A DNA stretch of 64,000 bases from Candidatus Uhrbacteria bacterium (GTDB lineage Bacteria > Patescibacteriota > Patescibacteriia > UBA9934). Made by a program: the position numbers and the translations under genes. The notes beneath the pieces were generated by a model. That model worked only from the letters and a program-made list of their open reading frames with translations, had not been told where the DNA came from and made no database searches. Location of the stretch: positions 705-64,704 of the forward strand of contig CALRHE010000002.1 of NCBI GenBank assembly GCA_943359345.1, in the 5' to 3' direction. Positions within the stretch are counted from its first letter, which is position 1, and every line of letters begins with the position of its first letter. Below, piece after piece: positions 1-64,000 of the stretch.

Positions 1-571
1 GTATACGCTTGTCCTTGATCGACAGCTCGTGTCGCACTCCGCTTTTGCCCCGAAAAATAAATTTCATATCTGATCCTCGGCCATGCACGTGTCGTCTAAG
101 TAAGGTGGTGAGCCCGTATGATTTATTTTCGTGGGCATATTCTTCATTGCCAACACGAATATAAGTAGTATCGAGAAGTTTGACGAGCGTAGCCACAACC
201 TTGGCTTTGGGTATCCCGGGCAGGGCTAGATCTTGTGCCACAGAGCGGCGCAGACTCCCTAAAATACGCGCAAAGGGTAATAGTTGTTCATACTTCACCA
301 CCTCGCGCTGTGATCGCCAGACTGGGTGATAGAAATATTGTTTTCGACCACGATCATCATGGGCCGTAGCCTGTAAATGACCGTGAGGATCTGGGGTTAC
401 CCAAACGTGAATATACGCTGGCGGGATGCCCAGGCTTTCACAGCGCTTGATAATTCTTTGACTTTTGATAAGTCGACCGCGTTGATTATAAAAAACAAAT
501 TTATCTCCCACGAATTTACGTGTAAATCCAGGCTGGTTGTCTGAGGTATGATGCAACTTTGCAGATGGCAT
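1..571 (-). CDS. DNA topoisomerase IB (poxvirus/bacterial type), N-terminal part; gene runs off the window start
   Basis: Minus-strand translation from the ATG at 571 gives ...GHLQATAHDDRGRKQYFYHPVW...YIRVGNEEYAHENKSYGLTTLLRRHV...FRGKSG, matching conserved TopIB blocks. It is absent from the ORF track only because there is no stop inside the window; the 60-aa ORF at 397..579 is an overlapping wrong frame. Confidence 0.6.
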   Translation of the reverse strand, partial: MPSAKLHHTSDNQPGFTRKFVGDKFVFYNQRGRLIKSQRIIKRCESLGIPPAYIHVWVTPDPHGHLQATAHDDRGRKQYFYHPVWRSQREVVKYEQLLPFARILGSLRRSVAQDLALPGIPKAKVVATLVKLLDTTYIRVGNEEYAHENKSYGLTTLLRRHVHGRGSDMKFIFRGKSGVRHELSIKDKRI

Positions 572-596
572 AACAACAAGTATCATTATAATCTAT

Positions 597-1070
597 ATGA
601 CTATCGACATCCTCTTTACCGTGCTCATGTGCTTATGCGTGCTTTTGACCTGTATCCCCACTTTGCCGGGCGTGCCGCTCATGTTCGCACTCACCTTTAT
701 ATACGGCCTCATTGATGGCTTCGAAACCATGGCGGCTTGGCATCTAGCAATTTTTGCCGCACTCGCTCTACTCTCGATTGCCATTGATTACTCATCAGGC
801 CTGATTGGAGCCAAGCTGGGAGGTGCTAGCAAAAAAGCTTTGCTGTTTGGAATCATTGGATTGTTCGTTGGCTTGATAGTCTTCCCACCACTCGGCGCTT
901 TTGCTGGTTTGTTTATCGGTGTATTTATCGCCGAGCTAGTTCAATTCCGTGATCACCACCGAGCCCTCAAAGCAGCCTCATATTCCTTAGTAGCCACAGT
1001 AACAGGTGCTTTAGCCAATATTCTAATCGCCATCGGAAGCTTGGTCGGTTTTCTAATTGTCATTTACTAA
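597..1070 (+). CDS. DUF456-like small integral membrane protein
   Basis: Four hydrophobic segments and a PLGAFAGLFIGVF-type motif typical of the DUF456 family. Confidence 0.5.
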   Translation: MTIDILFTVLMCLCVLLTCIPTLPGVPLMFALTFIYGLIDGFETMAAWHLAIFAALALLSIAIDYSSGLIGAKLGGASKKALLFGIIGLFVGLIVFPPLGAFAGLFIGVFIAELVQFRDHHRALKAASYSLVATVTGALANILIAIGSLVGFLIVIY

Positions 1071-1094
1071 TACTGACTCGATCAAAAGTTATCT

Positions 1095-2804
1095 GTGGGT
1101 AAGTTTACAACAAGTCTAATACATCTTGATATTATTGTGATGAATTTTAATCCTTTCTCAGGAAATGCTATGTCTTCACACAGGCTTCATGCCTTGTCGG
1201 TATTGCGGGTTGCCGCGTTAATCGCCTGCGCCGCTATTGGCTTTTTTGTGCTTAGTAACTCTGCCCAGGCAGCAAACACGTTATCTTCCTCTGCCTACAT
1301 TGATGCCAACGGTAATGGCACCATCGACAACATCAAACTAACTTTTGATGAAAACATCGACCTGTGTACTTTTGAAGCTGGCGACTGGACAGTTAACACG
1401 GCTGGTAGCGTCACCGTAGCTATTACGGGTATCAATGCAGCCAATCCAGAAAGCAACGGTCAAGGTGACTGTAATGGCACAGACGCCGTCATTTATCTGT
1501 CTATTACAGCTGACGCTAATGAAACAGGTGGCGCTACGGCACCAGTAGTCAGCTACGCCAACGCTGTTACCGCTGGCAGCTTGAGCGGAGTCACCACAGC
1601 TCAAATTTCTGCCAAGGCCAGCGCTACCGTCACCGACACCGCTGCCCCAACTGTTGTTAGCACTTCCCCGGCTAGCGCCGCTACCGGAGTGTCTGTGAGT
1701 GCGGATATAATCATCACTTTTTCAGAGTCCATGGACACTGGCTTCGTGGAGAACACTGAATTCACAGTCTCGCCTGACCCAGGCACTTTCTCAGCCGCCT
1801 GGACAGTTAGTGACACCGTGGTTACTTTGAGCTTCCCTAACATGGTTTGTGGTATTGCTTACACCGTAGCAACGGTTGAAGCCCAAGTCGTAGCCTCAGC
1901 TGGTACGCCCACCGCCCTGATTACTACCGGGGCTCAAGATGGTGATTGGGTCTTCAACGCCAGTACTTGTGGAGGTGGCGGTACTACACCGGCCGTTATA
2001 ACCAGCTTTGAATACGCTGGACCTGTATGTGGTAGTGTAGACACACACTCATTCTCAGTCTCCGGTACCAACATCGACGCTTATATTACCGACGATAACA
2101 GCTACTTCACTTACGGCGAGTGGACCACCAATAATATTGAGGGTACGGGTACGATTGATGCTACTTTTGACAGTAACGAAACCTGGGCCTACTTGGCTCT
2201 ACGCAGCGACACTGGTACCGTCACCAATACCTATGCGTTTGAACTTAATAACTGGTCAGACACTTGTGAAGAGGACGATGACGAAGTAGTGGTTGAAGAG
2301 GAGGTAATCGAAGACGTTGAGGACGAAGACAGCGTCACCCCAGTAGCAGGCGTATCTCCCGGCGATGTCATTAGCAGCTCAACCTCGACAGCTGTTTACT
2401 ACGTAACCGAAACCTACGGCCGCCGAGTGTTTATTAATGAAGCCGCTTACTTCACCTGGTTTGAGTCTTTCGACGCTGTCATTGAAGTAAGCGCCGATAC
2501 TCTAGCCGCCCTGCCGCTCGAAGGCAGCATGTTGCCTAAGGCCGGCGTAGTCTTAGTCAAAATTCAGTCAATCGCCGATGTCTTTTATCTTGACGCTGGC
2601 AGTGATGACTTAGTCCCAGCCTTGCGTCTAATCAGCGATGAAAACATGGCTATCTCCCTATTTGGTAGCTACTGGGCTGATTACGTCATCGACATCGAGC
2701 CCACCTTCTTCACCAAATTCGAAACCGGTACAGCCATTGAGGCTGACGAGTCATTGAGCAGTGATGTAGGTGATATGAAGAAAAGACAGGACCTCCACGA
2801 TTAA
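1095..2804 (+). CDS. secreted or surface protein with Ig-like/Thr-Ala-rich repeats and an acidic E/D tract
   Basis: 569-aa ORF. The signal-peptide-like segment after the internal Met at 1168 (MSSHRLHALSVLRVAALIACAAIGFFVLSNSAQA) is a likelier start. Low-complexity T/A/S/V-rich beta-rich sequence with an EEDDDEVVVEEEVIEDVEDED tract. Confidence 0.5.
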   Translation: MGKFTTSLIHLDIIVMNFNPFSGNAMSSHRLHALSVLRVAALIACAAIGFFVLSNSAQAANTLSSSAYIDANGNGTIDNIKLTFDENIDLCTFEAGDWTVNTAGSVTVAITGINAANPESNGQGDCNGTDAVIYLSITADANETGGATAPVVSYANAVTAGSLSGVTTAQISAKASATVTDTAAPTVVSTSPASAATGVSVSADIIITFSESMDTGFVENTEFTVSPDPGTFSAAWTVSDTVVTLSFPNMVCGIAYTVATVEAQVVASAGTPTALITTGAQDGDWVFNASTCGGGGTTPAVITSFEYAGPVCGSVDTHSFSVSGTNIDAYITDDNSYFTYGEWTTNNIEGTGTIDATFDSNETWAYLALRSDTGTVTNTYAFELNNWSDTCEEDDDEVVVEEEVIEDVEDEDSVTPVAGVSPGDVISSSTSTAVYYVTETYGRRVFINEAAYFTWFESFDAVIEVSADTLAALPLEGSMLPKAGVVLVKIQSIADVFYLDAGSDDLVPALRLISDENMAISLFGSYWADYVIDIEPTFFTKFETGTAIEADESLSSDVGDMKKRQDLHD

Positions 2805-2817
2805 ATAAGACCGTGAT

Positions 2818-2851
2818 TAAAATACCAGCCCGACCCGGGCTGGTATTTTTA
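2818..2851 (+). terminator. rho-independent terminator
   Basis: aaaATACCAGCCCGaccCGGGCTGGTATttttt, an 11-bp perfect stem plus T-run directly after the 1095..2804 stop. Confidence 0.7.
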
Positions 2852-3018
2852 TGTAGTTTAAGCTATTCTGTGGCCCATGCTTAAACGTCAAACTACTATT
2901 CTGGGATTGTTCGCGGGCTCGGCCCTAACTACCCTATTTCTCATGGGTTATATTATGTTCTGGGTGGCTACGCGATAGCTGAACACTCAAAATAAAAGCC
3001 CCACAATATAGCTCAGGT

Positions 3019-3888
3019 ATGATTAAAGCCTCGCAATCACGCTTACGCTGGGCCAATGATCAGTGTCCCTTGTCCGGGTCTTCAATCCCATCTCTACACC
3101 ACACCCGCTGGTACGCCGAAAGTCAGACTGATCAACCGCCACCAAGCTGGCAGATAGATGGCTTTACGAGCACCATTTTCCAATCTCGATTTTTCAGTTG
3201 GTATCGTACTTTTTCGCAGGACGAACCGCAGCTTAAGTCCAGCCACTCACTAATTACTGTTTGTGAATGGCTGCCGCGTTACGAACCACTCAATTCATCC
3301 GGCTGGATAACTTTTGGTCGTCACTATACAAGCGCCTATGCCAATCTTCATCCCGACTACCTCAAGGACTGGCGAGAACATGCACTTAGACATCTAAAAA
3401 AGTTTAAGCGTGCAAACTGTGAATTGCGTTTAGGCACGCGTGAAGAGGTGGTTAAACTATACGCTACTTCACAAGTACCTAAACACCTTCAAGTGGCCTT
3501 GTTAAGGCTGCTCGATAAACATCTCGCGACCCATCTCGACACGATCGATATTCTGATCGCTGAAAAACACGGTCAACCGATCGCCTGTCATATAGTTGGA
3601 AATTGTGCTGAGGCAAAGCTCAGCGAATATATCATCGGAGCTTTTGATCCAAACTATAAACACGACCAACCTATGGTTGGATTGATTGACTGGTGGTACC
3701 GTCGTTCGCTTGAGCGTGGCTATACCTGGCTTACGTTTGGATTCATGGAGTCGTGGGACTGGGGCCTACCCAAAACCGGCAACGGTTATTCTTTGTTCAA
3801 AACTCATTTCGGGGTCCAACGAATGTGGTTTCCGCAAAACCGTTGGAAGATTATATTCAACCACAAGGGTCTCTTCACTAGACCCTAA
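3019..3888 (+). CDS. FemAB-like / GNAT-fold acyltransferase (PF13480-like)
   Basis: C-terminal ...GYTWLTFGF...GYSLFKTHFG resembles the FemAB/BioF2-like YxFKxxFG signature. Confidence 0.4.
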   Translation: MIKASQSRLRWANDQCPLSGSSIPSLHHTRWYAESQTDQPPPSWQIDGFTSTIFQSRFFSWYRTFSQDEPQLKSSHSLITVCEWLPRYEPLNSSGWITFGRHYTSAYANLHPDYLKDWREHALRHLKKFKRANCELRLGTREEVVKLYATSQVPKHLQVALLRLLDKHLATHLDTIDILIAEKHGQPIACHIVGNCAEAKLSEYIIGAFDPNYKHDQPMVGLIDWWYRRSLERGYTWLTFGFMESWDWGLPKTGNGYSLFKTHFGVQRMWFPQNRWKIIFNHKGLFTRP

Positions 3889-3900
3889 GCACGAGCTACA

Positions 3901-4440
3901 ATGCCAAAGTTCACTCACTTCAAATTCTGCTTTATGGACAAGAAGCTTTTCGGTGGTTTGGCACTCATCTTACTCTTAGGGGCTGGCTGTACTGAAGCCA
4001 ACATCGTCGATACCACGGTTAATACTGGAAACCCAACTGAGACCTCTGCCATTACCGCGGATGAATCTGAAGCTAGCGGCACGGTTGAAACTGGGGTCGT
4101 GGTCGACATCAGCGGTGACATGATCGGCGGCGATGTCAAAGCCGAAATCGTAGTTGAGGCCAGCGTGAAAGAATTTACAGTTACCGGTGGCAACTTCGCC
4201 TTTTCTCCGACCAGTTTGAGCGTAAACAAGGGTGACACAGTACGCATTACCTTCAAAAATGCTGAGGGCTTTCACGACTTCGTAATTGATGAATTCGATG
4301 TCGCCACCAAACAAATCTCGGCCGCGACTGAAGAAACCGTAGAGTTTGTAGCCGACCAAGCTGGCAGTTTTGAATTTTATTGCTCGGTTGGTCAACATCG
4401 TCAATTGGGCATGAAGGGTACCTTGACCGTCACTGAATAA
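3901..4440 (+). CDS. cupredoxin-domain (type-1 copper) lipoprotein
   Basis: Lipobox LLGAGC after the internal Met at 3934. C-terminal ...HDFVIDEF...FYCSVGQHRQLGMKGTLTV carries the Cys/His/Met copper-ligand pattern of plastocyanin/azurin-like domains. Confidence 0.6.
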   Translation: MPKFTHFKFCFMDKKLFGGLALILLLGAGCTEANIVDTTVNTGNPTETSAITADESEASGTVETGVVVDISGDMIGGDVKAEIVVEASVKEFTVTGGNFAFSPTSLSVNKGDTVRITFKNAEGFHDFVIDEFDVATKQISAATEETVEFVADQAGSFEFYCSVGQHRQLGMKGTLTVTE

Positions 4441-4442
4441 CT

Positions 4443-4805
4443 ATGAACAAGCAGGGCTGGTTAACCGTCCTCGTGATTGCAATTTTTCTAGCCGGGGCTA
4501 TCAGCCTACTAATCTGGAACGAATCCCACCTCGCGATTATCCCCTCAACCCCATCAACCCCCAATGATATCTATACTCTATCCGACATCGCCACGCACAC
4601 TGAGGCAGCCAGTTGCTGGACGAGCATAGACGGTAGCGTCTATGACTTGACCGAGTTTATCGAAGAGCATCCGGGCGGATCTAAAGCAATTCTTGTGATC
4701 TGTGGCTTTGATGGCACAGGTTCCTTCAACAGCATGCCGGCGGCAGTCATGCCAGTGGTTCGGATGACTTTGGCAAAGTATAAAATTGGGACCCTAGCCG
4801 AGTAA
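4443..4805 (+). CDS. cytochrome b5-like heme-binding domain protein, membrane anchored
   Basis: N-terminal TM helix followed by a ...DLTEFIEEHPGGSKAIL... HPGG heme-binding motif. Confidence 0.6.
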   Translation: MNKQGWLTVLVIAIFLAGAISLLIWNESHLAIIPSTPSTPNDIYTLSDIATHTEAASCWTSIDGSVYDLTEFIEEHPGGSKAILVICGFDGTGSFNSMPAAVMPVVRMTLAKYKIGTLAE

Positions 4806-4806
4806 T

Positions 4807-5184
4807 ATGGGAAAATACGATTCTTTGGTGCCGCTAGTTCTGCGCGTCGGCATGGCCGCAGTCTTTGCTTGGTTTGGACTCCATCAGCTCTTCGATCCTA
4901 GTAGTTGGATCGCCTTTGTGCCGAGCTTCATGACTAACCCCTGGATAACCTCTGAGTCAATCGTTCTCGTAAACGGTTGGGCAGAAGTGGTAGGCGCCTT
5001 CCTCCTGCTCATCGGCTTCCAGACCAGACCAGTTGCGCTTCTCCTTAGCCTTCACATGTTGTTCATCACAATTGAAACCGGCGGTGCTATTGGTGTGCGC
5101 GATCTGGGGATTACGATCGCCTGCCTAGCTCTAGCCCTATCGACCATCGACCGCTGGACACTTGACGCTAAATTCAGAAGCTAA
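4807..5184 (+). CDS. DoxX family membrane protein
   Basis: Four-helix small membrane protein; ...VLRVGMAAVFAWFGLHQL... is DoxX-like. Confidence 0.6.
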   Translation: MGKYDSLVPLVLRVGMAAVFAWFGLHQLFDPSSWIAFVPSFMTNPWITSESIVLVNGWAEVVGAFLLLIGFQTRPVALLLSLHMLFITIETGGAIGVRDLGITIACLALALSTIDRWTLDAKFRS

Positions 5185-5195
5185 AAACTCAATAC

Positions 5196-5232
5196 AAAAA
5201 ACCGCCCTGAGCAAAGTCGAAGGCGGTTTTTT
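5196..5232. terminator. bidirectional rho-independent terminator
   Basis: aaaaaACCGCCctgagcaaagtcgaaGGCGGTttttt. Confidence 0.7.
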
Positions 5233-5703
5233 AACTCAAGCACTTAGGCCTGGTCGGTGGTCTCAGTAACTTCCTCAACTGGAGCTGCTTCAACAGTCTC
5301 TGGCATAGCTGTCTCCTCAGCAGGAGCCTCGGTTGGCATAGCTGGAGCAGCTGTCTGCATATCTTCGCCGTCGAACATAATATGTATGTTTAAAGAATCA
5401 AACGGTGCCCATTTAAGGGAACGGGGGAAGTCTAATGGATGTGACTCCTAAAGTCAAGGATTTTTATCTAATTGCAGACCAGAGTTTTTACCGGTAAACT
5501 TAGCCAGTATACTGATAGTGACGATTAATCACTCGAGATTTATGAGGAGATTGGGAAGACAAAGAATGATGGCGCCTATGGGTCGCCGTCGACGCAGCCC
5601 GTTGCGCTTCATTCCAATACTAATAGTGCTTGGAATAGTGGCCTATTTCATCATGAAGACCACCGGTTAGCTCAGATTTAAATCCGCGAGAATATTAGCG
5701 CTT

Positions 5704-6447
5704 ATGAATCTTGAAATCAAAATCGGGCTTTTCGTATTAGTCATAATTTTGGCAATCGTGATTTACGATGTCATTCAAACTACTCGTCTGATTAGGATTG
5801 GGGTTGAACAAACCAATACTACCCAAGCTTTTGAGCGCCGCTTAAGCTCGCCTGAGTACCATTTTCTCATAATTGGCGATAGCTCGGCGGTTGGGGTTGG
5901 GGCTATCCCCAGTGAAGGCTCGATCGCAGGTCGTTTAGCGGCTGACTTCCCCACTGCTGATATTCGTAATCTGGCGGTCAGTGGGAGTAAGGTGACTGAT
6001 GCGATCAAACAACTTGAAAATCTACCCGAAACCGAACGCTACGACCTGATTTTGATTCAGATCGGTGGCAATGACATCGTGCGTCGCACGCCGTACGTCG
6101 ACATCGAACGCGAACTTCCGAAACTTTTCAGCCTAGCCAACGCTCACTCTGAAAATGTCGTCCAACTAACTAGCGGCAACGTTGGTACTTCTAGGCTCCT
6201 ACCCTTCGGGACCCGTTGGTACTTCACCCTCAGAACCAAAGCAGTGCGTAAAATATTCATGAGCATAGCCGTCGATCAACATGTCCATTACATCGATCTG
6301 TTCCGCACTCGAGCCCATGATCCTTACGCCCAAGACCCAAAAACCTACTACTCACCAGACTTCTTCCACCCTAGCGCTGAAGGCTATGGGGACTGGTATA
6401 AATTCGTGGCTCCGATCGTAAAGGCCCTGCCCGGACTTGAAAAATAG
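5704..6447 (+). CDS. SGNH/GDSL-family hydrolase
   Basis: FLIIGDSSAVG (block I GDS), IQIGGNDI (block III), DFFHPS (block V D..H). Confidence 0.65.
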   Translation: MNLEIKIGLFVLVIILAIVIYDVIQTTRLIRIGVEQTNTTQAFERRLSSPEYHFLIIGDSSAVGVGAIPSEGSIAGRLAADFPTADIRNLAVSGSKVTDAIKQLENLPETERYDLILIQIGGNDIVRRTPYVDIERELPKLFSLANAHSENVVQLTSGNVGTSRLLPFGTRWYFTLRTKAVRKIFMSIAVDQHVHYIDLFRTRAHDPYAQDPKTYYSPDFFHPSAEGYGDWYKFVAPIVKALPGLEK

Positions 6448-6481
6448 CCCTCTCGGTGCTATTCTTTCACAGCTCAAACAC

Positions 6482-6557
6482 GCCGATGTAGCTCAGTTGG
6501 TAGAGCAACGGTTTTGTAAACCGTAGGTCGTCGGTTCAAGCCCGACCATCGGCTCCA
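6482..6557 (+). tRNA. tRNA-Thr (anticodon TGT)
   Basis: GCCGATG acceptor pairs with CATCGGC; anticodon stem-loop ACGGT-TTTGTAA-ACCGT; T-arm GGTTCAAGCCC; encoded CCA. Confidence 0.85.
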
Positions 6558-6727
6558 CAAAAAGCCCAATATCCCTTGCGTTGTTGGATTAATTCCGGTA
6601 TTATTCGGCCCGCAACGCACCGTAGGCTAGTGGCCCGAACGTAGTGAGGGCCAAAGCGAGCGGCGGATAGACGAGACGAGGGCGACCACAGGGAGTCCGA
6701 ATGAGAGTCTATCTGGCAAGTAAGCGT

Positions 6728-6813
6728 GGGTCGATACCGAAGCGGTCAAACGGGGCAGACTGTAAATCTGCTGGCGCAAGCCTACGAAGGTTCGAACCCT
6801 TCTCGACCCACCA
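6728..6813 (+). tRNA. tRNA-Tyr (anticodon GTA), long variable arm
   Basis: GGGTCGA/TCGACCC acceptor; D-arm CCG-AAGCGGTCAAA-CGG; anticodon arm GCAGACTGTAAATCTGC as in E. coli tyrT; T-arm GAAGGTTCGAACCCTTC; CCA encoded. Confidence 0.85.
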
Positions 6814-6967
6814 TGTAGAAAACCCATATAACATCATAACTCCCCAGGTTCATTTAAATCATTCAGCTCCTAGAAGCGAACGAGTAAGGCCGCGGCGTAG
6901 GTAAATCCTACGGTAAGGCCGACGGAGTAAGCGACAACGGAGATGAATGATTTAAATGAACCGATTC

Positions 6968-7043
6968 GCCGCAGTAGCTCAGTTGGTAGAGCGCATCCAT
7001 GGTAAGGATGAGGTCATCGGTTCAAACCCGATCTGTGGCTCCA
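6968..7043 (+). tRNA. tRNA-Thr (anticodon GGT)
   Basis: GCCGCAG/CTGTGGC acceptor with one G-U pair; anticodon arm CATCC-ATGGTAA-GGATG; T-arm GGTTCAAACCC; CCA encoded. Confidence 0.85.
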
Positions 7044-7068
7044 TATGGTCCCGTCTTGACGGGATTTT

Positions 7069-7263
7069 ATGTTTAGGCTAGGATTGTCTAGATTTTTATC
7101 CCCTACTATGTCCCAGGAAACCCTCATCAAATTGGAATGCACGGTCTGCAAAAATATTAACTACCGATCCACCAAAAACAAGAAATTGTTGAAGGATCGT
7201 CTAGAGCTTAATAAGCATTGCTCAACCTGCGTCAAACACACTCCACATAAGGAAACCAAGTAA
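7069..7263 (+). CDS. rpmG: 50S ribosomal protein L33
   Basis: ...[19 protein letters not shown]...[21 protein letters not shown] zinc-ribbon pattern of L33. The true start is probably the Met at 7108 (MSQETLIK). Confidence 0.8.
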
Positions 7264-7287
7264 AAACTGGCTCTGAGCCAGTTTTTA
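7263..7287. terminator. bidirectional terminator between rpmG and the convergent TPR gene
   Basis: aaaaCTGGCTCtgaGAGCCAGtttt. Confidence 0.7.
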
Positions 7288-8085
7288 CTTTCTAAGATTT
7301 TTTTCCCTGACTGCCTCTATTCGTTCCTCAAAGTCGGGGATCTTCTGGTTGTCGGAGTTGACCTCGCGCAGATGATTGAGAGCAATGGTGGCTTCCATCA
7401 CATCTCCCTTCTTAATAGCCGCCTCAATAAAGAAATCTAGGTACTTGGGATTGTTGGGGCTAATGTTTTTAGCTCGCGAAAAATAGGTAAAGGCGGCATT
7501 GACATCATTTTCAATGATCGCAATTTCACCCAAACTCGCTAGCACACTGGCGTCTTGAGGTGACAACTTCTGGAGATATTTGAACGCCTCCTTGGCATTC
7601 TCCAAGTTTCTAGTTTGGATATACAAACGACCGATATATTCGTAGGCGTCAACGTTTTTGGGATCAAGGCTCAAAACCTCGACCAGCTTCTTCTCGGCAG
7701 CGTCGTACATGTCTTCATCCAACAACTTACTCGCCTCATCAATCATGCGACGAAGTTCTTGAAGATTGGGCTTGCGTCGTGCTGATGACTTCTGACGCTC
7801 GGCATATGAGCGCTCAATGGCCGCTAGCTTGGCGGCTGTACGGCGGACGGTATTTTGTATCCAAGTGAAAGGTCCACCCATGGATCTACGCAGGCTGGCA
7901 GCTTTTTCGTTACTCACTCGTTCCAGACGCTTACGCAAAATGTCATACTTTACACCTTTAGCCTTGGCCTGTTTGGAGGTTGAAGGATCAACAATCTTGA
8001 GTTGGGGCAATTTACGGGCGACAATCCAAAACAACAGCAGAAGACCTAAACCTAGGAGACCTAAAAAAATAATCGTCCAAATCAT
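7285..8085 (-). CDS. TPR-repeat membrane-anchored protein
   Basis: N-terminal TM helix, K/R-rich linker, then tetratricopeptide-like repeats (AYEYIGRLYIQTRNLENAKEAFKY...). The start ATG overlaps the tpiA stop (ATGA). Confidence 0.55.
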   Translation of the reverse strand: MIWTIIFLGLLGLGLLLLFWIVARKLPQLKIVDPSTSKQAKAKGVKYDILRKRLERVSNEKAASLRRSMGGPFTWIQNTVRRTAAKLAAIERSYAERQKSSARRKPNLQELRRMIDEASKLLDEDMYDAAEKKLVEVLSLDPKNVDAYEYIGRLYIQTRNLENAKEAFKYLQKLSPQDASVLASLGEIAIIENDVNAAFTYFSRAKNISPNNPKYLDFFIEAAIKKGDVMEATIALNHLREVNSDNQKIPDFEERIEAVREKNLRK

Positions 8086-8858
8086 ACAGATGCTTGAGCC
8101 TCGATTACGTCACAGGCGGCGCCTATGATTTGCGCAAACTCATTGGCTTTGATACTAGCCCCGCCTACGAGTAAACCATCAATCTCAGGTTCGCGCAAAA
8201 ATTGATAAGCGTTCTTAGCGGCCACTGAACCACCGTACAACACAAAGCAGTGATCGGTAGGTAGCTTGAGCTCATGCAGCAAGTATTCTCGGATGAGTTT
8301 GTGCATAGCTACAATCTGCTCGGGGCTGGCAGGCTGCCCGCTCCCAATAGCCCAAACCGGCTCATAGGCCACCATAAAGCTCTTGCCTCTAGGCAATTTC
8401 TGGTTGGCAAAAGCTTGCTTCAGTTGTCGGAGTACATACTCCTCTGCTTGCTCAGCCTGACGAACCTCCATAGGTTCCCCCACGCACAAAATCGGTGTGA
8501 GGTTGGAAGCAAGCACGGCCGTCAGACGATCATGAACTACAGCGTCATCTTCACCGAACTTTAGACGACGTTCAGAGTGCCCAAGAATGGCGTACTGACA
8601 ACCCAGGTCTTCAAGCTGGGCAATACCGATCTCACCAGTGAAGGCGCCAGCGCGGTCTGGACCGGCATTTTGCGCACCAAGGGCTAGGTGGGTCCGGGTA
8701 ACAAGTTTATGCGCCTCGGCTAGGGCTGTGGCTGAAGGGCAAATCACTATGCCGGGAAAATGTTTGCGCCCTTGGACAGACCGTAAAATACTGCGCACAA
8801 GTGCGATTGATTCGCGTACGGACAAGTTCATTTTCCAATTGGCGACCACGTATTTCAT
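8082..8858 (-). CDS. tpiA: triosephosphate isomerase
   Basis: VVANWKMN, ILCVGE, GHSERR and AYEPVWAIGSG signatures. The stop codon is TGA, which shows the standard code is in use. Confidence 0.9.
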   Translation of the reverse strand: MKYVVANWKMNLSVRESIALVRSILRSVQGRKHFPGIVICPSATALAEAHKLVTRTHLALGAQNAGPDRAGAFTGEIGIAQLEDLGCQYAILGHSERRLKFGEDDAVVHDRLTAVLASNLTPILCVGEPMEVRQAEQAEEYVLRQLKQAFANQKLPRGKSFMVAYEPVWAIGSGQPASPEQIVAMHKLIREYLLHELKLPTDHCFVLYGGSVAAKNAYQFLREPEIDGLLVGGASIKANEFAQIIGAACDVIEAQASV

Positions 8859-10144
8859 AGCTTGGGGAAATGCTTGAGGAGATCGGCCTCGGTTTTGTAA
8901 GGGCCGATGGCAGCAATCGACAAACGACGGAAGTTGATAATCTCCATAGCCACACGCTTGACGTCACTCAAGTTTACACGATTAAACTTCTCCAGACGCT
9001 GTTCTGGAGTTTCGACCTTGGCATTAAAGAGCTCTTGACGAGCAAAGAACTCTGCCAGGTTAGATGAATCCTCGAGCCTTAGGGTCGTGCCACCCTTGAC
9101 GTTGTCCTTGGCCATCTTAAGCTCGGCTGGCGTAATGCCGTGCTTGGCGATTTTTTTGAGCTCGTTCACAATCACCTTCATGGCCATGGTCAATCGAGTA
9201 GCGTCGAGACCGGCCCGGACCATAAACACGCCCGTGTCTTCGTAGAAATCGGCCGACGAACGCACGTTGTAACACAGGCCTCGCTTCTCACGCACCTCGA
9301 TAAATAAACGTGAGCTCATGGTACCGCCCAAGACACTCGCAAGTAACTTGAGCGCCTCAGCGTCTTTATGATCACGTCCAAAAGTTGGGAAGCCGAGAGC
9401 CACCTGGATTTGTTCGAGTTTTTTGTTCTGAATGCGTACACGTGGTTTGTCCCACTCGCCTGCAACAATAAACTGCACGCTCTCAGACACCATGGGACGA
9501 GCTTTGACGCTGCCGAAGGTTTTCTCGAGAGTACCCATGATGCCCTGAGGCACATTACCAGCTACGACCACCACCATATTCTCTGGTACGTAATGGGCGT
9601 CGCGATAAGCCAAAACATCGTTGCGCTTCATGTTGATCATCGACTTGGATGTACCTGCGATGTTACGGCCGAGAATATGTTTATCAAAAATGGCTTCCTC
9701 GAGCATGTCCTCAAGATGCATGATGGGGTTTTCCTCGTACATCTTGATCTCTTCGATGATAACTTTCTTTTCGCGCGTCATCTCAGCTGCCTCGAATTTG
9801 GAGCTGAAGAGCATGTCGTGCAACAAATCAACCGCCACCGGAATTTGCTCGGTAGCAATCTTCACCCAATAACCAGTCAGATCTTTACCGGTATAGGCGT
9901 TATACTCGGCACCGTAACGGTCGAGCTCCTTTGAAATGTCAATCGTTTCCGGTCGCTTTTTGGTGCCTTTGAACATCAAGTGCTCAATGAAGTGAGACCC
10001 ACCCCAAACTTTAAGCGGCTCGTTGCGCGAACCAACCTTAAACAAAACCAGCAAAGTGGCGGCCTGCGTACCTTCGAGCGGAACAATGTGAACACGGGTA
10101 CCGTTTTTGAGTTTGTGAACTTTCGACATAGCCATTACTTTCAA
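8855..10144 (-). CDS. M16-family (insulinase-like) zinc peptidase
   Basis: HFIEHLMFKGT inverted zinc-binding HxxEH motif; size and fold consistent with M16. Confidence 0.8.
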   Translation of the reverse strand: MKVMAMSKVHKLKNGTRVHIVPLEGTQAATLLVLFKVGSRNEPLKVWGGSHFIEHLMFKGTKKRPETIDISKELDRYGAEYNAYTGKDLTGYWVKIATEQIPVAVDLLHDMLFSSKFEAAEMTREKKVIIEEIKMYEENPIMHLEDMLEEAIFDKHILGRNIAGTSKSMINMKRNDVLAYRDAHYVPENMVVVVAGNVPQGIMGTLEKTFGSVKARPMVSESVQFIVAGEWDKPRVRIQNKKLEQIQVALGFPTFGRDHKDAEALKLLASVLGGTMSSRLFIEVREKRGLCYNVRSSADFYEDTGVFMVRAGLDATRLTMAMKVIVNELKKIAKHGITPAELKMAKDNVKGGTTLRLEDSSNLAEFFARQELFNAKVETPEQRLEKFNRVNLSDVKRVAMEIINFRRLSIAAIGPYKTEADLLKHFPKL

Positions 10145-10189
10145 GAATCACACTGGCAGATTTTAGACGATCGCCTGTTTTCTGCCAAA

Positions 10190-11497
10190 CTAACAACCGA
10201 GCTGTTTCGACAAGTAGTCCTCGAGCTCCGCTAGAGGGACTCGTGCCTGCTTCATCGAATCTCGCTCACGCACCGTCACGGCTTTGTCCTCAAGCGTCTC
10301 AAAGTCGACCGTCACGCAGAACGGTGTACCAATTTCATCTTGCCGGCGATAGCGCTTACCAATCGATTGTGTTTCGTCATAATCAGTGCGCCAGCGCTTA
10401 GCAAGTTGCTTAGCCAAAGGCTCGGCGACGCTTGAAAGCTCGTCTTTCTTTGAAAGCGGGAGGACCGCGAGCTTGATGGGAGCCAAATGCTTGGGCAAGC
10501 GCAAGACTACACGTGTTTCACCTTCAACTTCTTCTTCGTGGTAGGCGGACAGCAAAGTCACAAGCAACGTACGATCAACGCCAAACGCTGGTTCAACAAC
10601 GTGAGGAACGTATTTCTCCTTAGTCTCAGGATCGGTATAGTCTAACTTTTCTCCGGACTTTTCTGCATGTTTCATCAGGTCAAAATCCGTCCGATAGGCC
10701 AGGCCGTACAATTCCTTACGACCAAACGGGTAATCGAATTCGATGTCAACCGTACGCTTTGAATAGTGAGCCCGATCTTCAGGCGACACTTCAAGTTCGT
10801 GAATCTTTGACTTATCGAAACCGCATTCCTCCATCCATTCATGCATTTGCTTGAGCCAGTACTCAAAATGCTTTTCCCATTCGCTAGGATGCACGAAATA
10901 TTCGAACTCCATGAGATCAAACTCTCGTTGTCGGAAGATAAAATTTCCTGGCGTAATCTCATTGCGGAAGACTCGACCGCACTGAGCGATACCAAACGGG
11001 ATACGCTTACGTGACGTCAGAAGAACATGATTAAAATCAACGAACATGGCTTGAGCTGTTTCGGGTCGTAAATAGACCTCTGCAGAGGCATCTTGCTTAG
11101 GCCCTAGCCAGGTACGCAGCATCATATTAAAAGCTGCCGGCTCCGTGAATGTGCCCTTATTGCCACATTTCTGACAGGATTTGGAGAGATCGATTTGATC
11201 AGCACGATAGCGTTCATGGCATTGCTTACACTCAACCAGAGGATCACTAAAGGTGGCGATGTGGCCAGATGCCTCCCAAACTTTCGGGTTCATGATCAGG
11301 GCAGCATCAATACCGACCATATCAAGGCGAGAGGTCACAAACTTCTTCCACCAAGCCTGTTTGATATTATTCTTAAGCTCAACACCAAGCGGACCGTAAT
11401 CCCAGCTGTTAGCCAGACCTCCATAAATATCCGAACCGGGAAAAATAAATCCCCGGGTCTTACACAGCGTGACAATCTTATCCATTGAAACATCCAT
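10190..11497 (-). CDS. glyQS: glycine--tRNA ligase, dimeric class II type
   Basis: N-terminal ...CKTRGFIFPGSDIYGGLANSWDYGPLG... and overall length match alpha2 GlyRS. Confidence 0.9.
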   Translation of the reverse strand: MDVSMDKIVTLCKTRGFIFPGSDIYGGLANSWDYGPLGVELKNNIKQAWWKKFVTSRLDMVGIDAALIMNPKVWEASGHIATFSDPLVECKQCHERYRADQIDLSKSCQKCGNKGTFTEPAAFNMMLRTWLGPKQDASAEVYLRPETAQAMFVDFNHVLLTSRKRIPFGIAQCGRVFRNEITPGNFIFRQREFDLMEFEYFVHPSEWEKHFEYWLKQMHEWMEECGFDKSKIHELEVSPEDRAHYSKRTVDIEFDYPFGRKELYGLAYRTDFDLMKHAEKSGEKLDYTDPETKEKYVPHVVEPAFGVDRTLLVTLLSAYHEEEVEGETRVVLRLPKHLAPIKLAVLPLSKKDELSSVAEPLAKQLAKRWRTDYDETQSIGKRYRRQDEIGTPFCVTVDFETLEDKAVTVRERDSMKQARVPLAELEDYLSKQLGC

Positions 11498-11500
11498 AGT

Positions 11501-12043
11501 CTAAACAGTCATGATGTCTTTTTCTTTCTTGTCGCCGGTGTCTTCGATCTTGGCTACGTAATCTTTGACGGTCTTGTCGAGCAGCTCAAGGTCACGGCGA
11601 ATATCATCTTGGCCAACGCCGGTTTGTTTTTCTGTTTGTTTTTTGACGTCTTCACGAATTTTACGAATTTGCACGCGCGCATCTTCAAGCTTCTCACTCA
11701 TGACTTTGACCATTTTCTTGCGATTCTCCTCGGTCATCATGGGCATGATGAGACGGATAATCTTGCCATCAACCACTGGTGACACACCTATGCCAGAGGC
11801 CACAATGGCTGACTCGATGGCTTTCACAACTGAAGAGTCCCAAGGCTCAATCACTAGCGTGCGGGCGTCTGGAGTCGACATTGAGCCCAAGGCCTTAACA
11901 GGCTGGGCCGTGCCATAAGCCTCAACCATCAGATCTTCAACCAAAGCTGGGCTGGCGCGTCCGGTGCGGAGCGTACCAAGCTCGTGTGTGAGGTGCTCAA
12001 GGACTTTATCAAAGTCCGGTTTATACTCGTTAATTGTGGCCAT
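11501..12043 (-). CDS. frr: ribosome recycling factor
   Basis: ...LGTLRTGRASPALVEDLMVEAYG...LVIEPWD... canonical RRF blocks. Confidence 0.9.
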   Translation of the reverse strand: MATINEYKPDFDKVLEHLTHELGTLRTGRASPALVEDLMVEAYGTAQPVKALGSMSTPDARTLVIEPWDSSVVKAIESAIVASGIGVSPVVDGKIIRLIMPMMTEENRKKMVKVMSEKLEDARVQIRKIREDVKKQTEKQTGVGQDDIRRDLELLDKTVKDYVAKIEDTGDKKEKDIMTV

Positions 12044-12071
12044 AGTGGCTATACGCTATCCTGCTGGCCTA

Positions 12072-13130
12072 CTAGTCGTCAATTGTTACGCCACCTAAAT
12101 AAATACGCTCGGGGTTACTCTCATCAACATGAATTACAGAGGCAGCCCTGGTGGTGGGCAAAGTAGCCGTGCTCCAGGCATCGCCCCCGGAGGTAGAGGT
12201 GTAGAAGGTCGCGCCGCTAGCGTAATAAAACAGCTCTTTGTTTTGGGGAGAAATTTCAGCTGCTGAGATGCCGTCACCGCTAGCGCTCACAAGGGATATA
12301 CCTTGCCAGCTGGCAGCTTGATCGTCAGATATAGCCAAACCATAACCACTATGCATGAGTACGCGTGCGCCGTCGTCGGTTTGTGAGAAGCCTAAAACTT
12401 TGTGAGAATTTTTCAATTCGGACATGGAGTCTTTCAAGCTAACCCAAACTGCACCGCCGTCAACCGAACGGAACACCCCGCCTGACAAAGTGCCAGCAAT
12501 CACAATCCGACTGTCGGAATTACTCACCAGAATGTCCACCACGGCGTTGCGATGTCTGGCCACAGCTGTCCAGGTAGCGCCGCCATCAAGTGAGCGCAAA
12601 ACATCACCTTCGGTGTTGCCCAGATACAAGGTCTCGGGGTTGTACCAATCAAGAGCTAAAGCGGTCAGAGCTTCGTCAGTACGTGTTTCCACGTAAGTGT
12701 CAGTATCGAACTCACGGCCACAAGTCGTAGTTTTGAGCAACCGATCAGCCTTCAATAAATAATATGTACACACGTTGCGTGGATCAACTTCAATAGCTAA
12801 CACGGAACCACTGGCTGCTAATTGCGCTTCCGGTCTCATCCATGACTCACCCTGATCATAAGTGTAGAATAAACCACTGGTCTTTGAACCCAGATACAGC
12901 ACCGTGTCATCAGATGGATCTTGTTCCAAGGCCAAAACATCTAGGCCGTTGATGCTGCCCGTACCGCTTGATAACGGCAGGGCGTTTTTTGGTGTCCAAC
13001 TAGCCCCCTGATTGTCAGAAACCCAGATTCCACCGCTAGCCGCGGTAGTGGTACTATCGCCACCAAGGCAACCAGCACCAGCTAGTAAAAATAAGGTCAG
13101 AGCCACAAATGTTGAGCGAAATTTTGTCAT
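12072..13130 (-). CDS. BNR/Asp-box repeat beta-propeller lipoprotein (Ycf48/sialidase-like fold)
   Basis: Lipobox LLAGAGC; repeated SxDxGxTW-like motifs (SDNQGASW, DQGESW, DGGATW, DGGAVW, DDQAASW, SGGDAW). Confidence 0.5.
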   Translation of the reverse strand: MTKFRSTFVALTLFLLAGAGCLGGDSTTTAASGGIWVSDNQGASWTPKNALPLSSGTGSINGLDVLALEQDPSDDTVLYLGSKTSGLFYTYDQGESWMRPEAQLAASGSVLAIEVDPRNVCTYYLLKADRLLKTTTCGREFDTDTYVETRTDEALTALALDWYNPETLYLGNTEGDVLRSLDGGATWTAVARHRNAVVDILVSNSDSRIVIAGTLSGGVFRSVDGGAVWVSLKDSMSELKNSHKVLGFSQTDDGARVLMHSGYGLAISDDQAASWQGISLVSASGDGISAAEISPQNKELFYYASGATFYTSTSGGDAWSTATLPTTRAASVIHVDESNPERIYLGGVTIDD

Positions 13131-13148
13131 AAACTTAATGAATAGATT

Positions 13149-14096
13149 TTAGGGTAGAGCCAGGGAGATCCGCTCCAGGGCCAGGGCCGGGTTGCCATTA
13201 TCGCGCAAGGCTTCACGAGCGTCGAGTAAGGCTGAAAGCCCAGCTGCAAAGGCCTGATGCTTGACCTGATCTTGGTGGAGCTTGGTATGCAGGGCACCGC
13301 ACAAGTCTAGTAACCAAGCCTGACGACCGTCAGCGCTTTTGGCGTCGTCACCTTTCACAAGTGTGGTGATTAGCTTGATTCGCTCGTACCTAGGTGCGGC
13401 GATAAACTTGTCTATAGCCGCTGACTGCTGACGTGCCTGCATGAGTGCGTCAGCGTCGGCCAAGCCAAGAGCGATACCGGGTAAACCCACCGAACGACGA
13501 GCAGCTTCTTCAGCAACTTTTTCAGTATAGCCACGGGCCACGAGCTGCTCCACAATCTGCCGTGTGGGTACGCGTGACAAGGTCACAGGCACACTACGTG
13601 ACAGAATAGTACGCAACAAACGAGCACGATCTTCAGCCAGCAAAATTAAGACGGCGCTGCCAGCAGGTTCTTCAAGCGTTTTCAGAAGTGCGTTCTGAGC
13701 CTGCACCGTCATGCAGTCTGCGTCTTCGATAATTACAATCTTGCGCTTACCTACAGCTGACAAAGCCAGACGGTCACAAGCCAGGCGAACTAGTTCAAGC
13801 GGGATGTGCCGTTTTTTCTCATTAGTTTTTTCGTCTACTGGTCGGGCCAAAAAAATCACATCCGGATGAACCCCTAAACGCTTAGGCTCAACCTCCAATA
13901 AAGCCGCCACGAAACTCTGGGCCAGGGCCATTTTGCCAACACCCTGGGGCCCCAAAAGCACATAAGCATGAGCCGCCGTATCCTGCTCTAAAACACGCTT
14001 AAAATAAGCCGTTTGTAGCTCATGGCCAATCAAATCCTCAAATGCCATATCGCTTATAAGTATAACACATAAATTACCCCTTAACCCCATCAACAC
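13149..14096 (-). CDS. holB: DNA polymerase III subunit delta-prime
   Basis: Walker A-like LLGPQGVGK, then ...IIEDADCMTVQAQNALLKTLEEP...; the Met at 14047 is a possible alternative start. Confidence 0.75.
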   Translation of the reverse strand: MLMGLRGNLCVILISDMAFEDLIGHELQTAYFKRVLEQDTAAHAYVLLGPQGVGKMALAQSFVAALLEVEPKRLGVHPDVIFLARPVDEKTNEKKRHIPLELVRLACDRLALSAVGKRKIVIIEDADCMTVQAQNALLKTLEEPAGSAVLILLAEDRARLLRTILSRSVPVTLSRVPTRQIVEQLVARGYTEKVAEEAARRSVGLPGIALGLADADALMQARQQSAAIDKFIAAPRYERIKLITTLVKGDDAKSADGRQAWLLDLCGALHTKLHQDQVKHQAFAAGLSALLDAREALRDNGNPALALERISLALP

Positions 14097-14144
14097 CCTT
14101 AACTACTTTATCACTAATATTAGCCCTAAAACAACTCTTTTCCC

Positions 14145-14173
14145 TTGACAAAAGTCAATTTTTATGCTATCTT
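14145..14173 (+). promoter_or_regulatory. sigma70-type promoter with extended -10 (TTGACA-N17-TGC-TATCTT)
   Basis: Near-consensus -35 TTGACA, 17-nt spacer, TGn extended -10 and TATCTT. The same architecture recurs at 39114, 49152 and 62534. Confidence 0.45.
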
Positions 14174-14180
14174 ATCCGGT

Positions 14181-14412
14181 TGCTTAAAAATCTATCAATC
14201 TAATAGGACGGTTTCATTTGAGGCTGTCCAATTGCTCCCAATATTCGGGGAGGAGAGATGGTCGGACGGGATTGGCAACACCAGTCCCCCGATCGGTGTG
14301 GGGGTACCGGACTTGGCTCCGGCTGACTCTTGGCACCGCGCCGCATCACGACCCATATCAACTTCGGCTGATCACTGAGTCCCTTCTTTCCGAAATCTTG
14401 TGAGGAATTGTT
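14181..14412 (+). ncRNA. candidate small structured RNA of unknown class, transcribed from the 14145 promoter
   Basis: Non-coding 230-nt interval between holB and a convergent TrmB-like gene. It begins GGGGAGGAGAGATGGTCGGACGGGATTGGC, followed by an H-type pseudoknot-like ACACC..CCCCC..GGTGT..GGGGG arrangement and the hairpin CCGGACTTGGCTCCGG. The only ORFs are short and low-complexity. Confidence 0.25.
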
Positions 14413-15189
14413 TTACTCCCCCACCTTCAGCTGCTTTTGTATTTCTCCGGCCTGTTGCCAAGCCAGTTCAAGCGTGGCTCGACAGGTATCGGCAATCGCT
14501 GGCGAAATGATTTCTATAGCGACGACGTTGTGTGTGTACGCGAACAATAACACATGGTCTTCACACACAGTCATTTCACCCCGCACATCCATCAGCGCTT
14601 TGGGTACCCGACGGACTATAAAATCAGAACCCCTAGGCGGATCAATCGGGAGGTCAGTCACAAGAATGGCGCGGCCACAAGACTGTTTTTGCTGCAACCG
14701 CTCAGTATTTTCCTGAACCAAAGTTTCTCTGTGCAGCTCTAGAAAAGCGTCGTAACCAACCAACTGCAAGATGGGTTTATTTAGCTCAGCATATTCTGCA
14801 TGAATAGCATGCAGCTCTTTGGCGTCGTTAATTATCCGAAAACGTGGTTTGAGCTGGCCATCACCTGCCAGAGCTTCGAGTTGTGGCAGAAATAGTTCAG
14901 CCCTGCGACGACGGGCATGCACCTCTTCAAGCTGTAACGCTAAGAGCTTGTTAATCTGGTTGGGCGGCTCGGTGATGAAAGTTTGTTGCTCAGTGTCTTC
15001 GATCAATCTCACCAGACCTTGTGAAATCAACTGACCCAAAGTGTCATAGCAAGAAGCTCGAGGCAAGCCAGTGGCCAAGGCCAACTGCTGAGCCCCGCTT
15101 TTTCCAAACCTAAGTAAAGTCACGTAAACACAAGCTTGGCGCTCAGTAAAACCTAACTGCTCAAGTTCAAACTGAAGATCGCCTTGCAT
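14413..15189 (-). CDS. TrmB-family HTH transcriptional regulator
   Basis: N-terminal ...LGFTERQACVYVTLLRFGKSGAQQLALATGLPRASCYDTLGQLISQGLV... is typical of the TrmB wHTH. Confidence 0.6.
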   Translation of the reverse strand: MQGDLQFELEQLGFTERQACVYVTLLRFGKSGAQQLALATGLPRASCYDTLGQLISQGLVRLIEDTEQQTFITEPPNQINKLLALQLEEVHARRRRAELFLPQLEALAGDGQLKPRFRIINDAKELHAIHAEYAELNKPILQLVGYDAFLELHRETLVQENTERLQQKQSCGRAILVTDLPIDPPRGSDFIVRRVPKALMDVRGEMTVCEDHVLLFAYTHNVVAIEIISPAIADTCRATLELAWQQAGEIQKQLKVGE

Positions 15190-15193
15190 AAGT

Positions 15194-16324
15194 TTATTCG
15201 TGCGCGGTGGCTCGTAAAGCCTGCCAAGTTGCCTCGGCCGTCTGAATCCAAGAAAAAGCTTTAACTCGTTCTTTACCTTTAACGCTTAGCTCTTCACGAC
15301 GTTTTTGATCAATCAGCATGGTATCAAGTGCCACCGTCCATTTGGCCACATCCAGCGCTGGCACAAACACAGCGGCTTCATGAGCGATTTCACGCATGAC
15401 TGGGAGGTCGCTTGTAACCACTGGAATACCAGCTGTCATGGCTTCAAGTATGGGGATACCAAAACCCTCACCAAGTGAAGGAAAGGCAAAGCACAAAGCG
15501 TTGGCCATCAACTCCGGGACATCCTCGTCAGGCACATAACCCAAGAACAAAATATCGTTGGTACAGTTAGAGGCCTTGGCCAGATTCAGAGCGGCTTCAG
15601 CGCCAAAACCATAGCTGCCAGCTAACACCAATTTAAGCGGATGACCAACGCCGTAACGACGGCGTAGCTCAATAAAGGCCTTGATCAAAGTAATCGGGTT
15701 TTTCTTGGTTTCAACACGACCTACAAATAAGACGTACATACCCGGAGTCAGGGCATATTTACCCATAACTGCCTGGGCAGTCGCAGGCGGTCCAAGGCTG
15801 CTACCCGGAGCCAGATGTGTGACCACTAAACGCTCAGCTGGAACTTTATAAATGTCGATGAGATCTTTTTTTGTAGATTCAGACACGGTCACAATCCTAG
15901 CCGCTCGTTTTGCAATACTTTTAATCGCCCACTCTTGGCGGCGCAAGCTAGCAGTCGAATAGGCGCCCGGCACGTGTCTAAAAATCACATCGTGTACGGT
16001 AGTCATAACTTTGGCGCGACCGTGACAGAGTGGAATCTCGTGGGCCGGATTAAAGAACACATCAGGTGGATGCCGCAGCAGTTCGTAACTCAAACGTATG
16101 TGTGTCCAGCCGCGCGGCAACCAAAAATCTAACTCTTTCCAAACCCAACCAACTGGTAAAACTAGCTGGGCTGGTTTAGCTTGAGGGGCATATAAAATCA
16201 CTCGCTCAGACTCGGGCGCGAGTGGCAATGTCATCATGGCCGACAAAAGTTGGGTAACATACCGTTCCACACCGGTTGGAGTCGGCTTGATCAAGGCAGT
16301 GCCATCGATTCCGTATGTAATCAT
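15194..16324 (-). CDS. GT4-family (group 1) glycosyltransferase
   Basis: C-terminal ...LFVGRVETKKNPITLIKAF...LVLAGS... with an EX7E-like region. The start is more likely the Met at 16324 (MITYGIDG) than the ORF-track start at 16369. Confidence 0.7.
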   Translation of the reverse strand: MITYGIDGTALIKPTPTGVERYVTQLLSAMMTLPLAPESERVILYAPQAKPAQLVLPVGWVWKELDFWLPRGWTHIRLSYELLRHPPDVFFNPAHEIPLCHGRAKVMTTVHDVIFRHVPGAYSTASLRRQEWAIKSIAKRAARIVTVSESTKKDLIDIYKVPAERLVVTHLAPGSSLGPPATAQAVMGKYALTPGMYVLFVGRVETKKNPITLIKAFIELRRRYGVGHPLKLVLAGSYGFGAEAALNLAKASNCTNDILFLGYVPDEDVPELMANALCFAFPSLGEGFGIPILEAMTAGIPVVTSDLPVMREIAHEAAVFVPALDVAKWTVALDTMLIDQKRREELSVKGKERVKAFSWIQTAEATWQALRATAHE

Positions 16325-16340
16325 AGAGTGATACGGATTA

Positions 16341-16452
16341 GTCATTACAAAATTAGATATTAGCAGCAATTAGAGAATAGAAATTAGACTGAAACGGAGC
16401 GGTTCTAAGTACTCTTTTCTATTCTCTGCTAATTCCTAATTTTGTAATGACT
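16341..16452. repeat. long imperfect palindrome (about 40-bp arms, 33-bp centre) filling the mreB-GT4 intergenic region
   Basis: Left arm GTCATTACAAAATTAGATATTAGCAGCAATTAGAGAATAGAAA versus the reverse complement of the right arm GTCATTACAAAATTAGGAATTAGCAGAGAATAGAAA; the inner 12 bp AGAGAATAGAAA/TTTCTATTCTCT is perfect. Confidence 0.5.
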
Positions 16453-16456
16453 ACTC

Positions 16457-17467
16457 CTAATTACTAAACAAACTCCGCTTGTAGGCTTCAAGATTCTCAA
16501 GCGCGAGCCCAGTACCGCGGGCTACGCATAACTGCGGGTCTTCGGCCATGTAGGTTGGCACGCTGGTAGCTTCGGCTATCAAACGATCAAAATTTCGCAA
16601 CTGACTCGAACCGCCAGAGATCACAATGCCTTTGTCCATGACGTCAGCTGAAAGTTCTGGTGGCGTTTGATTCAAAACATCCTTGAGCGCCGCCAGTATA
16701 CCCTCAAGCAGAGGCTGGATAGCCTCAGTTACGTCATCGCTCGTGACCTCGATGATTTTGGGGAGACCCGTGATCATGTCGCGACCCTTAACGTCCATCC
16801 TGAGCTTGTCAGTGAGGTACATAGCTGAACCGCACTTGATCTTAATGTCTTCAGCTGTACGTTCTCCGATGGCCAAATTATACGTACGGCGTATAAACTC
16901 CATAATCGCATGATCCATTTTGACGCCACCAATCCGAACCGAGGTCGAGGCCACAATGCCACCAAGCGAAATGACCGCCATCTCGCTTGTGCCACCACCA
17001 ATCTCTACGATCATATGACCGTTCGGACTACCAATCGGAATATTGGCACCTATGGCCGCCACGATCGGTTGCTTAATAATATAAGCAGCCTTAGCACCAG
17101 CTGAGAGAGCAGCGTCGATTACAGCCCGTCGTTCAGTTGAGGTAATCCCGCCCGGTACTGCAATCATGACTTCTGGTCGAAAAATACGTACGCCTCCCAA
17201 AGCTTTATTAATAAAATAACGCAGCATCGCCTCTGTGGTTCGGTAGTCAGCAATAACCCCATCCTTCAAAGGTCGGCGCGCCACGATGGTGTCCGGCGTA
17301 CGCCCAAGCATGTCCTTGGCCTCTTTGCCAACAGCTAAAACAGTCTTATCCAATTTAGATATAGCCACCACCGACGGCTCATTAATAATAATGCCCCGCT
17401 TTGGGACATACACCAAGACTGTAGTGGTACCTAGATCGATACCGATTTTTTTGCTGAACATAAGCAA
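16457..17467 (-). CDS. mreB: rod-shape determining actin homolog MreB
   Basis: ...IGIDLGTTTVLVYV...EPSVVAI... and actin-fold blocks throughout. Confidence 0.9.
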   Translation of the reverse strand: MLMFSKKIGIDLGTTTVLVYVPKRGIIINEPSVVAISKLDKTVLAVGKEAKDMLGRTPDTIVARRPLKDGVIADYRTTEAMLRYFINKALGGVRIFRPEVMIAVPGGITSTERRAVIDAALSAGAKAAYIIKQPIVAAIGANIPIGSPNGHMIVEIGGGTSEMAVISLGGIVASTSVRIGGVKMDHAIMEFIRRTYNLAIGERTAEDIKIKCGSAMYLTDKLRMDVKGRDMITGLPKIIEVTSDDVTEAIQPLLEGILAALKDVLNQTPPELSADVMDKGIVISGGSSQLRNFDRLIAEATSVPTYMAEDPQLCVARGTGLALENLEAYKRSLFSN

Positions 17468-17515
17468 CAGGAAGATTAGACAGTATACGATTCACGACCG
17501 TCTACGGTCTACTGT

Positions 17516-19459
17516 CTAGCGTAAACGAACTGTGAGCAGCTTATCCGTATTCAGCTTAGTTGTCACTTGATAATAGTTGTCTCCAAAATCTGCCAAGTTT
17601 TCGCCGGGCACGGCCGACTTCAAGGTGTTATCAAAGTCTAGGTTGAGGGTCAAAAGGTTATCCCCTGCTCCCATCTGTTTTATGGCTAATAATCGATAAG
17701 TGCCACGGTCAATGGCATTGCTAACCGTGACTGGAAGATCATATGTAAAACTTAAGGTCCCGGTCTGCCCAGGTTCGATAGCAATAAAGGCTCCAAAACT
17801 CGTCATCCCAAACTCATCAGCAACCGCAATCTCACCTGGGAGTAAACCAGGATTACGGATTTGGTCATCTATAAGGCTGCCGGACGAAGACACCAAGGTA
17901 GAACCAAGTGGAACATAAATACGCGTGTAGGTTCTATAACGCGTAGTTTTCCAATCAAAACCACCTTGATGATCATAAGTAATACTCGTGGTGGCACGAT
18001 AACCAGCACCGTTTTTCACAATGCTGTATGTAACGTGCCTATCAACCGCAGGATCGGTCTTTAGGGATGCCAGATTAGCATCAACTGTCATGAGAACATC
18101 ATCGCTGCCAGCAGGATTAAGCACACCAGCCCAGCCGCTGTCTTCAAGTGCGGCTTGTGACTTGTCATCATAGCTCATGAGTGCGAACTCCTTTTCATCA
18201 AAGCCATCATTCAGAATCCGGAACAAACCAAGCCAAGCTGACGGAGGCAAGGCCAAGAGCTGATCAACCAGCTCGGTTGTAAGCGTACTTACGATCTCCT
18301 TACGTTGTTCTGGTGGAATAGCTGCGTCTACAAACCCCTTTTCAACCTGATATTCAAGTTGGTCGGCGATATTCTCGCTGGTAAAAGTTTGCCCCTCCAC
18401 GGTAACTGGACCCACCAAAGTTAAGAGCCTAGAAATGAAGGTTGGTGTGATGCCTATCACGCCGTGGATTTCCGGTACGGGCTGGCCCCCAAAAGCCACT
18501 TCCTGGCGCAGCAGCTGAACGGCGTCTTTAGCAGTTTGAGAAAAATCTGGCGACCAAGCGGCATCGCGGAAAAACCAGTCTGGCTGAGACAGATAGGACC
18601 CGAGGGGCGGAGGCGGATTCACGTGATACGCAGACTGACCTTGTACCAGTGCGTCAAGATGATATGAATCAGCAGTCACCATGTTCTTGATCTGGCCATC
18701 ACGCATCAGCATCAAGCCATAAACTCCAATAAAACCACCTCCTGGCCGGAGCTCAGTATCGTTCAAGAACAAAACTAAAAATTGTTTATCCTCTCCCAGG
18801 CCAGCATATTCTGGTGCGATAGCTGCGAAAGGAACTAAAACATCGACACTCGTCAGCAACTCCGGAACCAGTAAACGCACGGGCTCAATAACTTTTTCTA
18901 GTGCCGGTAGTAATTGATAACTATTAAGACGGTCAAGATCGGTCTGGGCTAAACGCAAGCGTACCTGCATCTCCCTAAGTTCCGGAAGTGAGGCCGACAA
19001 ACCTGTGAGCAGCAAACGTTTTTCTTCATCAGACAGATCTACATACGGCCGCGCTAAGGCAGAACCGTCGGTTCCTGAGAGTAAACTCTCAGCTTGATTG
19101 GCAGCGCTAAAAACATCTTCGGCTATGTGTAGCCCAGTTAAAATAACCTCAAGAGTTTCAAGCGAGGCATCTATAACCACCTCCGTAGCCGTTAATTGCT
19201 CTCCGACCCAGGGCAAAATTTTAAGATAACTTAAAAACGGGAAACCAGATTTAATCTCCTGCAAGCCCACCGCCGCGTCTTCAAGGGCCTGGTTAGCGAC
19301 CAATAAGTCAGAGGCTTCAACCGCTGTCCGACCCACAGCCGTAGCCGCTTTGACTTTTAAGGCACCATCGAGCAAAAAAGCCAAGCCAATGAGTGTCAAT
19401 AAAAACGTCACTGATAGCCCCGCTAACGCCAACCAAACACAAATACGGCGATTTTTCAT
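17516..19459 (-). CDS. large membrane-anchored extracytoplasmic protein, function unknown
   Basis: Single N-terminal TM helix (the start is likely the Met at 19459, MKNRRICVWLALAG...); a long extracytoplasmic region with no recognisable catalytic motif; it sits in the envelope glycosyltransferase cluster. Confidence 0.5.
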   Translation of the reverse strand: MKNRRICVWLALAGLSVTFLLTLIGLAFLLDGALKVKAATAVGRTAVEASDLLVANQALEDAAVGLQEIKSGFPFLSYLKILPWVGEQLTATEVVIDASLETLEVILTGLHIAEDVFSAANQAESLLSGTDGSALARPYVDLSDEEKRLLLTGLSASLPELREMQVRLRLAQTDLDRLNSYQLLPALEKVIEPVRLLVPELLTSVDVLVPFAAIAPEYAGLGEDKQFLVLFLNDTELRPGGGFIGVYGLMLMRDGQIKNMVTADSYHLDALVQGQSAYHVNPPPPLGSYLSQPDWFFRDAAWSPDFSQTAKDAVQLLRQEVAFGGQPVPEIHGVIGITPTFISRLLTLVGPVTVEGQTFTSENIADQLEYQVEKGFVDAAIPPEQRKEIVSTLTTELVDQLLALPPSAWLGLFRILNDGFDEKEFALMSYDDKSQAALEDSGWAGVLNPAGSDDVLMTVDANLASLKTDPAVDRHVTYSIVKNGAGYRATTSITYDHQGGFDWKTTRYRTYTRIYVPLGSTLVSSSGSLIDDQIRNPGLLPGEIAVADEFGMTSFGAFIAIEPGQTGTLSFTYDLPVTVSNAIDRGTYRLLAIKQMGAGDNLLTLNLDFDNTLKSAVPGENLADFGDNYYQVTTKLNTDKLLTVRLR

Positions 19460-19508
19460 GACAGGTGATGCCACAACTTTAGGTTCCCCCACCTCGACTT
19501 TAGGGGGG

Positions 19509-20354
19509 TTATGTGAGGGTCTCGCTGGTTCTAGAAAGTTGTGGGAATTCACGGGGATTTTTCTGACCGGAATGTTTACGGAAGAATTTGTAAGCACTTT
19601 GAATGTGACGCCAGGTCAAAGGTGAACGCAACTGCTGAAAAATCGAGCCGTCAGCTGAAGCGCGACGATGGTAGTGTACCATGACAGCCTCAGGGTAATA
19701 TATGACTGTATAGCCTGCTTCCCACATGCGCCAACACAAATCAGTGTCTTCAAAATACATGAAAAAGCGTTCATCAAAACACCCTGTTTTTGCCAAGGCT
19801 GCGGCTCGCGTAAACATAGCGCTCCCCATAATCCAATCCACCTCCAGGGTTTGCGCGTGATCCACGTCTTGCATGAGAAAACGCTCAATGGTTTTCTGAC
19901 CCCAAGGTAAACGACCAAGCGGGGTACGACGCAAAATTGGGACCAAGGGCTCGTGATAACGGTAACAAGAGTATTGCAGACTCCCATCAGCGTTTAACAA
20001 CTTTGGCCCCAGTGTGCCTACCTGGGGATGAGCCTCCATGTAAGCAAACATTTTTTCAAGCGCCCCAGGTGAAATAATAATGTCGGGATTAAAAATCAAA
20101 ATGTACTTACCCAAGGCATGTTGTAGACCTACATTCATGGCCGAACCAAAACCCTGATTGCGCTTGGCAAAATAGCGCACCTCAGGAAATTCTGCTTTGA
20201 GCATGTCAACCAGACCGGCGCCAGGATTATTGTCGATTACTAAAACTTCAATCTGCAGTTGGGGTGCCGCCCGACGCAAACCGCGCAAAGTTTGACGAAT
20301 CAAACGGAGCTCAAAGGTATGCACGATTAAAATGGAAACGTCAGGCACTGACAT
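19509..20354 (-). CDS. GT2-family glycosyltransferase
   Basis: ...VSILIVHTFE...VIDNNPGAG...ILIFNPDIII...; probable start at the Met at 20354 (MSVPDVSIL). Confidence 0.7.
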   Translation of the reverse strand: MSVPDVSILIVHTFELRLIRQTLRGLRRAAPQLQIEVLVIDNNPGAGLVDMLKAEFPEVRYFAKRNQGFGSAMNVGLQHALGKYILIFNPDIIISPGALEKMFAYMEAHPQVGTLGPKLLNADGSLQYSCYRYHEPLVPILRRTPLGRLPWGQKTIERFLMQDVDHAQTLEVDWIMGSAMFTRAAALAKTGCFDERFFMYFEDTDLCWRMWEAGYTVIYYPEAVMVHYHRRASADGSIFQQLRSPLTWRHIQSAYKFFRKHSGQKNPREFPQLSRTSETLT

Positions 20355-21384
20355 AAGCGCGGATGACCTTAGCAGATTCTTTGGCCAAGGCCAAGACATG
20401 TTTACGTTTTTTGGTCATCTTCAGCATCAAACCCAGGCTTTTAATGAGTAGTTGTCTGGTCTGTGGTTCAAAGATTAAACCGTATAGTATGCGGCTAGAC
20501 TCATTAATTAGAATCCACGGCCAATAACGCCAGACATCACCGAAAGTAAGATTTTTAATCAAGAAAAATACTTGATTGCGCGTTGACATAGCGGCCGGGA
20601 ATGGCCTCTGCTGACGGCGATCAAGAAAACGCTGCCAGAGGTTACGTTTGGCCGCTCCGTACATGCCTCGATAATGATGAGCCCGAGCCGAAGGCACAAA
20701 AGCCGCCTTATAGCCGGCCCGACGGGCTCGAATAGCCAGATCGCAGTCTTCACGGTAAGCAAAAAAATCGCTATCGAAAGGTTCGCCGTCGATAGACAGC
20801 GCCTTAAGCGTGGCAGCTCGCCAGAGTGCACTTGTACCCGTAGCGCCTATGATGTCTGTGTGATCATCGTACTGACCTTTATCCAACTCGCCGGCCCCGC
20901 GGTCCTCCATGCGCCAGGTACGTGTCAAAACTAAACCGGTGGTGTCTAAAATATCTGACTGCACATTTTGTTCGAGGCCATCGTCTAGGGTGACATTAGC
21001 AAAGGCCCGCAAAAGTTTGGGTTGAGTAGCGCCAAGCGCAGAATCCGCCTTAAGTGCCACAACCAGTTCCTCAAGCATGCGCTCATGCAAAATCATGTCG
21101 GAATTAAGGATCAGAATGGCCTGATCATCCAAATTATCATAGGCCCGCTCGAGCGCAAAACGAATCAACTGGTTATGGCCAGGGGCAAAACCCTGATTGC
21201 GAACGTTACGACCTACCAAATATTGGGGGTGGTGCGCTTGAATGTAAGCTAAGGTGCCGTCATCGCTGCCGTTATCAAGTACCCGAATAGTGAGGTCGGT
21301 GTAGGTCTGGGCCGCTAGCGAAGCAAATAAGTCCGGTAAATAGCGGAGGTCGTTCCAGGTCAGGATATTTACAGAGACGTGCAT
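20341..21384 (-). CDS. GT2-family glycosyltransferase
   Basis: ...VSVNILTWNDLRYLPDLFASLAAQTYTDLTIRVLDNGSDDGT... GT-A fold N-terminus with a DxD region. Confidence 0.7.
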   Translation of the reverse strand: MHVSVNILTWNDLRYLPDLFASLAAQTYTDLTIRVLDNGSDDGTLAYIQAHHPQYLVGRNVRNQGFAPGHNQLIRFALERAYDNLDDQAILILNSDMILHERMLEELVVALKADSALGATQPKLLRAFANVTLDDGLEQNVQSDILDTTGLVLTRTWRMEDRGAGELDKGQYDDHTDIIGATGTSALWRAATLKALSIDGEPFDSDFFAYREDCDLAIRARRAGYKAAFVPSARAHHYRGMYGAAKRNLWQRFLDRRQQRPFPAAMSTRNQVFFLIKNLTFGDVWRYWPWILINESSRILYGLIFEPQTRQLLIKSLGLMLKMTKKRKHVLALAKESAKVIRAYVSA

Positions 21385-21387
21385 AAC

Positions 21388-22887
21388 CTAGGTGTCACGC
21401 GGGGTAACTATTTTCTTGGTGACATTAAAGCCCAGATATTTACCTAACATGAAACGTGTCTGAGCATCAAGAGCCGGTAGAGCACCAAAAACAATGAAGG
21501 TGACGGGCAAAAGTGCCCACTGAGCTAACATCAGCAACCAATTCCAGCGGGGTGCACGGCTGGGTCTCATGGGTAGCAAAAAGAAGCTCAAGGCTCCGGT
21601 CACAAACACGCCCAGTGTCGCCCCGCGCATCATGAACTGCAGCGTGTAGGGAGAATTCACAAACAGGGCACTCTCGGCGTTGTCCACGGTTAGAAACGGC
21701 AAATAACCAAGTACGAAAATCAGGAACGGAGCCGTAGCCCACGTGAACATGCCCTCAAGGTGATTGAAAATATAGCGCAGCTTATCTTTACGTGGCAGTT
21801 TAGGGTGATGCTTAAACTGTTTAAGCATGTAGGGAAAATGTTCCACACCCCAAGCCCAACGGCGCTGCTGCTTGTAAAGCGCCACTAAACTCTCCCAATA
21901 AGTATTCCCGGCCACAGCGTCCATAGACACCGGTAAAAAAATTGGTGTCACACGATAATCGCCGTCGTAGTGCAAAAAGCCCTGCATAAAAATGCGTGAA
22001 TCTTCGCTGACCAGATCTGGTTCCCAAAAACCTACCTCAGTCAACATTTTCCATGACATCGAATGTGAAGAAAAAGTCCACATGCGCTCGGGTCTGACAA
22101 GCTCAGAAAATAACCAAAAGACCGTACCAAAAGCTGCTACGCGCACGGGCGCAGTTGCGCTCCATATATTATTGGAAAATAAAGTAATTGGCTGATAAGA
22201 GCTGCGGTGTGGCTTATCAACCGTACGAAACATGTAAGCTAAGCATGCCAAGTATTGCGGGTGAGCAATCGTGTCAACGTCAAAGGCTGAGACCACTACG
22301 TCATCAGGGTGAATGTCTGGTCTCCCGGCAAAATACTTCTGCACCTCAAGCCCCATGTGCCGCATATTTGAACCCTTACCTGGGATCTCGCCCGGAAGAT
22401 CGCTGGGGTGTAGAGTGAAAAGCAAAGCGGCAAACTGATGCTTATAACGCTTTTCAAGGTCTTCCTTATACCTCAAAAAGTTCTTCTGATCACGCTCTTC
22501 ACCGCCTAAAACGACAATCAAACGATCTTTCCGATACTGGGCACGTAACAAGGACTCCATGGCCTCTTCAAGAATCGGCAGGTCTTCTTTGTAAGTGGGC
22601 AAGAGTATGAGGTGATAGACCTTATCCCAATTTGCAAGTCCAGTAAGCAATTCATACCAGTTGATTTTTAAAGAGCGCCGATACTGAGTATATGAAACCA
22701 AAACATGGATGATGAAATAAAAAACCCGCAACATCCAATACAAATCAAAAACTATAATAAACACTACGGCCACGGTCGGTACTACAAAAGCCGAAATCAC
22801 AGCGGCACTCAAAATCCCCCAGCTCAGTAAGCCGGGAATAATTTCTAAGGCACGATACTTACCGTACTGACCAAAGGTAACGGACAT
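21388..22887 (-). CDS. membrane-integrated processive GT2 beta-glycosyltransferase (cellulose/chitin/hyaluronan-synthase-like)
   Basis: Multiple TM helices on both sides of a cytoplasmic GT-A domain with a QQRRWAWG (QxxRW) motif. Confidence 0.65.
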   Translation of the reverse strand: MSVTFGQYGKYRALEIIPGLLSWGILSAAVISAFVVPTVAVVFIIVFDLYWMLRVFYFIIHVLVSYTQYRRSLKINWYELLTGLANWDKVYHLILLPTYKEDLPILEEAMESLLRAQYRKDRLIVVLGGEERDQKNFLRYKEDLEKRYKHQFAALLFTLHPSDLPGEIPGKGSNMRHMGLEVQKYFAGRPDIHPDDVVVSAFDVDTIAHPQYLACLAYMFRTVDKPHRSSYQPITLFSNNIWSATAPVRVAAFGTVFWLFSELVRPERMWTFSSHSMSWKMLTEVGFWEPDLVSEDSRIFMQGFLHYDGDYRVTPIFLPVSMDAVAGNTYWESLVALYKQQRRWAWGVEHFPYMLKQFKHHPKLPRKDKLRYIFNHLEGMFTWATAPFLIFVLGYLPFLTVDNAESALFVNSPYTLQFMMRGATLGVFVTGALSFFLLPMRPSRAPRWNWLLMLAQWALLPVTFIVFGALPALDAQTRFMLGKYLGFNVTKKIVTPRDT

Positions 22888-22888
22888 G

Positions 22889-23305
22889 TTAGTTGATTTT
22901 GCGCTTTAGAAGGTCGCGTTTGGTTTGGGTAATGTTAGGTTCACGCGCGTATACCGGTAGAGCAAAAGCCCGCGGCTCATGAGCCTTAAGCTGAGTCGTG
23001 ATACCGGCGTCAGATTCAGAGATCGACTTCTGGATCGAGATTATCTGGACGCCGAGTGCAAAGGCTAGTGTGTTCACAAGCGCATGTGAAGTGCGCAGTG
23101 CAGTCGCCGAGCCCGGACCCTGCACAAGTACAAAGCCGTCTATGTCTGATGCCTTGAGCTTAACCTGACGCAAAAACTCCTCCAGACCCTTTAAGTATTG
23201 CTCGGGCCGATACGCGTAAGCTTGAGGCGGCTGCAGCCAGTTGTCAGCTTCAAGTGTGCCGAGTGTTAGGCTGGCAATCTCCTGACCATTCACGTAAATC
23301 ATCAT
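22889..23305 (-). CDS. tsaB: TsaB/YeaZ-like protein (N-terminal domain only), tRNA t6A biosynthesis
   Basis: ...DIDGFVLVQGPGSATALRTSHALVNTLAFALGVQII... matches the TsaB GPGSFTG.R.G core; only 138 aa. Confidence 0.55.
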   Translation of the reverse strand: MMIYVNGQEIASLTLGTLEADNWLQPPQAYAYRPEQYLKGLEEFLRQVKLKASDIDGFVLVQGPGSATALRTSHALVNTLAFALGVQIISIQKSISESDAGITTQLKAHEPRAFALPVYAREPNITQTKRDLLKRKIN

Positions 23306-24048
23306 ACCTTGCCAATACTATCGGTTAGCACCACCCGCTTGCTTTGTAAAATACTGGCCAAGAAACGGTCCCCCACATCACGACGATATTCAAACTCTTC
23401 GCGTGGCATGTAAGTATAGTTTACCTCGCGCCCAATGTCTTTCTCAAATTCACTAATCGAACTTTGAACTCCCGCCTCTTTTAGTTCGCCGACGACTAGA
23501 ATATCCGTGGGAATATTGGGAGCATCCGTAAAGCTGCCGGTCAAAATTAGCAGATCAAGTTGGCCGTGCTTAGTCAATTCATGAATCAGCGTATGGTTCA
23601 TGAGTACAGCCACCTTCTTCATGACCCCGCGCATATCTTCAAAAATTGGGAAGTCCTGATTGGCCTGATAAAAACGCTTGTTGTCGATCTTGTTGCCGTT
23701 TTCATCATGGTCATCTGCGGCCTGAGCGTCACCATCAACTTCAAGCACGATCCCCACATCAACAAGATTTTTGAGCTCACGACGAACCGAATTAAGCTGG
23801 GCATCAATCCGACGCGCGAGCTCGCGCACAAAGAAAGCCCGTTCACTGTTATCCAAAAACAGGCCGAGTAAGCGGGCCCGGGTACGTGAACCAAAAAGTT
23901 GTTCAATCCTAAAGACCGTACCTGATGACTTATGCGCACTTACCTCAGTAGATTGTGTAACTGCTAGTGAAACCGGTATTTGAGGCTTGGTTTCGGCTAC
24001 AGTTGGAGGCTGAACAAGCGAGTTATCCATAGAAGCTGGGGGTAACAT
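23302..24048 (-). CDS. winged-helix DNA-binding protein with a C-terminal domain of unknown function
   Basis: The ORF-track N-terminus (402 aa) overlaps the divergent plus-strand gene and looks like frame read-through. The likely start is the Met at 24048 or 24030. There is an HTH-like ...RARLLGLFLDNSERAFFVRELARRIDAQLNSVRRELKNLVDVGIV... Confidence 0.4.
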   Translation of the reverse strand: MLPPASMDNSLVQPPTVAETKPQIPVSLAVTQSTEVSAHKSSGTVFRIEQLFGSRTRARLLGLFLDNSERAFFVRELARRIDAQLNSVRRELKNLVDVGIVLEVDGDAQAADDHDENGNKIDNKRFYQANQDFPIFEDMRGVMKKVAVLMNHTLIHELTKHGQLDLLILTGSFTDAPNIPTDILVVGELKEAGVQSSISEFEKDIGREVNYTYMPREEFEYRRDVGDRFLASILQSKRVVLTDSIGKV

Positions 24049-24118
24049 AGGCCAATCTTTTGTACACGGCTCCGTTTGGGTATACTGTAATAGCAAACAG
24101 GAGGAAAGAGCAACCGTC

Positions 24119-26302
24119 ATGAGCCAGTATCTTGTTATTAAATCTGCGGACCTGGTTATTGACCCTCCCCAGGGCGAACTTGCTGTCCGCAGCGTCCTCC
24201 ATACTCTTCCGCAGGGCAAGGGCTGGGTTTTTGGGTTATTTACCCTAGAACACAAAGATGATATCGCCCGTGAACGAGTGGCCCATATCCTACTTAGCCA
24301 TCTAGAGCATTTGGCTGCTGACCTGACTGAAGAGACCAACGTGGTACGCCGTTTTGAACAAGCCTTGAGCCGAGTCAACCGCGATCTTGCACGAGCGAAT
24401 AAGGACCTGTCTTTGAACATCGACAAATTCCAGGCTGTGATAGGTGTGCTGTCTGGCGGACAGATATTCATGTCCGGCATTGGCCGCTTAAAAGCCTTAT
24501 TCCTCCACAAAACTGCTGAGCGCCGTTACGTTATTTACGAACTCGATGCTCAGTTTCATGATGGCCAGACTAAAACCTGGGATAAGCCCCTGGTAGCAGT
24601 CTTAGATGGCGAACTGAATCCTGGGGACATTTTCTACCTGGCAACCCCTGTCTCGCACCAAATGTTGGGCATGAACGAACTTCAGGACATTCTTGTCACT
24701 CTCCCTCCGGCTGGCGCCTTACAGCGCATACGCCAGTACTTACCCACGACTGAGCATTATGGCGGCTTGGCTTTCCATGCCCTAGCAGAGGACTTGACGG
24801 GTGTGACTCGCAGAGCCAACCCCATCATTTCGCTTCAAGAACTCGAAAATACCAAACAGCAAACCGCCAACGTGCTTGGTGATCAACAACCTGACCTAGT
24901 CAACACCGTCAAAGAAGTAGCCACGGGCATTAGCAAGAAGCTGTCTAGCCCAGGAATTAGGGGTGCGCAAGCCACCTTGAAGCGTGTCTTGGTGCTCGTC
25001 GTCAAAGGGCTGTCTCGTTTGGCAGCACTGCTAGCAACTCTGAGCGTGAAGTTTGCTGCCTGGCTCAAACGGCGGGTGGCGGATTCGCGCACCAACCGAG
25101 CTATGCGTCACGGTCTGGGCCGTACCAGAAAAATTGGCACACCTGGATTTGTGGATGCCACTCGAGCCTTGTTCTTGGAGCTGTCTACACCGCGCAAATT
25201 TATCTTACTTGGCTTCATGCTCGTCATGGTCATCCTCGGAGGCACAATCTTTATTAATGGTGGCGAGTCTGAAAAAAATAAATCTGAAGCCGCCTTTACT
25301 AACTCAGTCAATTCAATCCAAGATAAAATCCTGGCAGCTGAGGCCAGCTTGATCTATAGGAATAACGCTGAGGCTGTGCGCGCGCTCGAGGGGGCCGCCG
25401 CTACGCTTGAAGCCCTACCCCGTGATACCAATGATCGTCTTAACGAGGCTAATCGCTTAGCTGAAGAACTCACGGTACTACAGGCCAAAATTCGGGGTGT
25501 CACCATGGTTGAACCCGGTCTGTTAGCTGATCTACGTACGCTTGACTCTAGTGCAACACTGGTATCAGCTACCGGCACCATTAATGGGCTCATAGCTCTA
25601 GGTGATAATCTTGGCGTATATAAACTTGATCCGGCCGCCAGAGTTTGGGCTAAGCAAGAAACTATTAACGGGCCAATTTCTCGGATTGAATCGAGCACCA
25701 CTCTAGGGGCCGATGTCATCATTCTCGACGCCACCCAACAACTTGGTCGTATCGATCTCACTGCCCTCACCATGAACCCAATTGCAAGTGGCGCTAACAA
25801 CATGGCCAGCGTTGAGGACATTACTGTCTACAATGATTCGCTCTATGCTCTAACCAGCGTCAGCCAACAGGTAGTCAAGATGCGGCCACAAACGCCAAAC
25901 TTTGAAGCCGGTACAGCCTGGATTAGTGCGCACACAACTGATCTCACCACAGCCCGTGCACTCGCCATCGATTCTGACGTGTACATCCTGCTAGCCAACG
26001 ACATCATTAAATTCACCAGTGGTCGTGAACAAGACTGGCAAACCGCCACCATTGACCCTCCGCTGTCACAACCCGCCGACCTGTGGACAGCCCTTGAATC
26101 CGCCTACCTCTACGTGCTTGACCCAGCTGAAAAGCGTATTCTCGTGATTATCAAAGACACCGGCGCCATCCAAGCCCAGTATGTGTCAGATGACTTTGCC
26201 AGTGCTGTCGGGTTCGTCGTTGAAGAAGCTACCAGCAAAATCACCGTGATTACATCAACTCAGGCCCTTGAATTTACTCCTCAACACCTAATTGTCAATT
26301 AA
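24119..26302 (+). CDS. large membrane protein (cytoplasmic N-domain, one TM, extracytoplasmic C-domain), function unknown
   Basis: 727 aa; TM helix FILLGFMLVMVILGGTIFI near residue 355; the stop codon TAA lies inside the TTAA flank of the repeat element at 26299. Confidence 0.5.
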   Translation: MSQYLVIKSADLVIDPPQGELAVRSVLHTLPQGKGWVFGLFTLEHKDDIARERVAHILLSHLEHLAADLTEETNVVRRFEQALSRVNRDLARANKDLSLNIDKFQAVIGVLSGGQIFMSGIGRLKALFLHKTAERRYVIYELDAQFHDGQTKTWDKPLVAVLDGELNPGDIFYLATPVSHQMLGMNELQDILVTLPPAGALQRIRQYLPTTEHYGGLAFHALAEDLTGVTRRANPIISLQELENTKQQTANVLGDQQPDLVNTVKEVATGISKKLSSPGIRGAQATLKRVLVLVVKGLSRLAALLATLSVKFAAWLKRRVADSRTNRAMRHGLGRTRKIGTPGFVDATRALFLELSTPRKFILLGFMLVMVILGGTIFINGGESEKNKSEAAFTNSVNSIQDKILAAEASLIYRNNAEAVRALEGAAATLEALPRDTNDRLNEANRLAEELTVLQAKIRGVTMVEPGLLADLRTLDSSATLVSATGTINGLIALGDNLGVYKLDPAARVWAKQETINGPISRIESSTTLGADVIILDATQQLGRIDLTALTMNPIASGANNMASVEDITVYNDSLYALTSVSQQVVKMRPQTPNFEAGTAWISAHTTDLTTARALAIDSDVYILLANDIIKFTSGREQDWQTATIDPPLSQPADLWTALESAYLYVLDPAEKRILVIIKDTGAIQAQYVSDDFASAVGFVVEEATSKITVITSTQALEFTPQHLIVN

Positions 26303-26424
26303 CACAGATGATGAATCGATCAGTACAGATCTCACACAGATTGTGAAACTGAAAAGCGAGCTGGTTGGGCTCGCTTTTCACAGCTGTGTTAAATCTGTAA
26401 TTTGCGACTCTCTATCTGTGTTAA
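26299..26424. mobile_element. miniature inverted-repeat element, copy A (118-bp core flanked by TTAA)
   Basis: Terminal inverted repeats CACAGATGATG... and ...CTCTATCTGTG (consensus TTAACACAGATAG) plus sub-terminal ACAGATYTnACRCAG repeats; same length and end sequences as copy B at 50767. Confidence 0.5.
26351..26379. terminator. bidirectional terminator hairpin inside element A
   Basis: gAAAAGCGAGCtggttggGCTCGCTTTTc, a perfect 10-bp stem flanked by A and T runs, between a convergent gene pair. Confidence 0.6.
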
Positions 26425-26425
26425 T

Positions 26426-26827
26426 TTACTTGAGAGTCACTTTAGCACCAGCGGCTTCGAGCTTGGCCTTCATGTCGTCGGCTTCGGCCTGAGTGGCGTT
26501 TTCTTTAACGGCCTTAGGCGCGGCATCAACGATGTCCTTGGCTTCCTTCAGACCCAAACCAGTCAATTCACGCACAGCCTTGATCACGTTGATCTTGCTG
26601 TCACCGGCTGAAGTGAGCTCAACGGTAAATGAACTCTTCTCTTCAGCAGCGGCAGCGCCAGCAGCGGCTGGAGCAGCCATCATCATGGCTGGAGCAGCAG
26701 CTGAAACACCGAACTTGTCTTCCAGAACCTTTACCAATTCGGCTAGATCAAGTACCGACATCTTCTCAACGCTCTCAACGAGAGACTTAAACTTCTCTGG
26801 AACCTCTACGGATTTCATGTCAGACAT
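26426..26827 (-). CDS. rplL: 50S ribosomal protein L7/L12
   Basis: ...[23 protein letters not shown]...Ala-rich hinge...[18 protein letters not shown]... Confidence 0.9.
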
Positions 26828-26841
26828 ATATATTTTTAGGT

Positions 26842-27390
26842 TTAAGCTTTTTTCTCCTTAATTGCACCGAGCACCGTCACGAGACCACGGAGGTTACCAG
26901 CCAACACATTGACGAAGCCAGACACCGGCGCATTGAGCGTACCGACGAGCTGTCCGAGTAACTGCTGTCTGGACGGTAGAGCAGCCAAGCGGCCGACCTC
27001 TTCTGCGTTTACGAACCTGCCCTCCAGGATGCCCGCCACCAATTGCATGGTGAGTGACTTGTCCTTGCTCTCAAACTTCTTGCTGGTAGCAAGTTCTTTG
27101 AGGAGCTTAGCGGCCGAGACTTCGTCAGCATAGCCTACGGCAGTCAGGATTGAACCTTCCATGCCATTGGCGTCCATGCCTTCAATCCCAGCTTCCTTGG
27201 CGGCCAAGGCGAGCAAAGTACGTTTGGTGATAAACACTTCAACGTTCTGCTCGGCGGCTTTGACCCGGAGTTTATCCGCGTCGGCCATGGTATAGCCTGA
27301 GACTTGCGAGAAGGCGGCGGCCTTCATACGCTTCAAGCGATCGGCGACTTTGGCCACGATCTCGGCTTTCTGAGCCTTGGTTTTTGGCAT
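26842..27390 (-). CDS. rplJ: 50S ribosomal protein L10
   Basis: ...[38 protein letters not shown]...; start at the Met at 27390 (MPKTKAQK). Confidence 0.85.
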
Positions 27391-27692
27391 AAGTCTTACA
27401 AAACACATCCAAGTTCGTCATCTACGTTGTCGCCGACTTCCATCGGACTCACCGTATATCTCTATACGCCTCGTCCTTACTCAATCGTCTTCTAGTAGCT
27501 GACAAACTTAATGTGTTTTGTCTGTACATGTGAATAAAAAATAGCGCCATGATTGGCGCAAAACATATGAAAATAGCTCACTTTGATACTATTTTCATCG
27601 ATCTTCTCGACGGGACTTATGAGGATTATTCCCCGACCCGAGTTCTGCGAATTTCGATGGTACGGGTAGGATATATAAAAACCCCAAAAGCG

Positions 27693-28412
27693 TCAAGACA
27701 ATAACGTCCCACGAAAGTCTTGGCCTAAAATGGCTTTTTCAACCTCCGCTAAATTCTTGCCATTTACAACCGCGACGGACATACCGTACTTGTGGCAAAA
27801 CTTGGCAGCGACGGGATCAAAAGGGGCCGATAGACCAGGTGACCATTCATCACCCACCAGCTGGCGATAGTCGCGCCAACGCAAGTCTTCATAGGCTTTG
27901 GCGTCTGGATTCGTGCGGGGGTCGTCGCTATAGACAAAGTCGATGTTCGACATGTTGATGACAGTCTTGGCGTCGAGGAGCTGGGCAATGCGGCAAGCTA
28001 CGAAGTCTGTGCTCCAGCCTGGTCGCCAACCAGCGCCAATTAACACATTCCCCTGCCATTCTTTAACCGGAGGAACTGCTAACGGGTTCTTATAAACAAT
28101 GGGATGAGCGACGTCGCGTAAGATAGTACGAACGAGGTGGCCGTTCAAGCGCGTAGCATGGATTCCCAGCCAGTCAAGGTCGTCATCAGAAATCTTTTGT
28201 ACATTCGAAGCTGCGTCAATGTAATGACGCGCCGTTTTGCCACCACCCGTTACAATGACTATCTTCCTGCCCTGCTCGATGACTTTCAACACGAGCTCGC
28301 GGAGCTGTTTCAAAAAATCTACATTCGGCCCGCCGTCAGGAACTATGAGCGAACCACCGACTGAAAGAATCAAGGGGTCATTGGAGTCGAGGGTTAAGTT
28401 TGGCATAAGCAT
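27693..28412 (-). CDS. pyrH: UMP kinase, archaeal-type amino-acid-kinase fold
   Basis: ...LILSVGGSLIVPDGG...VIVTGGGKTARHYI... amino acid kinase family signatures. Confidence 0.7.
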   Translation of the reverse strand: MLMPNLTLDSNDPLILSVGGSLIVPDGGPNVDFLKQLRELVLKVIEQGRKIVIVTGGGKTARHYIDAASNVQKISDDDLDWLGIHATRLNGHLVRTILRDVAHPIVYKNPLAVPPVKEWQGNVLIGAGWRPGWSTDFVACRIAQLLDAKTVINMSNIDFVYSDDPRTNPDAKAYEDLRWRDYRQLVGDEWSPGLSAPFDPVAAKFCHKYGMSVAVVNGKNLAEVEKAILGQDFRGTLLS

Positions 28413-28637
28413 TTATTCCGTGACGTCCATCGCCTCAAGTGAGGCAAATTTCTTCTTCAAGTCAACAACTTTATTGTCTACTTCTGCCAGCTTGTGTTTA
28501 CACATCTGGGCTAATTCAAGGCCACGCTCAAATTTCTTGAGTCCCTCATCCAAATCGACCTCGGCCGTTTCAAACCAAGCCGTGATGGTTTCAAGCTCCT
28601 GAAAGGCGTCTGCAAAGCTAGTCTGTTTCTTAACCAT
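28413..28637 (-). CDS. xseB: exodeoxyribonuclease VII small subunit
   Basis: ...FADAFQELETITAWFETAEVDLDEGLKKFERGLELAQMCKHKLAEVDNKV...; start at the Met at 28637 (MVKKQTSF). Confidence 0.7.
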   Translation of the reverse strand: MVKKQTSFADAFQELETITAWFETAEVDLDEGLKKFERGLELAQMCKHKLAEVDNKVVDLKKKFASLEAMDVTE

Positions 28638-28638
28638 A

Positions 28639-29919
28639 TTAGAGGAGTTTTTCTTGTTTATGCTGACCAATAACCTGTGTATCGATCTCGCCTTCGGCAA
28701 AGTGTAGCGTCAGTCGCTCACCCACCGCAAGTCGGAGTGGATCCCTGATAATTCCCCTAGCATTACGCACAATGGCATAACCACGCCGCAAAACCGTGTC
28801 TGGGTTAACACTCTCAAGCAAACGTTCAAAGGCCTTAAGGCCAGAACTCAAGCGTTCAAGAGTTAAGCGATAACGTTGTTCGTTAGCTTGCTCGCGCCGT
28901 TCAAGGTGTTCGCGTGTGGCTACGATGCTCAAGCGGAAACGATCAAAAGCATGTGATAAGCCTGTTGTTACCCCCTGGAACCGATGACCAACACCTATAA
29001 ACGTGCGTTCGAACAACATGGTTGATCTTTCGATACGAGCAAAATAGCCACTCAAACGGCCAGTCAGTCGGTCCTGAAGTCGATCTTCAATATACGCAAC
29101 CTGCCGCAGCAAGTCACGGCGATCGGCGTAAATGAGCTCGGCGGCGTTAGAAGGTGTCGAGGCCCGCACGTCGGATACAAAGTCGCATAAACTTTCGTCA
29201 CGCTCATGACCAACACCAACCACAACAGGAACGAGCGAGCCAAACACGGCCCGCACCACACGTTCGTCATTAAAAGCGTGCAGCTCTTCCAAGCTGCCAC
29301 CACCCCTGGTTAAGACGATGAGCTCAGGTCGCTCGTTGACTGGCAGTTGATTAAAAGTCGTAAAAGCCGCGCAGATCTCATCCACCGCATATTGACCTTG
29401 CACATGTACATTGGCGTGTACGATAGTGATGCCGCCGATACGATTACTCAGGATACGGATAAAGTCACCGTATGCAGCAGCTTCTTTTGAAGTGATTAAC
29501 CCGATTGTTTGCGGGAATCTTGGCAAGGCTCGCTTGCGAGCAAGCTCGAACAAACCCTCAGCCGTCAACTTGGCTTTTAACATTGCATAGGCCTTGGCGA
29601 ACGCGCCCTCGCCCACCGGCGTAACTGAACTAACGTTCAGCGAAAATTTACCAAAACGCTCAAACACTTTGGCATACCCAGAAGCTCGCACTCGCATGCC
29701 GCTCTGGATGGGAAGGCCGAGCTGATAAGTGGTCATGAAACAGGGTAACTTGGCATCGATGCTTTCGTCTTTCAAATCAAAGGTTACCCACTTGCCTTGC
29801 GAAATTTTAAAATCTGCTACCTCACCCTCAATCATAAACGTCTCCGAAGGAATACTTCGGAGTGTTTGATTGACGAGTCCCAGAAACTGGGCCACTGAAA
29901 TGGTGGGGATCTCAAGCAT
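28639..29919 (-). CDS. xseA: exodeoxyribonuclease VII large subunit
   Basis: N-terminal OB-fold (VSVAQFLGLVNQTL...FMIEGEVADFK...) and a catalytic core ...LTRGGGSLEEL..FNDERV...; probable start at the Met at 29919. Confidence 0.8.
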   Translation of the reverse strand: MLEIPTISVAQFLGLVNQTLRSIPSETFMIEGEVADFKISQGKWVTFDLKDESIDAKLPCFMTTYQLGLPIQSGMRVRASGYAKVFERFGKFSLNVSSVTPVGEGAFAKAYAMLKAKLTAEGLFELARKRALPRFPQTIGLITSKEAAAYGDFIRILSNRIGGITIVHANVHVQGQYAVDEICAAFTTFNQLPVNERPELIVLTRGGGSLEELHAFNDERVVRAVFGSLVPVVVGVGHERDESLCDFVSDVRASTPSNAAELIYADRRDLLRQVAYIEDRLQDRLTGRLSGYFARIERSTMLFERTFIGVGHRFQGVTTGLSHAFDRFRLSIVATREHLERREQANEQRYRLTLERLSSGLKAFERLLESVNPDTVLRRGYAIVRNARGIIRDPLRLAVGERLTLHFAEGEIDTQVIGQHKQEKLL

Positions 29920-29920
29920 G

Positions 29921-30772
29921 CTAGACAGGTTCAATATACATAATACGCTTCGGACCGTTGGTTGGATCCTCATTAATCCAATCACCCATAGCCTCCATGA
30001 TCACGTCGATGTCATAAATATAATTCTGGCCAAGTCTGGTGCCGGGATCGTTGGTGATAAAGGTCGTCTCGGTATAACCACGAATGACTAGCATATGGTA
30101 GAGCGGCCCCTCACCAGTGAAGTTGGGGTTGCCAAGCTCGCGACCAGCGGCTGGAACAATAACTGGCTTGCCAGCTGCGATCAGAGCCTTAATGTCGTCG
30201 CTGGTGGGGTTGTCGATAATGATCGCCTTGGTGCCTGAATCTTTAAGTAAAAACTCTTGAGCTTGAGCTAGGCTGATACTCGGACCCATACCCAAACTTT
30301 CTTCCGCCTGCACCATGCGTATGAGTTCCGGATCTGCCACAACAGGATCAAGTTCACCAACCGCAGCTCCAGCATAATATTCAAGCACCATGTAAAAGGC
30401 CGCTTCCTCACAAGCATCATTATGCAGCTCATCCCAATTACGGTACGGGGCCTGAGATGTAAACGGTACAGCTAAGTTAAACTCAAGCGGCGGCAGTGCT
30501 GGCACTGGCTCAGTTTTTGGCTCAAGCTCTGTATCGAGTTCCATCACTAAGTCCGGCTCCGGAGCAGGTACAGGTGCTGGCTGTGTTTCAGACGTTGGCT
30601 TGGTGACTTCGACATAAGTCACCGCCGGGATGTCAGAGCTAGGCGTCGGCTGAACTCGCAACGCTTCGATAATCTTTAAACTAAAGGCGACTATTAGAAC
30701 GACTAAAATCAAGAAGGCATACCAGGGGTTAAATTTTTTTTCCTGTCGGCGGCGGCGCGGAAAAGCCATCAT
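29921..30772 (-). CDS. membrane-anchored peptidase C39-like (PF13529-like) domain protein
   Basis: N-terminal TM helix, Pro-rich linker, then ...VPFTSQAPYRNWDELHNDACEEAAFYMVLEYY... Cys-containing C39_2-like motif. Confidence 0.5.
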   Translation of the reverse strand: MMAFPRRRRQEKKFNPWYAFLILVVLIVAFSLKIIEALRVQPTPSSDIPAVTYVEVTKPTSETQPAPVPAPEPDLVMELDTELEPKTEPVPALPPLEFNLAVPFTSQAPYRNWDELHNDACEEAAFYMVLEYYAGAAVGELDPVVADPELIRMVQAEESLGMGPSISLAQAQEFLLKDSGTKAIIIDNPTSDDIKALIAAGKPVIVPAAGRELGNPNFTGEGPLYHMLVIRGYTETTFITNDPGTRLGQNYIYDIDVIMEAMGDWINEDPTNGPKRIMYIEPV

Positions 30773-32157
30773 AATGGTTGGGATAAACTCCAGTTGCGCA
30801 GCGCCCAGGTAGCCCGAACGTCGTCCTCATTGTAATCGATCACGTCTTGCAGTGATTGCTGATTCCCGCTTTTTAACCAGTCTTCAAACCAGAGAACCGA
30901 ATTCAAGCCCGAAGCGTCATCGTGCCGCCAGCGAAAACCAATGTACTGAGCAATATCTTTAAGAGAATAAAATGACAACGGAAAAACTACAGCTTCCCGT
31001 AAGCGCACCAGAATATCGATAGACTGTTCTTCGAGCATTAACAAGACCTCGCGATCAGTCCCATACTTTTCTCCCAAGCTCCGAAAAATATCTTGTTCAG
31101 ACCAACCATAATGATAAATCGGCGTGCCGATGTAACCACGTACAAACTTGATAAATTGCTCCCAAGCTTGCTGCTCGTGTTCAGGGTCCTTGGCTAAAAA
31201 GGCATGATATTTTTCGTCTTTGCCATTAACCTCAAGTACGCCAAACAAGTAGTGAGCGTCGCGCAACGGATCACTTTCAACATCAACAATCAGAGCGGTG
31301 TCGCCAGCGGGGAGATCAACTGGCCGCAAAATAAAGTGTCGCTTTTCGGCCAAAGCTCGAGCCTGCAGGTGAAGAAACTCCAAGCGATCGCGAGCTACAC
31401 CCGTAACCTTGCTCGCTACTAGATCAGGGTGAACAGCGGCAAGCTCAGTCACAGTAGTGAAGCCAGCTGAGTTAAATTCCTTCACCTCGCTCCGCCAAAT
31501 TCGGTTTAAACGTGACAGATCATCACAGATCACAGCCTGTTTTTTACACTCGTGAAACCAAGGTGATTGTTTACAGTCAGAGGTGAGGAAATGCGGCTCA
31601 GCATCACCGTCCAAAATACGCTCAATCGAATCAAGCGTAAGATGATATCGGGTAGCCGTTTCCGACAATAAATAACTTTCTATTTCGCCATTCGGACGCA
31701 TGACGTAACCCTGGATCGGCTTATTGCCCTGGATCAACCCCAAAATCTCGGCATAAAAACAGCCCTGTACCCTGTACTCATCCTTCAAATGCCTGGAGCG
31801 CTTAATGTCGCAAGCGATGTAATAATAATTTCCAAAACTCGACTTACCTTCGACCCTCTCTAGAATATCTGGTCTGGCTACAAACCGATCATGAATCAGC
31901 ACGCCACGATATATGCTCTGAGCCCCCTTTTTCATCTCTTCAAGCGTGTGAACAACAGCTTCATCCATGTCTTCGGCCACAATCTCAACCACCTTCCGGT
32001 TGGCCAGCAATTTGCGTTCAACTTCAGGCAAGAGTCCATCCTCTTGCAAACGCCGACGCAAAGCATCCTCAAGATGCCCGGCCTTGGCATCATGTGCCAC
32101 CCAAGACGGACACTTTAAATATTGATAAAAAGTATGTTCGTAAATGCGCGGGCGCAT
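30769..32157 (-). CDS. RecB-family nuclease, TM0106-like (PD-(D/E)xK N-domain plus RNase H-like C-domain)
   Basis: ...YYIACDIKRS... (DxK); C-terminal ...ALIVDVESDP...YHYGWSEQDIF... RNase H-like exonuclease signature; 4-bp overlap with the downstream C39-like gene. Confidence 0.5.
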   Translation of the reverse strand: MRPRIYEHTFYQYLKCPSWVAHDAKAGHLEDALRRRLQEDGLLPEVERKLLANRKVVEIVAEDMDEAVVHTLEEMKKGAQSIYRGVLIHDRFVARPDILERVEGKSSFGNYYYIACDIKRSRHLKDEYRVQGCFYAEILGLIQGNKPIQGYVMRPNGEIESYLLSETATRYHLTLDSIERILDGDAEPHFLTSDCKQSPWFHECKKQAVICDDLSRLNRIWRSEVKEFNSAGFTTVTELAAVHPDLVASKVTGVARDRLEFLHLQARALAEKRHFILRPVDLPAGDTALIVDVESDPLRDAHYLFGVLEVNGKDEKYHAFLAKDPEHEQQAWEQFIKFVRGYIGTPIYHYGWSEQDIFRSLGEKYGTDREVLLMLEEQSIDILVRLREAVVFPLSFYSLKDIAQYIGFRWRHDDASGLNSVLWFEDWLKSGNQQSLQDVIDYNEDDVRATWALRNWSLSQPL

Positions 32158-32189
32158 ACTTTAAGGATATAGGACAGCGCCCAAAAAAG

Positions 32190-33200
32190 CTAAAGCTTTC
32201 TCACGATCCCCTGGTTGGCATCGACTTCTACCATATCGCCGTCCTTGAAGACTTTGCTAGCGATCTTGGTGCCAATGATACACGGCTTCCCAAGTTCACG
32301 AGCAACAATTGCGGCATGGCAGGTGATGCCACCCTCATCTGTAACAAAGGCTACGGCCTTTTTCATGGCGGGCAAGAAGTCAGGAGTAGTCATCGGCGAA
32401 ACAATGACGTCACCTACCTCTACCTGAGCAACTTGATCTTTCTTTCTTACAATCTTGACCCGTCCTCGGGCAAGTCCCATTTGAGCTATCTGGCCCTTGA
32501 TCTCACGCCAACCTTCTTGCTCATTCGCGTGATCTTGCAAGACAATAACGGGACGCGTTTGGATGTATTCGTGCAATGAAATGAGGCCTAATGGCTGGCC
32601 ATCTACAAACAGAAATTTAGCGCACCGCTCCTCTAAAATTGCTGGGTCAAGCCCGGCTTCAAGATCAGCCATGGTGACATGTGAGATCAAATCAAGATGA
32701 TGTGGTAGCAAATTGCACAAAGATGCTTGGATATATTTTTCCGCATCCACAAAAAACTGATCTTCGCTCCTTATCTGCATACCTTCGTCACGAGCCGCCT
32801 GCAGAGATTCTTCGCAGGTAATGACGTAAAAAAGCGTGTGTAGATTAGCCAAGGCTTCGCGCATCTTCACGAGCGATGCCTTGAGTTCGCCTACAGCTTG
32901 CGAAGGCCGTGACCACATATCTTGCAGATCGCTCAACTGCTGACGATACGTGCTCGCCGTCTGACGGATGAGCTCAAGATTTTGCCCATAAGTTTGTCCG
33001 GCCTTGGCCACCATCCAATCTTGATAAGCGATGTTCATCCAGATGTCGATCAGTCCGTCAGCGGCGTCAATAAAAATTGCCGGGCGTGGAAAATCCAAAT
33101 CACCAAAACGTACCGGAAGATCGATCAAACTAGTTTGCATCCAAATTTCCTGCGTTAGCAGAGCTGATTCACGACTGTATTTTTTCTCAAAGACAATCAT
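32190..33200 (-). CDS. PEP-utilising enzyme, central plus C-terminal phosphohistidine (mobile) domain half
   Basis: C-terminal ...VTDEGGITCHAAIVARELGKPCIIGT... is the PEP-utilisers swivel domain (PF00391) with the catalytic His. Confidence 0.6.
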   Translation of the reverse strand: MIVFEKKYSRESALLTQEIWMQTSLIDLPVRFGDLDFPRPAIFIDAADGLIDIWMNIAYQDWMVAKAGQTYGQNLELIRQTASTYRQQLSDLQDMWSRPSQAVGELKASLVKMREALANLHTLFYVITCEESLQAARDEGMQIRSEDQFFVDAEKYIQASLCNLLPHHLDLISHVTMADLEAGLDPAILEERCAKFLFVDGQPLGLISLHEYIQTRPVIVLQDHANEQEGWREIKGQIAQMGLARGRVKIVRKKDQVAQVEVGDVIVSPMTTPDFLPAMKKAVAFVTDEGGITCHAAIVARELGKPCIIGTKIASKVFKDGDMVEVDANQGIVRKL

Positions 33201-33202
33201 AT

Positions 33203-33820
33203 TCAGATAACTTTCGCGGCTTCTTGCAGCGCCTCCTGGAAAAGATTTTGCAGTGTGTTCATACGCCCCTCATCAGCTCGCTGCAGAGCACTGACGTACT
33301 CTCGTCTACGCATTGGGGTTTCAACGTGCAACTCGACAGGTGGCAAATCAAGATTGAGCAAAATAATATTCGTCAGCAAGCGCCCGATTCGACCGTTGTA
33401 ATCTTGAAAAGGATGGATCCAAAGAAAGCTATGATGAGCCCAAGCCAATAGCTCAATCAGTTGTTCTAGAAACTTCGGATCCTGCACGGTTGGCAAATGG
33501 CGTATCCGTTCAGCGAGATCGGCACAATAGTCGGCCATGCGTTCTGGAACTTTTATAAATTTGGGAGGGTGATGTTTTGAAACCTGTACGTCAACTTTAC
33601 GAAATCGACCGCCAAGATCCGGAAAGATCCATTTGAAACCTATCTCGTGCAACTTCTTGAGGAGCTCGGGCGTGATCGCGATCTCCGTTGTTTGACTCAA
33701 CCGTAAAACAAAATCCCATGCCCGTTGGATTCCCTCGAGCTCGAGCGGGATCAACTGAGAACGTGGAATAATGCCAAAGGCCGTATCCTTGTAGCTTGTC
33801 TCACCTGCTCTACGAGCCAT
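33203..33820 (-). CDS. Fic/Doc-family protein (putative AMPylator/toxin)
   Basis: HPFQDYNGRIGR matches the Fic motif HPFx(D/E)GNGRxxR with Gly to Tyr at position 6; 2-bp gap to the downstream PEP-utilising half. Confidence 0.75.
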   Translation of the reverse strand: MARRAGETSYKDTAFGIIPRSQLIPLELEGIQRAWDFVLRLSQTTEIAITPELLKKLHEIGFKWIFPDLGGRFRKVDVQVSKHHPPKFIKVPERMADYCADLAERIRHLPTVQDPKFLEQLIELLAWAHHSFLWIHPFQDYNGRIGRLLTNIILLNLDLPPVELHVETPMRRREYVSALQRADEGRMNTLQNLFQEALQEAAKVI

Positions 33821-34044
33821 AAAGCCTATGTTCGCTTGCGCATCGACGCAGTTACCATTTGCCTGGTGGTTTCAGGGTTTTCGGTTTTAGTCGTACGATA
33901 AAGCATCTTAGGTAAAAACCTGCGAAGATAGTTCCTACGCACTGCGCTTCTTTTAGAAGAACGCTGATAGCGGAGCAGCGATAACAAAATTCCCTTATTC
34001 AACATATTAACTAAACGGTAGCATGCTTAAAAGATCCTCACAAC

Positions 34045-34998
34045 TCATAACGTCGTAATTGGCCGGCTTTGGAGAATATACGCTTTTCCATCCTCCATCG
34101 CCCATTCGATGTCGCAGGGGAAGCCATAGTGAGTTTCGATGTTCTTGAAAATTTGCACAAGGGCATGAAGCTTATCAGAAGCAATCTTCTGTCGAGCAAC
34201 TTTGTCAGTTGGAACACCGACGCGTTCATTGCTGTGCTGACCTCGAACCAACATGAAGTCTTGAGCAGCGATATTCACGTCGATGATCGAGTCGTCACGC
34301 TTGTCGACAATGTAAGCATCAGGCGTGACCATCCCACCGACGATGTATTCGCCTAGGCCCCAACAAGCTTCGATGATCATTTGGTTGACGTCACGTGTGA
34401 CGGGGTGGACGGTAAACGTGATGCCAGAGACCTCACTTTGAACCATCTGTTGAATGACAACCGCAACTGAAACATACGACTTGCGCATACCTTTTTCGTT
34501 GCGGTACACGATGGCTCGCGGAGTAAACAATGACGCCCAGCATTTCTTCACGTTGCCGAGCAAAACTTTTTCTGTGGTATTCAAATAACTCTCAAGTTCC
34601 CCCGCCCAACTAGCCGTAGACGAGTCTTCGGCTGTGGCTGACGAACGAACGGCGACGAACTCGGAGCCGAGTTTGTGAAACTCGCTCAAAATTTGTGTTT
34701 CGATGTCCGCCGGAAATCTCGCATCGTGTAAAAGATCGTGAAGAATGCGTGAAGCTCGCTCAACCGAAGCCACGTCATCGTAATTTACTTTATTAAGTTC
34801 GGCCTCAACTTCCGCTTTCAAATTCGTCTCGTCGAGAAACCTGTCAAAGGCACTAGCAAGAATCACAAACCCAGGCGGGACAGGAATCCCGGCCTGAGTC
34901 ATCTCTCCGAGCGACGCGCCTTTACCCCCGGCTTCGTGGACAGAATTTTTGCTTAGCTGCGTGAAGGGCTTTACGAACATATAAACGATGCCCTCCAA
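34045..34998 (-). CDS. PEP synthase/pyruvate phosphate dikinase N-terminal ATP-grasp domain protein (PPDK_N only)
   Basis: ...SKNSVHEAGGKGASLGEMTQAGIPVPPGFV... and ...YILQSRPIT at the C-terminus (PF01326); stops at the domain boundary. Confidence 0.7.
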   Translation of the reverse strand: MEGIVYMFVKPFTQLSKNSVHEAGGKGASLGEMTQAGIPVPPGFVILASAFDRFLDETNLKAEVEAELNKVNYDDVASVERASRILHDLLHDARFPADIETQILSEFHKLGSEFVAVRSSATAEDSSTASWAGELESYLNTTEKVLLGNVKKCWASLFTPRAIVYRNEKGMRKSYVSVAVVIQQMVQSEVSGITFTVHPVTRDVNQMIIEACWGLGEYIVGGMVTPDAYIVDKRDDSIIDVNIAAQDFMLVRGQHSNERVGVPTDKVARQKIASDKLHALVQIFKNIETHYGFPCDIEWAMEDGKAYILQSRPITTL

Positions 34999-35014
34999 CT
35001 TAAATCTGTAGTTT

Positions 35015-35677
35015 TTAGTCCTGAGTTGATTTGTCCTCCACCACCACCTTAGTCATGACATCACCCACCTTGATTTTATCTACCACGTCCATGCCCTCGA
35101 GTACGCGGCCGAAAACCGTGTAATTATTATCCAAGAAATAAGCTGGGCCAAGCGTGATGTAGAACTGACTACCGGCGGAGTTGGGGTCCATGGAGCGGGC
35201 CATGGCTACAATCCCGCGGTCGTGCTTAACCGCATTGAATTCGGCAGGGATTGAATACCCTGGGCCACCAGTACCATTGCCAAGCGGGTCACCGCCCTGA
35301 ATGACAAACCCGTCTTCACGACGATGGAATTTCAAACCATCGTAATAACCACCTTGAGTCAGGTACACAAAATTAGACACGGTTACAGGCGCTACATCAG
35401 ACAACAGTTCAAACACAATGTCACCTTTGTCGGTAGTTATGCGAATGTGTTTGTTTTCAAGCTGGTCGGCAGGTAATTGACCTGGAAAAGTCCAGGTGGG
35501 GGTGTCAGCTGACATAGAGGTTTCCAATGAATCATCAAGGGTGTCTGACTCCGATTCTACACAACCCGCACCAAACGTCAAAAAGGCCAGTGCTAAAAAC
35601 ACGGATGGGGAAAGCTTTAACATAGACACAAAATTATTCAGTTTGAGCATGCGCAACCTGCGCTTCCAAGGCTTCAA
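35015..35677 (-). CDS. secreted cyclophilin-type peptidyl-prolyl cis-trans isomerase
   Basis: Signal peptide, then ...[24 protein letters not shown]...[14 protein letters not shown]... Confidence 0.8.
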
Positions 35678-35911
35678 CCTTGGCCCCCTGAACTTCTAGT
35701 GCGTAAATCGATGTAAACAAAACCGCTGTCAAAGAAAAGACTAACACTAACATAAGTGCCATCAATTCCATGCTGCCGGCTGGCAAAGCATGGCAACTAC
35801 GACACACATTCGGTACTGACTGGATGGGAGTTGCGGATAGGGCCGACTTTCGTGCCCGGGCCGAGCTAACTTTTTTCGCGCGTGATGATGTAGGCATACC
35901 TCCCGAGTAGG

Positions 35912-36685
35912 CTAAATTTGAATCTTATCAAGTATACCATATTCGCTCAGTGGTTGAAGTGGCTCAGCCTGAGCACAACCACCGTTGCTTGAGGTGAACC
36001 ATCGGGCCACAAACACAAACTTTAAACTTGTAGGGGCGTCACCGATGTCAACTATAGCCTGCCGTTCAAGACGTGAACTAGCCTCGCCGTCGCCTACCCT
36101 GACCACGCCATTACACCCGCCTTGTTCTCCAAGCTCCAGAATACGCACCAACTCTTGATCTGGCTGGCTGAAACCGACAGCGATTTCGTAACCGACAGCT
36201 TCGGACGGAGCTTCTGCCAGGAGTTCATCGTAGACGTTAGTAAACACTGGTGGGTTAAAATCCAATACGTTACCAAGCGCAAAGGTACCCAACCTAGCAG
36301 TTTCGATAGTAATCAATTCTGAGGTGTGAGCTACAACCGGCGTAACCGCTTCCCACATATCTAGACTCTCGTGAAAACGATACACACGATACCCGTCAAT
36401 CAAGGCTAGATCCGTCTCGAAAATTTTAAAACTCACTCTGACAGGCTCTTCTAGAACAACTCCATCAGGGGTAGTCAGGTACCCTGAACCGATCAACGGC
36501 GCCGCGAGTGCAGAGCCCATTGTCACAGTTAGCGGCTGCGTGTTTCTAACAAACCCGGTCACGGTGGCAATCCCGTCTAGGCTGCTCACACTCGAGTCTT
36601 CGGGATTTATAAACATCAAATATCCAGCCGTAATCAGCGCAACTGCCAAAATCGTCAAAGATGAAAGCCCACGTTCAGACAACAT
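35912..36685 (-). CDS. hypothetical membrane-anchored protein
   Basis: N-terminal TM helix; no recognisable domain. Confidence 0.45.
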   Translation of the reverse strand: MLSERGLSSLTILAVALITAGYLMFINPEDSSVSSLDGIATVTGFVRNTQPLTVTMGSALAAPLIGSGYLTTPDGVVLEEPVRVSFKIFETDLALIDGYRVYRFHESLDMWEAVTPVVAHTSELITIETARLGTFALGNVLDFNPPVFTNVYDELLAEAPSEAVGYEIAVGFSQPDQELVRILELGEQGGCNGVVRVGDGEASSRLERQAIVDIGDAPTSLKFVFVARWFTSSNGGCAQAEPLQPLSEYGILDKIQI

Positions 36686-36689
36686 GGGA

Positions 36690-37040
36690 CAAGTATAACA
36701 AACAGAAGACCCTCGTTAGCAATCTCCCAGCAGAGGCTGAGCGACTTAAAACGAGGGCCGAGACAAAACGGAGTGTAGAAAACAGATACGGATGTGGTCC
36801 GTGATACGTGCAGGCTTGCGGCGCAAACGTTTGGCGCCGCATCGGGGTTCCCCAACCCCTTACTCCTGCACGGAGAGTTTACCTGCGCCGCCCCCGACGC
36901 AGACTCTACACAGCTTACTAAGCGGCTTCTACTCAAGCTCGCGTCTCAGCTGCCATCACGGCCACGCTATCCGCATCTTGTTCATGTACGTAAACAGAGC
37001 TTACATGAATGTTACGCAAAAGTCAAATTCGAGACCCCAC
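36690..37040 (-). ncRNA. GC-rich structured non-coding region (candidate ncRNA or leader, class unknown)
   Basis: No credible ORF; the overlapping ORFs on both strands are typical of a GC-rich non-coding stretch. Three-way junction: CGTGCAGG...[GGGGTTggggAACCCC][GCGGCGCcaaacgtttgGCGCCGC]...CCTGCACG. Confidence 0.3.
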
Positions 37041-37041
37041 G

Positions 37042-38070
37042 TTACTCTTCCCAAGGCACGCCCTCACGGCCAAACATGCCGTAGTTAGCGCAAGCAGCGT
37101 AAAGCGGTCGGCGCAAATTAAACCGCTCCACAATGGCTTCGGGCCGGAAATCGAAACGCTCTTGCACGATCTTTGACAAATCGGTGCCATCGCCGCCTCG
37201 AGCGCATAGTGAAATCGGCTCTTCAAGGCCGACCGTGTAAACCACCGTAATGAGCAAATTAGCAGCTAGCCCATCTTTAACCAGCTCACGGGCAGCAAAA
37301 CGGGCCATGTAGGCCCCCGCGCGTGATGGTTTCAAGGGATCTTTGCCAACCATGGCCACCCCTCCGTGGGGCAATAAACCTCCGTAAGTATCTGATAAAA
37401 TTTTCCGGCCACTCACACCAGCATTCAAAGTAAAGCCGCCAGACGTGAACGGACCTACGGGATTAATAAAAACTTTCACACCTTCAAGATCGCCGAGTAC
37501 TGGCACAACTGCGTGCTCGAGTAATAAACTTTGAACCTGAGTAGTATCCATGTCTTCGGTGTGTGCGGCAATCACCGTGACCGAGACAACTTTGTCTCCC
37601 TGCATAGCCAGCTGTACCTTGCCATCTGGTCGTAACCATGAAAAACGAGTATCGGTATGACGAAGGTCGTCAATTCTGCGAGCCAAACTATTGGCATACA
37701 CCACCGAGCGCGGCATCAGCTCACGTGTCTCTCTGGTGGCGTAACCATAAATTATCGCCGTGCCCGAAGCACCCGTTACGCGCGGTGTGCGTAAACGCTC
37801 TTGGCTAGGCCGCTCTAAATTTACAAACAACTCAATCGGTTCAGTGTATCCCAAACCTGCGTAAGCTTGTTTGGCAATGTCGGAAACATCAAAATCCGCC
37901 CGAGAGTCGACTACCCCGCCCAACATGAGCATGCCGTTTGAACCAAGTGCCTGAATATCCATTTTGGACAGCAAGTCACGACGCAAATACTCATCAACCA
38001 CCGACTCCACCAATAAGTCGCAAACTTTATCCGGATGTCCAGCCAAAGGTGCTTCCACGGCTTTTAACAT
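37042..38070 (-). CDS. metK: S-adenosylmethionine synthetase (short/divergent form)
   Basis: N-terminal ...LAGHPDKVCDLLVESVVDEYL... GHPDK motif. Confidence 0.75.
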   Translation of the reverse strand: MLKAVEAPLAGHPDKVCDLLVESVVDEYLRRDLLSKMDIQALGSNGMLMLGGVVDSRADFDVSDIAKQAYAGLGYTEPIELFVNLERPSQERLRTPRVTGASGTAIIYGYATRETRELMPRSVVYANSLARRIDDLRHTDTRFSWLRPDGKVQLAMQGDKVVSVTVIAAHTEDMDTTQVQSLLLEHAVVPVLGDLEGVKVFINPVGPFTSGGFTLNAGVSGRKILSDTYGGLLPHGGVAMVGKDPLKPSRAGAYMARFAARELVKDGLAANLLITVVYTVGLEEPISLCARGGDGTDLSKIVQERFDFRPEAIVERFNLRRPLYAACANYGMFGREGVPWEE

Positions 38071-38133
38071 ATTGGCAGCAGTTTAAGGAGGAATCCCAAA
38101 AGAGTAAAGGAAATTTGACAAAATGGCCAAAAA

Positions 38134-39018
38134 ATGTTACTATTTTCGGTTCCGTGCCACCCCGCACTCCTGGAGGAACACATGCGTCAATCCCGTTGGC
38201 CGTGGCTGCACGGCGTTGTCATCCTGTTCATGTGCGCACTAATGGGCTGTGATCGGATTCAAGAACCTGATCGACAGACCAAGAATGTAGGCATGTCGGT
38301 GCCTGGTTGCGACTCTGACTGTCAGAACCGCATCCACCTCAGTCGGACCAAGGTCGCTCCGATCGAAGCCAACGAGGTCCGCTACGTCCTCAAGATCGTA
38401 CAGGACGAGTACTCTGCAAACCTCTGGCAAGCCCGTCTGAAGACGTGTCTTGACAAGTGGGAATACTTCGAACGTGCCCAGCGCGTCACCATGTACCCGG
38501 CCGGCCTCTTGGCTGGCAAGGCCTACGTGGAAGGCGCAGGTTGTCGCTTTCTCCGCTCCGGAGATGGTGGCTATGGCCCGATGCAGATCACATCGCCGAC
38601 AGCGCGTCACGTCAAAGACGTGGCCACCATGCTCGGCTTAAAGGCTAGCAACGTGAAGTGGAAAGAGGACTACTGGCACAATGTACTCCTCGGTGCTGTC
38701 ATGTTGTCGGACTTCGAAAATGAATTCGAATCAAGAGGTGTAGGTATCTTCGCCTACAATAGCGGACCAGGCGCGACACGCAAATACATGCGCAAAGCCA
38801 ACATCAAGGACTTCACTGGTCGGACCATCTCCGATTTCCGTGGAGCAATCCCGACTGGTTTCAGCGATGGCGCGCGACCTCGCATCTACCTGGACCGAGT
38901 CCTGGCGGGTGCTGTGCTCGTACAGCGAGCCAAGAACGGTCAGCCCACTACCGGCATCAAGCGCCTCGAACTTCACGACATTCCGGGTGCTGTGCCTGTT
39001 CAGGACAACGTCCAGTAG
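38134..39018 (+). CDS. lytic transglycosylase (SLT domain) lipoprotein
   Basis: ...GYGPMQITSPTA...NVLLGAVMLSDF...FAYNSGPGA... SLT family 1 motifs; probable lipobox LMGC after the Met at 38182; GC3-rich codon usage unlike its neighbours. Confidence 0.65.
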   Translation: MLLFSVPCHPALLEEHMRQSRWPWLHGVVILFMCALMGCDRIQEPDRQTKNVGMSVPGCDSDCQNRIHLSRTKVAPIEANEVRYVLKIVQDEYSANLWQARLKTCLDKWEYFERAQRVTMYPAGLLAGKAYVEGAGCRFLRSGDGGYGPMQITSPTARHVKDVATMLGLKASNVKWKEDYWHNVLLGAVMLSDFENEFESRGVGIFAYNSGPGATRKYMRKANIKDFTGRTISDFRGAIPTGFSDGARPRIYLDRVLAGAVLVQRAKNGQPTTGIKRLELHDIPGAVPVQDNVQ

Positions 39019-39063
39019 GCTGCAAACACCTGATTAGAGAGCTTCTCGCGGCTAGACCGCACG

Positions 39064-39102
39064 AACGCCCTCGGATTCGAAAATCCGGGGCGTTGTTGTT
39101 TG
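39064..39102 (+). terminator. rho-independent terminator
   Basis: ACGCCCTCGGATTcgaaaATCCGGGGCGT followed by TGTTGTTTG. Confidence 0.65.
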
Positions 39103-39113
39103 AGGACTAAAAA

Positions 39114-39142
39114 TTGACTTTCTGTCAATCATTTGCTATCCT
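39114..39142 (+). promoter_or_regulatory. sigma70-type promoter, TTGACT-N17-TGC-TATCCT
   Basis: Same architecture as the 14145, 49152 and 62534 promoters; followed by a 145-nt leader before the helicase start. Confidence 0.45.
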
Positions 39143-39286
39143 TCGGGCCTTATTTACACCGTCTCTTGTTGCATCTCCCCCTCATTATCCCTCTTAACTG
39201 AGCAATGGGGAGTCTGGAGTGCCGACGGTCTCGAGCCTCAAGCTGACGTTAGTCATGACTTCTAGGGGTACGAGTCATGAATAATT

Positions 39287-40756
39287 ATGTCAGAACACAA
39301 ATTGTCCCCCGAAGCTCGTCAGAGCGAAGTGGGATCGGGTTTTACTGGTTTAGGTATTAACCCCTCATTACTTTCGATTCTTCACACTGCTAGTTTCGTT
39401 ACACCCTCACCCATTCAGGCTAAAGCCATCCCGGTGGCTATCGACGGCCAGGATGTGATTGGTATTGCCCAAACCGGTACCGGAAAAACTCTGGCCTTTG
39501 GTATCCCCATGATCCAGCGTCTAGCCATGTTCAAAGGTCGCGGCTTGGTAATTGTGCCTACCCGCGAGCTAGCCCTTCAAGTTGAGGAGTCTTTGCGTAA
39601 AATCGGTACCAAGATCGGCATGCGCACGGCCGTGCTGATTGGAGGCGAAAATATCGAAAAGCAAAAACGTGCACTGCGCACCAACCCTCATTTGATAGTA
39701 GTGACTCCAGGTCGTCTCATTGATCACCTTGAGCAACGCACGGTGAATTTAAGCGACATCAAAATCCTCGTCCTCGACGAAGCCGATCGCATGTTAGACA
39801 TGGGCTTTGCTCCTCAGATCAGTAAAATTTTGTTGTCGGTGCCCAAAGAGCGTCAAACCATGTTGTTCTCAGCCACCATGCCGCAGGATATTGTGAAAAT
39901 CGCTACTCAACACATGAAGATGCCGGTACGGGTTGAAGTAGCTCCCGCCGGTACAGCTGCAGAACGGGTTGAACAGGAAATGTTCATTGTTGAGAAAGCT
40001 AAGAAACGTAGCCTGCTAGCAACTATCCTGGCCGACTTCTCGGGCACGGTACTGGTGTTTACCCGTACCAAACACGGTGCTCGCCAGACTTGTAAGGCGG
40101 TGCAAGACATGGGTCATACAGCCGCTGAAATTCACTCTAACCGCTCACTGGCACAGCGCCGCGCTGCTCTGGATGGTTTCAAAACTGGCAAGTATCGAGT
40201 ACTCGTGGCTACTGATATTGCAGCTCGGGGTATTGACGTAAAGGGTATTGGACTCGTGATCAACATGGATCTGCCGGACAATGCCGAAGACTACGTGCAC
40301 CGCATCGGCCGCACGGGTCGGGCTGGTCATACTGGTCGAGCGATGTCTTTTGCTACGCCAGATCAGCGCGATGAAATTCGAGCTATTGAACGCTTGATCC
40401 GTAATCGTCTAAACATTAGCAAAATGCCGGAGAAGTTGATTGAAGTTGCCGCTCCGCCAGCTCGTGATCGAGGCGAAGAACGTAATGATCGCCGTGGCAG
40501 CCGCCCGGCTCTGAACGCTCGCGGACGTGGCCAGGGTCGTTTTATTGATCGTGGTGTCCGTACCAAGCAAGCCAACCCTCGCCCACCTTTTGTACGTCGC
40601 GAAGACACTTTCAAATCCCCAAGCTCCGCCACGCCAGATATGCCCCGTTCCATCATTAGCGACGACGAGGACGAACCAGCTTATCGCTACGAACCTAAAA
40701 AGCGCAACGCTCGTCCCCAATCTCGCGGCCACCAAAAATCCGGCAACCGCCGCTAA
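39287..40756 (+). CDS. DEAD-box ATP-dependent RNA helicase with an R/G-rich C-terminal tail
   Basis: Q-motif region FVTPSPIQ, AQTGTGKT (motif I), VLDEADRMLDMGF (DEAD), SAT, HRIGRTGRAG (motif VI). Confidence 0.85.
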   Translation: MSEHKLSPEARQSEVGSGFTGLGINPSLLSILHTASFVTPSPIQAKAIPVAIDGQDVIGIAQTGTGKTLAFGIPMIQRLAMFKGRGLVIVPTRELALQVEESLRKIGTKIGMRTAVLIGGENIEKQKRALRTNPHLIVVTPGRLIDHLEQRTVNLSDIKILVLDEADRMLDMGFAPQISKILLSVPKERQTMLFSATMPQDIVKIATQHMKMPVRVEVAPAGTAAERVEQEMFIVEKAKKRSLLATILADFSGTVLVFTRTKHGARQTCKAVQDMGHTAAEIHSNRSLAQRRAALDGFKTGKYRVLVATDIAARGIDVKGIGLVINMDLPDNAEDYVHRIGRTGRAGHTGRAMSFATPDQRDEIRAIERLIRNRLNISKMPEKLIEVAAPPARDRGEERNDRRGSRPALNARGRGQGRFIDRGVRTKQANPRPPFVRREDTFKSPSSATPDMPRSIISDDEDEPAYRYEPKKRNARPQSRGHQKSGNRR

Positions 40757-40760
40757 AACA

Positions 40761-40798
40761 CAAAATCACCCTTCGCTTGTCGGAGGGTGATTTTGTTT
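40761..40798. terminator. bidirectional terminator
   Basis: caAAATCACCCttcgcttgtcggaGGGTGATTTTgttt. Confidence 0.7.
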
Positions 40799-40805
40799 AA
40801 CGTAG

Positions 40806-41108
40806 CTAAGCTAGTTTGAGATGACTCTTCACTCGAACCATGTCGGTTTGAAGCTCGTGAATTTGAGGAAGAATAGCTTGGTCGAGAAATTCGGTAATGG
40901 TATGAATGACGCGCTTTGCAGAGGCCACAATAAGTGCATGAACTTCGTCACGAATATCTCGCTTAAGGTCGATGTTATTCTGCACTAACATGTCTTTAAA
41001 CTCAACCCTTAGCTCCTTCTTGAGCACAGTATTATTTGCCTCAAGGGCAGCTTGAATTGATTTATCCATCATTCTTTGAAGAACGACGAAATCGTTTTGA
41101 TCCAACAT
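40806..41108 (-). CDS. hypothetical small coiled-coil protein
   Basis: 100-aa ORF with charged heptad-like sequence; no domain match recognised. Confidence 0.35.
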   Translation of the reverse strand: MLDQNDFVVLQRMMDKSIQAALEANNTVLKKELRVEFKDMLVQNNIDLKRDIRDEVHALIVASAKRVIHTITEFLDQAILPQIHELQTDMVRVKSHLKLA

Positions 41109-41242
41109 ATCCTAAACCTCACTGGAAAATTTCAAAAGGATTGGAGGTAATGGATTAACGGTAGCATACGGAAGTTAATCACGATAGCCAAGAAAACTCT
41201 ATCAAAATACAGGGTGCACACGGTTATCCCCAGCATGGATAC

Positions 41243-41275
41243 GTGTTCGTTTTCTGTTCGTGTATGATACGAACA
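41243..41275 (+). promoter_or_regulatory. candidate LexA (SOS) operator
   Basis: GTGTTCGttttctGTTCGtgtatgatacGAACA: a GTTC-N7-GTTC direct repeat plus an inverted GAAC half-site, 24 nt upstream of the lexA start. Confidence 0.35.
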
Positions 41276-41298
41276 TAAGGAGAACGTAACCAAAGTCT

Positions 41299-41922
41299 AT
41301 GCTTCCTCCACTCACAAAAAAACAACGCCAAGTCCTCGATTGCGTCGAGAACTTCGTGCGCCGCAACGGCTACACGCCGTCGTATCGGGAGATCGCCGAA
41401 AAACTCGGTTTATCATCTCCCGCTACGGTGCATCAGCACATCAAAGCACTGTGCGAGAAAGGCGTTATCAATACCGGGGAACACGGTGTAGCCAGATCTA
41501 TAGAGGTCGTCGAAACCATGCCTATGTCCCCGCTCGCGGTTATGCTGCCACTCTCTGGCCTAATCACGGCTGGTGAACCCATCGAAGCTGTTGAAGAACG
41601 TGAAGCCATGGCTATACCCAGTGACTTTGTCATGGATGCCATGAACTCGTACGTGCTCAAAGTCAAAGGTAGATCAATGATTGAAGACGGCATTTTCGAC
41701 GGCGACTACGTGATCATTGAACGCAACCCCTCACCCAAAAATGGAGATATCGTCGTGGCTCTACTCGACAATGCATACGCTACGCTCAAACGTTTCTATC
41801 GTGAGAAGGGTCACATCCGTCTTCAACCGGCTAACAGCACCATGAAGCCGATCATCGTCAAAGGCGACATCAACATTCAAGGAGTTGTAAGAGCAGTCAT
41901 GCGTAGGTTTTACAATATTTAA
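41299..41922 (+). CDS. lexA: LexA repressor
   Basis: N-terminal wHTH (LTKKQRQVLDCVENFVRRNGYTPSYREIAEKLGLSSPATVHQHIKAL) and a C-terminal S24 peptidase domain (VKGRSMIEDGIFDGDYVIIER...NGDIVVALLDNAYATLKRF). Confidence 0.85.
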   Translation: MLPPLTKKQRQVLDCVENFVRRNGYTPSYREIAEKLGLSSPATVHQHIKALCEKGVINTGEHGVARSIEVVETMPMSPLAVMLPLSGLITAGEPIEAVEEREAMAIPSDFVMDAMNSYVLKVKGRSMIEDGIFDGDYVIIERNPSPKNGDIVVALLDNAYATLKRFYREKGHIRLQPANSTMKPIIVKGDINIQGVVRAVMRRFYNI

Positions 41923-41932
41923 TCCCCCATTT

Positions 41933-42124
41933 ATGACCACAACCACACTTCGCCACTATCAAGTGGCGCCTGATTACGGCACTCCAATTAAGCCAACGCG
42001 TGAATCCGTACAGCGCGCTGCGCGTATCTGGTTCAATAAACGAAAACTACGCCAACGCACAAGGCAGGTTATGGATTTCATGAGTCTGCCGCAACGAGTG
42101 ACCTTGAAGTATAAGTTACGATAA
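41933..42124 (+). CDS. hypothetical small basic protein in the lexA-dinB cassette
   Basis: 63-aa ORF starting 10 nt after the lexA stop; no known domain. Confidence 0.25.
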   Translation: MTTTTLRHYQVAPDYGTPIKPTRESVQRAARIWFNKRKLRQRTRQVMDFMSLPQRVTLKYKLR

Positions 42125-42209
42125 ATCTATATACCACTCTGAGGTAACGAAGGGTTAGGTCCCCCAGGCTGAAACGCGGCGGGCTACTAATCCTTCGTCG
42201 ATACTCAGG

Positions 42210-42470
42210 ATGGTCAGAGAGTCTATGCATGAATTCATGAACGACCCCATTGATGTATCTGTCGACTTCACCGGCCGCAGGATAAAACCCAAGCGCGTGC
42301 GTTGGGGTACTAAGGTGTATGACATCGATAAAGTTAATCTTGTACACGGAGCCCGAGAAGGCCAAAAACGTATTTTCTATTTCTCAGTCTCAGACACTGC
42401 CAATTTCATGAAACTTAAACTGGATACGGAAACTTTAGAATGGCGTTTGGTAGAAGTTTACGCGCCATGA
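42210..42470 (+). CDS. hypothetical small protein in the lexA-dinB cassette
   Basis: 86-aa ORF between lexA and the Y-family polymerase; no confident domain. Confidence 0.3.
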   Translation: MVRESMHEFMNDPIDVSVDFTGRRIKPKRVRWGTKVYDIDKVNLVHGAREGQKRIFYFSVSDTANFMKLKLDTETLEWRLVEVYAP

Positions 42471-42484
42471 ACGCCAGGCGCCAC

Positions 42485-42576
42485 AGACCCTGAAAGACAG
42501 TGAAGGGTCTAGCAGACTGGAAATGAAGTGTCTCCAATAACAAATTCATGAGACCCTTCGCCTACGCTCAGGGTCT
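42485..42576 (+). repeat. pair of identical-stem palindromes, AGACCCT-N12-AGGGTCT twice
   Basis: First hairpin at 42485..42510 and second at 42551..42576; the second ends 10 nt before the dinB start codon. Confidence 0.5.
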
Positions 42577-42585
42577 GGTTGTGCT

Positions 42586-43857
42586 ATGGCAATAATCCTC
42601 CATCTGGACTTTAATTCATATTTTGCGTCTGTCGAACAACAAGCAAACCCGTTTTTGCGTGGACTTCCGATTGCAGTTGCCGGTAAGGGACGACACTCAA
42701 TCGATGTCGCTGCCGCTCATCAAGGTTCAGCTCGAATTACAATCGACCAACTCTCGTTTCAAAGATCAGTCGTCACCACCGCCTCGCGCGAAGCCAAACG
42801 ACGGGGTGTAAAAACAGCCATGGGAACCTGGCAAGCCCGTAAGATTTGTCCCGAAATGCTGGTCATTCCTGGTGATCCTCAAAAATACGGTGACATCACC
42901 AAACGCTTCATGGCCATTCTCCGGCGCTATGCAGATGTGGTCCAACAATTCAGTACTGACGAAGCCTTTGCTGATATTACTTGTGCTTGCGGTGGCGACT
43001 ATTTGGGGGCCACTATTCTGGCTCAGAGCATTAGAGCTGAGATTGCTTTGGAGTGCGGCGAATACTGTACGGTCTCAATTGGGATCGCAAGTAATAAATT
43101 TTTAGCTAAACTGGCGTCTGAATCTAAAAAACCCAACGGCCTAACCGTCGTACCGCCCCATGAAGCCGAAGACTTTGTGCTCACGCGGCCACTGGCAGAT
43201 TTTTGTGGTATTGGCCACCGTATTGAAAAGCATCTCGAAAGACTAGGGGCTACCTCGGTGGCTACCCTGCGGCAACTACCCCTATCCTTGTTGCTACGCG
43301 AATTTAAAAGCTACGGTTATTTTATTTATAACTCTGCTCGCGGCTTGGGTTCAGATGAACTAGAGCCAAACGAAGATCCAAAATCTATTGGCAACTCCTA
43401 CACCTTTCCCCACAACCTCAAGAACGAACAGGAAATCTATCGTAACTTATTAGCCCTAGCGGATCGGGTGGCTTGGCGTATGCGTAAACAAAATTTTGTG
43501 GCCACGCACATTGCTGGCTACGTACGCTACGGAGATTTTGGAGGCTACGGTTTTCACAGACGCTGCCAAGATCCACTCATAGATGGCTTAGACATAGCCA
43601 ACACGGCCTGGGAAATCATGAAAACACGTATTGACGCGCAAAAAGGCGTGCGGCTGATTGGCGTTTCTGCTAGTGGCTTATTGCCGCTTGGTGGAAGTGA
43701 CTCTCTGTTTGATTCTCAACGACGCAAAACCCGAGCTCTGAAGGCACTGGACCAAGTCACAGATAAATACGGTAGTGGTGTTTGGCAACGAGCCTCAACC
43801 CTGCAAACCAATTTCAAAGAACGGGTGAGCGGTTGGCATTATGACCATGAGAGTTAA
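42586..43857 (+). CDS. dinB: Y-family DNA polymerase (DinB/Pol IV-like)
   Basis: ...ILHLDFNSYFASVEQ... (catalytic Asp), ...FSTDEAFADIT... (DE); an insertion of about 25 aa after IAVAG. Confidence 0.8.
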   Translation: MAIILHLDFNSYFASVEQQANPFLRGLPIAVAGKGRHSIDVAAAHQGSARITIDQLSFQRSVVTTASREAKRRGVKTAMGTWQARKICPEMLVIPGDPQKYGDITKRFMAILRRYADVVQQFSTDEAFADITCACGGDYLGATILAQSIRAEIALECGEYCTVSIGIASNKFLAKLASESKKPNGLTVVPPHEAEDFVLTRPLADFCGIGHRIEKHLERLGATSVATLRQLPLSLLLREFKSYGYFIYNSARGLGSDELEPNEDPKSIGNSYTFPHNLKNEQEIYRNLLALADRVAWRMRKQNFVATHIAGYVRYGDFGGYGFHRRCQDPLIDGLDIANTAWEIMKTRIDAQKGVRLIGVSASGLLPLGGSDSLFDSQRRKTRALKALDQVTDKYGSGVWQRASTLQTNFKERVSGWHYDHES

Positions 43858-45119
43858 CTACCTAACTCTTCTTCGATTTCTAGTAATCGATTGTACTTAC
43901 ACAGGCGTTCCGAACGCGACGGAGCGCCAGACTTGATGTATTCGGCATTTACAGCCACGGCTAGATCGGCAATAGTTGTATCAGTGGTTTCTCCCGACCT
44001 ATGAGAAATAACAATCTTGTAACGATGTTTTTGAGCCAGCAGGATGGTCTCCATAGTTTCTGACAGGGTTCCGATCTGGTTAACTTTGATCAGCACAGCG
44101 TTAGCCACGCCAAGATCAAGACCCTTCTGGACCCGCTCCTTATTGGTCACAAACAAGTCATCACCGATCAGCAAAAGGTCGGAGCCAAGTCGGCGTGTCA
44201 ACGTTTGCCAGTCAGTCCACTCGTCTTCGGACAAGCCGTCCTCGATTGACAACATGGGGTACTTTTTCGTCCACTGCTCATAAAGTGCGATCATTTCAGA
44301 ACCCGAAAGCTTACGACGATCAGTTTTTAGAATGTACTTCCCTGTTCGGGCGTCGAAGAATTCGCTAGCAGCTACATCGATACCAAAACGAATGTCTTTA
44401 CGCGGTTTGTAACCAGCCTTGTTTACCGCCTTCAACAAATATTCAAGCGCTTGCTCGGTACGACCAACATCTGGTGCATAACCGCCCTCATTGCCGACAT
44501 CGGTGTCGAGTCCGTCGGCGCGTAAGACATCGCCGAGAGCGTGAAAGATCTCGCTCCCAGCCTGTAATTGCCTAGAAAAAGTTTTGAAACCGACAGGTAC
44601 GATAATAAACTCCTGCATGTCGAGGTTGGTGTCAGCGTGCCTGCCCCCGTTAAACACGTTCAAGAGCGGCACCGGCAACTTATAACCTTTGTAATTAAGA
44701 TTATAAACGTCGCGCAGATAGGCGTAGAGCGGCATCTTGGCCCGCTTAGCACCGGCGTGCGCGCAAGCTAAAGAGACTCCGAGAATGGCGTTGGCCCCAA
44801 GTTTGCGCTTGTTATCTGTGCCGTCGAGTACACGCATGGTATCGTCGATAGCTTGTAAGCCAAAAACGTCGCGACCTGTGAGTGCTTTGGCGATCGGTCC
44901 GTTCACGTGTTTAACAGCTTTCAAAACACCAAGTCCTCGATAACGGTGTTTATCACCGTCACGCAGCTCGAGCGCTTCATGGCTACCGGTCGAGGCGCCA
45001 GATGGTACAGCGGCTACGCCACGCGTACCGTTTTTTAAGAGCACCGTAACCTGCAGGGTGGGGTTACCTCGGGAATCCAAAATTTCATGAGCATGGATTG
45101 TATCAATCCGTTCCAACAT
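43854..45119 (-). CDS. eno: enolase
   Basis: ...IHAHEILDSRGNPTLQV...SGASTGSHEALELRDGD... and full-length conservation. Confidence 0.9.
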   Translation of the reverse strand: MLERIDTIHAHEILDSRGNPTLQVTVLLKNGTRGVAAVPSGASTGSHEALELRDGDKHRYRGLGVLKAVKHVNGPIAKALTGRDVFGLQAIDDTMRVLDGTDNKRKLGANAILGVSLACAHAGAKRAKMPLYAYLRDVYNLNYKGYKLPVPLLNVFNGGRHADTNLDMQEFIIVPVGFKTFSRQLQAGSEIFHALGDVLRADGLDTDVGNEGGYAPDVGRTEQALEYLLKAVNKAGYKPRKDIRFGIDVAASEFFDARTGKYILKTDRRKLSGSEMIALYEQWTKKYPMLSIEDGLSEDEWTDWQTLTRRLGSDLLLIGDDLFVTNKERVQKGLDLGVANAVLIKVNQIGTLSETMETILLAQKHRYKIVISHRSGETTDTTIADLAVAVNAEYIKSGAPSRSERLCKYNRLLEIEEELGS

Positions 45120-45143
45120 AGTGGCTCGAGTATAACATTTTGG

Positions 45144-46256
45144 TTACACTCGACGTAAGGCTTCGAGCCCGGGCAAATGTTCACCGCTCAAAAATGCTAG
45201 CATGGCTCCCCCGCCGGTTGAAACGTGAGTAAAACCTTTAAGCAACTTGTGCTGATCTAAAAACTCAACTGTCTCCCCACCCCCGGTAATCACCTGGGCT
45301 CGGCTCTTGGACATAGCTTTAGCCACCGCCAGCGTACCGGCCATGCCGTCTGATCTTTCAATAATGCCAAGTGGACCGTTCCAAATAATCATTTTAGCCT
45401 TAGCAATCACACCCGTAAAGGCGTCACGAGTTTCAGGGCCAATATCGGCCACCAAGTGTTGCTTAGGTTTGGCGATCAGGTCGCTAGGCAAGACCAGCTT
45501 GTGACCAAATTGACGGAGTAGTTTGCGGGCCACGGTCAGGTCATGTGTTTGCATGAGCGGCAAGGGATAAACGGGTAACTCCACCTCCGCGGCCGCTAAA
45601 AAAGTCACAGCTAATCCGCCCCCAAGTAAAATCTTGTCTGCCTTGGGGCCGAGCTTATTCAGAATACCAAGTTTGGTTTCAAGCTTAGATCCGCCCATAA
45701 TTAATACGAACGGCTTGGTCGTAGCCTGTGTTAGGACTGCCACTTCACGCACGATCAACTCACCGGCAAAGCTCGGCAGGTGCCGGGTAATCGCGTGAAC
45801 TGAGGCATGGCGACGATGACACACACCAAAAGCGTTGTTAACATATACATCCGCTAGCTTAGCAAGTTTCCAGGCGTAGCTGTCACTATTTTTTTCTTCG
45901 CCAGCATCAAAACGCAGATTTTCAAGTAGGCATAACTCACCAGGTTTCAGTTCAGGAGCCTGGAAGTCCCTTACAAGCGGAACCTGACGTTTGAGACGAT
46001 GCTCGAAAACCTTGGCCACGGGAGCCAGCGAAAGCTGTTTATCAAGCTTGCCACCCGGGTCACCAAGATGTGACGCCAGGAGTATACGGGCGCCACGCTT
46101 GCGTAAACGTTCAATCTCCGGCAGCGCTTGTGAAATACGTCCCAACGCGCCTCCGTCCTGGGCCTTACCAGTCTTAATTGGCACATTGGCATCGATACGC
46201 AAAAACACCCGAGTACCGGCTTTGATATCTTTAGATGTCCAAGTACGGAGTTGCAT
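45144..46256 (-). CDS. pgk: phosphoglycerate kinase (compact, 370 aa)
   Basis: ...RVFLRIDANVPIK... N-domain and ...VSTGGGAMLAFLSGE...PGLEAL C-domain signatures. Confidence 0.85.
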   Translation of the reverse strand: MQLRTWTSKDIKAGTRVFLRIDANVPIKTGKAQDGGALGRISQALPEIERLRKRGARILLASHLGDPGGKLDKQLSLAPVAKVFEHRLKRQVPLVRDFQAPELKPGELCLLENLRFDAGEEKNSDSYAWKLAKLADVYVNNAFGVCHRRHASVHAITRHLPSFAGELIVREVAVLTQATTKPFVLIMGGSKLETKLGILNKLGPKADKILLGGGLAVTFLAAAEVELPVYPLPLMQTHDLTVARKLLRQFGHKLVLPSDLIAKPKQHLVADIGPETRDAFTGVIAKAKMIIWNGPLGIIERSDGMAGTLAVAKAMSKSRAQVITGGGETVEFLDQHKLLKGFTHVSTGGGAMLAFLSGEHLPGLEALRRV

Positions 46257-46258
46257 AC

Positions 46259-47530
46259 TTAACGATCATTCTTATGGTACAAGCGTACACCCTCTAGCCA
46301 AACTCTCAGGGCTGAAAACGGTGGCAACAAATAATAGAAATAGTAAAGATCAGACAGGCGTCGCAGCACAAAGGCTGAGTAGCCCCAGAATTTGATCCCG
46401 CCTAGAGTACCGGCCGCTACCGTGCCCCCAAGTGCCGAGAAAAACGCCCAACGTTTGGGCAGGTGCGCAACTTTCAAAGGTCGACCTTGAATATAACGCA
46501 CGATGTTCTTAGCTAGGTCATGGGCCTGGTAATGCGCAACTTGCGCGCTCTGAGGATCGGCCCGCTCAGTGTGTGGGTTCACCAGGGCGGCACAGTCGCC
46601 AGCCGCAAACACACCTGGATGACTGGCAACCATGTAAGTATTCTCGAGCACAATCCGACCGCGATCATCTTTCAAAAATGGTAACGAGCCAACAAGTGAA
46701 TTGAATTTAACGCCAGCTGACCACACGCACAAATCTGCTGGAAGTTGTACAACGTCTTGATGCTTACCAGTAGCTGTAAAGGCTTTCACAAAACCTTGAC
46801 TAACCTCTGAAACACGCAGCCCTGGCTTCAGGTCGACACCCAGCCTCTCAAGCCTTTTGATAGCTCGCTTGCGTAGTGACGGGGCCAAGATGGTAAACAA
46901 CTCTGGGCTCGGATCAAGGAGCGAGATTTTAATCGCGCCGGTTTCAAGTTTTTCGCGGCGCTCGAGTATCCGGAGGGTGTTTGCAAGCTCGCTCACAAAT
47001 TCCACACCATTCGGGCCAGCTCCAGCGATCGTGATGTATTTAGGGTTGTGAGCCGTGGCTTTGTCTACCAGACGCACGATGGCCTCGTGAATCTTGGCAG
47101 CGTCTTCGAGGCGTTTCAAGACTAGAGCATGCTCGGGTAAGCCCGGAATACCAAAATAATTTGGCTCAGCTCCAAGCGTAACCACTAAAACGTCGTAAGG
47201 TATCTGGCGTTTGCCATCTAGCAAAATTTGCTTGGCTGTCAGATCAACACTCTCAATCCGGTTTTGGATAAAACGAATATGTCTGAAACCTGGTAAACGA
47301 TCATAACCGAAACAACACATCTCAAGCATCTTAGCCTTACTCATCTGCGTCTCACCGCGCAAGGCACCGGTCGCGGCTTCGTACAACCAAGGTGTGTAGA
47401 CGTGAGCCTTGCCAACATCAATGATGGTAACTTCACACAGTTTGCCAACCACCCCAGACTTAACCAAATGCCGGGCCGTAACCAGCCCGGCAAAACCGCC
47501 GCCCAAAATCACCACTCGCGCTTGCGCCAT
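46259..47530 (-). CDS. type II NADH:quinone oxidoreductase-like FAD/NAD(P)-binding oxidoreductase
   Basis: VVILGGGFAGL Rossmann motif at the N-terminus and a second ...ITIAGAGPNGVEF... dinucleotide-binding motif. Confidence 0.7.
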   Translation of the reverse strand: MAQARVVILGGGFAGLVTARHLVKSGVVGKLCEVTIIDVGKAHVYTPWLYEAATGALRGETQMSKAKMLEMCCFGYDRLPGFRHIRFIQNRIESVDLTAKQILLDGKRQIPYDVLVVTLGAEPNYFGIPGLPEHALVLKRLEDAAKIHEAIVRLVDKATAHNPKYITIAGAGPNGVEFVSELANTLRILERREKLETGAIKISLLDPSPELFTILAPSLRKRAIKRLERLGVDLKPGLRVSEVSQGFVKAFTATGKHQDVVQLPADLCVWSAGVKFNSLVGSLPFLKDDRGRIVLENTYMVASHPGVFAAGDCAALVNPHTERADPQSAQVAHYQAHDLAKNIVRYIQGRPLKVAHLPKRWAFFSALGGTVAAGTLGGIKFWGYSAFVLRRLSDLYYFYYLLPPFSALRVWLEGVRLYHKNDR

Positions 47531-47532
47531 AA

Positions 47533-47997
47533 TTAGCCGAACAAAAATTTGGTCACTGCATTTGGTCGCCGTAAATTTCTTAGCACCACGCCATCAAGCC
47601 CTAGAGCGTGTCCGGCACCTCCTGATGCGTACATACCAAACACCAACGCAATCGGAATATACAAAACCCAAATATCAGGGCTCAATTCCCCGCTATTAAA
47701 GGTAATGACAAGGCTTCCAAGCATATACGCGAGCATCACTACTGATGCAGGCCGAACTAACAGGCCTACGATCAACGACAAACCAAGAATCAGGGTCATG
47801 ATTTGAGTAAGTGAACTCCAGGCAATCTCGGACGCGGAAAAATTTAGGTCAGGATTCCACCAAGCTATAGCTCCAGATTGAAGAGCCATCAGCATGAATA
47901 CCACACCAATAAAAACTCGCAGTCCAATAAAACTCCAACCAAATAGCTGACCATTAGTTGCCGCTACAAGGTTCTCAAAATTTGTTTGCACCCGCAT
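47533..47997 (-). CDS. DoxX-like membrane protein
   Basis: Four-TM small protein adjacent to the NDH-2-like gene; probable start at the Met at 47997. Confidence 0.5.
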   Translation of the reverse strand: MRVQTNFENLVAATNGQLFGWSFIGLRVFIGVVFMLMALQSGAIAWWNPDLNFSASEIAWSSLTQIMTLILGLSLIVGLLVRPASVVMLAYMLGSLVITFNSGELSPDIWVLYIPIALVFGMYASGGAGHALGLDGVVLRNLRRPNAVTKFLFG

Positions 47998-47999
47998 AT

Positions 48000-49010
48000 T
48001 TAGGCTTGGTGGGCGGCCATTAAAACTAATTCTGCTAAACGATTGGCATAACCCCACTCATTATCATACCAGGCCACGACCTTTATAAGGTCGCCGTCAA
48101 CCACATTCGTCAGTGCCAGGTCGACTATGGCTGAGCGCGAGTCACCCCGATAATCAGACGACACGAGCGGCTCAGAACTAACTCCCAAAATTCCTTTAAG
48201 GTGAGCTTGTTTACTAGCTTTTTCTAATATTGCGTTAACTTGGTCTTTAGTAACTTTTTGTTTCAACAAAAAAGTCATGTCGGCTAGGGACACAGTTGAA
48301 ATCGGTACACGCACTGACAAACCATCGAAGCGACCCTTGAGCTCAGGAATAGTTTTTGTTACGGCGATAGCGGCGCCCGTTGTTGTCGGCACTATGTTTT
48401 CAGCGGCTGCACGACCTTCGCGTAAATCTTTCTTAGGTCCGTCGACGAGCGATTGAGAGGCTGTGTAACCGTGCACTGTCGTCATGATAGCTTTCTTGAT
48501 GCCAAAAGCTTCTTCAATCACGGCCGTGATCGGAGCCACACAGTTGGTGGTGCATGAAGCGTTGCTAATTATTTGGTGAGTATCAGTTTTTAAATCCTTG
48601 TCGTTGACACCGCGTACGTAGACCGGAATCTCGCCTTTACCAGGAGCTGACAAAACTACTCGGCGTGCACCGGCCGTAATGTGAGCGATAGCCTGGTCCT
48701 CACTCGTAAACAATCCGGTTGACTCGATGACAACGTCAACCGCGTGTTTACGCCAGGGCAACATAGTTGGGTCTTTTTCGGCGTAGACTGGAATCTTTTT
48801 TCCGCCGATTACCAACATGTTCGAACCAGCAGCTTTTACAGGCACGTTCCACATCCCGTAGTTACTGTCATATTGCAGCAAATACGCCAAGGTCTGGGCA
48901 TCCGCCAAATCATTAATGGCTACCACCTCCAAATCAGGGTGTTCAAACCAAGCCGCTTTTAATACTGCTCTACCAATCCTGCCAAAGCCGTTAATTGCTA
49001 CTCTAACCAT
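48000..49010 (-). CDS. gap: glyceraldehyde-3-phosphate dehydrogenase
   Basis: VRVAINGFGRIGR...ASCTTNC... Confidence 0.9.
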   Translation of the reverse strand: MVRVAINGFGRIGRAVLKAAWFEHPDLEVVAINDLADAQTLAYLLQYDSNYGMWNVPVKAAGSNMLVIGGKKIPVYAEKDPTMLPWRKHAVDVVIESTGLFTSEDQAIAHITAGARRVVLSAPGKGEIPVYVRGVNDKDLKTDTHQIISNASCTTNCVAPITAVIEEAFGIKKAIMTTVHGYTASQSLVDGPKKDLREGRAAAENIVPTTTGAAIAVTKTIPELKGRFDGLSVRVPISTVSLADMTFLLKQKVTKDQVNAILEKASKQAHLKGILGVSSEPLVSSDYRGDSRSAIVDLALTNVVDGDLIKVVAWYDNEWGYANRLAELVLMAAHQA

Positions 49011-49151
49011 ATTGTCTAGATTATAACATTAAGTCTGGAATATGGGGTCGACTATCACTGCCAGATGGCCATAAATAGGCCAGTTTTCACAGTCCTGCAT
49101 AAAAAATCTAAAAAAAATGGCTAACCTACGCTAAAAAGCCCTATTTTTTAC

Positions 49152-49180
49152 TTGACTTTTAGGCTAGTAAATGCTATCCT
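49152..49180 (+). promoter_or_regulatory. sigma70-type promoter, TTGACT-N17-TGC-TATCCT
   Basis: Third copy of the promoter architecture, followed by the conserved TCCGGGTTGC box also seen downstream of the 14145 promoter. Confidence 0.45.
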
Positions 49181-49278
49181 TCCGGGTTGCCTCTGGGCAT
49201 CCGTTCTCGAAAGCTAAAGCTGGTCGGGAATGCCTTCACAATCAAAGCCCCAGAATAGTCTGGGGTTGGGAGATCGAC

Positions 49279-50673
49279 ATGAACAGCAATCGCCTGCTGC
49301 CGCTCATCGGCATGCTTGCCACCCTCAACCTGTCCGCCTGCGCCATCGAGCGTGGAGCGGAAAAGCCCGCCAACACGCCCTCGCCGGCTCCGGCCTTCGA
49401 GGACACCGTTCCGAGCTTCGGCGAGGCGCCCCCGGCGCCTCCAGCCGACGACACCGAACCCGTCGATCTGGACGGTGACGACGACGGCTTCAACGCCGAC
49501 GTCGACTGCGACGACGCCGACCCGGGCATCAACCCCGGTGCATCCGACGACACCTGCAACGGCGTCGATGAGAACTGCGATGGCGCCGATCTGAACGTCA
49601 GCTTGCGCATGCTCGGCAACGAGTGTGGCAGCGTCGACGCGGACAGCGACAACTACATGGATTTCGGCTTCGACGAAGACGGAGTCCCGTACGTGGTCGA
49701 CTGCGACGACGCCAACCCGCTCGTCAACCCCGGCATGACCGAGGTGACGTACGACGGGCTCGACCAGGACTGCGATGCCACCACCCTGGACGACGATCTC
49801 GACCAGGACAGCTTCCTCCTGATCGATGATTGCAACGACGCCGACCCGGACATCAACCCGGACGCAGTCGAGATCTGCGGCAACGACGTCGATGAGGATT
49901 GCGATGATTCGGCGCCAGCGCTCGGTGCGATCTTCCCGGATGCCGACGGTGACGGGTACGGAGACATGAACTCCGGCGACATCGACACTTTCGTGTGCGA
50001 GGACGCTGTCCCCGAGGGCTTCGTCTTCGGTGATCGCCTGGACTGCGATGACCTCGATCCCGCCATCCACCCGGACGCGCCCGTCATCTACTATGACGCT
50101 GTCGACGACAACTGCGACGGCATCGTGGAAGACGACCAGGACTGCGACGGCTACCTGCTCGCGGTCGACTGCGATGACCTCGATCCCGCCATCCACGAAG
50201 ACTGCGAGGTCGTCGTGGAAGACCCGCCGGAAGAGCCGGTGGTCGAAGATCCGGTTGTGGCCTTCTGCGACGTGGGCTTCAGCATCGTGAGCGGCGTGTT
50301 CATCGCTCCGGCAGGGTCGACCTTCGTGTCGATCTACGGACGCCGCACCGGCTCCGACATGTCATTCAGCGATGACGTGTCGTGGACGGACGAGATCAGC
50401 GATCCCACCGACATGACCGTCGTCTACCTGGGCAACACCGTCGCGTTCCTGCTCGACACCTGCGTCGAAGATGCGGATGCCGAGTGGGTCGTCAACGGCG
50501 TCTACACGGATGCCGACGGCGACAGCCACTGGATCTGCGAAGGCGGGGCTCTCACCACCGTCTTCCAGGAAGCCTGGTACGACCTCGGCGCGGACGACGC
50601 CTTCGACCTGCCCGTCACCGCCGACGTGTGGGACCCCGCCGGCTTCGGCTGCGACGCCACCTGGTCCATGTGA
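49279..50673 (+). CDS. lipoprotein with tandem MopE-like Cys/Asp-rich putative metal-binding repeats; compositionally foreign (GC-rich)
   Basis: GGGAG RBS then ATG. Lipobox LNLSAC. At least five CDDxDPxINP...C-containing repeats. Codons are almost all G/C-ending (gac, tgc, ggc, gtc), which opens ORFs in all six frames. The stop is TGA. Confidence 0.6.
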   Translation: MNSNRLLPLIGMLATLNLSACAIERGAEKPANTPSPAPAFEDTVPSFGEAPPAPPADDTEPVDLDGDDDGFNADVDCDDADPGINPGASDDTCNGVDENCDGADLNVSLRMLGNECGSVDADSDNYMDFGFDEDGVPYVVDCDDANPLVNPGMTEVTYDGLDQDCDATTLDDDLDQDSFLLIDDCNDADPDINPDAVEICGNDVDEDCDDSAPALGAIFPDADGDGYGDMNSGDIDTFVCEDAVPEGFVFGDRLDCDDLDPAIHPDAPVIYYDAVDDNCDGIVEDDQDCDGYLLAVDCDDLDPAIHEDCEVVVEDPPEEPVVEDPVVAFCDVGFSIVSGVFIAPAGSTFVSIYGRRTGSDMSFSDDVSWTDEISDPTDMTVVYLGNTVAFLLDTCVEDADAEWVVNGVYTDADGDSHWICEGGALTTVFQEAWYDLGADDAFDLPVTADVWDPAGFGCDATWSM

Positions 50674-50766
50674 CCACTCAGGCCGCCTACTTGTTCGTGT
50701 GCACTCTGTGCGCACGGGCAGGTATGGCGGCCTTTTGAATTACCGCACTTTGTCTTCACCGTTTAT

Positions 50767-50892
50767 TTACACAGATAGTTAAAGCCTTAACAGATTTTAC
50801 ACAAGTACAAAATACGAGTCCTGATAGAGACCCGTATTTCGTTGTCCGTATCTGCGTAAAATCTGTAATCGCCTAATCACTATCTGTGTTAA
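50767..50892. mobile_element. miniature inverted-repeat element, copy B (118-bp core, TTTA/TTAA flanks)
   Basis: TIRs TTTACACAGATAG... and ...CTATCTGTGTTAA; an internal inverted ACAGATTTTAC repeat; the right TTAA contains the tsf stop codon. Confidence 0.5.
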
Positions 50893-51482
50893 TTCCCCAA
50901 AGTCAAACGCACAAAACGACCGATGCGAATATTTTCTCCAATAGCAGCAACTTTCTGTTCGAGTAAGTTAGCAATCGTGATGGCGTCATCTTTTACAAAC
51001 TTCTGATCCATGAGCACGATGTCTTCATAAAACTTGTTGAGCTTGCCGTCCAGGATTTTTTCAATGACTTCGGCTGGTTTACCCTCAGCTTTTAGCTGCT
51101 CGACATGAAAAGCTTTCTCTTTCTGAACTACTTCATCGGGAACATCAGCTCGAGAGGTGTATTGCGGGGCGGCGGCTGCGATGTGCAACGCTAGGTCCTG
51201 GCAGAAGTTTATGAAGTCTTGGTTACGAGCTACAAAGTCGGTCTCACACATAATCTCCACCATCACGGCCACCTTGCCGTTTGAATGAGTATAAGTGTGA
51301 ACCCGTCCTTCAGCGGTAGCGCGGTCAGCCTTTTTAGCCATTTTGAGAGCGCCACTCTTACGCAACCATTCAAGCGCTGCCTCCATGTTTCCGTTAGTTT
51401 CAGTGAGAGCCTTCTTGGCATCCATCATGCCGGCACCCGTCATTTCACGTAGCTTGGCAACGTCGCCTGCGGTTATTGTCAT
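50889..51482 (-). CDS. tsf: elongation factor Ts (short form)
   Basis: ...ITAGDVAKLREMTGAGMMDAKKALTETNGNMEAALEWLRKSG... UBA-like N-domain and a core domain. Confidence 0.85.
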   Translation of the reverse strand: MTITAGDVAKLREMTGAGMMDAKKALTETNGNMEAALEWLRKSGALKMAKKADRATAEGRVHTYTHSNGKVAVMVEIMCETDFVARNQDFINFCQDLALHIAAAAPQYTSRADVPDEVVQKEKAFHVEQLKAEGKPAEVIEKILDGKLNKFYEDIVLMDQKFVKDDAITIANLLEQKVAAIGENIRIGRFVRLTLGN

Positions 51483-51483
51483 A

Positions 51484-52326
51484 TTATTTCTTGTCAGCGA
51501 GCTTATCGGCCGTCTTCAGACTCGCCATTTCTTCTTTGATTTTATTATCCAGCTCATCAACAACCTCCTTAGCTTCAGCTGAAACACGAACTTCTTCTTC
51601 AAGCTGCTTGCGTACTTGAGCGGCGGCTTGAGCCTCAGAGGCTGCCTTAGTCTTGCCGTCCTGGACGGCGCCAGCCACAAGCTTGGTGATAAGGTCGAGA
51701 GAGTTTACAGCGTCATCGTTGCCAGGAATAACGTACTCGATACCGGTTGGGTTAACGTTACTATCAACCAAAGCAACCATAGGTACCCGCATAGTCTGAG
51801 CCTCACGTACAGCCGTCTTTTCATGACGCGCGTCCAAGATGAACAAGGCATCTGGCACACGAGTCAAAGTCGACAAACCACCAATCTTTTCATCCAGTTC
51901 AGCGATCTCACGATCAAACTGGAGCTGTTCGAGTTTAGTGTACTTCTTAAGTTCGCCTTTTTCACGCTTATCCTTCAAGTCGAGATAGTGACGGATTAAA
52001 CGCTGCAGCTGAACGTAGTTGGTAAGTGTACCACCAAGCCAACGAACGTTCACAAACGGCATACCGCATTCGGTAGCGTACTTAGCTACGATGGTCTGAG
52101 CCTGACGCTTGGTACCCACGAACAAAATGCTACCGCCACGGGACACCGTGTTGGTCACATAGTTCAAAGCTTTTTCGAGCTGCTCAGCTGTCTTTTCGAC
52201 GTTAATGATGTGCACGCCGCCGCGTTCACCAAAGATGAACGGTTTCATTTTGGGGTGCCACTTAGCGGACTGATGTCCAAAGTGCACACCGGCCTTGAGC
52301 ATCTCAAGGGATGAGGGGATCTTCAT
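51484..52326 (-). CDS. rpsB: 30S ribosomal protein S2 with a K/E-rich C-terminal extension
   Basis: ...MLKAGVHFGHQSAKWHPKMKPFIFGERGGVHIINVEKT...; start at the Met at 52326 by alignment with S2 N-termini. Confidence 0.85.
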   Translation of the reverse strand: MKIPSSLEMLKAGVHFGHQSAKWHPKMKPFIFGERGGVHIINVEKTAEQLEKALNYVTNTVSRGGSILFVGTKRQAQTIVAKYATECGMPFVNVRWLGGTLTNYVQLQRLIRHYLDLKDKREKGELKKYTKLEQLQFDREIAELDEKIGGLSTLTRVPDALFILDARHEKTAVREAQTMRVPMVALVDSNVNPTGIEYVIPGNDDAVNSLDLITKLVAGAVQDGKTKAASEAQAAAQVRKQLEEEVRVSAEAKEVVDELDNKIKEEMASLKTADKLADKK

Positions 52327-52363
52327 AACTTTCCTTTTAACCTCGATCAAGCCTCGCCTTGGG

Positions 52364-52397
52364 CCCTTCGACTCCCGTTAACCGGGGTCGCTCAGGG
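52364..52397 (+). repeat. conserved intergenic motif, copy 1 (CCCTTCGACTCCC-gttaacc-GGGGTCGCTCAGGG)
   Basis: Both 13-14 nt blocks recur at 63492..63555 upstream of rplK; this copy is 38 nt upstream of the rpsB start codon. Confidence 0.45.
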
Positions 52398-52506
52398 AGG
52401 ATCCTTAGCTTTATTTACGGCCGATCTGTGGGATGAAATTCTTTAAAGCGCCTTTTTCAAGGGCGGCAAAAGTGTACTGAAGTTCGCTAAAAAGGTCAAA
52501 TGGCGA

Positions 52507-53514
52507 CTAAATAATAAACATCGCGTCGCCAAACGAGAAAAACCGGTAACCATTTTCCTTGGCCGCTTCATAAGCTGCCAAAATGTGTTCACGACCAGCT
52601 AGGGCCGAAACAAGAACGAGCAAAGTCGACTTGGGTAAATGAAAATTCGTGATCAAACCGTCGATGATCTTAAACTCATAGCCTGGCGTGATGAACATAT
52701 TCACGTCACCTTCATAGGCTACCAGCTTACCGTCATGCGCGCTCGCAACTCCCTCCAGAACTCGCGTAGTGGTAGTCCCAATAGCGATTACACGACGACC
52801 TTCACGCTTGGCATCGTTAATGCGTGTCGCGACGTCAGCTGGCACACTCACCCACTCGCTGTGCATCGTGTGTGCTTCCAGGGTGTCGACCTGGACGGGT
52901 CTAAAAGTTCCAAGACCAACATGGAGTACAACATACTCAACCTGAACGCCCTTAGCTTTAAGCTTCTCAAGGAGCTCGACCGTAAAATGAAAGCCCGCCG
53001 TCGGAGCTGCGACTGAACCGACCTGTTGAGCATAAACATTCTGATACTCCTTTTCGACCTTCGTCCCCTTTACATAAGGCGGCGTCGGGATCTGTCCGTG
53101 CTCAGCGCAAAATTTGTGCATGTTGACCGCCGACATACCGGTGCCGACAATAACCACGCCATCTGCAAACTTGTGCTCGAGCTTAAAAGCGCGGCCGAAC
53201 ATAGCCACTGACGAACCAGACTTAAATTTCTTGCCAGGCTTTAAAAGTACCTCGGCTCTATTGTCGATAATTTTCAAAATGAACATCTCAATTCCCCCAT
53301 CGATCAGACGTGCCTTGAAAACCTTTGAAGTATTAAACACCAAAACGTCACCGGCCTTTAAAAGATCGACAAGTTCATAAAAATGCCGGTGGTCGAGCTC
53401 CCCCGTAGCTCGATCGACGACCATGAGCTTAGAGTGATCCCGGGGCTCGACTGAGCGCTGGGCAATGAAGCGTTCTGGCAAAGCGTAGTTAAATAAACCA
53501 ATATTTGTGCCCAT
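52507..53514 (-). CDS. queA: S-adenosylmethionine:tRNA ribosyltransferase-isomerase
   Basis: ...FNYALPERFIAQRSVEPRDHSKLMVVDR...; the ORF-track N-terminal 52 aa is read-through, and the start is at the Met at 53514. Confidence 0.8.
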   Translation of the reverse strand: MGTNIGLFNYALPERFIAQRSVEPRDHSKLMVVDRATGELDHRHFYELVDLLKAGDVLVFNTSKVFKARLIDGGIEMFILKIIDNRAEVLLKPGKKFKSGSSVAMFGRAFKLEHKFADGVVIVGTGMSAVNMHKFCAEHGQIPTPPYVKGTKVEKEYQNVYAQQVGSVAAPTAGFHFTVELLEKLKAKGVQVEYVVLHVGLGTFRPVQVDTLEAHTMHSEWVSVPADVATRINDAKREGRRVIAIGTTTTRVLEGVASAHDGKLVAYEGDVNMFITPGYEFKIIDGLITNFHLPKSTLLVLVSALAGREHILAAYEAAKENGYRFFSFGDAMFII

Positions 53515-53652
53515 AACGCCCCTTAGGATACCTGTGGCCAGGGTATTTGACCACTCGACTTCGCTCGTGGTCAATCCTGAGTTTATCCAGGGGTTTATCG
53601 AAGGGTTGACAATAACCCCAGATTTTATTACTCTACGGGCAACATTTTTGTT

Positions 53653-53967
53653 ATGAAACCCTCTATTCACCCCGATTACTATCCTAACGCCGCGATTGTT
53701 TGTGCTTGCGGTGCAACATACAAGACGGGCTCAAGCCAGGAGCACATCGATATTGAGTTGTGCGCTGCTTGTCACCCATTCTTCACCGGTAAGCAAAAAA
53801 TTGTGGACAGTGCCCGTCGCGTTGAAAAGTTCACTGATCGTGGTACTAAAAAGACCACTGCCGTTAAGACTTCTAAGGACAAGGCTGCTGATCGCGCCGC
53901 CCGGGCCCAAAAGAAATCAGAAAAGAAAGCTGCTAGTGATACGTCTATCAAAACCAGCCGTTCTTAG
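53653..53967 (+). CDS. rpmE: 50S ribosomal protein L31 with a Lys-rich C-terminal extension
   Basis: MKPSIHPDYYPNAAIVCACGATYKTGS...CAACHPFFTGKQKIVD...RVEKF. Confidence 0.8.
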   Translation: MKPSIHPDYYPNAAIVCACGATYKTGSSQEHIDIELCAACHPFFTGKQKIVDSARRVEKFTDRGTKKTTAVKTSKDKAADRAARAQKKSEKKAASDTSIKTSRS

Positions 53968-54000
53968 CTGCGACGAAAACACTTTGCCTATCTGGGCAGA

Positions 54001-55113
54001 GTGTTTTTGTTTATACTAACTCCATCTATGGAATTTGATCATCTAATTGCAGATAAACGCCGAGAGGTCGAACGCTTAGAGCAGGATCTCATGAATCCGG
54101 CCGTGCTTGGTGATCGCAAAAAGTTACGCGAGGTGAATACCGCCTATCAGCTCCTCAAGCAAACTTTGGCCGTGGCTGATGACTACCAAGAAATTGTTGG
54201 TCATCTAGCCAGCGCGAAAGCTACGCTACAGGATCCTGATCCGGAGATGCGAGCCCTAGCCGAAAACGAGGTAGCCGAACTCAGTGCCAAACTCCCTGAA
54301 GCTGAACGAGCACTTGAACTCGCCTTGTTGCCACGCGACCCAGTGGATGAACACGACGCGATTGTCGAAATCAGAGCTGGTACCGGCGGCGATGAAGCCG
54401 CATTGTTTGCTGCCGATCTGTACCGCATGTACACCCGTTATGCCGAGCGTCACGCTTGGAAGACCGCGCTCGTGTCACAAAGCCAGAATGATCTGGGTGG
54501 TTTTAAAGAAATCATCATCGAAATTTCAGGCGTAGGCGTTTACGGCATCATGAAACTTGAAAGTGGTGTGCACCGTGTGCAACGCGTGCCGACAACTGAG
54601 AAAGCCGGCCGAATTCATACTTCAACCGTAACCGTAGCCGTCTTGCCAAAACTTGAGGAAGAAGAATTTGATATCAATCCCAAGGATATTAAAATTGAAG
54701 CCACAACCTCTCAAGGCGCTGGTGGACAAAGCGTTAACACCACTTACTCCAGCTGTCGCGCCGTTCACATTCCGACTGGAATTACGGTGGTGTGTCAGGA
54801 TGAACGTTCATTTAGCCAAAATCGTGACCGGGCTCTGTCAGTTTTGCGCTCACGTGTTTACACCCAAGAACAAGACAAGAAACGTGCAGCACTGGAAGCT
54901 GAGCGTAAAGGCCAGATCGGCACTGGTGAACGATCGGAAAAAATTCGCACTTACAACTTCCCGCAGGATCGGATTACTGATCATCGTTTAAAACAGTCGT
55001 GGCACAACCTGCCAGGAATTTTGGACGGTGCTATCCAAGACATTGTAGACGCTTTACGCTTAGCTTCGCGTAACCAACTTTTGGCCGTGAGCGATGACGA
55101 AGACGAAGACTAA
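54001..55113 (+). CDS. prfA: peptide chain release factor 1
   Basis: GGQSVNTT (GGQ motif), RVQRVPTTE (PxT-type codon-recognition tripeptide typical of RF1); probable start at the Met at 54028. Confidence 0.85.
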
Positions 55114-55121
55114 GCTTTGGT

Positions 55122-56024
55122 ATGAGTTTGCTGACGATTTTTGAGTCCCTGACTTGGGCAGCTGACAAGCTCAAACAGGCTGAGCCAAGTGTTGTTTTGG
55201 GGGCTCGCAATTCCAAGCTCGACGCTCAAGTTTTGTTGGCCGCCTGCCTTGAAAAATCAACTGCGTATCTATTTGCTCATGGCGACGAGCAACTCGAAAC
55301 TGACGTTAGCGACCGCTTCATGCGTCTGGTCGATCGTCGCGCCCGCCACGAGCCCGTGGCCTACCTGCTCGGTGAGAAAGACTTTTATCGCCGTACCTTT
55401 GAAGTTACACCTGCGACACTTATTCCTAGGCCTGAAACCGAACTCCTAGTCGACCTCGTGCGTCAAGAGGTCGACAACACCAGTCTCATTGTAGATGTAG
55501 GTACAGGCAGCGGAGCGATAGCCGTTACGCTAGCTGCCGAAACCGGTAGCGAAGTTATTGCTATCGATCTATCTCACGAAGCTCTAAAAGTTGCCCATCA
55601 AAACGCCAAATACCACCAGGTCGCGGATAAAATCGCTTTTCTTGAGGGTAATTTGCTCAAACCCTTCTTTGAAAGTTACCACGCTTGGTCACCCCGCTCA
55701 CGTCCGCAAACTCTGCTGATTGCCGCTAACCTCCCTTACCTGACCGGTCGGACGTGGGAGGGATTGGATCCTGATGTCAAAAACTATGAACCCAAAACCG
55801 CCTTGGTGGGCGGTTTGGATGGGCTTGAGTTGTATGACGAACTTTTGCAGCAACTGGCAGCTAGACGCAAGGATCTCCCAACTAAGGTGAAAATCTTTTT
55901 TGAAATCGACCCCTCACAAGCCAGCGCCGCGACCGCCTTAGTGCAGCATTATTTCAGAGGTACTCCCGTTCAATGCGTACAGGACCTGGCCGGGCAGTTT
56001 AGATTTATAACGGCCGGCTTATAA
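55122..56024 (+). CDS. prmC: release factor glutamine N5-methyltransferase
   Basis: ...VDVGTGSGAIAV... SAM-binding motif and IAANLPY (a variant of NPPY). Confidence 0.8.
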   Translation: MSLLTIFESLTWAADKLKQAEPSVVLGARNSKLDAQVLLAACLEKSTAYLFAHGDEQLETDVSDRFMRLVDRRARHEPVAYLLGEKDFYRRTFEVTPATLIPRPETELLVDLVRQEVDNTSLIVDVGTGSGAIAVTLAAETGSEVIAIDLSHEALKVAHQNAKYHQVADKIAFLEGNLLKPFFESYHAWSPRSRPQTLLIAANLPYLTGRTWEGLDPDVKNYEPKTALVGGLDGLELYDELLQQLAARRKDLPTKVKIFFEIDPSQASAATALVQHYFRGTPVQCVQDLAGQFRFITAGL

Positions 56025-57132
56025 ATGTTTCAGCACGATCAAGCGACGGCACAATTTCAATCCAAGTCTGGCCAGCGTTCATATGCAGCTCCTGGCCCGA
56101 TAGATCGTAAAAGCGTAACCTGGCCTCAAGACTAGGTTTCTTCCATTTACACAGCACTAACTTACCGTCTTGCATCAAGAGCGCATCACCTTCTCCAAGC
56201 GTGCGTATCTGCAGACGCCCGAGACTATCAACCACCCCAATATCTGTAGCCAGCACAACCAGATTATTCGTATGAATCAAATCCCCATCAGTAGATTTAA
56301 CTAGCTCGTAATTTTGGTGACGAACATAGGTATTCGAATCTAAATCGTAGGTCCAAACAAGATCATAAAGATTGCTTGCGCTCCAATCAATGTTAAGCGA
56401 CAACGGGGCCGTGGTGGTAGGAGCATCATGCTTGAACAACCAAGTCTCTGGTTCGGGTAAATTAGTTTTCAGTTCAATGCTGCTTTCCCAAAGCCGATCC
56501 GTGGCAGTGTAAACGTTGTGTGGAGCCGCCCTACGTACCACATCGCGCCAAAAATATTCGCCCTGAAAAAATTCATTTAAATCATAAACATTAACCCGAT
56601 CTCGCTCGCTGACAATATCTAAGGCCTCTGGCGAACCGCCAACATGAGCATAAATGGCATTAAACTCACTGGCCCAATCAAGATAATAGGCACGCGCAGA
56701 CCGCACCGGTCCAATTTTATCTACGTACTTATCAGATGAATAAAAAGCTTCAAAGCGAGGGATGTTGCCTTCAACTGGGGCTTCGATCACTAAAAAAGCG
56801 TCCTCTACTCCTGAAAGCGGCCAAGCATCAGCGCTGTTCTCCACCATCACGCCATAAACCAACGGAAACCGTTCAAGTGTTGTTGTGAGCACTTCACCCG
56901 TTAGCGGATGGCGGAGTGAGTCATCAGCAACGCTGACTTGGTTTTTCGCCAGGTCTACCTCAGAGTACCTAGCCGGTTTCAGTAAAAAAACGGTGGTCAC
57001 CGCTAACATCACAGTCAAAGCTGCAAACACTGACCCAAATAAAATCAAGTTATCCCGGCGACGGGCCGCAGCCATACACGCTACCCGGGTGTTTAAAATC
57101 CAAGCCTTGAGTACTTGCAAACGCTTATTCAT
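56005..57132 (-). CDS. DUF3048-family membrane-anchored protein
   Basis: N-terminal TM helix; ...VYGVMVENSADAWPLSGVEDAFLVIEAPVEGNIPRFEAFY... matches the DUF3048 (YerB-like) core. Confidence 0.55.
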   Translation of the reverse strand: MNKRLQVLKAWILNTRVACMAAARRRDNLILFGSVFAALTVMLAVTTVFLLKPARYSEVDLAKNQVSVADDSLRHPLTGEVLTTTLERFPLVYGVMVENSADAWPLSGVEDAFLVIEAPVEGNIPRFEAFYSSDKYVDKIGPVRSARAYYLDWASEFNAIYAHVGGSPEALDIVSERDRVNVYDLNEFFQGEYFWRDVVRRAAPHNVYTATDRLWESSIELKTNLPEPETWLFKHDAPTTTAPLSLNIDWSASNLYDLVWTYDLDSNTYVRHQNYELVKSTDGDLIHTNNLVVLATDIGVVDSLGRLQIRTLGEGDALLMQDGKLVLCKWKKPSLEARLRFYDLSGQELHMNAGQTWIEIVPSLDRAETFISRPL

Positions 57133-57218
57133 AATAACGCACTTCAGTATAACTCAAATTTGAGGCCCAAAACAAAAGACTTAAAACCATTTTTAGTCTT
57201 AAGTCTTGTGTTTGGTAT

Positions 57219-57950
57219 TTATTTCTTAGCGTCTTTTTTGTCAGCTGCAGGAGCCTCGGCACCCTCAGTGGGAGCTTCATCTTTCTTCTCTGTCAAGACC
57301 TCAACCTTAGACACATCGGCATCAACGGCAGAGTCAAGGGCGGCCAACTCTGCTTCAGACAACGGCGGCTGAACAGAAGCCACAGCTTGATCAGGCAAAG
57401 ACTTGACTTCGATACCGGCTGGGACGGTGATGTCCTTAACCCGGATAACATCGTCGAAAGTAAACAGCTTAGTAACATCAACCTCGATTTCATGTACCAA
57501 AGCGTCTGGCAAGGACATGACTTCGATGTCTTCCAAAGATTGCACCAAGGTTCCACCAAGCTCTTTGACAGCTGGAGCTACGCCCACCAGCTTCAATGGG
57601 ATCTTGGCTTCGAGCTTGCGCTTTGGGTCAACACGACGGAAATCGACATGGGTAATAAAATCGGTCAAAACATCGCGCTGGATTTCTGAAATCAAAACTG
57701 GATGCTGTTGGCCCTCGATCTCAAGATCAACAACCGTACTTTCACCAGCCTGGTCGTACACCTTAACGAAGGTATTGCGATCCAGAACGATGTTGGTAGG
57801 TTTGGTTTCAAAACCGTACATGACGGCTGGCACCATTCCGGCTGCACGCAAAGTGGCGGTCTTGCGACCACGAATTTCACGGGTTTTGGCTTCAATTCGA
57901 GCATGCTGCATATCGGCCGGTATTCTGCTCGATTTCGCAATAACTGTCAA
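57219..57950 (-). CDS. rplY: 50S ribosomal protein L25 / general stress protein Ctc form
   Basis: ...EAKTREIRGRKTATLRAAGMVPAVMYG... plus a C-terminal beta-barrel domain and an acidic/Lys-rich tail. Confidence 0.8.
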   Translation of the reverse strand: MTVIAKSSRIPADMQHARIEAKTREIRGRKTATLRAAGMVPAVMYGFETKPTNIVLDRNTFVKVYDQAGESTVVDLEIEGQQHPVLISEIQRDVLTDFITHVDFRRVDPKRKLEAKIPLKLVGVAPAVKELGGTLVQSLEDIEVMSLPDALVHEIEVDVTKLFTFDDVIRVKDITVPAGIEVKSLPDQAVASVQPPLSEAELAALDSAVDADVSKVEVLTEKKDEAPTEGAEAPAADKKDAKK

Positions 57951-57989
57951 GCAACCAAGGGGTTGAGGGGGTTAGTATGAAAAATACCT

Positions 57990-58021
57990 GGGGTTAAGGG
58001 GTTTAAAAACCCCTTAACCCC
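57990..58021. repeat. perfect palindrome/hairpin GGGGTTAAGGGGTTT-aa-AACCCCTTAACCCC
   Basis: 15-bp perfect arms; located between the Zn-ribbon ORF stop and the rplY start, followed by a T-rich run on the plus strand. Confidence 0.6.
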
Positions 58022-58022
58022 T

Positions 58023-58304
58023 TTATTTACGCAGTTCAACATGGGCCTTCAAAACCTCGTCCAGGCTAATTTTCTGACCTTTTTCAAAACGCATAGCTTC
58101 GTCTACGGCGCAATCAGTCAACACGCCTACACAGGCTACATGACCAGCCCGACGCTCAACCGCAAACATCATGGCTCGAAAACATTGGCTACAAGTAGCG
58201 TGGCTGATTTGATTACCGTGTTTTTTTCCAACCGCACGAACGTCCGGCCCTGAATAAAGAGAGGTGCAAAAAGGACAACGAGCTATAGGTTCGGGCAAAC
58301 GCAT
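58023..58304 (-). CDS. small Zn-ribbon (CPxC...CxxC) protein, function unknown
   Basis: RCPFCTS...ATCSQCF four-Cys pattern; 93 aa immediately downstream of rodA. Confidence 0.4.
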   Translation of the reverse strand: MRLPEPIARCPFCTSLYSGPDVRAVGKKHGNQISHATCSQCFRAMMFAVERRAGHVACVGVLTDCAVDEAMRFEKGQKISLDEVLKAHVELRK

Positions 58305-58325
58305 ATAATTTAGTATAGAGCTGTT

Positions 58326-59474
58326 TTAGTGCTGACTGGCGAGTCGATCCACAGGCGTAATCCGGCTGGCAATACTCTGCGCCACCCCAAGCATGATGAA
58401 CATGACAATCAGCGAGCTACCCCCGTAACTCACAAACGGCAAGGTCACACCGGTGGCCGGCATAATTGATAGGTTCACACCAACATGAATACAGGTTTGC
58501 ACAAAAAAAGTTGCCAGAATACCAATCAACAAATAAGCGGCAAAGGCGTCACGCGTCATACGCACCGTTTTTAACATGCGTACAAACAAAAGCAGGAAGG
58601 CCGCCAAGACCACGATCACCCCTACAAACCCCAACTCTTCAGCTATAACTGCAAAAATGAAATCTGTCTGACTTTCTGGCAAAAACCGCAGTTGGCTTTG
58701 GCTACCTGCACCTAAACCTCGGCCTAAGAGCCCGCCGGCACCGATGGCGATTTTGGCCTGCGTAACGTTATAGCCGGTCTCGAGCGGATCTGAAGCTGGA
58801 TTCAAAAAAGTCGCAATCCGTTCCAGCTGATAATCCGGTAACTGACCGGAAACCATGACGACCCCAGCAATCAATCCAAAACTGAGTAGCAGAGCGGCTA
58901 CGTGCTGCCAACGAATACCGGCAAAGAACACCATGACCATCCAAATACCTATAAGTATGAGGGCTCCACCCAAATCTGGTTGTTGGAGTACAAACACGGC
59001 TGGGAGTAAGGTGCGCACCCCAGTTTGGAGTAACTCACGCCAACCAAAGCGCTCACGGGCATGATCGCTAAAGTAGCCGGCCAGCTCTAACGCCAGCGCC
59101 AGCTTCATGAGTTCGACCGGCTGAAATGAAAAACCAGCCAACACAAACCAGCCGGTGGTGCCGTTCAAAGTTTCGCCAAAAATCAAAACTGCGATCAGTA
59201 AACCCAGGGCCAGCCAGTAAAGAATGTGACTGTAGGCCCGATACAACTGATAGTTCACACTCGCGGCTGCCACACATAGGCCTAAACCTAACCCCAAAGC
59301 AATGAGTTGCTTACGTACAAAGATAAACTCCTCCGCCCCCTGTGAAAGTTCTACTGACGTAATCGTAGCTATACCGAAACAAAACAGCACAAAGGCCGCC
59401 AAAATCATTAACCAATCAAAACGCTGAAGAGTAATCACGGCTTTATCTTCGCACATCCAGACCGTTTTCGTCAT
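58326..59474 (-). CDS. SEDS-family peptidoglycan polymerase (RodA/FtsW)
   Basis: Ten-TM protein with ...PESQTDFIFAVIAEELGFVG... and a ...GGSSLI... C-terminal block. Confidence 0.8.
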   Translation of the reverse strand: MTKTVWMCEDKAVITLQRFDWLMILAAFVLFCFGIATITSVELSQGAEEFIFVRKQLIALGLGLGLCVAAASVNYQLYRAYSHILYWLALGLLIAVLIFGETLNGTTGWFVLAGFSFQPVELMKLALALELAGYFSDHARERFGWRELLQTGVRTLLPAVFVLQQPDLGGALILIGIWMVMVFFAGIRWQHVAALLLSFGLIAGVVMVSGQLPDYQLERIATFLNPASDPLETGYNVTQAKIAIGAGGLLGRGLGAGSQSQLRFLPESQTDFIFAVIAEELGFVGVIVVLAAFLLLFVRMLKTVRMTRDAFAAYLLIGILATFFVQTCIHVGVNLSIMPATGVTLPFVSYGGSSLIVMFIMLGVAQSIASRITPVDRLASQH

Positions 59475-60363
59475 CTGGATTCATGTACACCCCCTGATCA
59501 AAGTAAAAAATCAACGGCTCAACGCTGACACTAGCGCTCGGCGGGACTTCTCCAAACCAACGCACCTCAAATTGGCGGGTTTGATTGGACATGAATTCAG
59601 GTACCGAAATTTTGGTGAGCGAAATTACGCTTGTACTCCGCATAAGTTTTACCAAAAATTCTGCGTTCCAATACGCATAGGCTGTACGATTGGTCAGTAC
59701 CAACGTGGAACGACCAATCTGGTCATCACCCAAAATTAGATCTTTGCTGTAGGTAGCCAGATCAAGAGTGATATTGGCGCGGTCGGCTAGATACTGAGCT
59801 GTGCTCTCCACCCTGTGCCCGTCCACCCTGTGCCAAACCTGATTTTGCAGGCTCAAGCGTAAACCTGAAGGACGCCGTTCAAGGTTTTCATTGATAGCTG
59901 CTATCAAACGGGTCTCATTTGGATTCAAGAAACCGGAGTAGATCTCAGTCACTCCCCCGGCGTATACAAAGACGTAATCAAAAGTGACGTACCAATCAGG
60001 GTTAAAATTCTCTACCGTAGCGTACAGATCGTATTTACCCGATGATACTGATGACGACTTGGCGTCGTGTATGTCTAGCCCAACCGGGGCCGCTCGCATA
60101 ACTCCGGCATGGCTGGCACTGACATTATCCAAAATACTAGCGCTCATACGGGCATCACGAAAAGCGCCTGACACGATGTAAAGTAAAACTCCAAAAACAA
60201 AAACTACCATCAGGATGACGTCAATCACTGCCCACAGCCCAAAAACTGCCGCCTCCAATTTGGGACGGACATTTACGACTGCGACATCACGGCGGTAGCG
60301 GCTATCAATAGCCCTGTACTCTCCGGATATCTTTGGCTGCACCTGCTGTGCCTCCTTAACCAT
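59443..60363 (-). CDS. hypothetical membrane-anchored protein upstream of rodA
   Basis: Probable start at the Met at 60363 (MVKEAQQ...), which avoids overlap with gyrB; one TM helix then an extracytoplasmic domain; no known motif. Confidence 0.4.
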   Translation of the reverse strand: MVKEAQQVQPKISGEYRAIDSRYRRDVAVVNVRPKLEAAVFGLWAVIDVILMVVFVFGVLLYIVSGAFRDARMSASILDNVSASHAGVMRAAPVGLDIHDAKSSSVSSGKYDLYATVENFNPDWYVTFDYVFVYAGGVTEIYSGFLNPNETRLIAAINENLERRPSGLRLSLQNQVWHRVDGHRVESTAQYLADRANITLDLATYSKDLILGDDQIGRSTLVLTNRTAYAYWNAEFLVKLMRSTSVISLTKISVPEFMSNQTRQFEVRWFGEVPPSASVSVEPLIFYFDQGVYMNPDDENGLDVRR

Positions 60364-60418
60364 AACTGAGCATATTTTATCACATTCAGGGCTGTACCGG
60401 TCCCGGAGAACGTGATAA

Positions 60419-62482
<2,064 letters not shown>

Positions 62483-62486
62483 ACCC

Positions 62487-62516
62487 AAAACCACCCTGGT
62501 TCACCGGGGTGGTTTT
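62487..62516 (+). terminator. rho-independent terminator
   Basis: AAAACCACCCtggttcaccGGGTGGTTTT. Confidence 0.75.
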
Positions 62517-62533
62517 GTAATCCACCACCCCCC

Positions 62534-62562
62534 TTGCAAAGACTAAGTAAGTCTGCTATCTT
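62534..62562 (+). promoter_or_regulatory. sigma70-type promoter, TTGCAA-N17-TGC-TATCTT, for secE-nusG
   Basis: Fourth copy of the shared promoter architecture, followed by a small GNRA hairpin AGCCCgcaaGGGCTTTTT in the leader. Confidence 0.4.
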
Positions 62563-62603
62563 ACTCTCCGTAACAGCCCGCAAGGGCTTTTTAAAATACT
62601 GAT

Positions 62604-62819
62604 ATGTTGGGACGAATCATCAACAACCCCGTTATCCGCTACTTCCGTGAGGCTCGAGAGGAGTTGCGCAAGGTCACTTGGCCCCAGCGCCGTGAAGTAG
62701 TTGTGTACTCGGCGCTAGTCGTGATGTTCTCAATTATCACGGCTGCTTATTTTGGTCTCTTGGATTGGGTGTTCACGCTCGGACTGGAGAAGTTAGTCAA
62801 GCTCACCGCTAGTTTATAA
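62604..62819 (+). CDS. secE: preprotein translocase subunit SecE
   Basis: ...IRYFREAREELRKVTWPQRREVVVYSALVVMFSIITAAYFGLLDWVF... single C-terminal TM helix. Confidence 0.8.
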   Translation: MLGRIINNPVIRYFREAREELRKVTWPQRREVVVYSALVVMFSIITAAYFGLLDWVFTLGLEKLVKLTASL

Positions 62820-62826
62820 GTCATTT

Positions 62827-63372
62827 ATGGCAAAGCAAACCGCCAATTATGGTCGTCGATGGTACGCCATCCACACCTACTCAGGCTACGAAGAAAACGT
62901 CTACGACAGTTTGATGCAACGCATTGACACCATGGACATGGAAGAGAAGATCTTCACCGTCATGGTTCCCAAAGAGAAGAAGATCAAAATCAAAAATGGT
63001 CAGCGCAAGGTAGTTGAAGAAAAAATCTTCCCCGGCTACGTACTGGTGGACATGATCGTGACTGACGATTCTTGGTACGTGGTGCGTAACACCCCAAACG
63101 TCACCGGCTTCATTGGAACCGGTAACGCCCCAACCCCAATTCCACAAGAAGAGATCGATGCCCTGATTAAGCGCGTTGGTGTCAACGAACCTGAATTCAA
63201 AATCGACGTATCCAAGAACGACACAATCTCTATCACCGACGGTCCTTTCAAGGGCCAGCAAGGTAAGGTGGACGATGTGGATGTGGCCCGCGGTAAAATC
63301 AAGGTCATGGTGTCTATGTTCGGACGTGAAACCCCGCTCGAGCTCGACTTTCTCCAGATCAAGAAGGTTTAA
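62827..63372 (+). CDS. nusG: transcription termination/antitermination factor NusG
   Basis: ...RWYAIHTYSGYE... NGN domain and a C-terminal KOW (...GPFKGQQGKVDDVDVARGKIKVMVSMFGRETPLEL...). Confidence 0.9.
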   Translation: MAKQTANYGRRWYAIHTYSGYEENVYDSLMQRIDTMDMEEKIFTVMVPKEKKIKIKNGQRKVVEEKIFPGYVLVDMIVTDDSWYVVRNTPNVTGFIGTGNAPTPIPQEEIDALIKRVGVNEPEFKIDVSKNDTISITDGPFKGQQGKVDDVDVARGKIKVMVSMFGRETPLELDFLQIKKV

Positions 63373-63380
63373 TGACCACC

Positions 63381-63407
63381 AAATACAGCTTGAAAAGGCT
63401 GTATTTT
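63381..63407 (+). terminator. rho-independent terminator/attenuator after nusG
   Basis: AAATACAGCttgaaaagGCTGTATTTT. Confidence 0.7.
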
Positions 63408-63491
63408 GGTCTTTACCCTAAATAATTGACATTTAGCCCTAAAACTGGCACTCTTTCGCTACTAAATAACGACGTGGTTGCTTGAAGACCG

Positions 63492-63555
63492 CCCTTCGAC
63501 TCCCCCTCCGACTCAGCCCATAAAAAGGTTAAGCTTCGCTCGGGGTCGCTCAGGG
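63492..63555 (+). repeat. conserved intergenic motif, copy 2, in the rplK leader
   Basis: CCCTTCGACTCCC...(37-nt internal expansion)...GGGGTCGCTCAGGG; the same end blocks as 52364..52397. Confidence 0.45.
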
Positions 63556-63585
63556 CCTTTGGGAATCCACTATAAAAAAGCTCGT

Positions 63586-64000
63586 ATGGCCAAAAAAATT
63601 AAGGCTGTAATTAAAGTCCAGGCCATTGGTGGCGCGGCTACGCCAGCACCTCCACTTGGTCCGGTACTTGGTCAGCAAGGCGTGAACATTCAGCAGTTCG
63701 TGCAGGAATTCAACGCCGCCACGCAAGATCGTCGGGGTGAATTGGTACCAGCTGTACTAACCATTTACGAAGACCGCTCCTTCACGTTCATTCTGAAGAC
63801 CGCTCCGGCCTCAGAGATGATCAAAAAAATGCTCAAGCTTGAAAAAGGCTCAGGTAAGCCGCTAACTGAAAAGGTTGGCAAACTCACCAAGGCTCAACTC
63901 CGAGAAATCGCTGAGAAGAAGCTCCCAGACCTAAATACAAAAAACGTTGAGCAGGCTATGAAGATCATTGCCGGCTCAGCCCGCCAAATGGGAGTAGATG
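63586..64000 (+). CDS. rplK: 50S ribosomal protein L11, partial (runs off the window end)
   Basis: [43 protein letters not shown]... Confidence 0.85.

What the first reader, a model, noticed from the sequence alone, without database searches (positions are those of the whole stretch)
26299..26424. MITE-like 118-bp elements with TTAA flanks sit on the stop codons of rplL and tsf (family of two; this is copy A)
Two elements share 13-bp terminal inverted repeats (consensus TTAACACAGATAG). Both have sub-terminal ACAGATYTnACRCAG repeats and identical 118-bp core lengths. Both are bounded by TTAA (one flank degenerated to TTTA). Each sits immediately 3' of a highly expressed translation gene: rplL here and tsf at the second copy. 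In copy A the left TTAA supplies the TAA stop of the 727-aa membrane-protein gene, and the right TTAA lies 1 nt from the rplL stop. The core also contains a perfect 10-bp GC hairpin that would act as a bidirectional terminator. TTAA duplication, TIRs and sub-terminal repeats are what a non-autonomous DNA transposon targeting TTAA would produce. Because TAA stops create TTAA sites, gene ends become targets. No transposase is present in the window.
Basis: seen in the sequence. Interest (0 to 1): 0.7.

Follow-up and report, generated by a model that had tools for sequence, protein, structure and literature searches.

The report
Heptamer-armed palindromic terminator elements
The two 126-127-base palindromes after rplL and tsf are real members of a large, apparently undescribed family of dispersed elements, seen in many bacterial phyla and in contigs binned as archaeal, whose arms are three CACAGAT repeats; here they carry the genes' terminator hairpin, and TTAA is part of the repeat rather than an insertion footprint.

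Summary
The sequence features are real, with small corrections. Cores are 118 and 119 nt, not identical, and this is not a family of two.

Hits fall in more than ten phyla, and in contigs binned as ANME-1 and Methanosarcinales archaea.

The unit is an arm of three CACAGAT heptamers. Two inverted arms flank a variable core. In Patescibacteria that core is an A-tract/GC-stem/T-tract hairpin in 15 of 17 copies.

Four relatives lack the arms at the rplL site and three at the tsf site; each has only a plain hairpin. Close relatives carry deletion alleles of copy B that lose heptamers but keep the hairpin, with compensatory changes.

TTAA is not a target-site duplication. It is the spacer after a decayed outer heptamer, and its variants are mirrored, never direct. 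A Sulfuricella-type branch does show 5-bp duplications, so the wider family transposes.

Patescibacterial copies follow translation or transcription genes at 9 of about 19 sites.

No transposase, Rfam family or paper was found. Best reading: decaying non-autonomous mobile elements that supply terminators.

The parts
26298..26425 (.). Copy A, the whole element (ATTAA...TTAAT). It lies between the stop of the 727-aa ORF and the stop of rplL.
   Evidence: (inverted repeat I3).
26303..26341 (+). Copy A left arm. Heptamers: H1 CACAGAT 26303-26309, H2 TACAGAT 26324-26330, H3 CACAGAT 26335-26341. Start-to-start spacing is 21 and 11 nt.
26352..26378 (.). Copy A central hairpin AAAAGCGAGC-TGGTTGG-GCTCGCTTTT, a candidate bidirectional intrinsic terminator.
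   Evidence: Core folds at -20.7 / -18.3 kcal/mol on the two strands. Whole element folds at -56 kcal/mol, z about -9. The simple terminator scan did not call it.
26382..26420 (-). Copy A right arm (reverse complement). H3' AGCTGTG 26382-26388 (one mismatch), H2' ATCTGTA 26393-26399, H1' ATCTGTG 26414-26420.
24119..26302 (+). 727-aa ORF whose last codon and stop (AAT TAA) lie in the ATTAA end of copy A. Orthologues in relatives end ...HLIK* or ...HLLK* instead of ...HLIVN*.
26426..26827 (-). rplL (L7/L12). Its TAA stop is immediately followed by ATTAACACAGAT.
   Evidence: (Pfam Ribosomal_L12).
50765..50893 (.). Copy B, the whole element (ATTTA...TTAAT), downstream of tsf.
50770..50806 (+). Copy B far arm. 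Heptamers: H1 CACAGAT 50770-50776, H2 AACAGAT 50789-50795, H3 CACAAGT 50800-50806 (decayed).
50810..50839 (.). Copy B central hairpin AAATACGAGTC-CTGATAGA-GACCCGTATTT. It pairs better in the tsf sense, where a G-U pair replaces an A-C mismatch.
   Evidence: Core folds at -9.4 (+ strand) versus -18.6 kcal/mol (- strand, tsf sense). Compensatory differences among alleles L007, L128 and L132.
50850..50888 (-). Copy B near arm, next to tsf. H3' ATCTGCG 50850-50856, H2' ATCTGTA 50861-50867, H1' ATCTGTG 50882-50888.
50889..51482 (-). tsf (EF-Ts, 197 aa). Its last codon and stop (AAT TAA) overlap the element end. In relatives L132/L133 tsf keeps its own AAC TAA, followed by ATTAACACAGAT.
   Evidence: (Pfam EF_TS).

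Best explanation
Copies A and B are two old, diverged members of a Patescibacterial branch of a much wider family of short palindromic interspersed elements.

Anatomy:
- The conserved unit is an arm of three CACAGAT heptamers in direct orientation.
- Here the spacing is H1-(17-23 nt)-H2-(11 nt)-H3. In other phyla the period is about 10 nt.
- Two arms face each other across a variable core.
- In the Patescibacterial branch the core is an A-tract/GC-stem/T-tract hairpin.

Shown:
- The family is dispersed.
- It is absent from the same sites in relatives.
- It decays by deletion between its own heptamer repeats, while the hairpin is kept.
- It usually sits a few bases after a stop codon.
- In one proteobacterial branch it is flanked by 5-bp target duplications.

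Inferred:
- The elements are non-autonomous transposons (MITE-like).
- Their heptamer arrays are binding sites for an unidentified trans-acting transposase.
- After insertion the arms are dispensable, but the hairpin serves, and is kept, as the transcription terminator of the adjacent genes. For rplL and the 727-aa gene it would act in both directions, and for tsf in one.
- The excess of translation-gene neighbours reflects either preferential insertion at, or preferential retention after, strongly transcribed genes.

TTAA is not a target duplication.
For: Family size and architecture:
- At least 115 genome stretches matched against about 4 expected.
- 76 of 101 paired elements outside Patescibacteria have exactly 3+3 heptamers, although the search pattern specified only one per arm.
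- H2-H3 is 11 nt in about 27 of 33 Patescibacterial arms.

Mobility:
- Arm-less rplL sites occur in four relatives and arm-less tsf sites in three, each with only a plain hairpin.
- Copies lie at unrelated loci.
- Sulfuricella-type copies have 5-bp direct repeats at their ends, 6 perfect and 4 with 4 of 5 matches, out of 10.
- Copies within one genome or lineage share hairpin and spacer types.

Decay of arms, retention of hairpin:
- Alleles of copy B in near-identical flanks are 3+3 heptamers (window), 3+1 (L128) and 1+3 (L132/L133).
- Their stems are ACGGGTC/GACTCGT, ACGGGTC/GACCCGT and ACGGGCCC/GGGCCCGT.

Terminator role:
- 15 of 17 Patescibacterial copies have the A-tract/stem/T-tract core, with different stem sequences.
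- Elements lie 0-30 nt after stop codons.
- In the wider family 79 of 88 elements lie downstream of at least one gene end, and only 1 lies inside an ORF.

Neighbours.
Against: - No transposase or autonomous copy with these ends was found in any of about 250 loci.
- No target duplication can be shown for A, B or most Patescibacterial copies.
- At the rplL site the whole ancestral spacer is replaced rather than interrupted, which a simple insertion does not predict.
- One 'empty' site (L126) has a hairpin of the element type and could be a decayed copy.
- Two deeply diverged genomes (57% protein identity) carry elements after the same cupredoxin-like gene. This fits site preference or long-term selection equally well.
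- Single arms abut start codons in L174 and L160.
- The consensus terminator scan did not call either hairpin. No transcript data exist.
- Homology between the Patescibacterial branch and the branch with target duplications rests on the shared heptamer architecture only.
Confidence: 0.6

Rival explanations
1. A selected cis-regulatory module. The phased heptamers would be binding sites for a host DNA- or RNA-binding protein acting at the 3' ends of translation-machinery genes. It could act as a roadblock or termination helper on DNA, or as a CACAGAU x3 motif in the 3' UTR just upstream of the terminator. Because the arms are inverted, both convergent transcripts carry the same sense motif.
For: - Translation or transcription genes are the neighbours at 9 of about 19 Patescibacterial sites, but neighbours are miscellaneous in other phyla.
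- The 11-nt H2-H3 spacing is strict, and the heptamers are conserved while the spacers diverge.
- The same gene is followed by an element in genomes only 57% identical in that protein.
- Single arms lie directly upstream of start codons.
- A 7-nt repeat plus 4-nt spacer is the layout used by winged-helix response regulators (my own knowledge, not tested).
Against: - Close relatives lose one arm or the other, and heptamers mutate in place (CGCAGAT, ACTTGTG), with no sign of constraint.
- Relatives do without arms at both sites.
- A related branch has target duplications.
- No candidate binding protein is known.
Confidence: 0.2
2. REPIN-like elements moved as single-stranded hairpins by a RAYT-type (IS200-like Y1) transposase.
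For: - Palindromic doublet architecture, intergenic position after gene ends, and very strong predicted hairpin (z -7 to -11).
- A Y1_Tnp fragment exists in one relative (L254).
Against: - The arms are arrays of direct repeats, not individual REP palindromes.
- In A and B the non-heptamer parts of the two arms do not pair well. Symmetry is in the motifs, not in base pairing.
- The 5-bp duplications in the Sulfuricella branch are not made by Y1 transposases (established knowledge).
- The L254 Y1 fragment has no heptamers near it.
- No RAYT is on record (precomputed Pfam) within 10 kb of either copy.
Confidence: 0.05
3. One reading: a TTAA-targeting (piggyBac-style) non-autonomous DNA transposon whose TTAA flanks are target-site duplications, with stop codons acting as targets.
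For: - TTAA or TTTA is present at all four ends.
- tsf in L130 ends AAT TAA without an element, so a possible target exists.
- A possible (untested) link exists between the Sulfuricella branch and IS1380. That family is said to be related to piggyBac (my memory).
Against: - The base outside TTWA is conserved, in 14 of 14 arms and in 13 of 14 left and 13 of 14 right ends of the larger set.
- Variant ends are mirrored, never direct.
- A fourth heptamer lies outside TTAA in several copies.
- The inverted repeat runs through TTAA in all other phyla.
- Where duplications are visible they are 5 bp and lie 22 nt further out.
Confidence: 0.05
4. Conserved orthologous terminator structures with no mobility.
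For: The hairpin is conserved and shows compensatory changes at the tsf site.
Against: - Arms are absent at the same sites in relatives.
- The same arms occur at many unrelated loci and in other phyla.
Confidence: 0.02

Closest known systems
Bacterial MITEs that carry regulatory signals, for example Correia/NEMIS elements of Neisseria (my own knowledge)
   Same: Short (about 100-160 nt), non-coding and inverted-repeat-ended. They are dispersed in intergenic DNA next to gene ends, form long hairpins when transcribed, and can supply terminators or promoters.
   Different: - No sequence relationship was found.
- Correia ends are single 26-bp repeats with a TA duplication.
- Here each arm is three phased 7-nt repeats, no duplication is visible in this branch, and the family spans many phyla.
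REP / BIME / REPIN elements with RAYT transposases
   Same: Palindromic intergenic repeats after gene ends, occurring as singlets and inverted doublets, with proposed terminator or mRNA-stabiliser roles.
   Different: - There is no REP-type palindrome within an arm.
- No conserved GTAG-type head and no RAYT were found.
- A related branch has 5-bp duplications, which Y1 enzymes do not make.
Transposons with sub-terminal short repeats bound by the transposase (Ac/hAT hexamers, CACTA, Tn7, Mu; my own knowledge)
   Same: Several short direct repeats in each end, inverted between the ends. The 5-bp duplication in one branch matches that of Tn7, Mu, Tn3 and IS1380.
   Different: - Binding sites in the bacterial examples are about 20 bp, not 7.
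- Their termini are TG...CA.
- No cognate transposase is known here.
IS1380 family (from memory: ends starting CC, 4-5-bp duplications)
   Same: The Sulfuricella-type copies end in CCTA... and have 5-bp A+T-rich duplications.
   Different: Only a lead. No IS1380 transposase was seen next to heptamer arms, and Patescibacterial copies lack those outer ends.

Membership tests
MITE (non-autonomous DNA transposon) | Short, non-coding, with terminal inverted repeats | tested here: met
   The elements are 126-127 nt, with terminal repeats matching at 11 of 13 (copy A) and 12 of 13 (copy B) positions and 46-nt arms that are 76% complementary. The 66- and 69-aa ORFs that overlap copy A in the mechanical list were not examined.
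MITE (non-autonomous DNA transposon) | Target-site duplication flanking each copy | tested here: not met
   No direct repeat was found at offsets 0-30 in A, B or most Patescibacterial copies. TTAA is part of the repeat. The feature is met only in the Sulfuricella-type branch (5 bp). Old copies could have lost theirs.
MITE (non-autonomous DNA transposon) | Presence/absence at orthologous sites | tested here: met
   Arms are absent in four relatives at rplL and three at tsf. L126 may be a decayed copy.
MITE (non-autonomous DNA transposon) | Many copies per genome | tested here: inconclusive
   There are 2 copies in the 64-kb window and none in the extra flanks. Other carriers have many copies per MAG.
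MITE (non-autonomous DNA transposon) | Autonomous partner with the same ends | tested here: not met
   None was found among about 250 loci. This is not an exhaustive search.
TTAA-specific (piggyBac-like) transposon | TTAA duplicated directly at both ends, outside the inverted repeat | tested here: not met
REPIN / RAYT system | Each half is a REP palindrome, and a RAYT gene is flanked by REPs | tested here: not met
   The arms are direct-repeat arrays. No Y1 gene is on record (precomputed Pfam) within 10 kb of either copy. The L254 Y1 fragment is unlinked.
Intrinsic (Rho-independent) terminator | G+C-rich stem-loop followed by a U-tract, at a gene end | tested here: inconclusive
   Stems of 6-8 G+C-rich pairs are flanked by A4-5/T4-5, 0-50 nt after stop codons. 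The consensus scan did not call them, probably because the A and T tracts pair with each other. No transcript ends are available.
Any Rfam RNA family | Score at or above the family's gathering threshold | tested here: not met
   At the E-value threshold only far sub-threshold hairpin matches appeared.
IS1380-derived MITE | CC... ends, 4-5-bp duplication, IS1380 transposase with the same ends | not tested
   The first two features are seen only in Sulfuricella-type copies. The transposase link was not examined, and the family features are recalled from memory.

The most novel reading that the evidence does not exclude
There exists an undescribed superfamily of palindromic elements, reaching across many phyla and into contigs binned as archaeal. 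It is defined by phased CACAGAT heptamer arrays that are read by one conserved, still unidentified DNA-binding/transposition protein. In Patescibacteria, which have tiny genomes, this element has been turned into a portable terminator cassette that is placed or retained preferentially behind translation-machinery genes.
Probability: 0.3. Interest if true: 0.8.

Novelty: new variant of a known kind. Interest (0 to 1): 0.6.

Why it matters
- If the heptamer arrays are binding sites of one transposase family, this is a widely distributed, apparently uncatalogued mobile-element family. It occurs in cultured organisms (Bacteroides finegoldii, Asticcacaulis taihuensis, Aquiflexum lacus), so its enzyme could be found by pull-down.
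- For Patescibacteria, whose gene regulation is almost unknown, it points to a class of terminators of highly expressed genes that arrived as mobile DNA.
- It also gives a simple sequence marker (three CACAGAT per arm) for annotating these intergenic regions and for tracking strain-level variation.

Tried and rejected
- Rfam at gathering threshold, on the window and on 18 carrier loci: only tRNAs and an SRP RNA. At the E-value threshold nothing meaningful appeared.
- Full-text search for the repeat sequence, for GxxExxY, for MITEs in Patescibacteria and for IS1380 MITEs: nothing relevant. The Prevotella PINSR repeat is a different thing, with no inverted ends.
- Viral contigs: no match to two patterns.
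- Plasmid collection: only unannotated matches.
- All-against-all clustering of ORFs near the elements: only common housekeeping families, plus GxxExxY genes in five Bacteroidota loci. These are absent from all Patescibacterial loci, so they were rejected as a general partner.
- Solitary arrays and the outer Sulfuricella end, used as probes for an autonomous copy: none found.
- Generic search for 5-bp duplications across all branches: clear only in the Sulfuricella type.
- Duplications of 5-9 bp at offsets 0-30 around Patescibacterial copies: only isolated hits (L017 9 bp, L218 7 bp), near the number expected by chance.
- IS200-like fragment in L254: unlinked.
- Rep-origin (iterons plus nick-site hairpin) idea: rejected because the loop sequences are not conserved.
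Full report
**What is at the coordinates**

Copy A occupies window 26299-26424 and copy B 50766-50892.

Each arm has three heptamers:
- The terminal heptamer is CACAGAT, preceded by ATTAA or ATTTA.
- A second (nACAGAT) starts 19-21 nt further in, measured start to start, in the four arms here.
- A third starts exactly 11 nt after the second.

Between the arms lies an A-tract/GC-stem/T-tract hairpin.
- In A it is AAAAGCGAGC-TGGTTGG-GCTCGCTTTT (26352-26378).
- In B it is AAATACGAGTC-CTGATAGA-GACCCGTATTT (50810-50839).

- The 727-aa ORF ends in the left TTAA of A.
- The rplL stop lies one base beyond the right TTAA of A.
- The tsf stop lies in the right TTAA of B.

Two corrections apply. Core lengths are 118 and 119 nt, not equal, and the '10-bp GC hairpin' is six G+C-rich pairs plus four A-T pairs.

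An arm HMM finds only these four arms in the window and none in neighbouring DNA of the same genome. Pfam hits on record name the flanking genes L7/L12 and EF-Ts, and the contig matches a Patescibacteria-type MAG.

**It is not a family of two**

I scanned one genome per species for TTAACACAGAT-N90-120-ATCTGTGTWAA.
By my arithmetic about 4 are expected by chance.
- Hits come from Bacteroidota, Planctomycetota, Verrucomicrobiota, Acidobacteriota, Armatimonadota, Chloroflexota, several Proteobacteria, Desulfosporosinus and Patescibacteria.
- Hits also come from contigs binned as ANME-1 and Methanosarcinales archaea.
- Several are cultured strains, and many MAGs carry numerous copies.

Outside Patescibacteria the match is the middle of a very regular element: three CACAGAT heptamers at a period of about 10 nt, a core with a median of about 93 nt, then three ATCTGTG.
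- 76 of 101 such pairs have exactly 3+3 heptamers, although the pattern asked for one per arm.
- These elements are intergenic. 1 of 88 lies inside an ORF, 79 of 88 lie downstream of at least one gene end, and the distance is typically 10-40 nt.
- No Rfam family matches them or the window copies.
- No paper in the library contains the sequence.
- They are absent from 2.9 million viral contigs.

**The Patescibacterial branch**

The genome scan and a metagenome scan with an arm pattern gave about 17 distinct copies with the window's own layout.
- Fifteen of 17 have the A-tract/stem/T-tract core. The stems differ in sequence (GCGAGC, ACGAGCC, GACGAGC, GCGCGGG and others) but always pair.
- Variants exist: two arms without a hairpin, one arm plus a hairpin, and single arms ending directly at a start codon.
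- Copies from one genome or lineage share spacer and hairpin types.
- Some arms keep a fourth, outer heptamer 10 nt outside H1 (nACAGAT-TRA-CACAGAT).

That fourth heptamer explains the conserved 'ATTAA' end. It is the tail of a decayed heptamer plus the usual TAA spacer.

**TTAA is not a target duplication**

- The base outside TTWA is conserved.
- No direct repeat appears at any offset outside it.
- When both ends carry the TTTA variant they are mirror images (TTTA...TAAA), never direct repeats.
- A wider search of offsets 0-30 gave only isolated hits, close to the chance number.

By contrast, ten Sulfuricella-type copies have real ends 22 nt outside the heptamers (CCTATAAAAAGCAG...). These are flanked by 5-bp direct repeats: six perfect (ATTAT three times, ATCAC, ATAAT, TTCAC) and four matching at 4 of 5 positions. 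So the wider family does transpose by a mechanism that duplicates 5 bp. Whether the Patescibacterial copies moved the same way cannot be shown. They are old enough (A and B are about 70% alike) for any duplication to have decayed.

**Orthologous sites in relatives: rplL**

- Relatives with 95%, 95%, 93% and 89% identical L7/L12 (L125, L254, L126, L127) have only a plain hairpin of 47-77 nt after rplL.
- L125 and L126 keep the same convergent 727-aa gene, which there ends ...HLLK* or ...HLIK* instead of ...HLIVN*.
- The L126 hairpin is of the element type, so that site may be a decayed copy rather than an empty one.

**Orthologous sites in relatives: tsf**

- L131 (94%), L129 (92%) and L130 (82%) have only plain hairpins. 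L130 ends AAT TAA with no element.
- Within the window's own clade, in nearly identical flanks, three alleles of copy B exist.
  - The window has 3+3 heptamers.
  - L128 has lost 56 nt, leaving one heptamer in the far arm.
  - L132/L133 have lost the outer two heptamers of the near arm.
- In L132/L133 tsf keeps its own stop, AAC TAA, followed at once by ATTAACACAGAT. This is the same junction as at rplL (AAG TAA ATTAACACAGAT).
- The window's tsf end (GGG AAT TAA CACAGAT) therefore looks like a 5-nt loss that fused tsf to the element.
- Heptamers also mutate in place (CGCAGAT, ACTTGTG). The hairpin stays paired through compensatory changes (ACGGGTC/GACTCGT, ACGGGTC/GACCCGT, ACGGGCCC/GGGCCCGT).
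- So the arms are dispensable after arrival and the hairpin is not.

**Neighbours**

- The genes whose 3' ends face Patescibacterial copies are rplL, tsf, efp, rpmA, rplA, rplU, rpmF, argS and rpoC, at 9 of about 19 distinct sites.
- rpoC was recognised by its sequence only. The stretches submitted to Pfam, its last 154 and 132 residues, gave no hit.
- Such genes are, by my rough estimate, about a tenth of a genome of this size.
- In other phyla the neighbours are miscellaneous. Only the 25 commonest of 96 Pfam families were visible, so this is a weak negative.
- Two genomes whose cupredoxin-like proteins are 57% identical both have an element right after that gene, but of different subgroups. 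This means either repeated insertion at the same kind of site or long retention.

**Mechanism**

The best-supported reading is a non-autonomous mobile element. Its phased heptamers would be the binding sites of an unknown transposase, and it brings its own hairpin. Once inserted just beyond a stop codon, the hairpin would work as the terminator and be maintained, while the arms erode by deletion between their own direct repeats.

- Shown: dispersal, absence in relatives, erosion of arms, conservation of the hairpin, position after stop codons, and duplications in one branch.
- Inferred: transposase binding, terminator activity (the simple scan did not call the hairpins), and the reason for the translation-gene bias.

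The main rival is a selected protein-binding module at the 3' ends of translation genes. It explains the bias, the strict 11-nt spacing and the arms at start codons. It fits poorly with the free loss of arms in close relatives.

REPIN/RAYT, TTAA-transposon and static-terminator readings fail specific tests (see the membership table).

**Partner search**

- Clustering of all ORFs near the elements gave only housekeeping families and, in five Bacteroidota loci, small GxxExxY genes lying between heptamer arrays. These are absent from all Patescibacterial loci.
- No autonomous copy was found.
- The CC... ends and 5-bp A+T-rich duplications of the Sulfuricella branch recall the IS1380 family. That is a memory-based lead and was not tested.

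**Verdict**

The MITE-like interpretation is right in outline and wrong on TTAA. The elements belong to a large, phylogenetically very broad and apparently uncatalogued family with an unusual heptamer-array architecture. I rate it a new variant of a known kind, of moderate to high interest.

Noticed in passing
window 16327-16465: A+T-rich palindrome with 62-nt arms (79% complementary, 15 nt apart) between two minus-strand genes. Its sequence is unrelated to the heptamer elements, so it is possibly a second kind of intergenic palindromic element or terminator.
   Followed up: partly
window 6847-6962: 24-nt inverted repeat (96% complementary) enclosing 68 nt, lying between two tRNA genes (6728-6810 and 6968-7040). 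No Rfam match.
   Followed up: partly
window 49477-50196: Direct repeats of 57-121 nt inside the 500-aa MopE-like ORF. They encode repeated Cys/Asp-rich modules.
   Followed up: no
L029 1030-1449; L040 5654-6028; L075 1569-1940; L116 2191-2571: Small GxxExxY (TIGR04256) genes in Bacteroidota sit directly between CACAGAT heptamer arrays. They may be linked to the elements in that phylum. None occurs in Patescibacterial loci.
   Followed up: partly
L041, L046, L049, L057, L059, L086, L106, L107, L110, L022: Sulfuricella-type copies are classical MITEs. Their ends (CCTATAAAAAGCAG...) lie 22 nt outside the heptamers, with 5-bp A+T-rich target duplications.
   Followed up: yes
L033, L042, L082, L108 (Acetobacteraceae MAG): Copies are flanked on both sides by inverted tandem arrays of the octamer GCAAGGAA, and by further conserved sequence. 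The element there is larger than the heptamer core.
   Followed up: no
L019 4001-4492 (Wujia chipingensis): 22 forward heptamers in about 370 nt, produced by block duplications, followed by 6 reverse ones. The arrays can expand.
   Followed up: no
L174 1474-1525; L160 11231-11285: Single Patescibacterial arms end 0-5 nt before an ATG start codon (a DUF3179 gene and a bactofilin gene). This leaves no room for a ribosome-binding site.
   Followed up: partly
L054 983-1102 and L248 5379-5503: Elements of two different subgroups lie right after orthologous cupredoxin-like genes (57% protein identity) in two distant Patescibacteria.
   Followed up: partly
L254 9167-9493: Truncated IS200-like Y1_Tnp ORF in a relative of the window genome. 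No heptamers are nearby.
   Followed up: yes
L126 10403-10449: The 'empty' rplL site has a hairpin AAAAACGAGCTC..GAGCTCGTTTTT of the same type as element cores, and a CACATCT 8 nt upstream. It may be a fully eroded copy.
   Followed up: partly

What the first reader, a model, noticed from the sequence alone, without database searches (positions are those of the whole stretch)
36690..37040. A 350-nt GC-rich, highly structured non-coding region between metK and a hypothetical gene
No plausible ORF. The region is much more GC-rich than its surroundings. It contains a clear three-way junction. A long-range stem CGTGCAGG/CCTGCACG encloses two hairpins: GGGGTT-gggg-AACCCC, and GCGGCGC-caaacgtttg-GCGCCGC whose loop is itself palindromic. 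More paired segments lie on both sides. It is 3' of metK and 5' of the 35912..36685 gene on the minus strand. It could be an unclassified ncRNA, a large 5' leader/riboswitch-like element, or a decayed remnant of foreign DNA. The latter fits the compositionally foreign lytic transglycosylase on the other side of metK. Checks for tmRNA, RNase P RNA, SRP RNA, and TPP or cobalamin riboswitch signatures found no conserved cores.
Basis: seen in the sequence. Interest (0 to 1): 0.55.

Follow-up and report, generated by a model that had tools for sequence, protein, structure and literature searches.

The report
New structured small RNA gene, Patescibacteria
The GC-rich spacer between metK and the next gene holds a roughly 290-base non-coding RNA gene on the minus strand, with its own promoter, a conserved four-helix junction and a terminator; eight related uncultured bacteria share it, it matches no catalogued RNA family, and its function is unknown.

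Summary
Window 36686-37041 is non-coding and folds far better than shuffled sequence (z = -6.6 and -5.5). It is one arm (P4/P4a/P4b) of a larger fold.

On the minus strand the unit reads:
- promoter TTGACT-N17-TAAGCT (37026-36998)
- long closing helix P1
- four-way junction P1/P2/P3/P4 (36965-36794)
- CU-rich linker
- intrinsic terminator (36757-36698)

The terminator abuts the extended -10 of a downstream gene that appears to be leaderless.

Eight related Patescibacteria loci, plus one cut by a contig end, carry the same unit upstream of the same gene. Three related lineages lack it; in one of them a diversity-generating retroelement fills the slot.

Covariation is strong. Twenty-five of 30 skeleton pairs show compensatory changes, 97.5% of cells are paired, and 0 of 500 shuffles reach this. 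G·U outnumbers A·C 17 to 2, which fixes the strand.

There is no Rfam, tmRNA, Pfam or protein-database match.

Best reading: an independently transcribed, clade-specific structured RNA, probably protein-binding or regulatory. The mechanism is inferred, not shown.

Riboswitch, MITE, pseudogene and known housekeeping RNA readings are each disfavoured. Moderate interest: a new orphan RNA family with a narrow distribution.

The parts
37021..37026 (-). -35 hexamer TTGACT of the RNA's own promoter, 15 nt after the metK stop codon
   Evidence: TTGAC[ATG] followed by exactly 17 nt and a TAnnnT or AAnnnT hexamer occurs at the same place in 7 of 8 homologous loci. L172 has a 19-nt spacer to TATACT (18 nt to TTATAC). 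In L171 the promoter follows a Band_7 gene instead of metK. The tool's strict single-sequence scan did not call it in the window, so the evidence is comparative.
36998..37003 (-). -10 hexamer TAAGCT (weak in the window; TAAGAT, TAGGAT, AATAAT, AATACT and TATAGT in relatives). The predicted transcription start is near 36991.
   Evidence: The start site is inferred from promoter geometry and has not been measured.
36969..36977 (-). P1 extension, 5' strand GAUGCGGAU, followed by the 5' bulge AGC (A-rich in most relatives)
   Evidence: It pairs with 36785-36793 in the minimum-free-energy fold. Equivalent helices with different sequences occur in L163 (AUGGGGG/CCCUCAU), L172 (GGAGGG/UCCUCC) and L173 (GGGUA/UACUC).
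36954..36965 (-). P1 5' strand GUGGCCGUGAUG, the most sequence-conserved segment
   Evidence: All 12 pairs are paired in all 8 sequences, and 8 of 12 show compensatory change, mostly through L174. R1 cmsearch anchors on this segment.
36910..36953 (-). P2 arm (closing stem GCAGCU/AGCUGU with an inner hairpin)
   Evidence: All 6 closing pairs covary.
36874..36907 (-). P3 arm (AGAGU...ACUCU)
   Evidence: Three of 4 closing pairs covary.
36807..36872 (-).
   Evidence: (I2, I3). All 8 P4 closing pairs covary. The P4a/P4b tips are only about 55% identical to L162, while the rest of the core is over 90% identical.
36794..36806 (-). P1 3' strand UAUCACGG-A-CCAC, with a bulged A
36785..36793 (-). P1 extension, 3' strand AUCCGUAUC
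36758..36784 (-). Predicted single-stranded CU-rich linker UGUUUUCUACACUCCGUUUUGUCUCGG, which contains CUCC
   Evidence: CU-rich linkers carrying a CUCC or CCUC motif occupy the same position in 7 of 9 homologues. The suggested role, as a seed or binding site, is inference.
36698..36757 (-). Intrinsic terminator: a 48-nt irregular hairpin CCCUCGUU...AACGAGGG (36710-36757) followed by the U-rich tract UCUUCUGUUUGU
   Evidence: (I1, arms 36710-36731 and 36736-36757). Every homologue has a GC-rich hairpin plus U-run here. The tool's simple terminator scan missed it because the loop exceeds 8 nt.
36683..36700 (-). Not part of the RNA: extended -10 TGTTATACT, 6 nt, then the ATG of the downstream 257-aa gene (an apparently leaderless mRNA)
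   Evidence: TATA[CA]T followed by 6 nt and ATG is conserved in the window, L164, L166 and L169, whether or not the RNA is present.

Best explanation
The interval is a stand-alone gene for a structured non-coding RNA of about 294 nt. It is read on the minus strand, in the same direction as metK and the downstream gene.

Layout of the unit:
- Transcription starts at a sigma-70-type promoter placed just after the metK stop codon, with the start near 36991.
- The RNA folds into a long, bulged closing helix (P1 extension plus P1). The inner part of P1, GGCCGUGAY/RUCACGG, is nearly invariant in sequence.
- P1 closes an almost linker-free four-way junction with three arms, P2, P3 and P4.
- A CU-rich single-stranded stretch follows, then a long hairpin and U-tract that end transcription.
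- That terminator also separates metK from the next gene, which has its own extended -10 promoter and appears to be translated as a leaderless mRNA.

What is shown: homology, architecture, covariation, strand, absence from all catalogued families, and presence or absence as a whole module.

What is inferred: the promoter and terminator are used, and the RNA acts in trans.

My preferred mechanism (about 35-40% of the probability) is a stable protein-binding scaffold RNA in the manner of Y RNA, 6S or raiA-type RNAs. In this reading the sequence-invariant bulged stem is the protein site and the fast-evolving arm tips and CU-rich tail are effector surfaces. Next comes base-pairing regulation through the CUCC-containing linker against Shine-Dalgarno-like GGAG sites (about 20%).
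For: 1. Fold. Folding is far better than shuffles in the window and in all 8 homologues (z = -4.0 to -6.4).

2. Homologues. A homologous element sits upstream of the orthologous 257-aa gene in L162, L163, L168, L171, L172, L173 and L174. A partial copy sits at a contig end in L170 (alignments).

3. Architecture. Every homologue has the same P1 plus three-arm layout despite divergent sequence.

4. Covariation.
- On the hand-extracted skeleton, 97.5% of 236 cells are paired and 25 of 30 pairs have double changes. None of 500 shuffles reaches any of the five measures, and slid registers pair only 28-48%.
- On an Infernal-made alignment of 5 sequences, 98.7% of cells are paired and 11 of 31 pairs have double changes. 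None of 500 shuffles reaches four of the five measures.

5. Strand. There are 17 G·U cells against 2 A·C cells.

6. Promoter. TTGAC[ATG]-N17-(T/A)AnnnT is conserved in 7 of 8 loci and moves with the RNA when another gene precedes it in L171.

7. Terminator. Every homologue has a GC-rich hairpin followed by a U-run.

8. Constraint. The RNA's 5' two-thirds is 90-93% identical to L162, while metK DNA is about 82% identical.

9. Not coding. There is no Pfam hit. The 98-aa ORF has no homologue in 5.8 billion proteins. Open frames are not conserved and indels are not multiples of three.

10. Not catalogued. There is no Rfam match at E <= 10 in the window or E <= 5 in relatives, and no tmRNA.
Against: - There is no transcript evidence of any kind. 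The start site, the 3' end and even expression are inferred.
- The window's own -10 (TAAGCT) is weak, and the tool's promoter scan found nothing.
- Three related lineages do without the RNA at this locus, so it is dispensable, or it sits elsewhere in those genomes, which I could not check.
- Only 8 to 9 sequences from one narrow clade are available.
- The best covariation figures come from a hand-fitted skeleton with bulges removed, which leans towards the structure.
- Nothing identifies a partner protein or a target, so the trans-acting mechanism is a guess by analogy.
Confidence: 0.68

Rival explanations
1. A cis-acting module with no trans function. In this reading the structure is the 3' end of the metK transcript, acting as a stabilising 3' UTR plus terminator or insulator. 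It stops read-through into the promoter of the downstream leaderless gene.
For: metK has no terminator of its own before the element, and the element ends in the only terminator between the two genes. The terminator's U-tract overlaps the next gene's extended -10. The element is dispensable in three lineages, where metK abuts the next gene with a 28-33 nt spacer.
Against: A terminator does not need a four-way junction of about 170 nt kept by compensatory changes. It also does not need a conserved promoter directly after the metK stop. In L171 the module follows a Band_7 gene rather than metK. The core is more conserved than metK DNA overall, whereas the terminator part is among the least conserved (55-60%).
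Confidence: 0.12
2. A 5' leader, riboswitch or attenuator that controls the downstream 257-aa gene. A large aptamer would be followed by a terminator acting as the expression platform.
For: The element is always immediately upstream of, and on the same strand as, that gene, even when other genes are inserted upstream. The order is promoter, structured domain, terminator, ORF.
Against: The gene keeps its own TATA[CA]T -10 hexamer (preceded by TG in the window, L166 and L169) exactly 6 nt before its ATG in relatives with and without the element. There is no Shine-Dalgarno sequence, and only about 14 nt lie between the U-tract and the ATG. I found no conserved anti-terminator alternative. The one alternative hairpin, at 36788-36802, is not conserved. 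The gene product is a membrane-anchored double beta-sandwich protein (pLDDT 82; best PDB matches are ZU5 domains at E about 6e-3). It is neither a transporter nor a metabolic enzyme. No riboswitch family matches.
Confidence: 0.07
3. A DNA-level element: a miniature inverted-repeat transposable element or a remnant of integrated foreign DNA. The terminal inverted repeats would be GTGGCCGTGAY and RTCACGGNCCAC.
For: The arm sequences of P1 are far more conserved than the interior, as transposase-bound ends would be. Presence is patchy among relatives, and in L169 a retroelement occupies the same slot. A 22-nt direct repeat (77% identity) flanks the element at 36654-36675 and 37022-37043 (2 of 300 shuffles score as high).
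Against: The window holds a single copy. The element is always at the same syntenic position in 8 genomes. It is absent from 100 more distant metK loci. The interior is three separate hairpin arms kept by compensatory change, not one long palindrome. The excess of G·U over A·C (17 to 2) points to selection on RNA, not DNA. The flanking repeat is significant only in the window, not in the other loci.
Confidence: 0.05
4. A highly diverged copy of a known housekeeping or accessory RNA (RNase P RNA, SRP RNA, 6S RNA, Y RNA, tmRNA) that Rfam models fail to recognise in this lineage.
For: Patescibacteria are poorly represented in Rfam seed alignments (my own knowledge). The size of 210-345 nt and the long closing helix formed by the 5' and 3' regions resemble RNase P, 6S and Y RNAs.
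Against: No hit at E <= 10 on a 701-nt query with permissive filters, and none in five relatives. ARAGORN finds no tmRNA. I saw none of the RNase P conserved blocks (GGAAAGUCC, ACAGAA..GGCUUA), the SRP domain IV motif or a T-arm when reading the sequence (the motifs are from my own knowledge). The branched junction does not fit 6S. An essential RNA would not be missing from three syntenic lineages unless it had moved elsewhere, which I could not test.
Confidence: 0.05

Closest known systems
Orphan structured bacterial ncRNAs such as the raiA motif RNA (about 200 nt, multi-stem junctions; Rfam entry as I recall it, from my own knowledge)
   Same: An independently transcribed, mid-sized RNA with multi-helix junctions supported by covariation. 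It sits at a fixed position next to one particular gene without evidence that it regulates that gene. Its biochemical function is unknown.
   Different: No sequence or structure match: no Rfam family reaches E <= 10. The phylum differs and the distribution is much narrower, with one Patescibacteria clade and 8-9 sequences. The junction topology also differs.
Y RNAs, including bacterial YrlA (a Ro60-bound scaffold RNA; from my own knowledge)
   Same: A long stem formed by the 5' and 3' regions, carrying a sequence-conserved bulged helix. Beyond it lies a more variable structured module. A pyrimidine-rich single-stranded stretch is present.
   Different: The RNA is two to three times larger. There is no Rfam Y RNA or YrlA hit. 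No T-arm-like UUCGA loop was seen. No Ro60/TROVE gene is known nearby. The window's proteins were only sampled.
6S RNA (ssrS)
   Same: A small RNA with its own promoter and a long closing stem, and a plausible global protein-binding role.
   Different: 6S is a single irregular hairpin with a central bubble that mimics an open promoter. This RNA has a four-way junction with three arms. There is no RF00013 hit.
Riboswitch or T-box type 5' leaders
   Same: The order is promoter, large structured domain, intrinsic terminator, ORF, all on one strand.
   Different: The downstream gene has its own promoter and appears leaderless. There is no anti-terminator, no family match, and some orthologues lack the element entirely.

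Membership tests
Any Rfam 15 family (4227 models, including RNase P, SRP, 6S, tmRNA, Y RNA, riboswitches, T-box, HEARO, raiA, ROOL, GOLLD, OLE) | Covariance-model score at or above the family's gathering threshold | tested here: not met
   At gathering thresholds the whole window gives only 3 tRNAs. At E <= 10 the interval 36500-37200 gives only two noise hits, of 13.1 and 7.7 bits against thresholds of 70 and 90. Five homologous loci give nothing in the element at E <= 5.
tmRNA | tRNA-like acceptor and T-arm plus a tag-peptide reading frame | tested here: not met
   ARAGORN finds 3 tRNAs and no tmRNA in the window.
RNase P RNA (bacterial type A or B) | P4 pseudoknot formed by the conserved blocks GGAAAGUCC and ACAGAA..GGCUUA, plus the J11/12-J12/13 module | tested here: not met
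   No RF00010 or RF00011 hit at E <= 10. I did not see the blocks on either strand when reading the sequence; the motifs themselves are from my own knowledge.
6S RNA | A single long irregular hairpin with a large central bubble and no multi-way junction | tested here: not met
   All 8 homologues fold into P1 plus three arms, with covariation for each arm. There is no RF00013 hit.
Riboswitch or attenuator leader | It lies in the 5' UTR of the regulated gene, so the gene depends on the upstream promoter | tested here: not met
   The -10 hexamer TATA[CA]T (extended by TG in the window, L166 and L169) sits 6 nt before the ATG in loci with and without the element. This is inferred from sequence and has not been measured.
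Riboswitch or attenuator leader | Mutually exclusive terminator and anti-terminator pairings conserved across homologues | tested here: inconclusive
   Reading the folds showed none. The alternative hairpin at 36788-36802 is not conserved in L163. I ran no systematic search of alternative structures.
Riboswitch or attenuator leader | Ligand binding by the conserved core | not testable with these tools
   This needs in-line probing or another binding assay.
MITE or other small mobile DNA element | Multiple dispersed copies per genome | tested here: not met
   The 64-kb window holds a single copy by blastn and by covariance model. In all 8 relatives the element sits at one and the same syntenic site. 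Whole genomes were not available.
MITE or other small mobile DNA element | Terminal inverted repeats flanked by short target-site duplications | tested here: inconclusive
   P1 could be read as 12-bp inverted repeats. A 22-nt imperfect direct repeat flanks the whole unit in the window only. G·U exceeds A·C by 17 to 2, which argues for RNA-level pairing.
Diversity-generating retroelement (template RNA) | A TR/VR repeat pair with adenine-specific differences and a nearby reverse transcriptase | tested here: not met
   The window has no second copy of any part of the element. tblastn with the L169 reverse transcriptase finds nothing significant in the window (best E = 0.43). L169 itself does meet the definition: 22 TR/VR mismatches, 20 of them at TR adenines.
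Protein-coding gene or pseudogene | A conserved reading frame or a detectable protein homologue | tested here: not met
   The two longest ORFs have no Pfam hit. The 98-aa ORF has no homologue in 5.8 billion proteins. Frames are not conserved, and indels are 1, 2 or 5 nt.

The most novel reading that the evidence does not exclude
This is the RNA subunit of a ribonucleoprotein specific to Patescibacteria and not yet described. A dedicated protein would bind the invariant bulged stem (GGCCGUGAY/RUCACGG). The arm tips (P4a/P4b, about 55% identical between strains whose remaining core is over 90% identical) and the CU-rich tail would be rapidly evolving specificity surfaces. The RNA shares a genomic hot spot with a diversity-generating retroelement, so it could serve host-interaction or defence functions in these episymbiotic bacteria.
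Probability: 0.15. Interest if true: 0.7.

Novelty: new member of a known kind. Interest (0 to 1): 0.45.

Why it matters
To my knowledge, Patescibacteria (the CPR) have tiny genomes and almost no described lineage-specific non-coding RNAs. Here a roughly 290-nt RNA has a covariation-supported four-way junction, its own promoter and a core more conserved than the neighbouring housekeeping gene's DNA. That is a concrete, testable candidate for such an RNA.

It would add a family to the short list of mid-sized orphan structured bacterial RNAs. It also gives a defined target for metatranscriptome mapping and pull-downs in groundwater communities.

Its narrow distribution and dispensability limit its general importance unless a partner or a function is found.

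Tried and rejected
- **Rfam and ARAGORN.** Rfam at gathering and at permissive thresholds, on the window and on five relatives, gave nothing. So did ARAGORN.

- **Coding or pseudogene.** Pfam on both overlapping ORFs and a 5.8-billion-protein search gave nothing. Frames and indels are not consistent with coding.

- **Repeats.** The window holds no second copy.

- **Distant relatives through metK.** A search for metK relatives brought in 160 loci from genome and metagenome collections, with a best identity of only 48%. None of the 100 scanned with model R1 carries the element, and a P1-anchor regex over all loci then held gave only chance matches outside the known loci.

- **Covariance models.** Model R1 was built from the window plus L162.
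  - It recovers L163, L168 and L173 at E of 1e-5 to 1e-4.
  - It recovers L172 and L171 only weakly, even with filters off (E = 0.1 and 0.84), and misses L174.

- **Viral collection.** Two pattern scans returned at least 120 matches each.
  - Only two extend P1, and they score at noise level with R1, so I treat them as chance.
  - This was a weak test.

- **Downstream protein.** A structure prediction and PDB fold search gave a membrane-anchored double beta-sandwich with weak ZU5-like matches. This is uninformative for the RNA.

- **Literature.** Three full-text searches for structured RNAs in CPR or Parcubacteria found nothing relevant.

- **Loop motifs.**
  - An apical-loop motif YUUGGR(A) recurs on the P4 arm, and GGUUGGG recurs on P2 and P3. 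The overall count of [UC]UGG sites is about what composition predicts, by a mental estimate that I did not compute.
  - A P4a-P4b loop-loop kiss (UUGG with CCAA) fits the window and L168 but not L162 or L163.
  - I do not rely on either observation.
Full report
**1. The observation**

The interval lies between metK and a 257-aa gene with no Pfam hit. metK is at 37042-38070 on the minus strand and has all three S-AdoMet synthetase domains. The 257-aa gene is at 35912-36685, also on the minus strand.

CGTGCAGG at 36807-36814 pairs with CCTGCACG at 36865-36872. Between them lie GGGGTT/AACCCC and GCGGCGC/GCGCCGC (pairs I2 and I3; folds).

The region folds far better than dinucleotide shuffles on both strands (z = -6.6 plus, -5.5 minus; 0 of 100 shuffles as good).

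The GC claim is only partly right. The interval as given is 53.6% GC against 49.6% for the window, which is the top 10% of windows. The core 36794-36965 is 62.2%, the top 2%.

Mechanical ORFs of 93-98 aa overlap the region, but nothing supports them as genes:
- They have no Pfam hit.
- The 98-aa ORF has no homologue among 5.8 billion proteins.
- Open frames differ between homologues, and indels against the closest relative are 1, 2 or 5 nt.

**2. Known families**

Rfam 15 finds only three tRNAs in the whole window at gathering thresholds. In 36500-37200 at E <= 10 it finds only two noise hits. It finds nothing in the equivalent regions of five relatives at E <= 5. ARAGORN finds no tmRNA.

**3. 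The organism**

The window has ordinary bacterial genes (gyrB, a class II aminoacyl-tRNA synthetase, xseA, dinB).

metK is at most 48% identical to anything in the species-representative genome set, and its best matches there are Patescibacteria. In the large protein collection the closest named relatives are Candidatus Uhrbacteria, at 57-68% identity. Unnamed 'Patescibacteria group' proteins reach 91%.

**4. Relatives**

The downstream 257-aa protein has 21 homologues, all unnamed or Patescibacteria. I fetched the contigs that encode eleven of them. Gene order is conserved: DEAD-box helicase, metK, the 257-aa gene, a gene of about 85 aa, cyclophilin, and an RNase_H_2-domain gene.

The spacer upstream of the 257-aa gene varies as follows:

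| Locus | Spacer |
|---|---|
| Window | 356 nt |
| L162 | 366 nt |
| L163 | 343 nt |
| L168 | 408 nt |
| L171 | 392 nt (here after an inserted Band_7 gene) |
| L172 | 300 nt |
| L173 | 265 nt |
| L174 | about 310 nt |
| L164/L165 | 28 nt |
| L166/L167 | 33 nt |

In L169 the slot holds a complete diversity-generating retroelement. L170 carries a partial copy cut by the contig end.

The long spacers are homologous to one another.

**5. Anatomy**

All features read on the window's minus strand, which is the gene strand.

- **Promoter.** Directly after the stop codon of the upstream gene, 7 of 8 loci have TTGAC[ATG], exactly 17 nt, then a TAnnnT or AAnnnT hexamer. In the window this is TTGACT at 37026-37021 and TAAGCT at 37003-36998. 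The tool's strict single-sequence scan does not call the window's copy because its -10 is weak, so this evidence is comparative.
- **P0.** Most relatives start with a small 5' hairpin: GCCAC/GUGGC in L168 and L173, GCUAC/GUGGC in L171, UUCAC/GUGAA in L163. In the window it is marginal.
- **P1 extension.** This helix has a 3-7 nt 5' bulge, A-rich in most sequences (window 36977-36969 with 36793-36785).
- **P1.** GUGGCCGUGAYG pairs with YRUCACGG(N)CCAC (36965-36954 with 36806-36794).
- **Junction.** P1 closes a four-way junction with almost no unpaired bases. Its arms are P2 (36953-36910), P3 (36907-36874) and P4 (36872-36807). Independent minimum-free-energy folds of the inner region give the same three arms in seven of the eight homologues; for L171 the fold of the P1-closed core gives them.
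- **Linker.** A CU-rich stretch follows (36784-36758). A CUCC or CCUC motif occurs in 7 of 9 sequences.
- **Terminator.** A long GC-rich hairpin (36757-36710) and a U-rich tract end the unit.
- **Next gene.** That tract runs into TGTTATACT (36700-36692), an extended -10 that lies 6 nt before the ATG of the 257-aa gene. The TATA[CA]T hexamer six bases before the ATG is also present in L164, L166 and L169, which lack the RNA (TGTTATA[CA]T in L166 and L169; L164 has no TG). I infer that the gene has its own promoter and a leaderless mRNA.

**6. Covariation and strand**

*Infernal alignment.* An Infernal model built from the window and L162 (R1) aligns L163, L168 and L173 at E of 1e-5 to 1e-4. On that alignment, scored against the skeleton structure:
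- 98.7% of cells pair.
- 11 of 31 pairs have changes on both sides.
- 0 of 500 shuffles reach the observed value for four of the five measures.
- Slid registers pair only 27-55%.

*Hand-extracted skeleton.* I extracted the closing stems of P1-P4 by hand from all eight sequences, anchored at the junction and with bulges removed:
- 97.5% of 236 cells pair.
- 25 of 30 pairs have compensatory changes.
- 0 of 500 shuffles reach any of the five measures.
- Slid registers pair 28-48%.

The second set is fitted to the structure by construction, so it is an upper bound.

*Strand.* G·U cells outnumber A·C cells 17 to 2, so the paired strand is the minus strand.

*All homologues fold well.* On this strand all eight fold 4.0 to 6.4 standard deviations below their shuffles.

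**7. Constraint**

Against the closest relative (L162), identity varies along the locus:
- metK DNA is about 82% identical.
- The RNA's promoter, P1, P2 and P3 are 90-93% identical.
- The P4a/P4b tips are 55% identical.
- The linker and terminator are 55-60% identical.

The core is therefore under purifying selection. The tips change fast while still forming hairpins.

**8. What it is**

The module of promoter, RNA and terminator is gained or lost as a whole. In L171 it stays next to the 257-aa gene rather than metK. It is single-copy in the window. It is absent from 100 more distant metK loci.

The simplest reading is a clade-specific, independently transcribed structured RNA of about 294 nt in the window and 210-345 nt in relatives.

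**9. How it might work**

All of this section is inference. An invariant bulged helix next to variable arms is what protein-bound scaffold RNAs look like; Y RNA with Ro60 is the example I know. I rate that reading highest.

The unpaired CU-rich tract with CUCC could instead pair with GGAG-type ribosome-binding sites. Such a site is present, for example, before the likely true start of the SLT gene at 38183.

No partner or target can be named from these data.

**10. Rivals**

- **metK 3' UTR or insulator with no trans role (0.12).** It explains the terminator but not the conserved junction or the promoter.
- **Riboswitch or leader of the 257-aa gene (0.07).**
  - It is contradicted by that gene's own promoter and by orthologues that lack the element.
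  - No anti-terminator was found.
  - The protein is a membrane-anchored double beta-sandwich rather than a transporter or enzyme (pLDDT 82; weak ZU5-like fold matches).
- **MITE or foreign remnant (0.05).**
  - It fits the patchy presence and a 22-nt flanking direct repeat in the window.
  - It does not fit the single copy, the fixed synteny, the three-arm interior or the G·U excess.
- **Diverged housekeeping RNA (0.05).** It has no support from Rfam or from conserved blocks. I could not exclude it by finding the real housekeeping genes, because only fragments of the genomes were available.

**11. Limits**

- There are no expression data.
- There are 8 to 9 sequences from one clade.
- A broader covariance model could not be calibrated.
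- The viral-collection pattern scans were too loose to be informative.

**12. Verdict**

This is a real, new, well-supported structured RNA gene. It is not in Rfam 15, and three full-text searches found nothing like it. Its function is unknown, its distribution is narrow, and its interest is moderate.

Noticed in passing
L169:260-3000 (a relative; the slot equivalent to window 36686-37041): A complete diversity-generating retroelement sits between metK and the 257-aa gene in place of the RNA. It consists of a 227-aa target gene (425-1108) with a variable repeat at its 3' end, a template repeat at about 1445-1577, and a 325-aa RVT_1 reverse transcriptase (1981-2958). TR and VR align over 132 nt with 22 mismatches, 20 of them at TR adenines. 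The target gene is preceded by TTGACT-N17-TATAAT directly after the metK stop, the same promoter position as the RNA's.
   Followed up: partly
window 36683-36700 (minus); L164:2990-3009; L166:2985-3003; L169:2985-3003: The 257-aa gene appears to be leaderless. A -10 hexamer TATA[CA]T, preceded by TG in the window, L166 and L169, lies exactly 6 nt before its ATG in every locus examined, and there is no Shine-Dalgarno sequence.
   Followed up: partly
window 36654-36675 and 37022-37043: A 22-nt direct repeat (17 of 22 identical) brackets the whole RNA unit. One copy covers codons 4-11 of the 257-aa gene. The other spans the metK stop codon and the RNA promoter's -35. Only 2 of 300 shuffles score as high in the window, but the repeat is not significant in the other loci. 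It may be a trace of a duplication that created the slot or the promoter.
   Followed up: partly
window 35900-38080 compared with L162: Identity to the closest relative is mosaic. metK DNA is about 82% identical. The 257-aa gene is 97-100% identical, apart from a 57-70% patch at 36227-36306. The switch occurs at about 36706, at the 3' edge of the RNA unit, which suggests a recombination breakpoint there.
   Followed up: no
window 36816-36855 (P4a/P4b tips): The two apical hairpins of arm P4 are only about 55% identical to L162, while the rest of the RNA core is 90-93% identical. Both versions still form two hairpins. Either the segment was replaced or it is evolving fast. Unexplained.
   Followed up: partly
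window 38134-39018 (plus): The SLT-domain lytic transglycosylase gene (56.8% GC) is not part of the conserved gene order. Relatives have nothing there, or unrelated genes, between the DEAD-box helicase and metK. Its real start is probably the ATG at 38183, which has a GGAGG five bases upstream and encodes a lipoprotein-like signal (MRQSRWPWLHGVVILFMCALMGC).
   Followed up: no
window 32190-34998 (minus): Three genes lie between cyclophilin (35015-35677) and the RNase_H_2-domain gene (30769-32157), which are adjacent in all the relatives fetched. One of the three is a 317-aa protein carrying only the PPDK_N (ATP-grasp) domain of pyruvate phosphate dikinase. This is an insertion of roughly 2.8 kb specific to this genome.
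   Followed up: no
window 6482-7043 (plus): A cluster of three tRNA genes: Thr-TGT, Tyr-GTA and Thr-GGT.
   Followed up: no
window 36700-36991 (minus) and homologues: Hairpin loops repeatedly carry UUGG-type motifs. The P4 arm carries YUUGGR(A) in nearly all homologues, and P2 or P3 carries GGUUGGG in L163, L172, L173 and L174. In the window and L168 the P4a loop (UUGG) is complementary to the P4b loop (CCAA). This is not so in L162 or L163.
   Followed up: partly

What the first reader, a model, noticed from the sequence alone, without database searches (positions are those of the whole stretch)
49279..50673. Compositionally foreign, Cys/Asp-rich MopE-like repeat lipoprotein gene (apparent HGT from a high-GC donor)
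The gene is strikingly GC-rich with almost exclusively G/C-ending codons. This opens long ORFs in all six frames, so the ORF track shows many overlapping phantom ORFs at 49174..50782. It has a canonical GGGAG Shine-Dalgarno, unlike most native genes here, and a TGA stop. It encodes a lipoprotein (LNLSAC) with at least five repeats of the C-D-D-x-D-P-x-I-N/H-P ... C-x-x-x-D-x-x-C-D type. Those resemble the putative metal-binding MopE-like motif abundant in Myxococcota and other high-GC bacteria. It is nevertheless driven by a native-style promoter (TTGACT-N17-TGC-TATCCT). It is followed by a GC hairpin and then MITE-like element B.
Basis: partly seen in the sequence, partly recalled or inferred. 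Interest (0 to 1): 0.6.

Follow-up and report, generated by a model that had tools for sequence, protein, structure and literature searches.

The report
GC-rich surface lipoprotein gene, not recent transfer
This strikingly GC-rich gene encodes a cysteine/aspartate-rich surface lipoprotein. It belongs to a small family confined to one group of tiny (probably Patescibacteria) bacteria, and the family has kept its odd codon usage over long evolutionary time, so it is not a fresh import from a high-GC donor.

Summary
The gene at 49279..50673 (+) has GC 0.65 and GC3 0.86, against 0.51±0.045 for 52 other ORFs (z=7.7). It has a lipobox, five MopE-type (PF11617) Cys/Asp modules, a native-style promoter, a rare Shine-Dalgarno site and a strong terminator. 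The overlapping ORFs are compositional phantoms.

The reading "HGT from a high-GC donor" is only partly supported.
- The gene is an insertion between tsf and gap: five more distant relatives have these two genes adjacent.
- Every close relative sampled carries one or two family members at the same site. These share the same promoter and leader, and their GC3 is 0.81-0.97.
- Silent sites of both the flanking genes and the orthologs are saturated between these lineages, so the bias cannot be a passive relic of a donor.
- The C-terminal ~135-aa four-Cys β-sandwich domain has only 14 relatives among 1.84 billion representative proteins. All those traced sit in the same mid-GC lineage.
- A second locus repeats the pattern.

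In the window's own lineage the gene is now losing GC3: 25 GC→AT changes against 0 AT→GC, while the flanks are balanced.

What keeps GC3 high elsewhere (selection, biased gene conversion or allele renewal) is unresolved. The gene is not a MopE copper-protein orthologue.

The parts
49152..49180 (+). Promoter: -35 TTGACT, 17-nt spacer, extended -10 TGCTATCCT
   Evidence: Consensus scan. It is conserved in all family members: TTGAC, G29-T31-A32 and T36 are invariant. The same style occurs 4 times in the window against 0.49 expected.
49186..49278 (+). 5' leader of about 93 nt: a 5'-proximal hairpin (GUUGCC...GGCA), a middle hairpin, an SD-proximal hairpin at 49248-49265, and the Shine-Dalgarno GGGAG at 49269-49273
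   Evidence: The sequence is conserved across orthologues. MFE is -36 kcal/mol, z=-2.2. RNAalifold recovers only the first hairpin, and weakly. There is no Rfam match. The transcription start is inferred from the -10 box, not shown.
49279..50673 (+). CDS, 464 aa plus TGA: acidic Cys/Asp-rich lipoprotein (20.5% Asp, 1 Lys, 6 Arg, 20 Cys)
   Evidence: The same protein is in public collections as P0124; P0001 is the same with an over-extended N-terminus.
49279..49341 (+). Type II signal peptide with lipobox L-S-A-C (Cys21)
   Evidence: Read from the sequence. The lipobox Cys aligns in 11 of 12 family members that have an intact N-terminus.
49342..49488 (+). Pro/Ala/Asp-rich low-complexity linker (aa 22-70)
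   Evidence: Sequence. pLDDT is below 50 in the full-length model.
49489..50238 (+). Five MopE-type Cys/Asp modules (aa ~75-103, 140-167, 183-210, 254-281, 296-310, the last truncated), separated by Asp-rich spacers
   Evidence: PF11617 E=1.5e-28, 4 stretches. Module positions come from Cys positions and a regular expression. One module matches residues 5-49 of MopE* 2VOV, E=4.8e-8.
50266..50670 (+). Family-specific C-terminal domain (aa 330-464): β-sandwich with four conserved Cys (C330, C395, C420 invariant; C458 nearly so)
   Evidence: Alignment. AlphaFold2 mean pLDDT is 84 and pTM 0.79, all-β. Only generic Ig-like matches in the PDB, TM at most 0.49. It has 14 relatives in 1.84e9 representatives. 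It is the most divergent part among strains: dS 0.39, dN 0.10.
50680..50737 (+). Intrinsic terminator: 25-bp hairpin followed by UUUU
   Evidence: ΔG is -45.3 kcal/mol, z=-7.5, and 0 of 200 shuffles fold as well. Equivalent terminators follow the orthologues.
50765..50893 (.). Imperfect palindromic element (TTACACAGATAGT...ACTATCTGTGTTAA) that encloses the likely tsf terminator hairpin at 50807-50842. It is not part of the gene.
   Evidence: Inverted repeats. It varies by insertion and deletion among strains: L092 lacks 56 nt on the left, L087 and L088 lack 27 nt on the right. A second element of the same build lies at about 26297-26430.

Best explanation
The gene encodes a membrane-anchored, strongly acidic cell-surface lipoprotein. 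It belongs to a small, fast-evolving family endemic to one lineage of small-genome bacteria, probably Patescibacteria/CPR.

Architecture. The protein has a type II signal peptide and lipobox, then a disordered Pro/Ala/Asp linker. Next come five MopE-type Cys/Asp modules. I infer that these are disulfide-stabilised and bind divalent cations, forming a stalk. At the end sits a family-specific Ig-like β-sandwich with four conserved Cys. This is the part that varies most among strains, so I infer it is the interaction surface, acting in adhesion to a partner cell or substrate or as a target of phage.

Expression unit. The gene is a monocistronic unit with a strong native-type promoter, a structured leader, a Shine-Dalgarno site that is rare in this genome, and a strong terminator.

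History. The family entered the tsf-gap junction in the ancestor of a sub-clade. It has since been inherited, tandemly duplicated or lost, and shuffled by homologous recombination within the clade.

Composition. The extreme G/C-ending codon usage is a heritable trait of the whole family, seen at two or more loci. It has survived complete turnover of silent sites. It is therefore kept up by a fixation bias or by allele renewal, and is not a leftover of a recent donor. In the window's own lineage the bias is currently decaying at about the neutral rate.

Shown: composition, synteny, silent-site saturation, family restriction, direction of recent changes, domain fold class. Inferred: surface location, cation binding, adhesin-like role, high expression, and the force that maintains GC3.
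For: Composition and gene anatomy.

Same site in relatives:
- L002 has gap, then two MopE genes with GC3 0.966 and 0.945, then tsf.
- L001 has GC3 0.967 next to gap.
- L093 has 0.908 and 0.963. L094 has 0.93.
- L007 holds a fragment with GC3 0.97 after tsf.
- The strains L087-L092 have 0.81-0.82.
- The promoter and leader are conserved.

The insertion is derived: tsf and gap are adjacent in L008, L009, L010, L104 and L113.

Silent sites are saturated:
- Flank pS is 0.70-0.87 between the window lineage and the L002, L093 and L007 lineages.
- The excess codon identity at conserved residues is -0.10 to +0.18 for MopE and 0.01 to 0.19 for the flanks.
- I used a two-state model in which 86% of flank silent changes are S<->W. 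One silent substitution per site per lineage would then leave GC3 at 0.59 or below, even starting from 1.0. The observed values are 0.81-0.97.

Family restriction: 14 proteins at E≤1e-3 in 1.84e9 representatives. Members whose flanks could be read lie in mid-GC context, and all measured members have GC3 0.72-0.97.

Second locus: L098 and L181 carry 3-4 lipoprotein genes with GC3 0.72-0.92 upstream of Wzy and glycosyltransferase genes at 0.48-0.56. Silent sites there are near saturation as well.

Recent changes: 25 GC→AT against 0 AT→GC with outgroups, and 7:0 without outgroups. The flanks show 45:48.

Recombination mosaic: dS rises from 0.04 to 0.14 to 0.39 along the gene. tsf has dS 0.5-1.3 while gap has 0.02-0.05.

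Fold: pLDDT 84, β-sandwich.

Not an assembly artefact: the same junctions appear in independent JGI, ENA, NCBI and Logan assemblies.
Against: - No expression, localisation or binding data exist. The repeat region could not be modelled (pLDDT below 50), so the stalk and cation-binding picture rests on composition and analogy.
- The force that maintains GC3 is not identified.
  - Native highly expressed genes show only a weak preference for C-ending codons. At four-fold sites they often prefer T, for example rpsB with T 0.47. Ordinary translational selection therefore does not fit.
  - The AT-rich spacers between tandem copies fit poorly with regional biased gene conversion.
  - The window lineage shows no GC-favouring fixation at present.
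- The MopE gene tree and the flank tree disagree for L094: its flanks are L002-like, with tsf 92% identical, but its MopE is of the window/L001 type. Inheritance is therefore not simply vertical. Hidden paralogy and allele exchange cannot be told apart.
- The polarised counts may partly reflect imported tracts rather than new mutations.
- Assignment of the organism to Patescibacteria rests on weak best hits.
Confidence: 0.6

Rival explanations
1. Recent horizontal transfer from a high-GC donor such as Myxococcota or Actinomycetota. On this reading the present GC3 is the donor's signature and has not yet ameliorated.
For: - GC3 is 7.7 sd above the native genes.
- Codon preferences resemble those of high-GC bacteria (my own knowledge, compared).
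- The gene uses a Shine-Dalgarno site, unlike most native genes.
- The gene is absent from the tsf-gap junction of distant relatives.
- Many PF11617 proteins come from Myxococcota.
- In the window lineage GC3 is decaying like that of a foreign gene, 25:0.
Against: - Orthologues sit at the same site, with the same promoter and leader, in lineages whose flanks are silent-site saturated. All of them have GC3 0.81-0.97.
- The C-terminal domain is not found outside this lineage.
- Non-family hits reach no more than about 55% identity, and only over the repeats.
- No integrase, tRNA or other mobility gene adjoins the gene.
- A second locus shows the same class of genes.
Confidence: 0.07
2. Serial renewal. 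The locus is a recombination hot spot where alleles are repeatedly replaced from an unsampled reservoir in which the family has high GC3, for example higher-GC members of the same clade. After each import the allele decays neutrally. No lineage with a mid-GC genome actually maintains the bias.
For: - Decay in the window lineage runs at about the neutral rate.
- My estimate is that the decay began only about 0.13-0.22 silent substitutions per site ago, comparable with the strain-level divergence (inference).
- There are mosaic dS values and breakpoints inside the gene.
- The gene tree and flank tree disagree for L094.
- Genomic GC3 varies in the clade: the L094 flanks are at 0.64-0.73.
Against: - Four or more separate lineages hold copies at GC3 0.96-0.97 (L001, L002a, L093b, L097) beside flanks of 0.44-0.58. 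This would require imports in each lineage more recent than about 0.04 substitutions per site.
- L002b and the L007 fragment differ at 8 of 36 residues, yet both have GC3 0.97.
- No reservoir genome has been seen.
- Replacing only the CDS needs flanking homology, which only clade members can provide.
Confidence: 0.2
3. Functional rival: the protein is a MopE/CorA-like copper-acquisition protein, and the motifs are copper-binding sites.
For: - Pfam names PF11617 'Cu-binding_MopE'.
- One module matches the N-terminus of MopE*, E=4.8e-8.
- The first 24 residues of MopE* may contribute to weak Cu(II) binding (PMC3423442).
- A cupredoxin lipoprotein is encoded elsewhere in the window, at 3901-4440.
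Against: - Only residues 5-49 of MopE* match. The Cu(I) site (His132, His203, kynurenine) lies elsewhere, and those 46 residues are absent from the crystal structure (PMC3423442).
- The protein has only 3 His.
- There are no neighbouring copper genes: the flanks encode glycolysis and translation functions.
Confidence: 0.08
4. Assembly or binning artefact: a GC-rich fragment from another organism was joined into a mid-GC contig.
For: GC-rich genes break assemblies: contig L007 ends inside the gene, and several contigs hold little more than the gene.
Against: The gene is embedded with native flanks on both sides in independent assemblies from JGI, ENA, NCBI and Logan, in several diverged lineages.
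Confidence: 0.01

Closest known systems
PF11617 ('putative metal-binding motif' / 'MopE-related') repeat proteins of Myxococcota, Bacteroidota and other bacteria
   Same: Tandem C-D-D-x-D-P-x-[IV]-x-P ... C-x-G-x-D-x-[DN]-C-D modules in secreted, acidic proteins. Pfam score is 99 bits against a cut-off of 27. There are thousands of hits.
   Different: Those proteins end in other sorting or functional domains: the T9SS C-terminal domain PF18962, MYXO-CTERM, lectins and others. This family is lipid-anchored at the N-terminus and ends in a β-sandwich domain found almost nowhere else. Its codon usage is at odds with its own genome.
Methylococcus capsulatus MopE / MopE* (PDB 2VOV), a copper-repressible surface protein
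   Same: One 45-residue Cys/Asp motif at the N-terminus of MopE*. Both are surface-associated or secreted.
   Different: There is no homology to the Cu(I)-binding body of MopE*. The shared motif is the part missing from the crystal structure, and its function is unproven (PMC3423442, PMC6189053).
Classical compositional (genomic) islands from horizontal transfer, with amelioration (Lawrence and Ochman model; my own knowledge)
   Same: A sharp GC3 discontinuity that coincides with an inserted gene. The gene is absent from distant relatives. GC→AT decay is in progress in the window lineage.
   Different: The anomaly is shared by orthologues and paralogues across lineages with saturated silent sites, at two loci. 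It has therefore outlived the expected amelioration time. No mobility genes are present.
GC-rich multigene surface-protein families such as mycobacterial PE_PGRS (my own knowledge)
   Same: A lineage-restricted, repetitive, fast-evolving surface-protein family that is more GC-rich than its genome.
   Different: In PE_PGRS the excess GC comes largely from Gly/Ala repeats, that is from codon positions 1 and 2. Here GC2 is normal (0.41 against 0.40) and the excess sits at silent third positions.

Membership tests
PF11617 motif-containing proteins | Score above the Pfam gathering threshold for the Cys/Asp motif, in repeated copies | tested here: met
   99.1 bits against a cut-off of 27, E=1.5e-28, 4 stretches. 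Five modules by inspection.
MopE/CorA copper-binding proteins (M. capsulatus type) | Homology across the MopE* body that carries the His/His/kynurenine Cu(I) site | tested here: not met
   Only residues 5-49 of 2VOV align. That segment is not the Cu(I) site and is absent from the crystal structure (PMC3423442).
MopE/CorA copper-binding proteins (M. capsulatus type) | Copper-repressible expression and copper binding | not testable with these tools
   No expression or metal data. No copper genes adjoin the gene.
Bacterial lipoproteins (type II signal peptide) | A positively charged n-region, a hydrophobic h-region, and a lipobox [LVI][ASTVI][GAS]C within about the first 35 residues | tested here: met
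   MNSNR-LLPLIGMLATLN-LSAC. The lipobox Cys aligns in 11 of 12 family members with an intact N-terminus.
Bacterial lipoproteins (type II signal peptide) | Lgt and LspA encoded in the genome; lipid modification shown | not tested
   Neither gene was looked for beyond the window. There is no biochemical evidence.
Recently horizontally transferred gene | Atypical composition relative to the host genome | tested here: met
   GC3 z=7.7.
Recently horizontally transferred gene | Absent from close relatives, or patchily distributed among them | tested here: not met
   Present at the same site in all close relatives sampled: L001, L002, L007, L087-L094. Absent only from distant relatives.
Recently horizontally transferred gene | A closely similar homologue in a plausible donor, or linkage to mobility genes | tested here: not met
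   No non-family hit exceeds about 55% identity, and that is over repeats only. The C-terminal domain is confined to this lineage. No integrase or tRNA adjoins the gene.
Rho-independent terminator | A stable GC-rich hairpin followed by a U-tract directly after the stop codon | tested here: met
   -45.3 kcal/mol, z=-7.5, followed by UUUU.
Known cis-regulatory RNA (riboswitch or leader) in Rfam | A match to an Rfam covariance model in the 5' leader | tested here: not met
   Only chance-level matches with E≥0.28. No match at gathering level in the window other than tRNAs.

The most novel reading that the evidence does not exclude
In mid-GC (about 49%) small-genome bacteria, one endemic family of Shine-Dalgarno-led, monocistronic surface-lipoprotein genes is actively held at GC3 of 0.9 or more. 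The force would be a gene-specific fixation bias: either selection on the mRNA or its codons, or GC-biased conversion tied to recurrent allele exchange. It would act against the genome's own mutation pressure and through complete silent-site turnover. This would be a natural within-genome experiment on what maintains GC content in bacteria.
Probability: 0.4. Interest if true: 0.75.

Novelty: new variant of a known kind. Interest (0 to 1): 0.55.

Why it matters
Compositional outliers are routinely read as recent horizontal transfers. In this case that shortcut fails. The same alien codon usage is shared by diverged orthologues and paralogues at two loci, so something other than donor ancestry must sustain it.

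If the bias is actively maintained, the family offers a clean test of selection against biased gene conversion as the cause of high GC in bacteria. The GC-rich genes and the normal genes sit side by side under the same mutational regime. One lineage, that of the window, has apparently lost the bias and can serve as a control.

The protein itself is a candidate surface or contact factor of an uncultivated, probably episymbiotic lineage, and it carries a previously undescribed C-terminal domain.

Tried and rejected
1. Searching the C-terminal domain alone with the search for homologous proteins returned nothing. The alignment A2 returned only 4 proteins. These are limits of the word index. The exhaustive HMMER search was what worked.

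It returned only relatives of 60% identity or less, and none carried the family. It was useful only for showing tsf-gap adjacency.

3. Riboswitch idea for the conserved leader: no Rfam match. RNAalifold supports only a weak first hairpin with little covariation. I did not pursue it.

4. Overlapping or antisense coding: rejected, because the alternative-frame ORFs match synonymous shuffles.

5. Ordinary translational selection as the cause of the codon bias: native genes show a modest gradient in C-ending codons, with NusG, rpsB and gap at the high end. However, four-fold sites of native genes keep T at 0.23-0.47, against 0.08 here. The other orthologues also push R-ending boxes to G. I rejected it as a sufficient cause.

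6. GC-biased local mutation: rejected for the window lineage, because recent changes are 25:0 GC→AT.

7. Bulk positive selection: ω is 0.25-0.38 among strains, so it is not shown. Only the 36-codon comparison of L007 with L002b has more non-synonymous than synonymous differences, and that sample is too small.

9. The full-length AlphaFold model was poor outside the C-terminal domain.
Full report
**What is there.** The window is about 49% GC throughout, apart from one block at 49.3-50.7 kb. The block is a single gene, 49279..50673 on the + strand, 464 codons with a TGA stop.
- Its GC is 0.649, with GC1 0.68, GC2 0.41 and GC3 0.858. The 52 other ORFs of at least 150 aa have GC3 0.512±0.045 and a maximum of 0.661, so z=7.7.
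- The shift starts and ends at the CDS boundaries. It is the same in the signal peptide and linker, the repeats and the C-terminal domain: 0.83, 0.85 and 0.89.
- The bias is mostly towards C-ending codons. C3 is 0.64 against 0.27 in the background, and G3 is unchanged.
- The many overlapping ORFs listed at 49174..50782 are what synonymous shuffles of this gene produce, so they are phantoms.

**Gene anatomy.**
- The promoter TTGACT-N17-TGCTATCCT lies at 49152-49180. It is of a style found 4 times in the window against 0.49 expected by chance.
- A structured leader of about 93 nt ends in GGGAG, 6 nt before the ATG.
- Only about 6 of 52 native ORFs have such a Shine-Dalgarno site. Several native genes, including gap and eno, carry a -10 box immediately before the start codon, which suggests leaderless mRNAs.
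- The in-frame ATG at 49171 used in some public gene calls (500 aa, P0001 and P0122) lies inside the promoter. The family alignment supports 49279 as the start.
- After the stop codon a 25-bp hairpin (-45.3 kcal/mol, z=-7.5) followed by UUUU forms a strong terminator.
- An imperfect palindrome at 50765-50893 follows. It encloses the probable tsf terminator and varies by insertion and deletion among strains.

**The protein.**
- It begins with MNSNRLLPLIGMLATLNLSAC, a canonical type II signal peptide and lipobox, which is conserved in the family.
- It is 20.5% Asp, with 1 Lys, 6 Arg and 20 Cys.
- Pfam finds PF11617 four times (E=1.5e-28). By inspection there are five modules, the last truncated.
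- The only solved-structure relative is M. capsulatus MopE* (2VOV), and only its residues 5-49 match. Those residues are missing from the crystal structure and are not the Cu(I) site (PMC3423442). Others have noted that PF11617 covers only a small, non-specific region of MopE (PMC6189053). The protein is therefore a carrier of the PF11617 motif, not a MopE orthologue.
- Residues 330-464 form a separate domain with four conserved Cys. AlphaFold2, run on a 13-sequence alignment, gives an all-β sandwich with pLDDT 84 and pTM 0.79. The PDB yields only generic Ig-like matches.
- An exhaustive HMMER search of 1.84 billion representative proteins found just 14 relatives of this domain. Most of them begin with a recognisable signal peptide and lipobox.

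**Relatives.** The flanks are gap (48000..49010, - strand) and tsf-rpsB (50889..52350, - strand). The nearest named relatives by EF-Ts are Patescibacteria MAGs at 51-57% identity. The phylum assignment is therefore probable, not certain.
- Contigs that carry family members show the same arrangement of gap, then the MopE gene or genes, then tsf, in several diverged lineages:
  - L002, with two tandem copies;
  - L001;
  - L093, with two copies;
  - L094;
  - L007, whose contig ends inside the gene;
  - the strain-level variants L087-L092.
- The promoter and the start of the leader are conserved in all of them.
- GC3 of these genes is 0.81-0.97, beside flanks of 0.44-0.73.
- More distant relatives (L008, L009, L010, L104, L113) have tsf and gap 69-512 nt apart with nothing between. 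The family is therefore an insertion that dates to the ancestor of a sub-clade.

**Why this is not a donor relic.**
- Between the window lineage and the L002, L093 and L007 lineages, the flanking genes are 72-91% identical in protein. Their pS is 0.70-0.87, which means silent sites are saturated.
- For the MopE orthologues I compared codon identity at conserved residues with the value expected if codons were drawn independently from each gene's own usage. The excess is -0.10 to +0.18, the same as for the flanks at 0.01 to 0.19.
- The silent sites of the orthologues have therefore turned over completely, yet they stayed G/C-ending.
- The flanks are at compositional equilibrium, with 45 GC→AT against 48 AT→GC, and 86% of their silent changes are S<->W. 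A two-state model with these values predicts that one silent substitution per site per lineage would bring GC3 to 0.59 or below, even from a start of 1.0. This is my own inference.
- A second locus repeats the result. L098 and L181 carry three or four consecutive lipoprotein genes upstream of Wzy and glycosyltransferase genes. One of them has the same C-terminal domain. Their GC3 is 0.72-0.92 against 0.48-0.56 for the neighbours, and the two lineages are near silent saturation.
- In the high-GC3 orthologues the bias affects all codon boxes: GAC 0.92, AAC 0.99, GAG 0.85, CAG 0.99. Four-fold sites have C above G, and A plus T together are about 0.05.

**What is happening in the window lineage.**
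- Among the strains W, L087 and L092, polarised silent changes in this gene are 25 GC→AT against 0 AT→GC. Without outgroups the count is 7:0. The flanks are balanced.
- GC3 here is 0.81-0.86, the lowest among the orthologues at this locus.
- This copy is therefore ameliorating at roughly the neutral rate. I estimate that the decay began about 0.13-0.22 silent substitutions per site ago.
- dS rises along the gene from 0.04 to 0.14 to 0.39. It is 0.5-1.3 in tsf but 0.02-0.05 in gap. Recombination breakpoints therefore lie in or near the gene.
- ω is 0.25-0.38, which is relaxed relative to the flanks but not above 1.
- L094 has L002-like flanks but a MopE of the window type. This points to hidden paralogy or to allele exchange within the clade.

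**Interpretation.** What remains is an old insertion whose family-wide GC3 is sustained in one of two ways: by a fixation bias, or by repeated renewal from an unsampled reservoir.
- Local GC-biased mutation is excluded, at least in the window lineage.
- Ordinary translational selection does not fit the four-fold sites.
- Regional biased gene conversion fits poorly with the AT-rich spacers between tandem copies.
- Serial import has to explain four or more lineages with copies at 0.96-0.97.

I cannot decide between these with sequence data alone. Functionally, the most economical reading is a lipid-anchored, disulfide-rich, cation-binding stalk that presents a variable Ig-like tip, from a strongly expressed monocistronic unit. 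That reading is inference.

**Verdict.** The gene is a new member of the PF11617 repeat proteins with a new C-terminal domain. The evolutionary behaviour of its codon usage is the unusual part.

Noticed in passing
window 50765-50893 and window ~26297-26430: Two elements of the same build: TTAACACAGAT..., a terminator-like hairpin, then ...ATCTGTGTTAA. The one beside the MopE gene varies by insertion and deletion among strains: L092 lacks 56 nt and L087/L088 lack 27 nt. They may be a small mobile palindromic element or a reused terminator module.
   Followed up: partly
window 49152-49278; L001 300-436; L002 6090-6220 and 7660-7802; L093 1120-1262 and 2925-3063; L097 100-232: Every family member carries its own conserved promoter (TTGAC-N17-TGnTAnnnT) and a leader that starts with a hairpin (GUUGCC-loop-GGYRAC). 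The leader ends in a second hairpin just before the Shine-Dalgarno site. There is no Rfam match and little covariation. It may be a stabiliser of the mRNA 5' end.
   Followed up: partly
window, upstream of many ORFs, e.g. 49011-49030 (gap) and 45120-45139 (eno): Most native genes lack a Shine-Dalgarno site (about 6 of 52 have one). Several have a TATAAT-like box within about 10 nt of the start codon, which suggests widespread leaderless mRNAs. The GC3-rich lipoprotein genes are the exception.
   Followed up: partly
L098 1-3399 and L181 3336-6813: A second island of three or four consecutive small acidic secreted or lipoprotein genes with GC3 0.72-0.92. It lies directly upstream of Wzy_C and glycosyltransferase genes at 0.48-0.56 and is conserved between two diverged lineages. 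L181 comes from the same sample as the window-type strain L087.
   Followed up: yes
window 50889-51482 (tsf) versus 48000-49010 (gap): Among near-identical strains, tsf has dS 0.5-1.3 while gap, 1.9 kb away, has dS 0.02-0.05. This is a sharp recombination mosaic whose boundary lies in or beside the MopE gene.
   Followed up: partly
window 38134-39018 (+): An SLT-domain lytic transglycosylase with a lipobox (LMGC) has the second-highest GC3 in the window (0.66) and a high share of C-ending two-fold codons (0.74).
   Followed up: no
window 3901-4440 (+): A small lipoprotein (lipobox LGAGC) with a cupredoxin/plastocyanin-like domain. This is the only copper-related gene seen in the window, and it lies 45 kb from the MopE-like gene.
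   Followed up: no
L002 2-748 (-): A third MopE-motif gene in the L002 lineage (GC3 0.88), downstream of enolase. The window has dinB (IMS) at the corresponding position instead.
   Followed up: no
L008 4200-4600: A stretch of about 400 nt at about 70% GC between queA and rpsB in a 52% GC Patescibacteria contig, with no convincing ORF. It may be a structured RNA gene.
   Followed up: no
L011 6971-8224: A low-GC relative has a different insertion at the same tsf-gap junction: a methyltransferase-like gene and a small Cys-rich ORF. The junction may therefore accept insertions repeatedly.
   Followed up: no
window 41299-43857: lexA and a dinB-type (IMS) polymerase gene lie next to the glycolytic cluster eno-pgk-(Pyr_redox)-gap. 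The arrangement is conserved in the strain variants L087 and L092.
   Followed up: no
window 49171-49278: Public gene calls (P0001 and P0122, 500 aa) start at an ATG inside the promoter, which adds 36 spurious residues. The 464-aa calls (P0121, P0123, P0124) are correct.
   Followed up: yes
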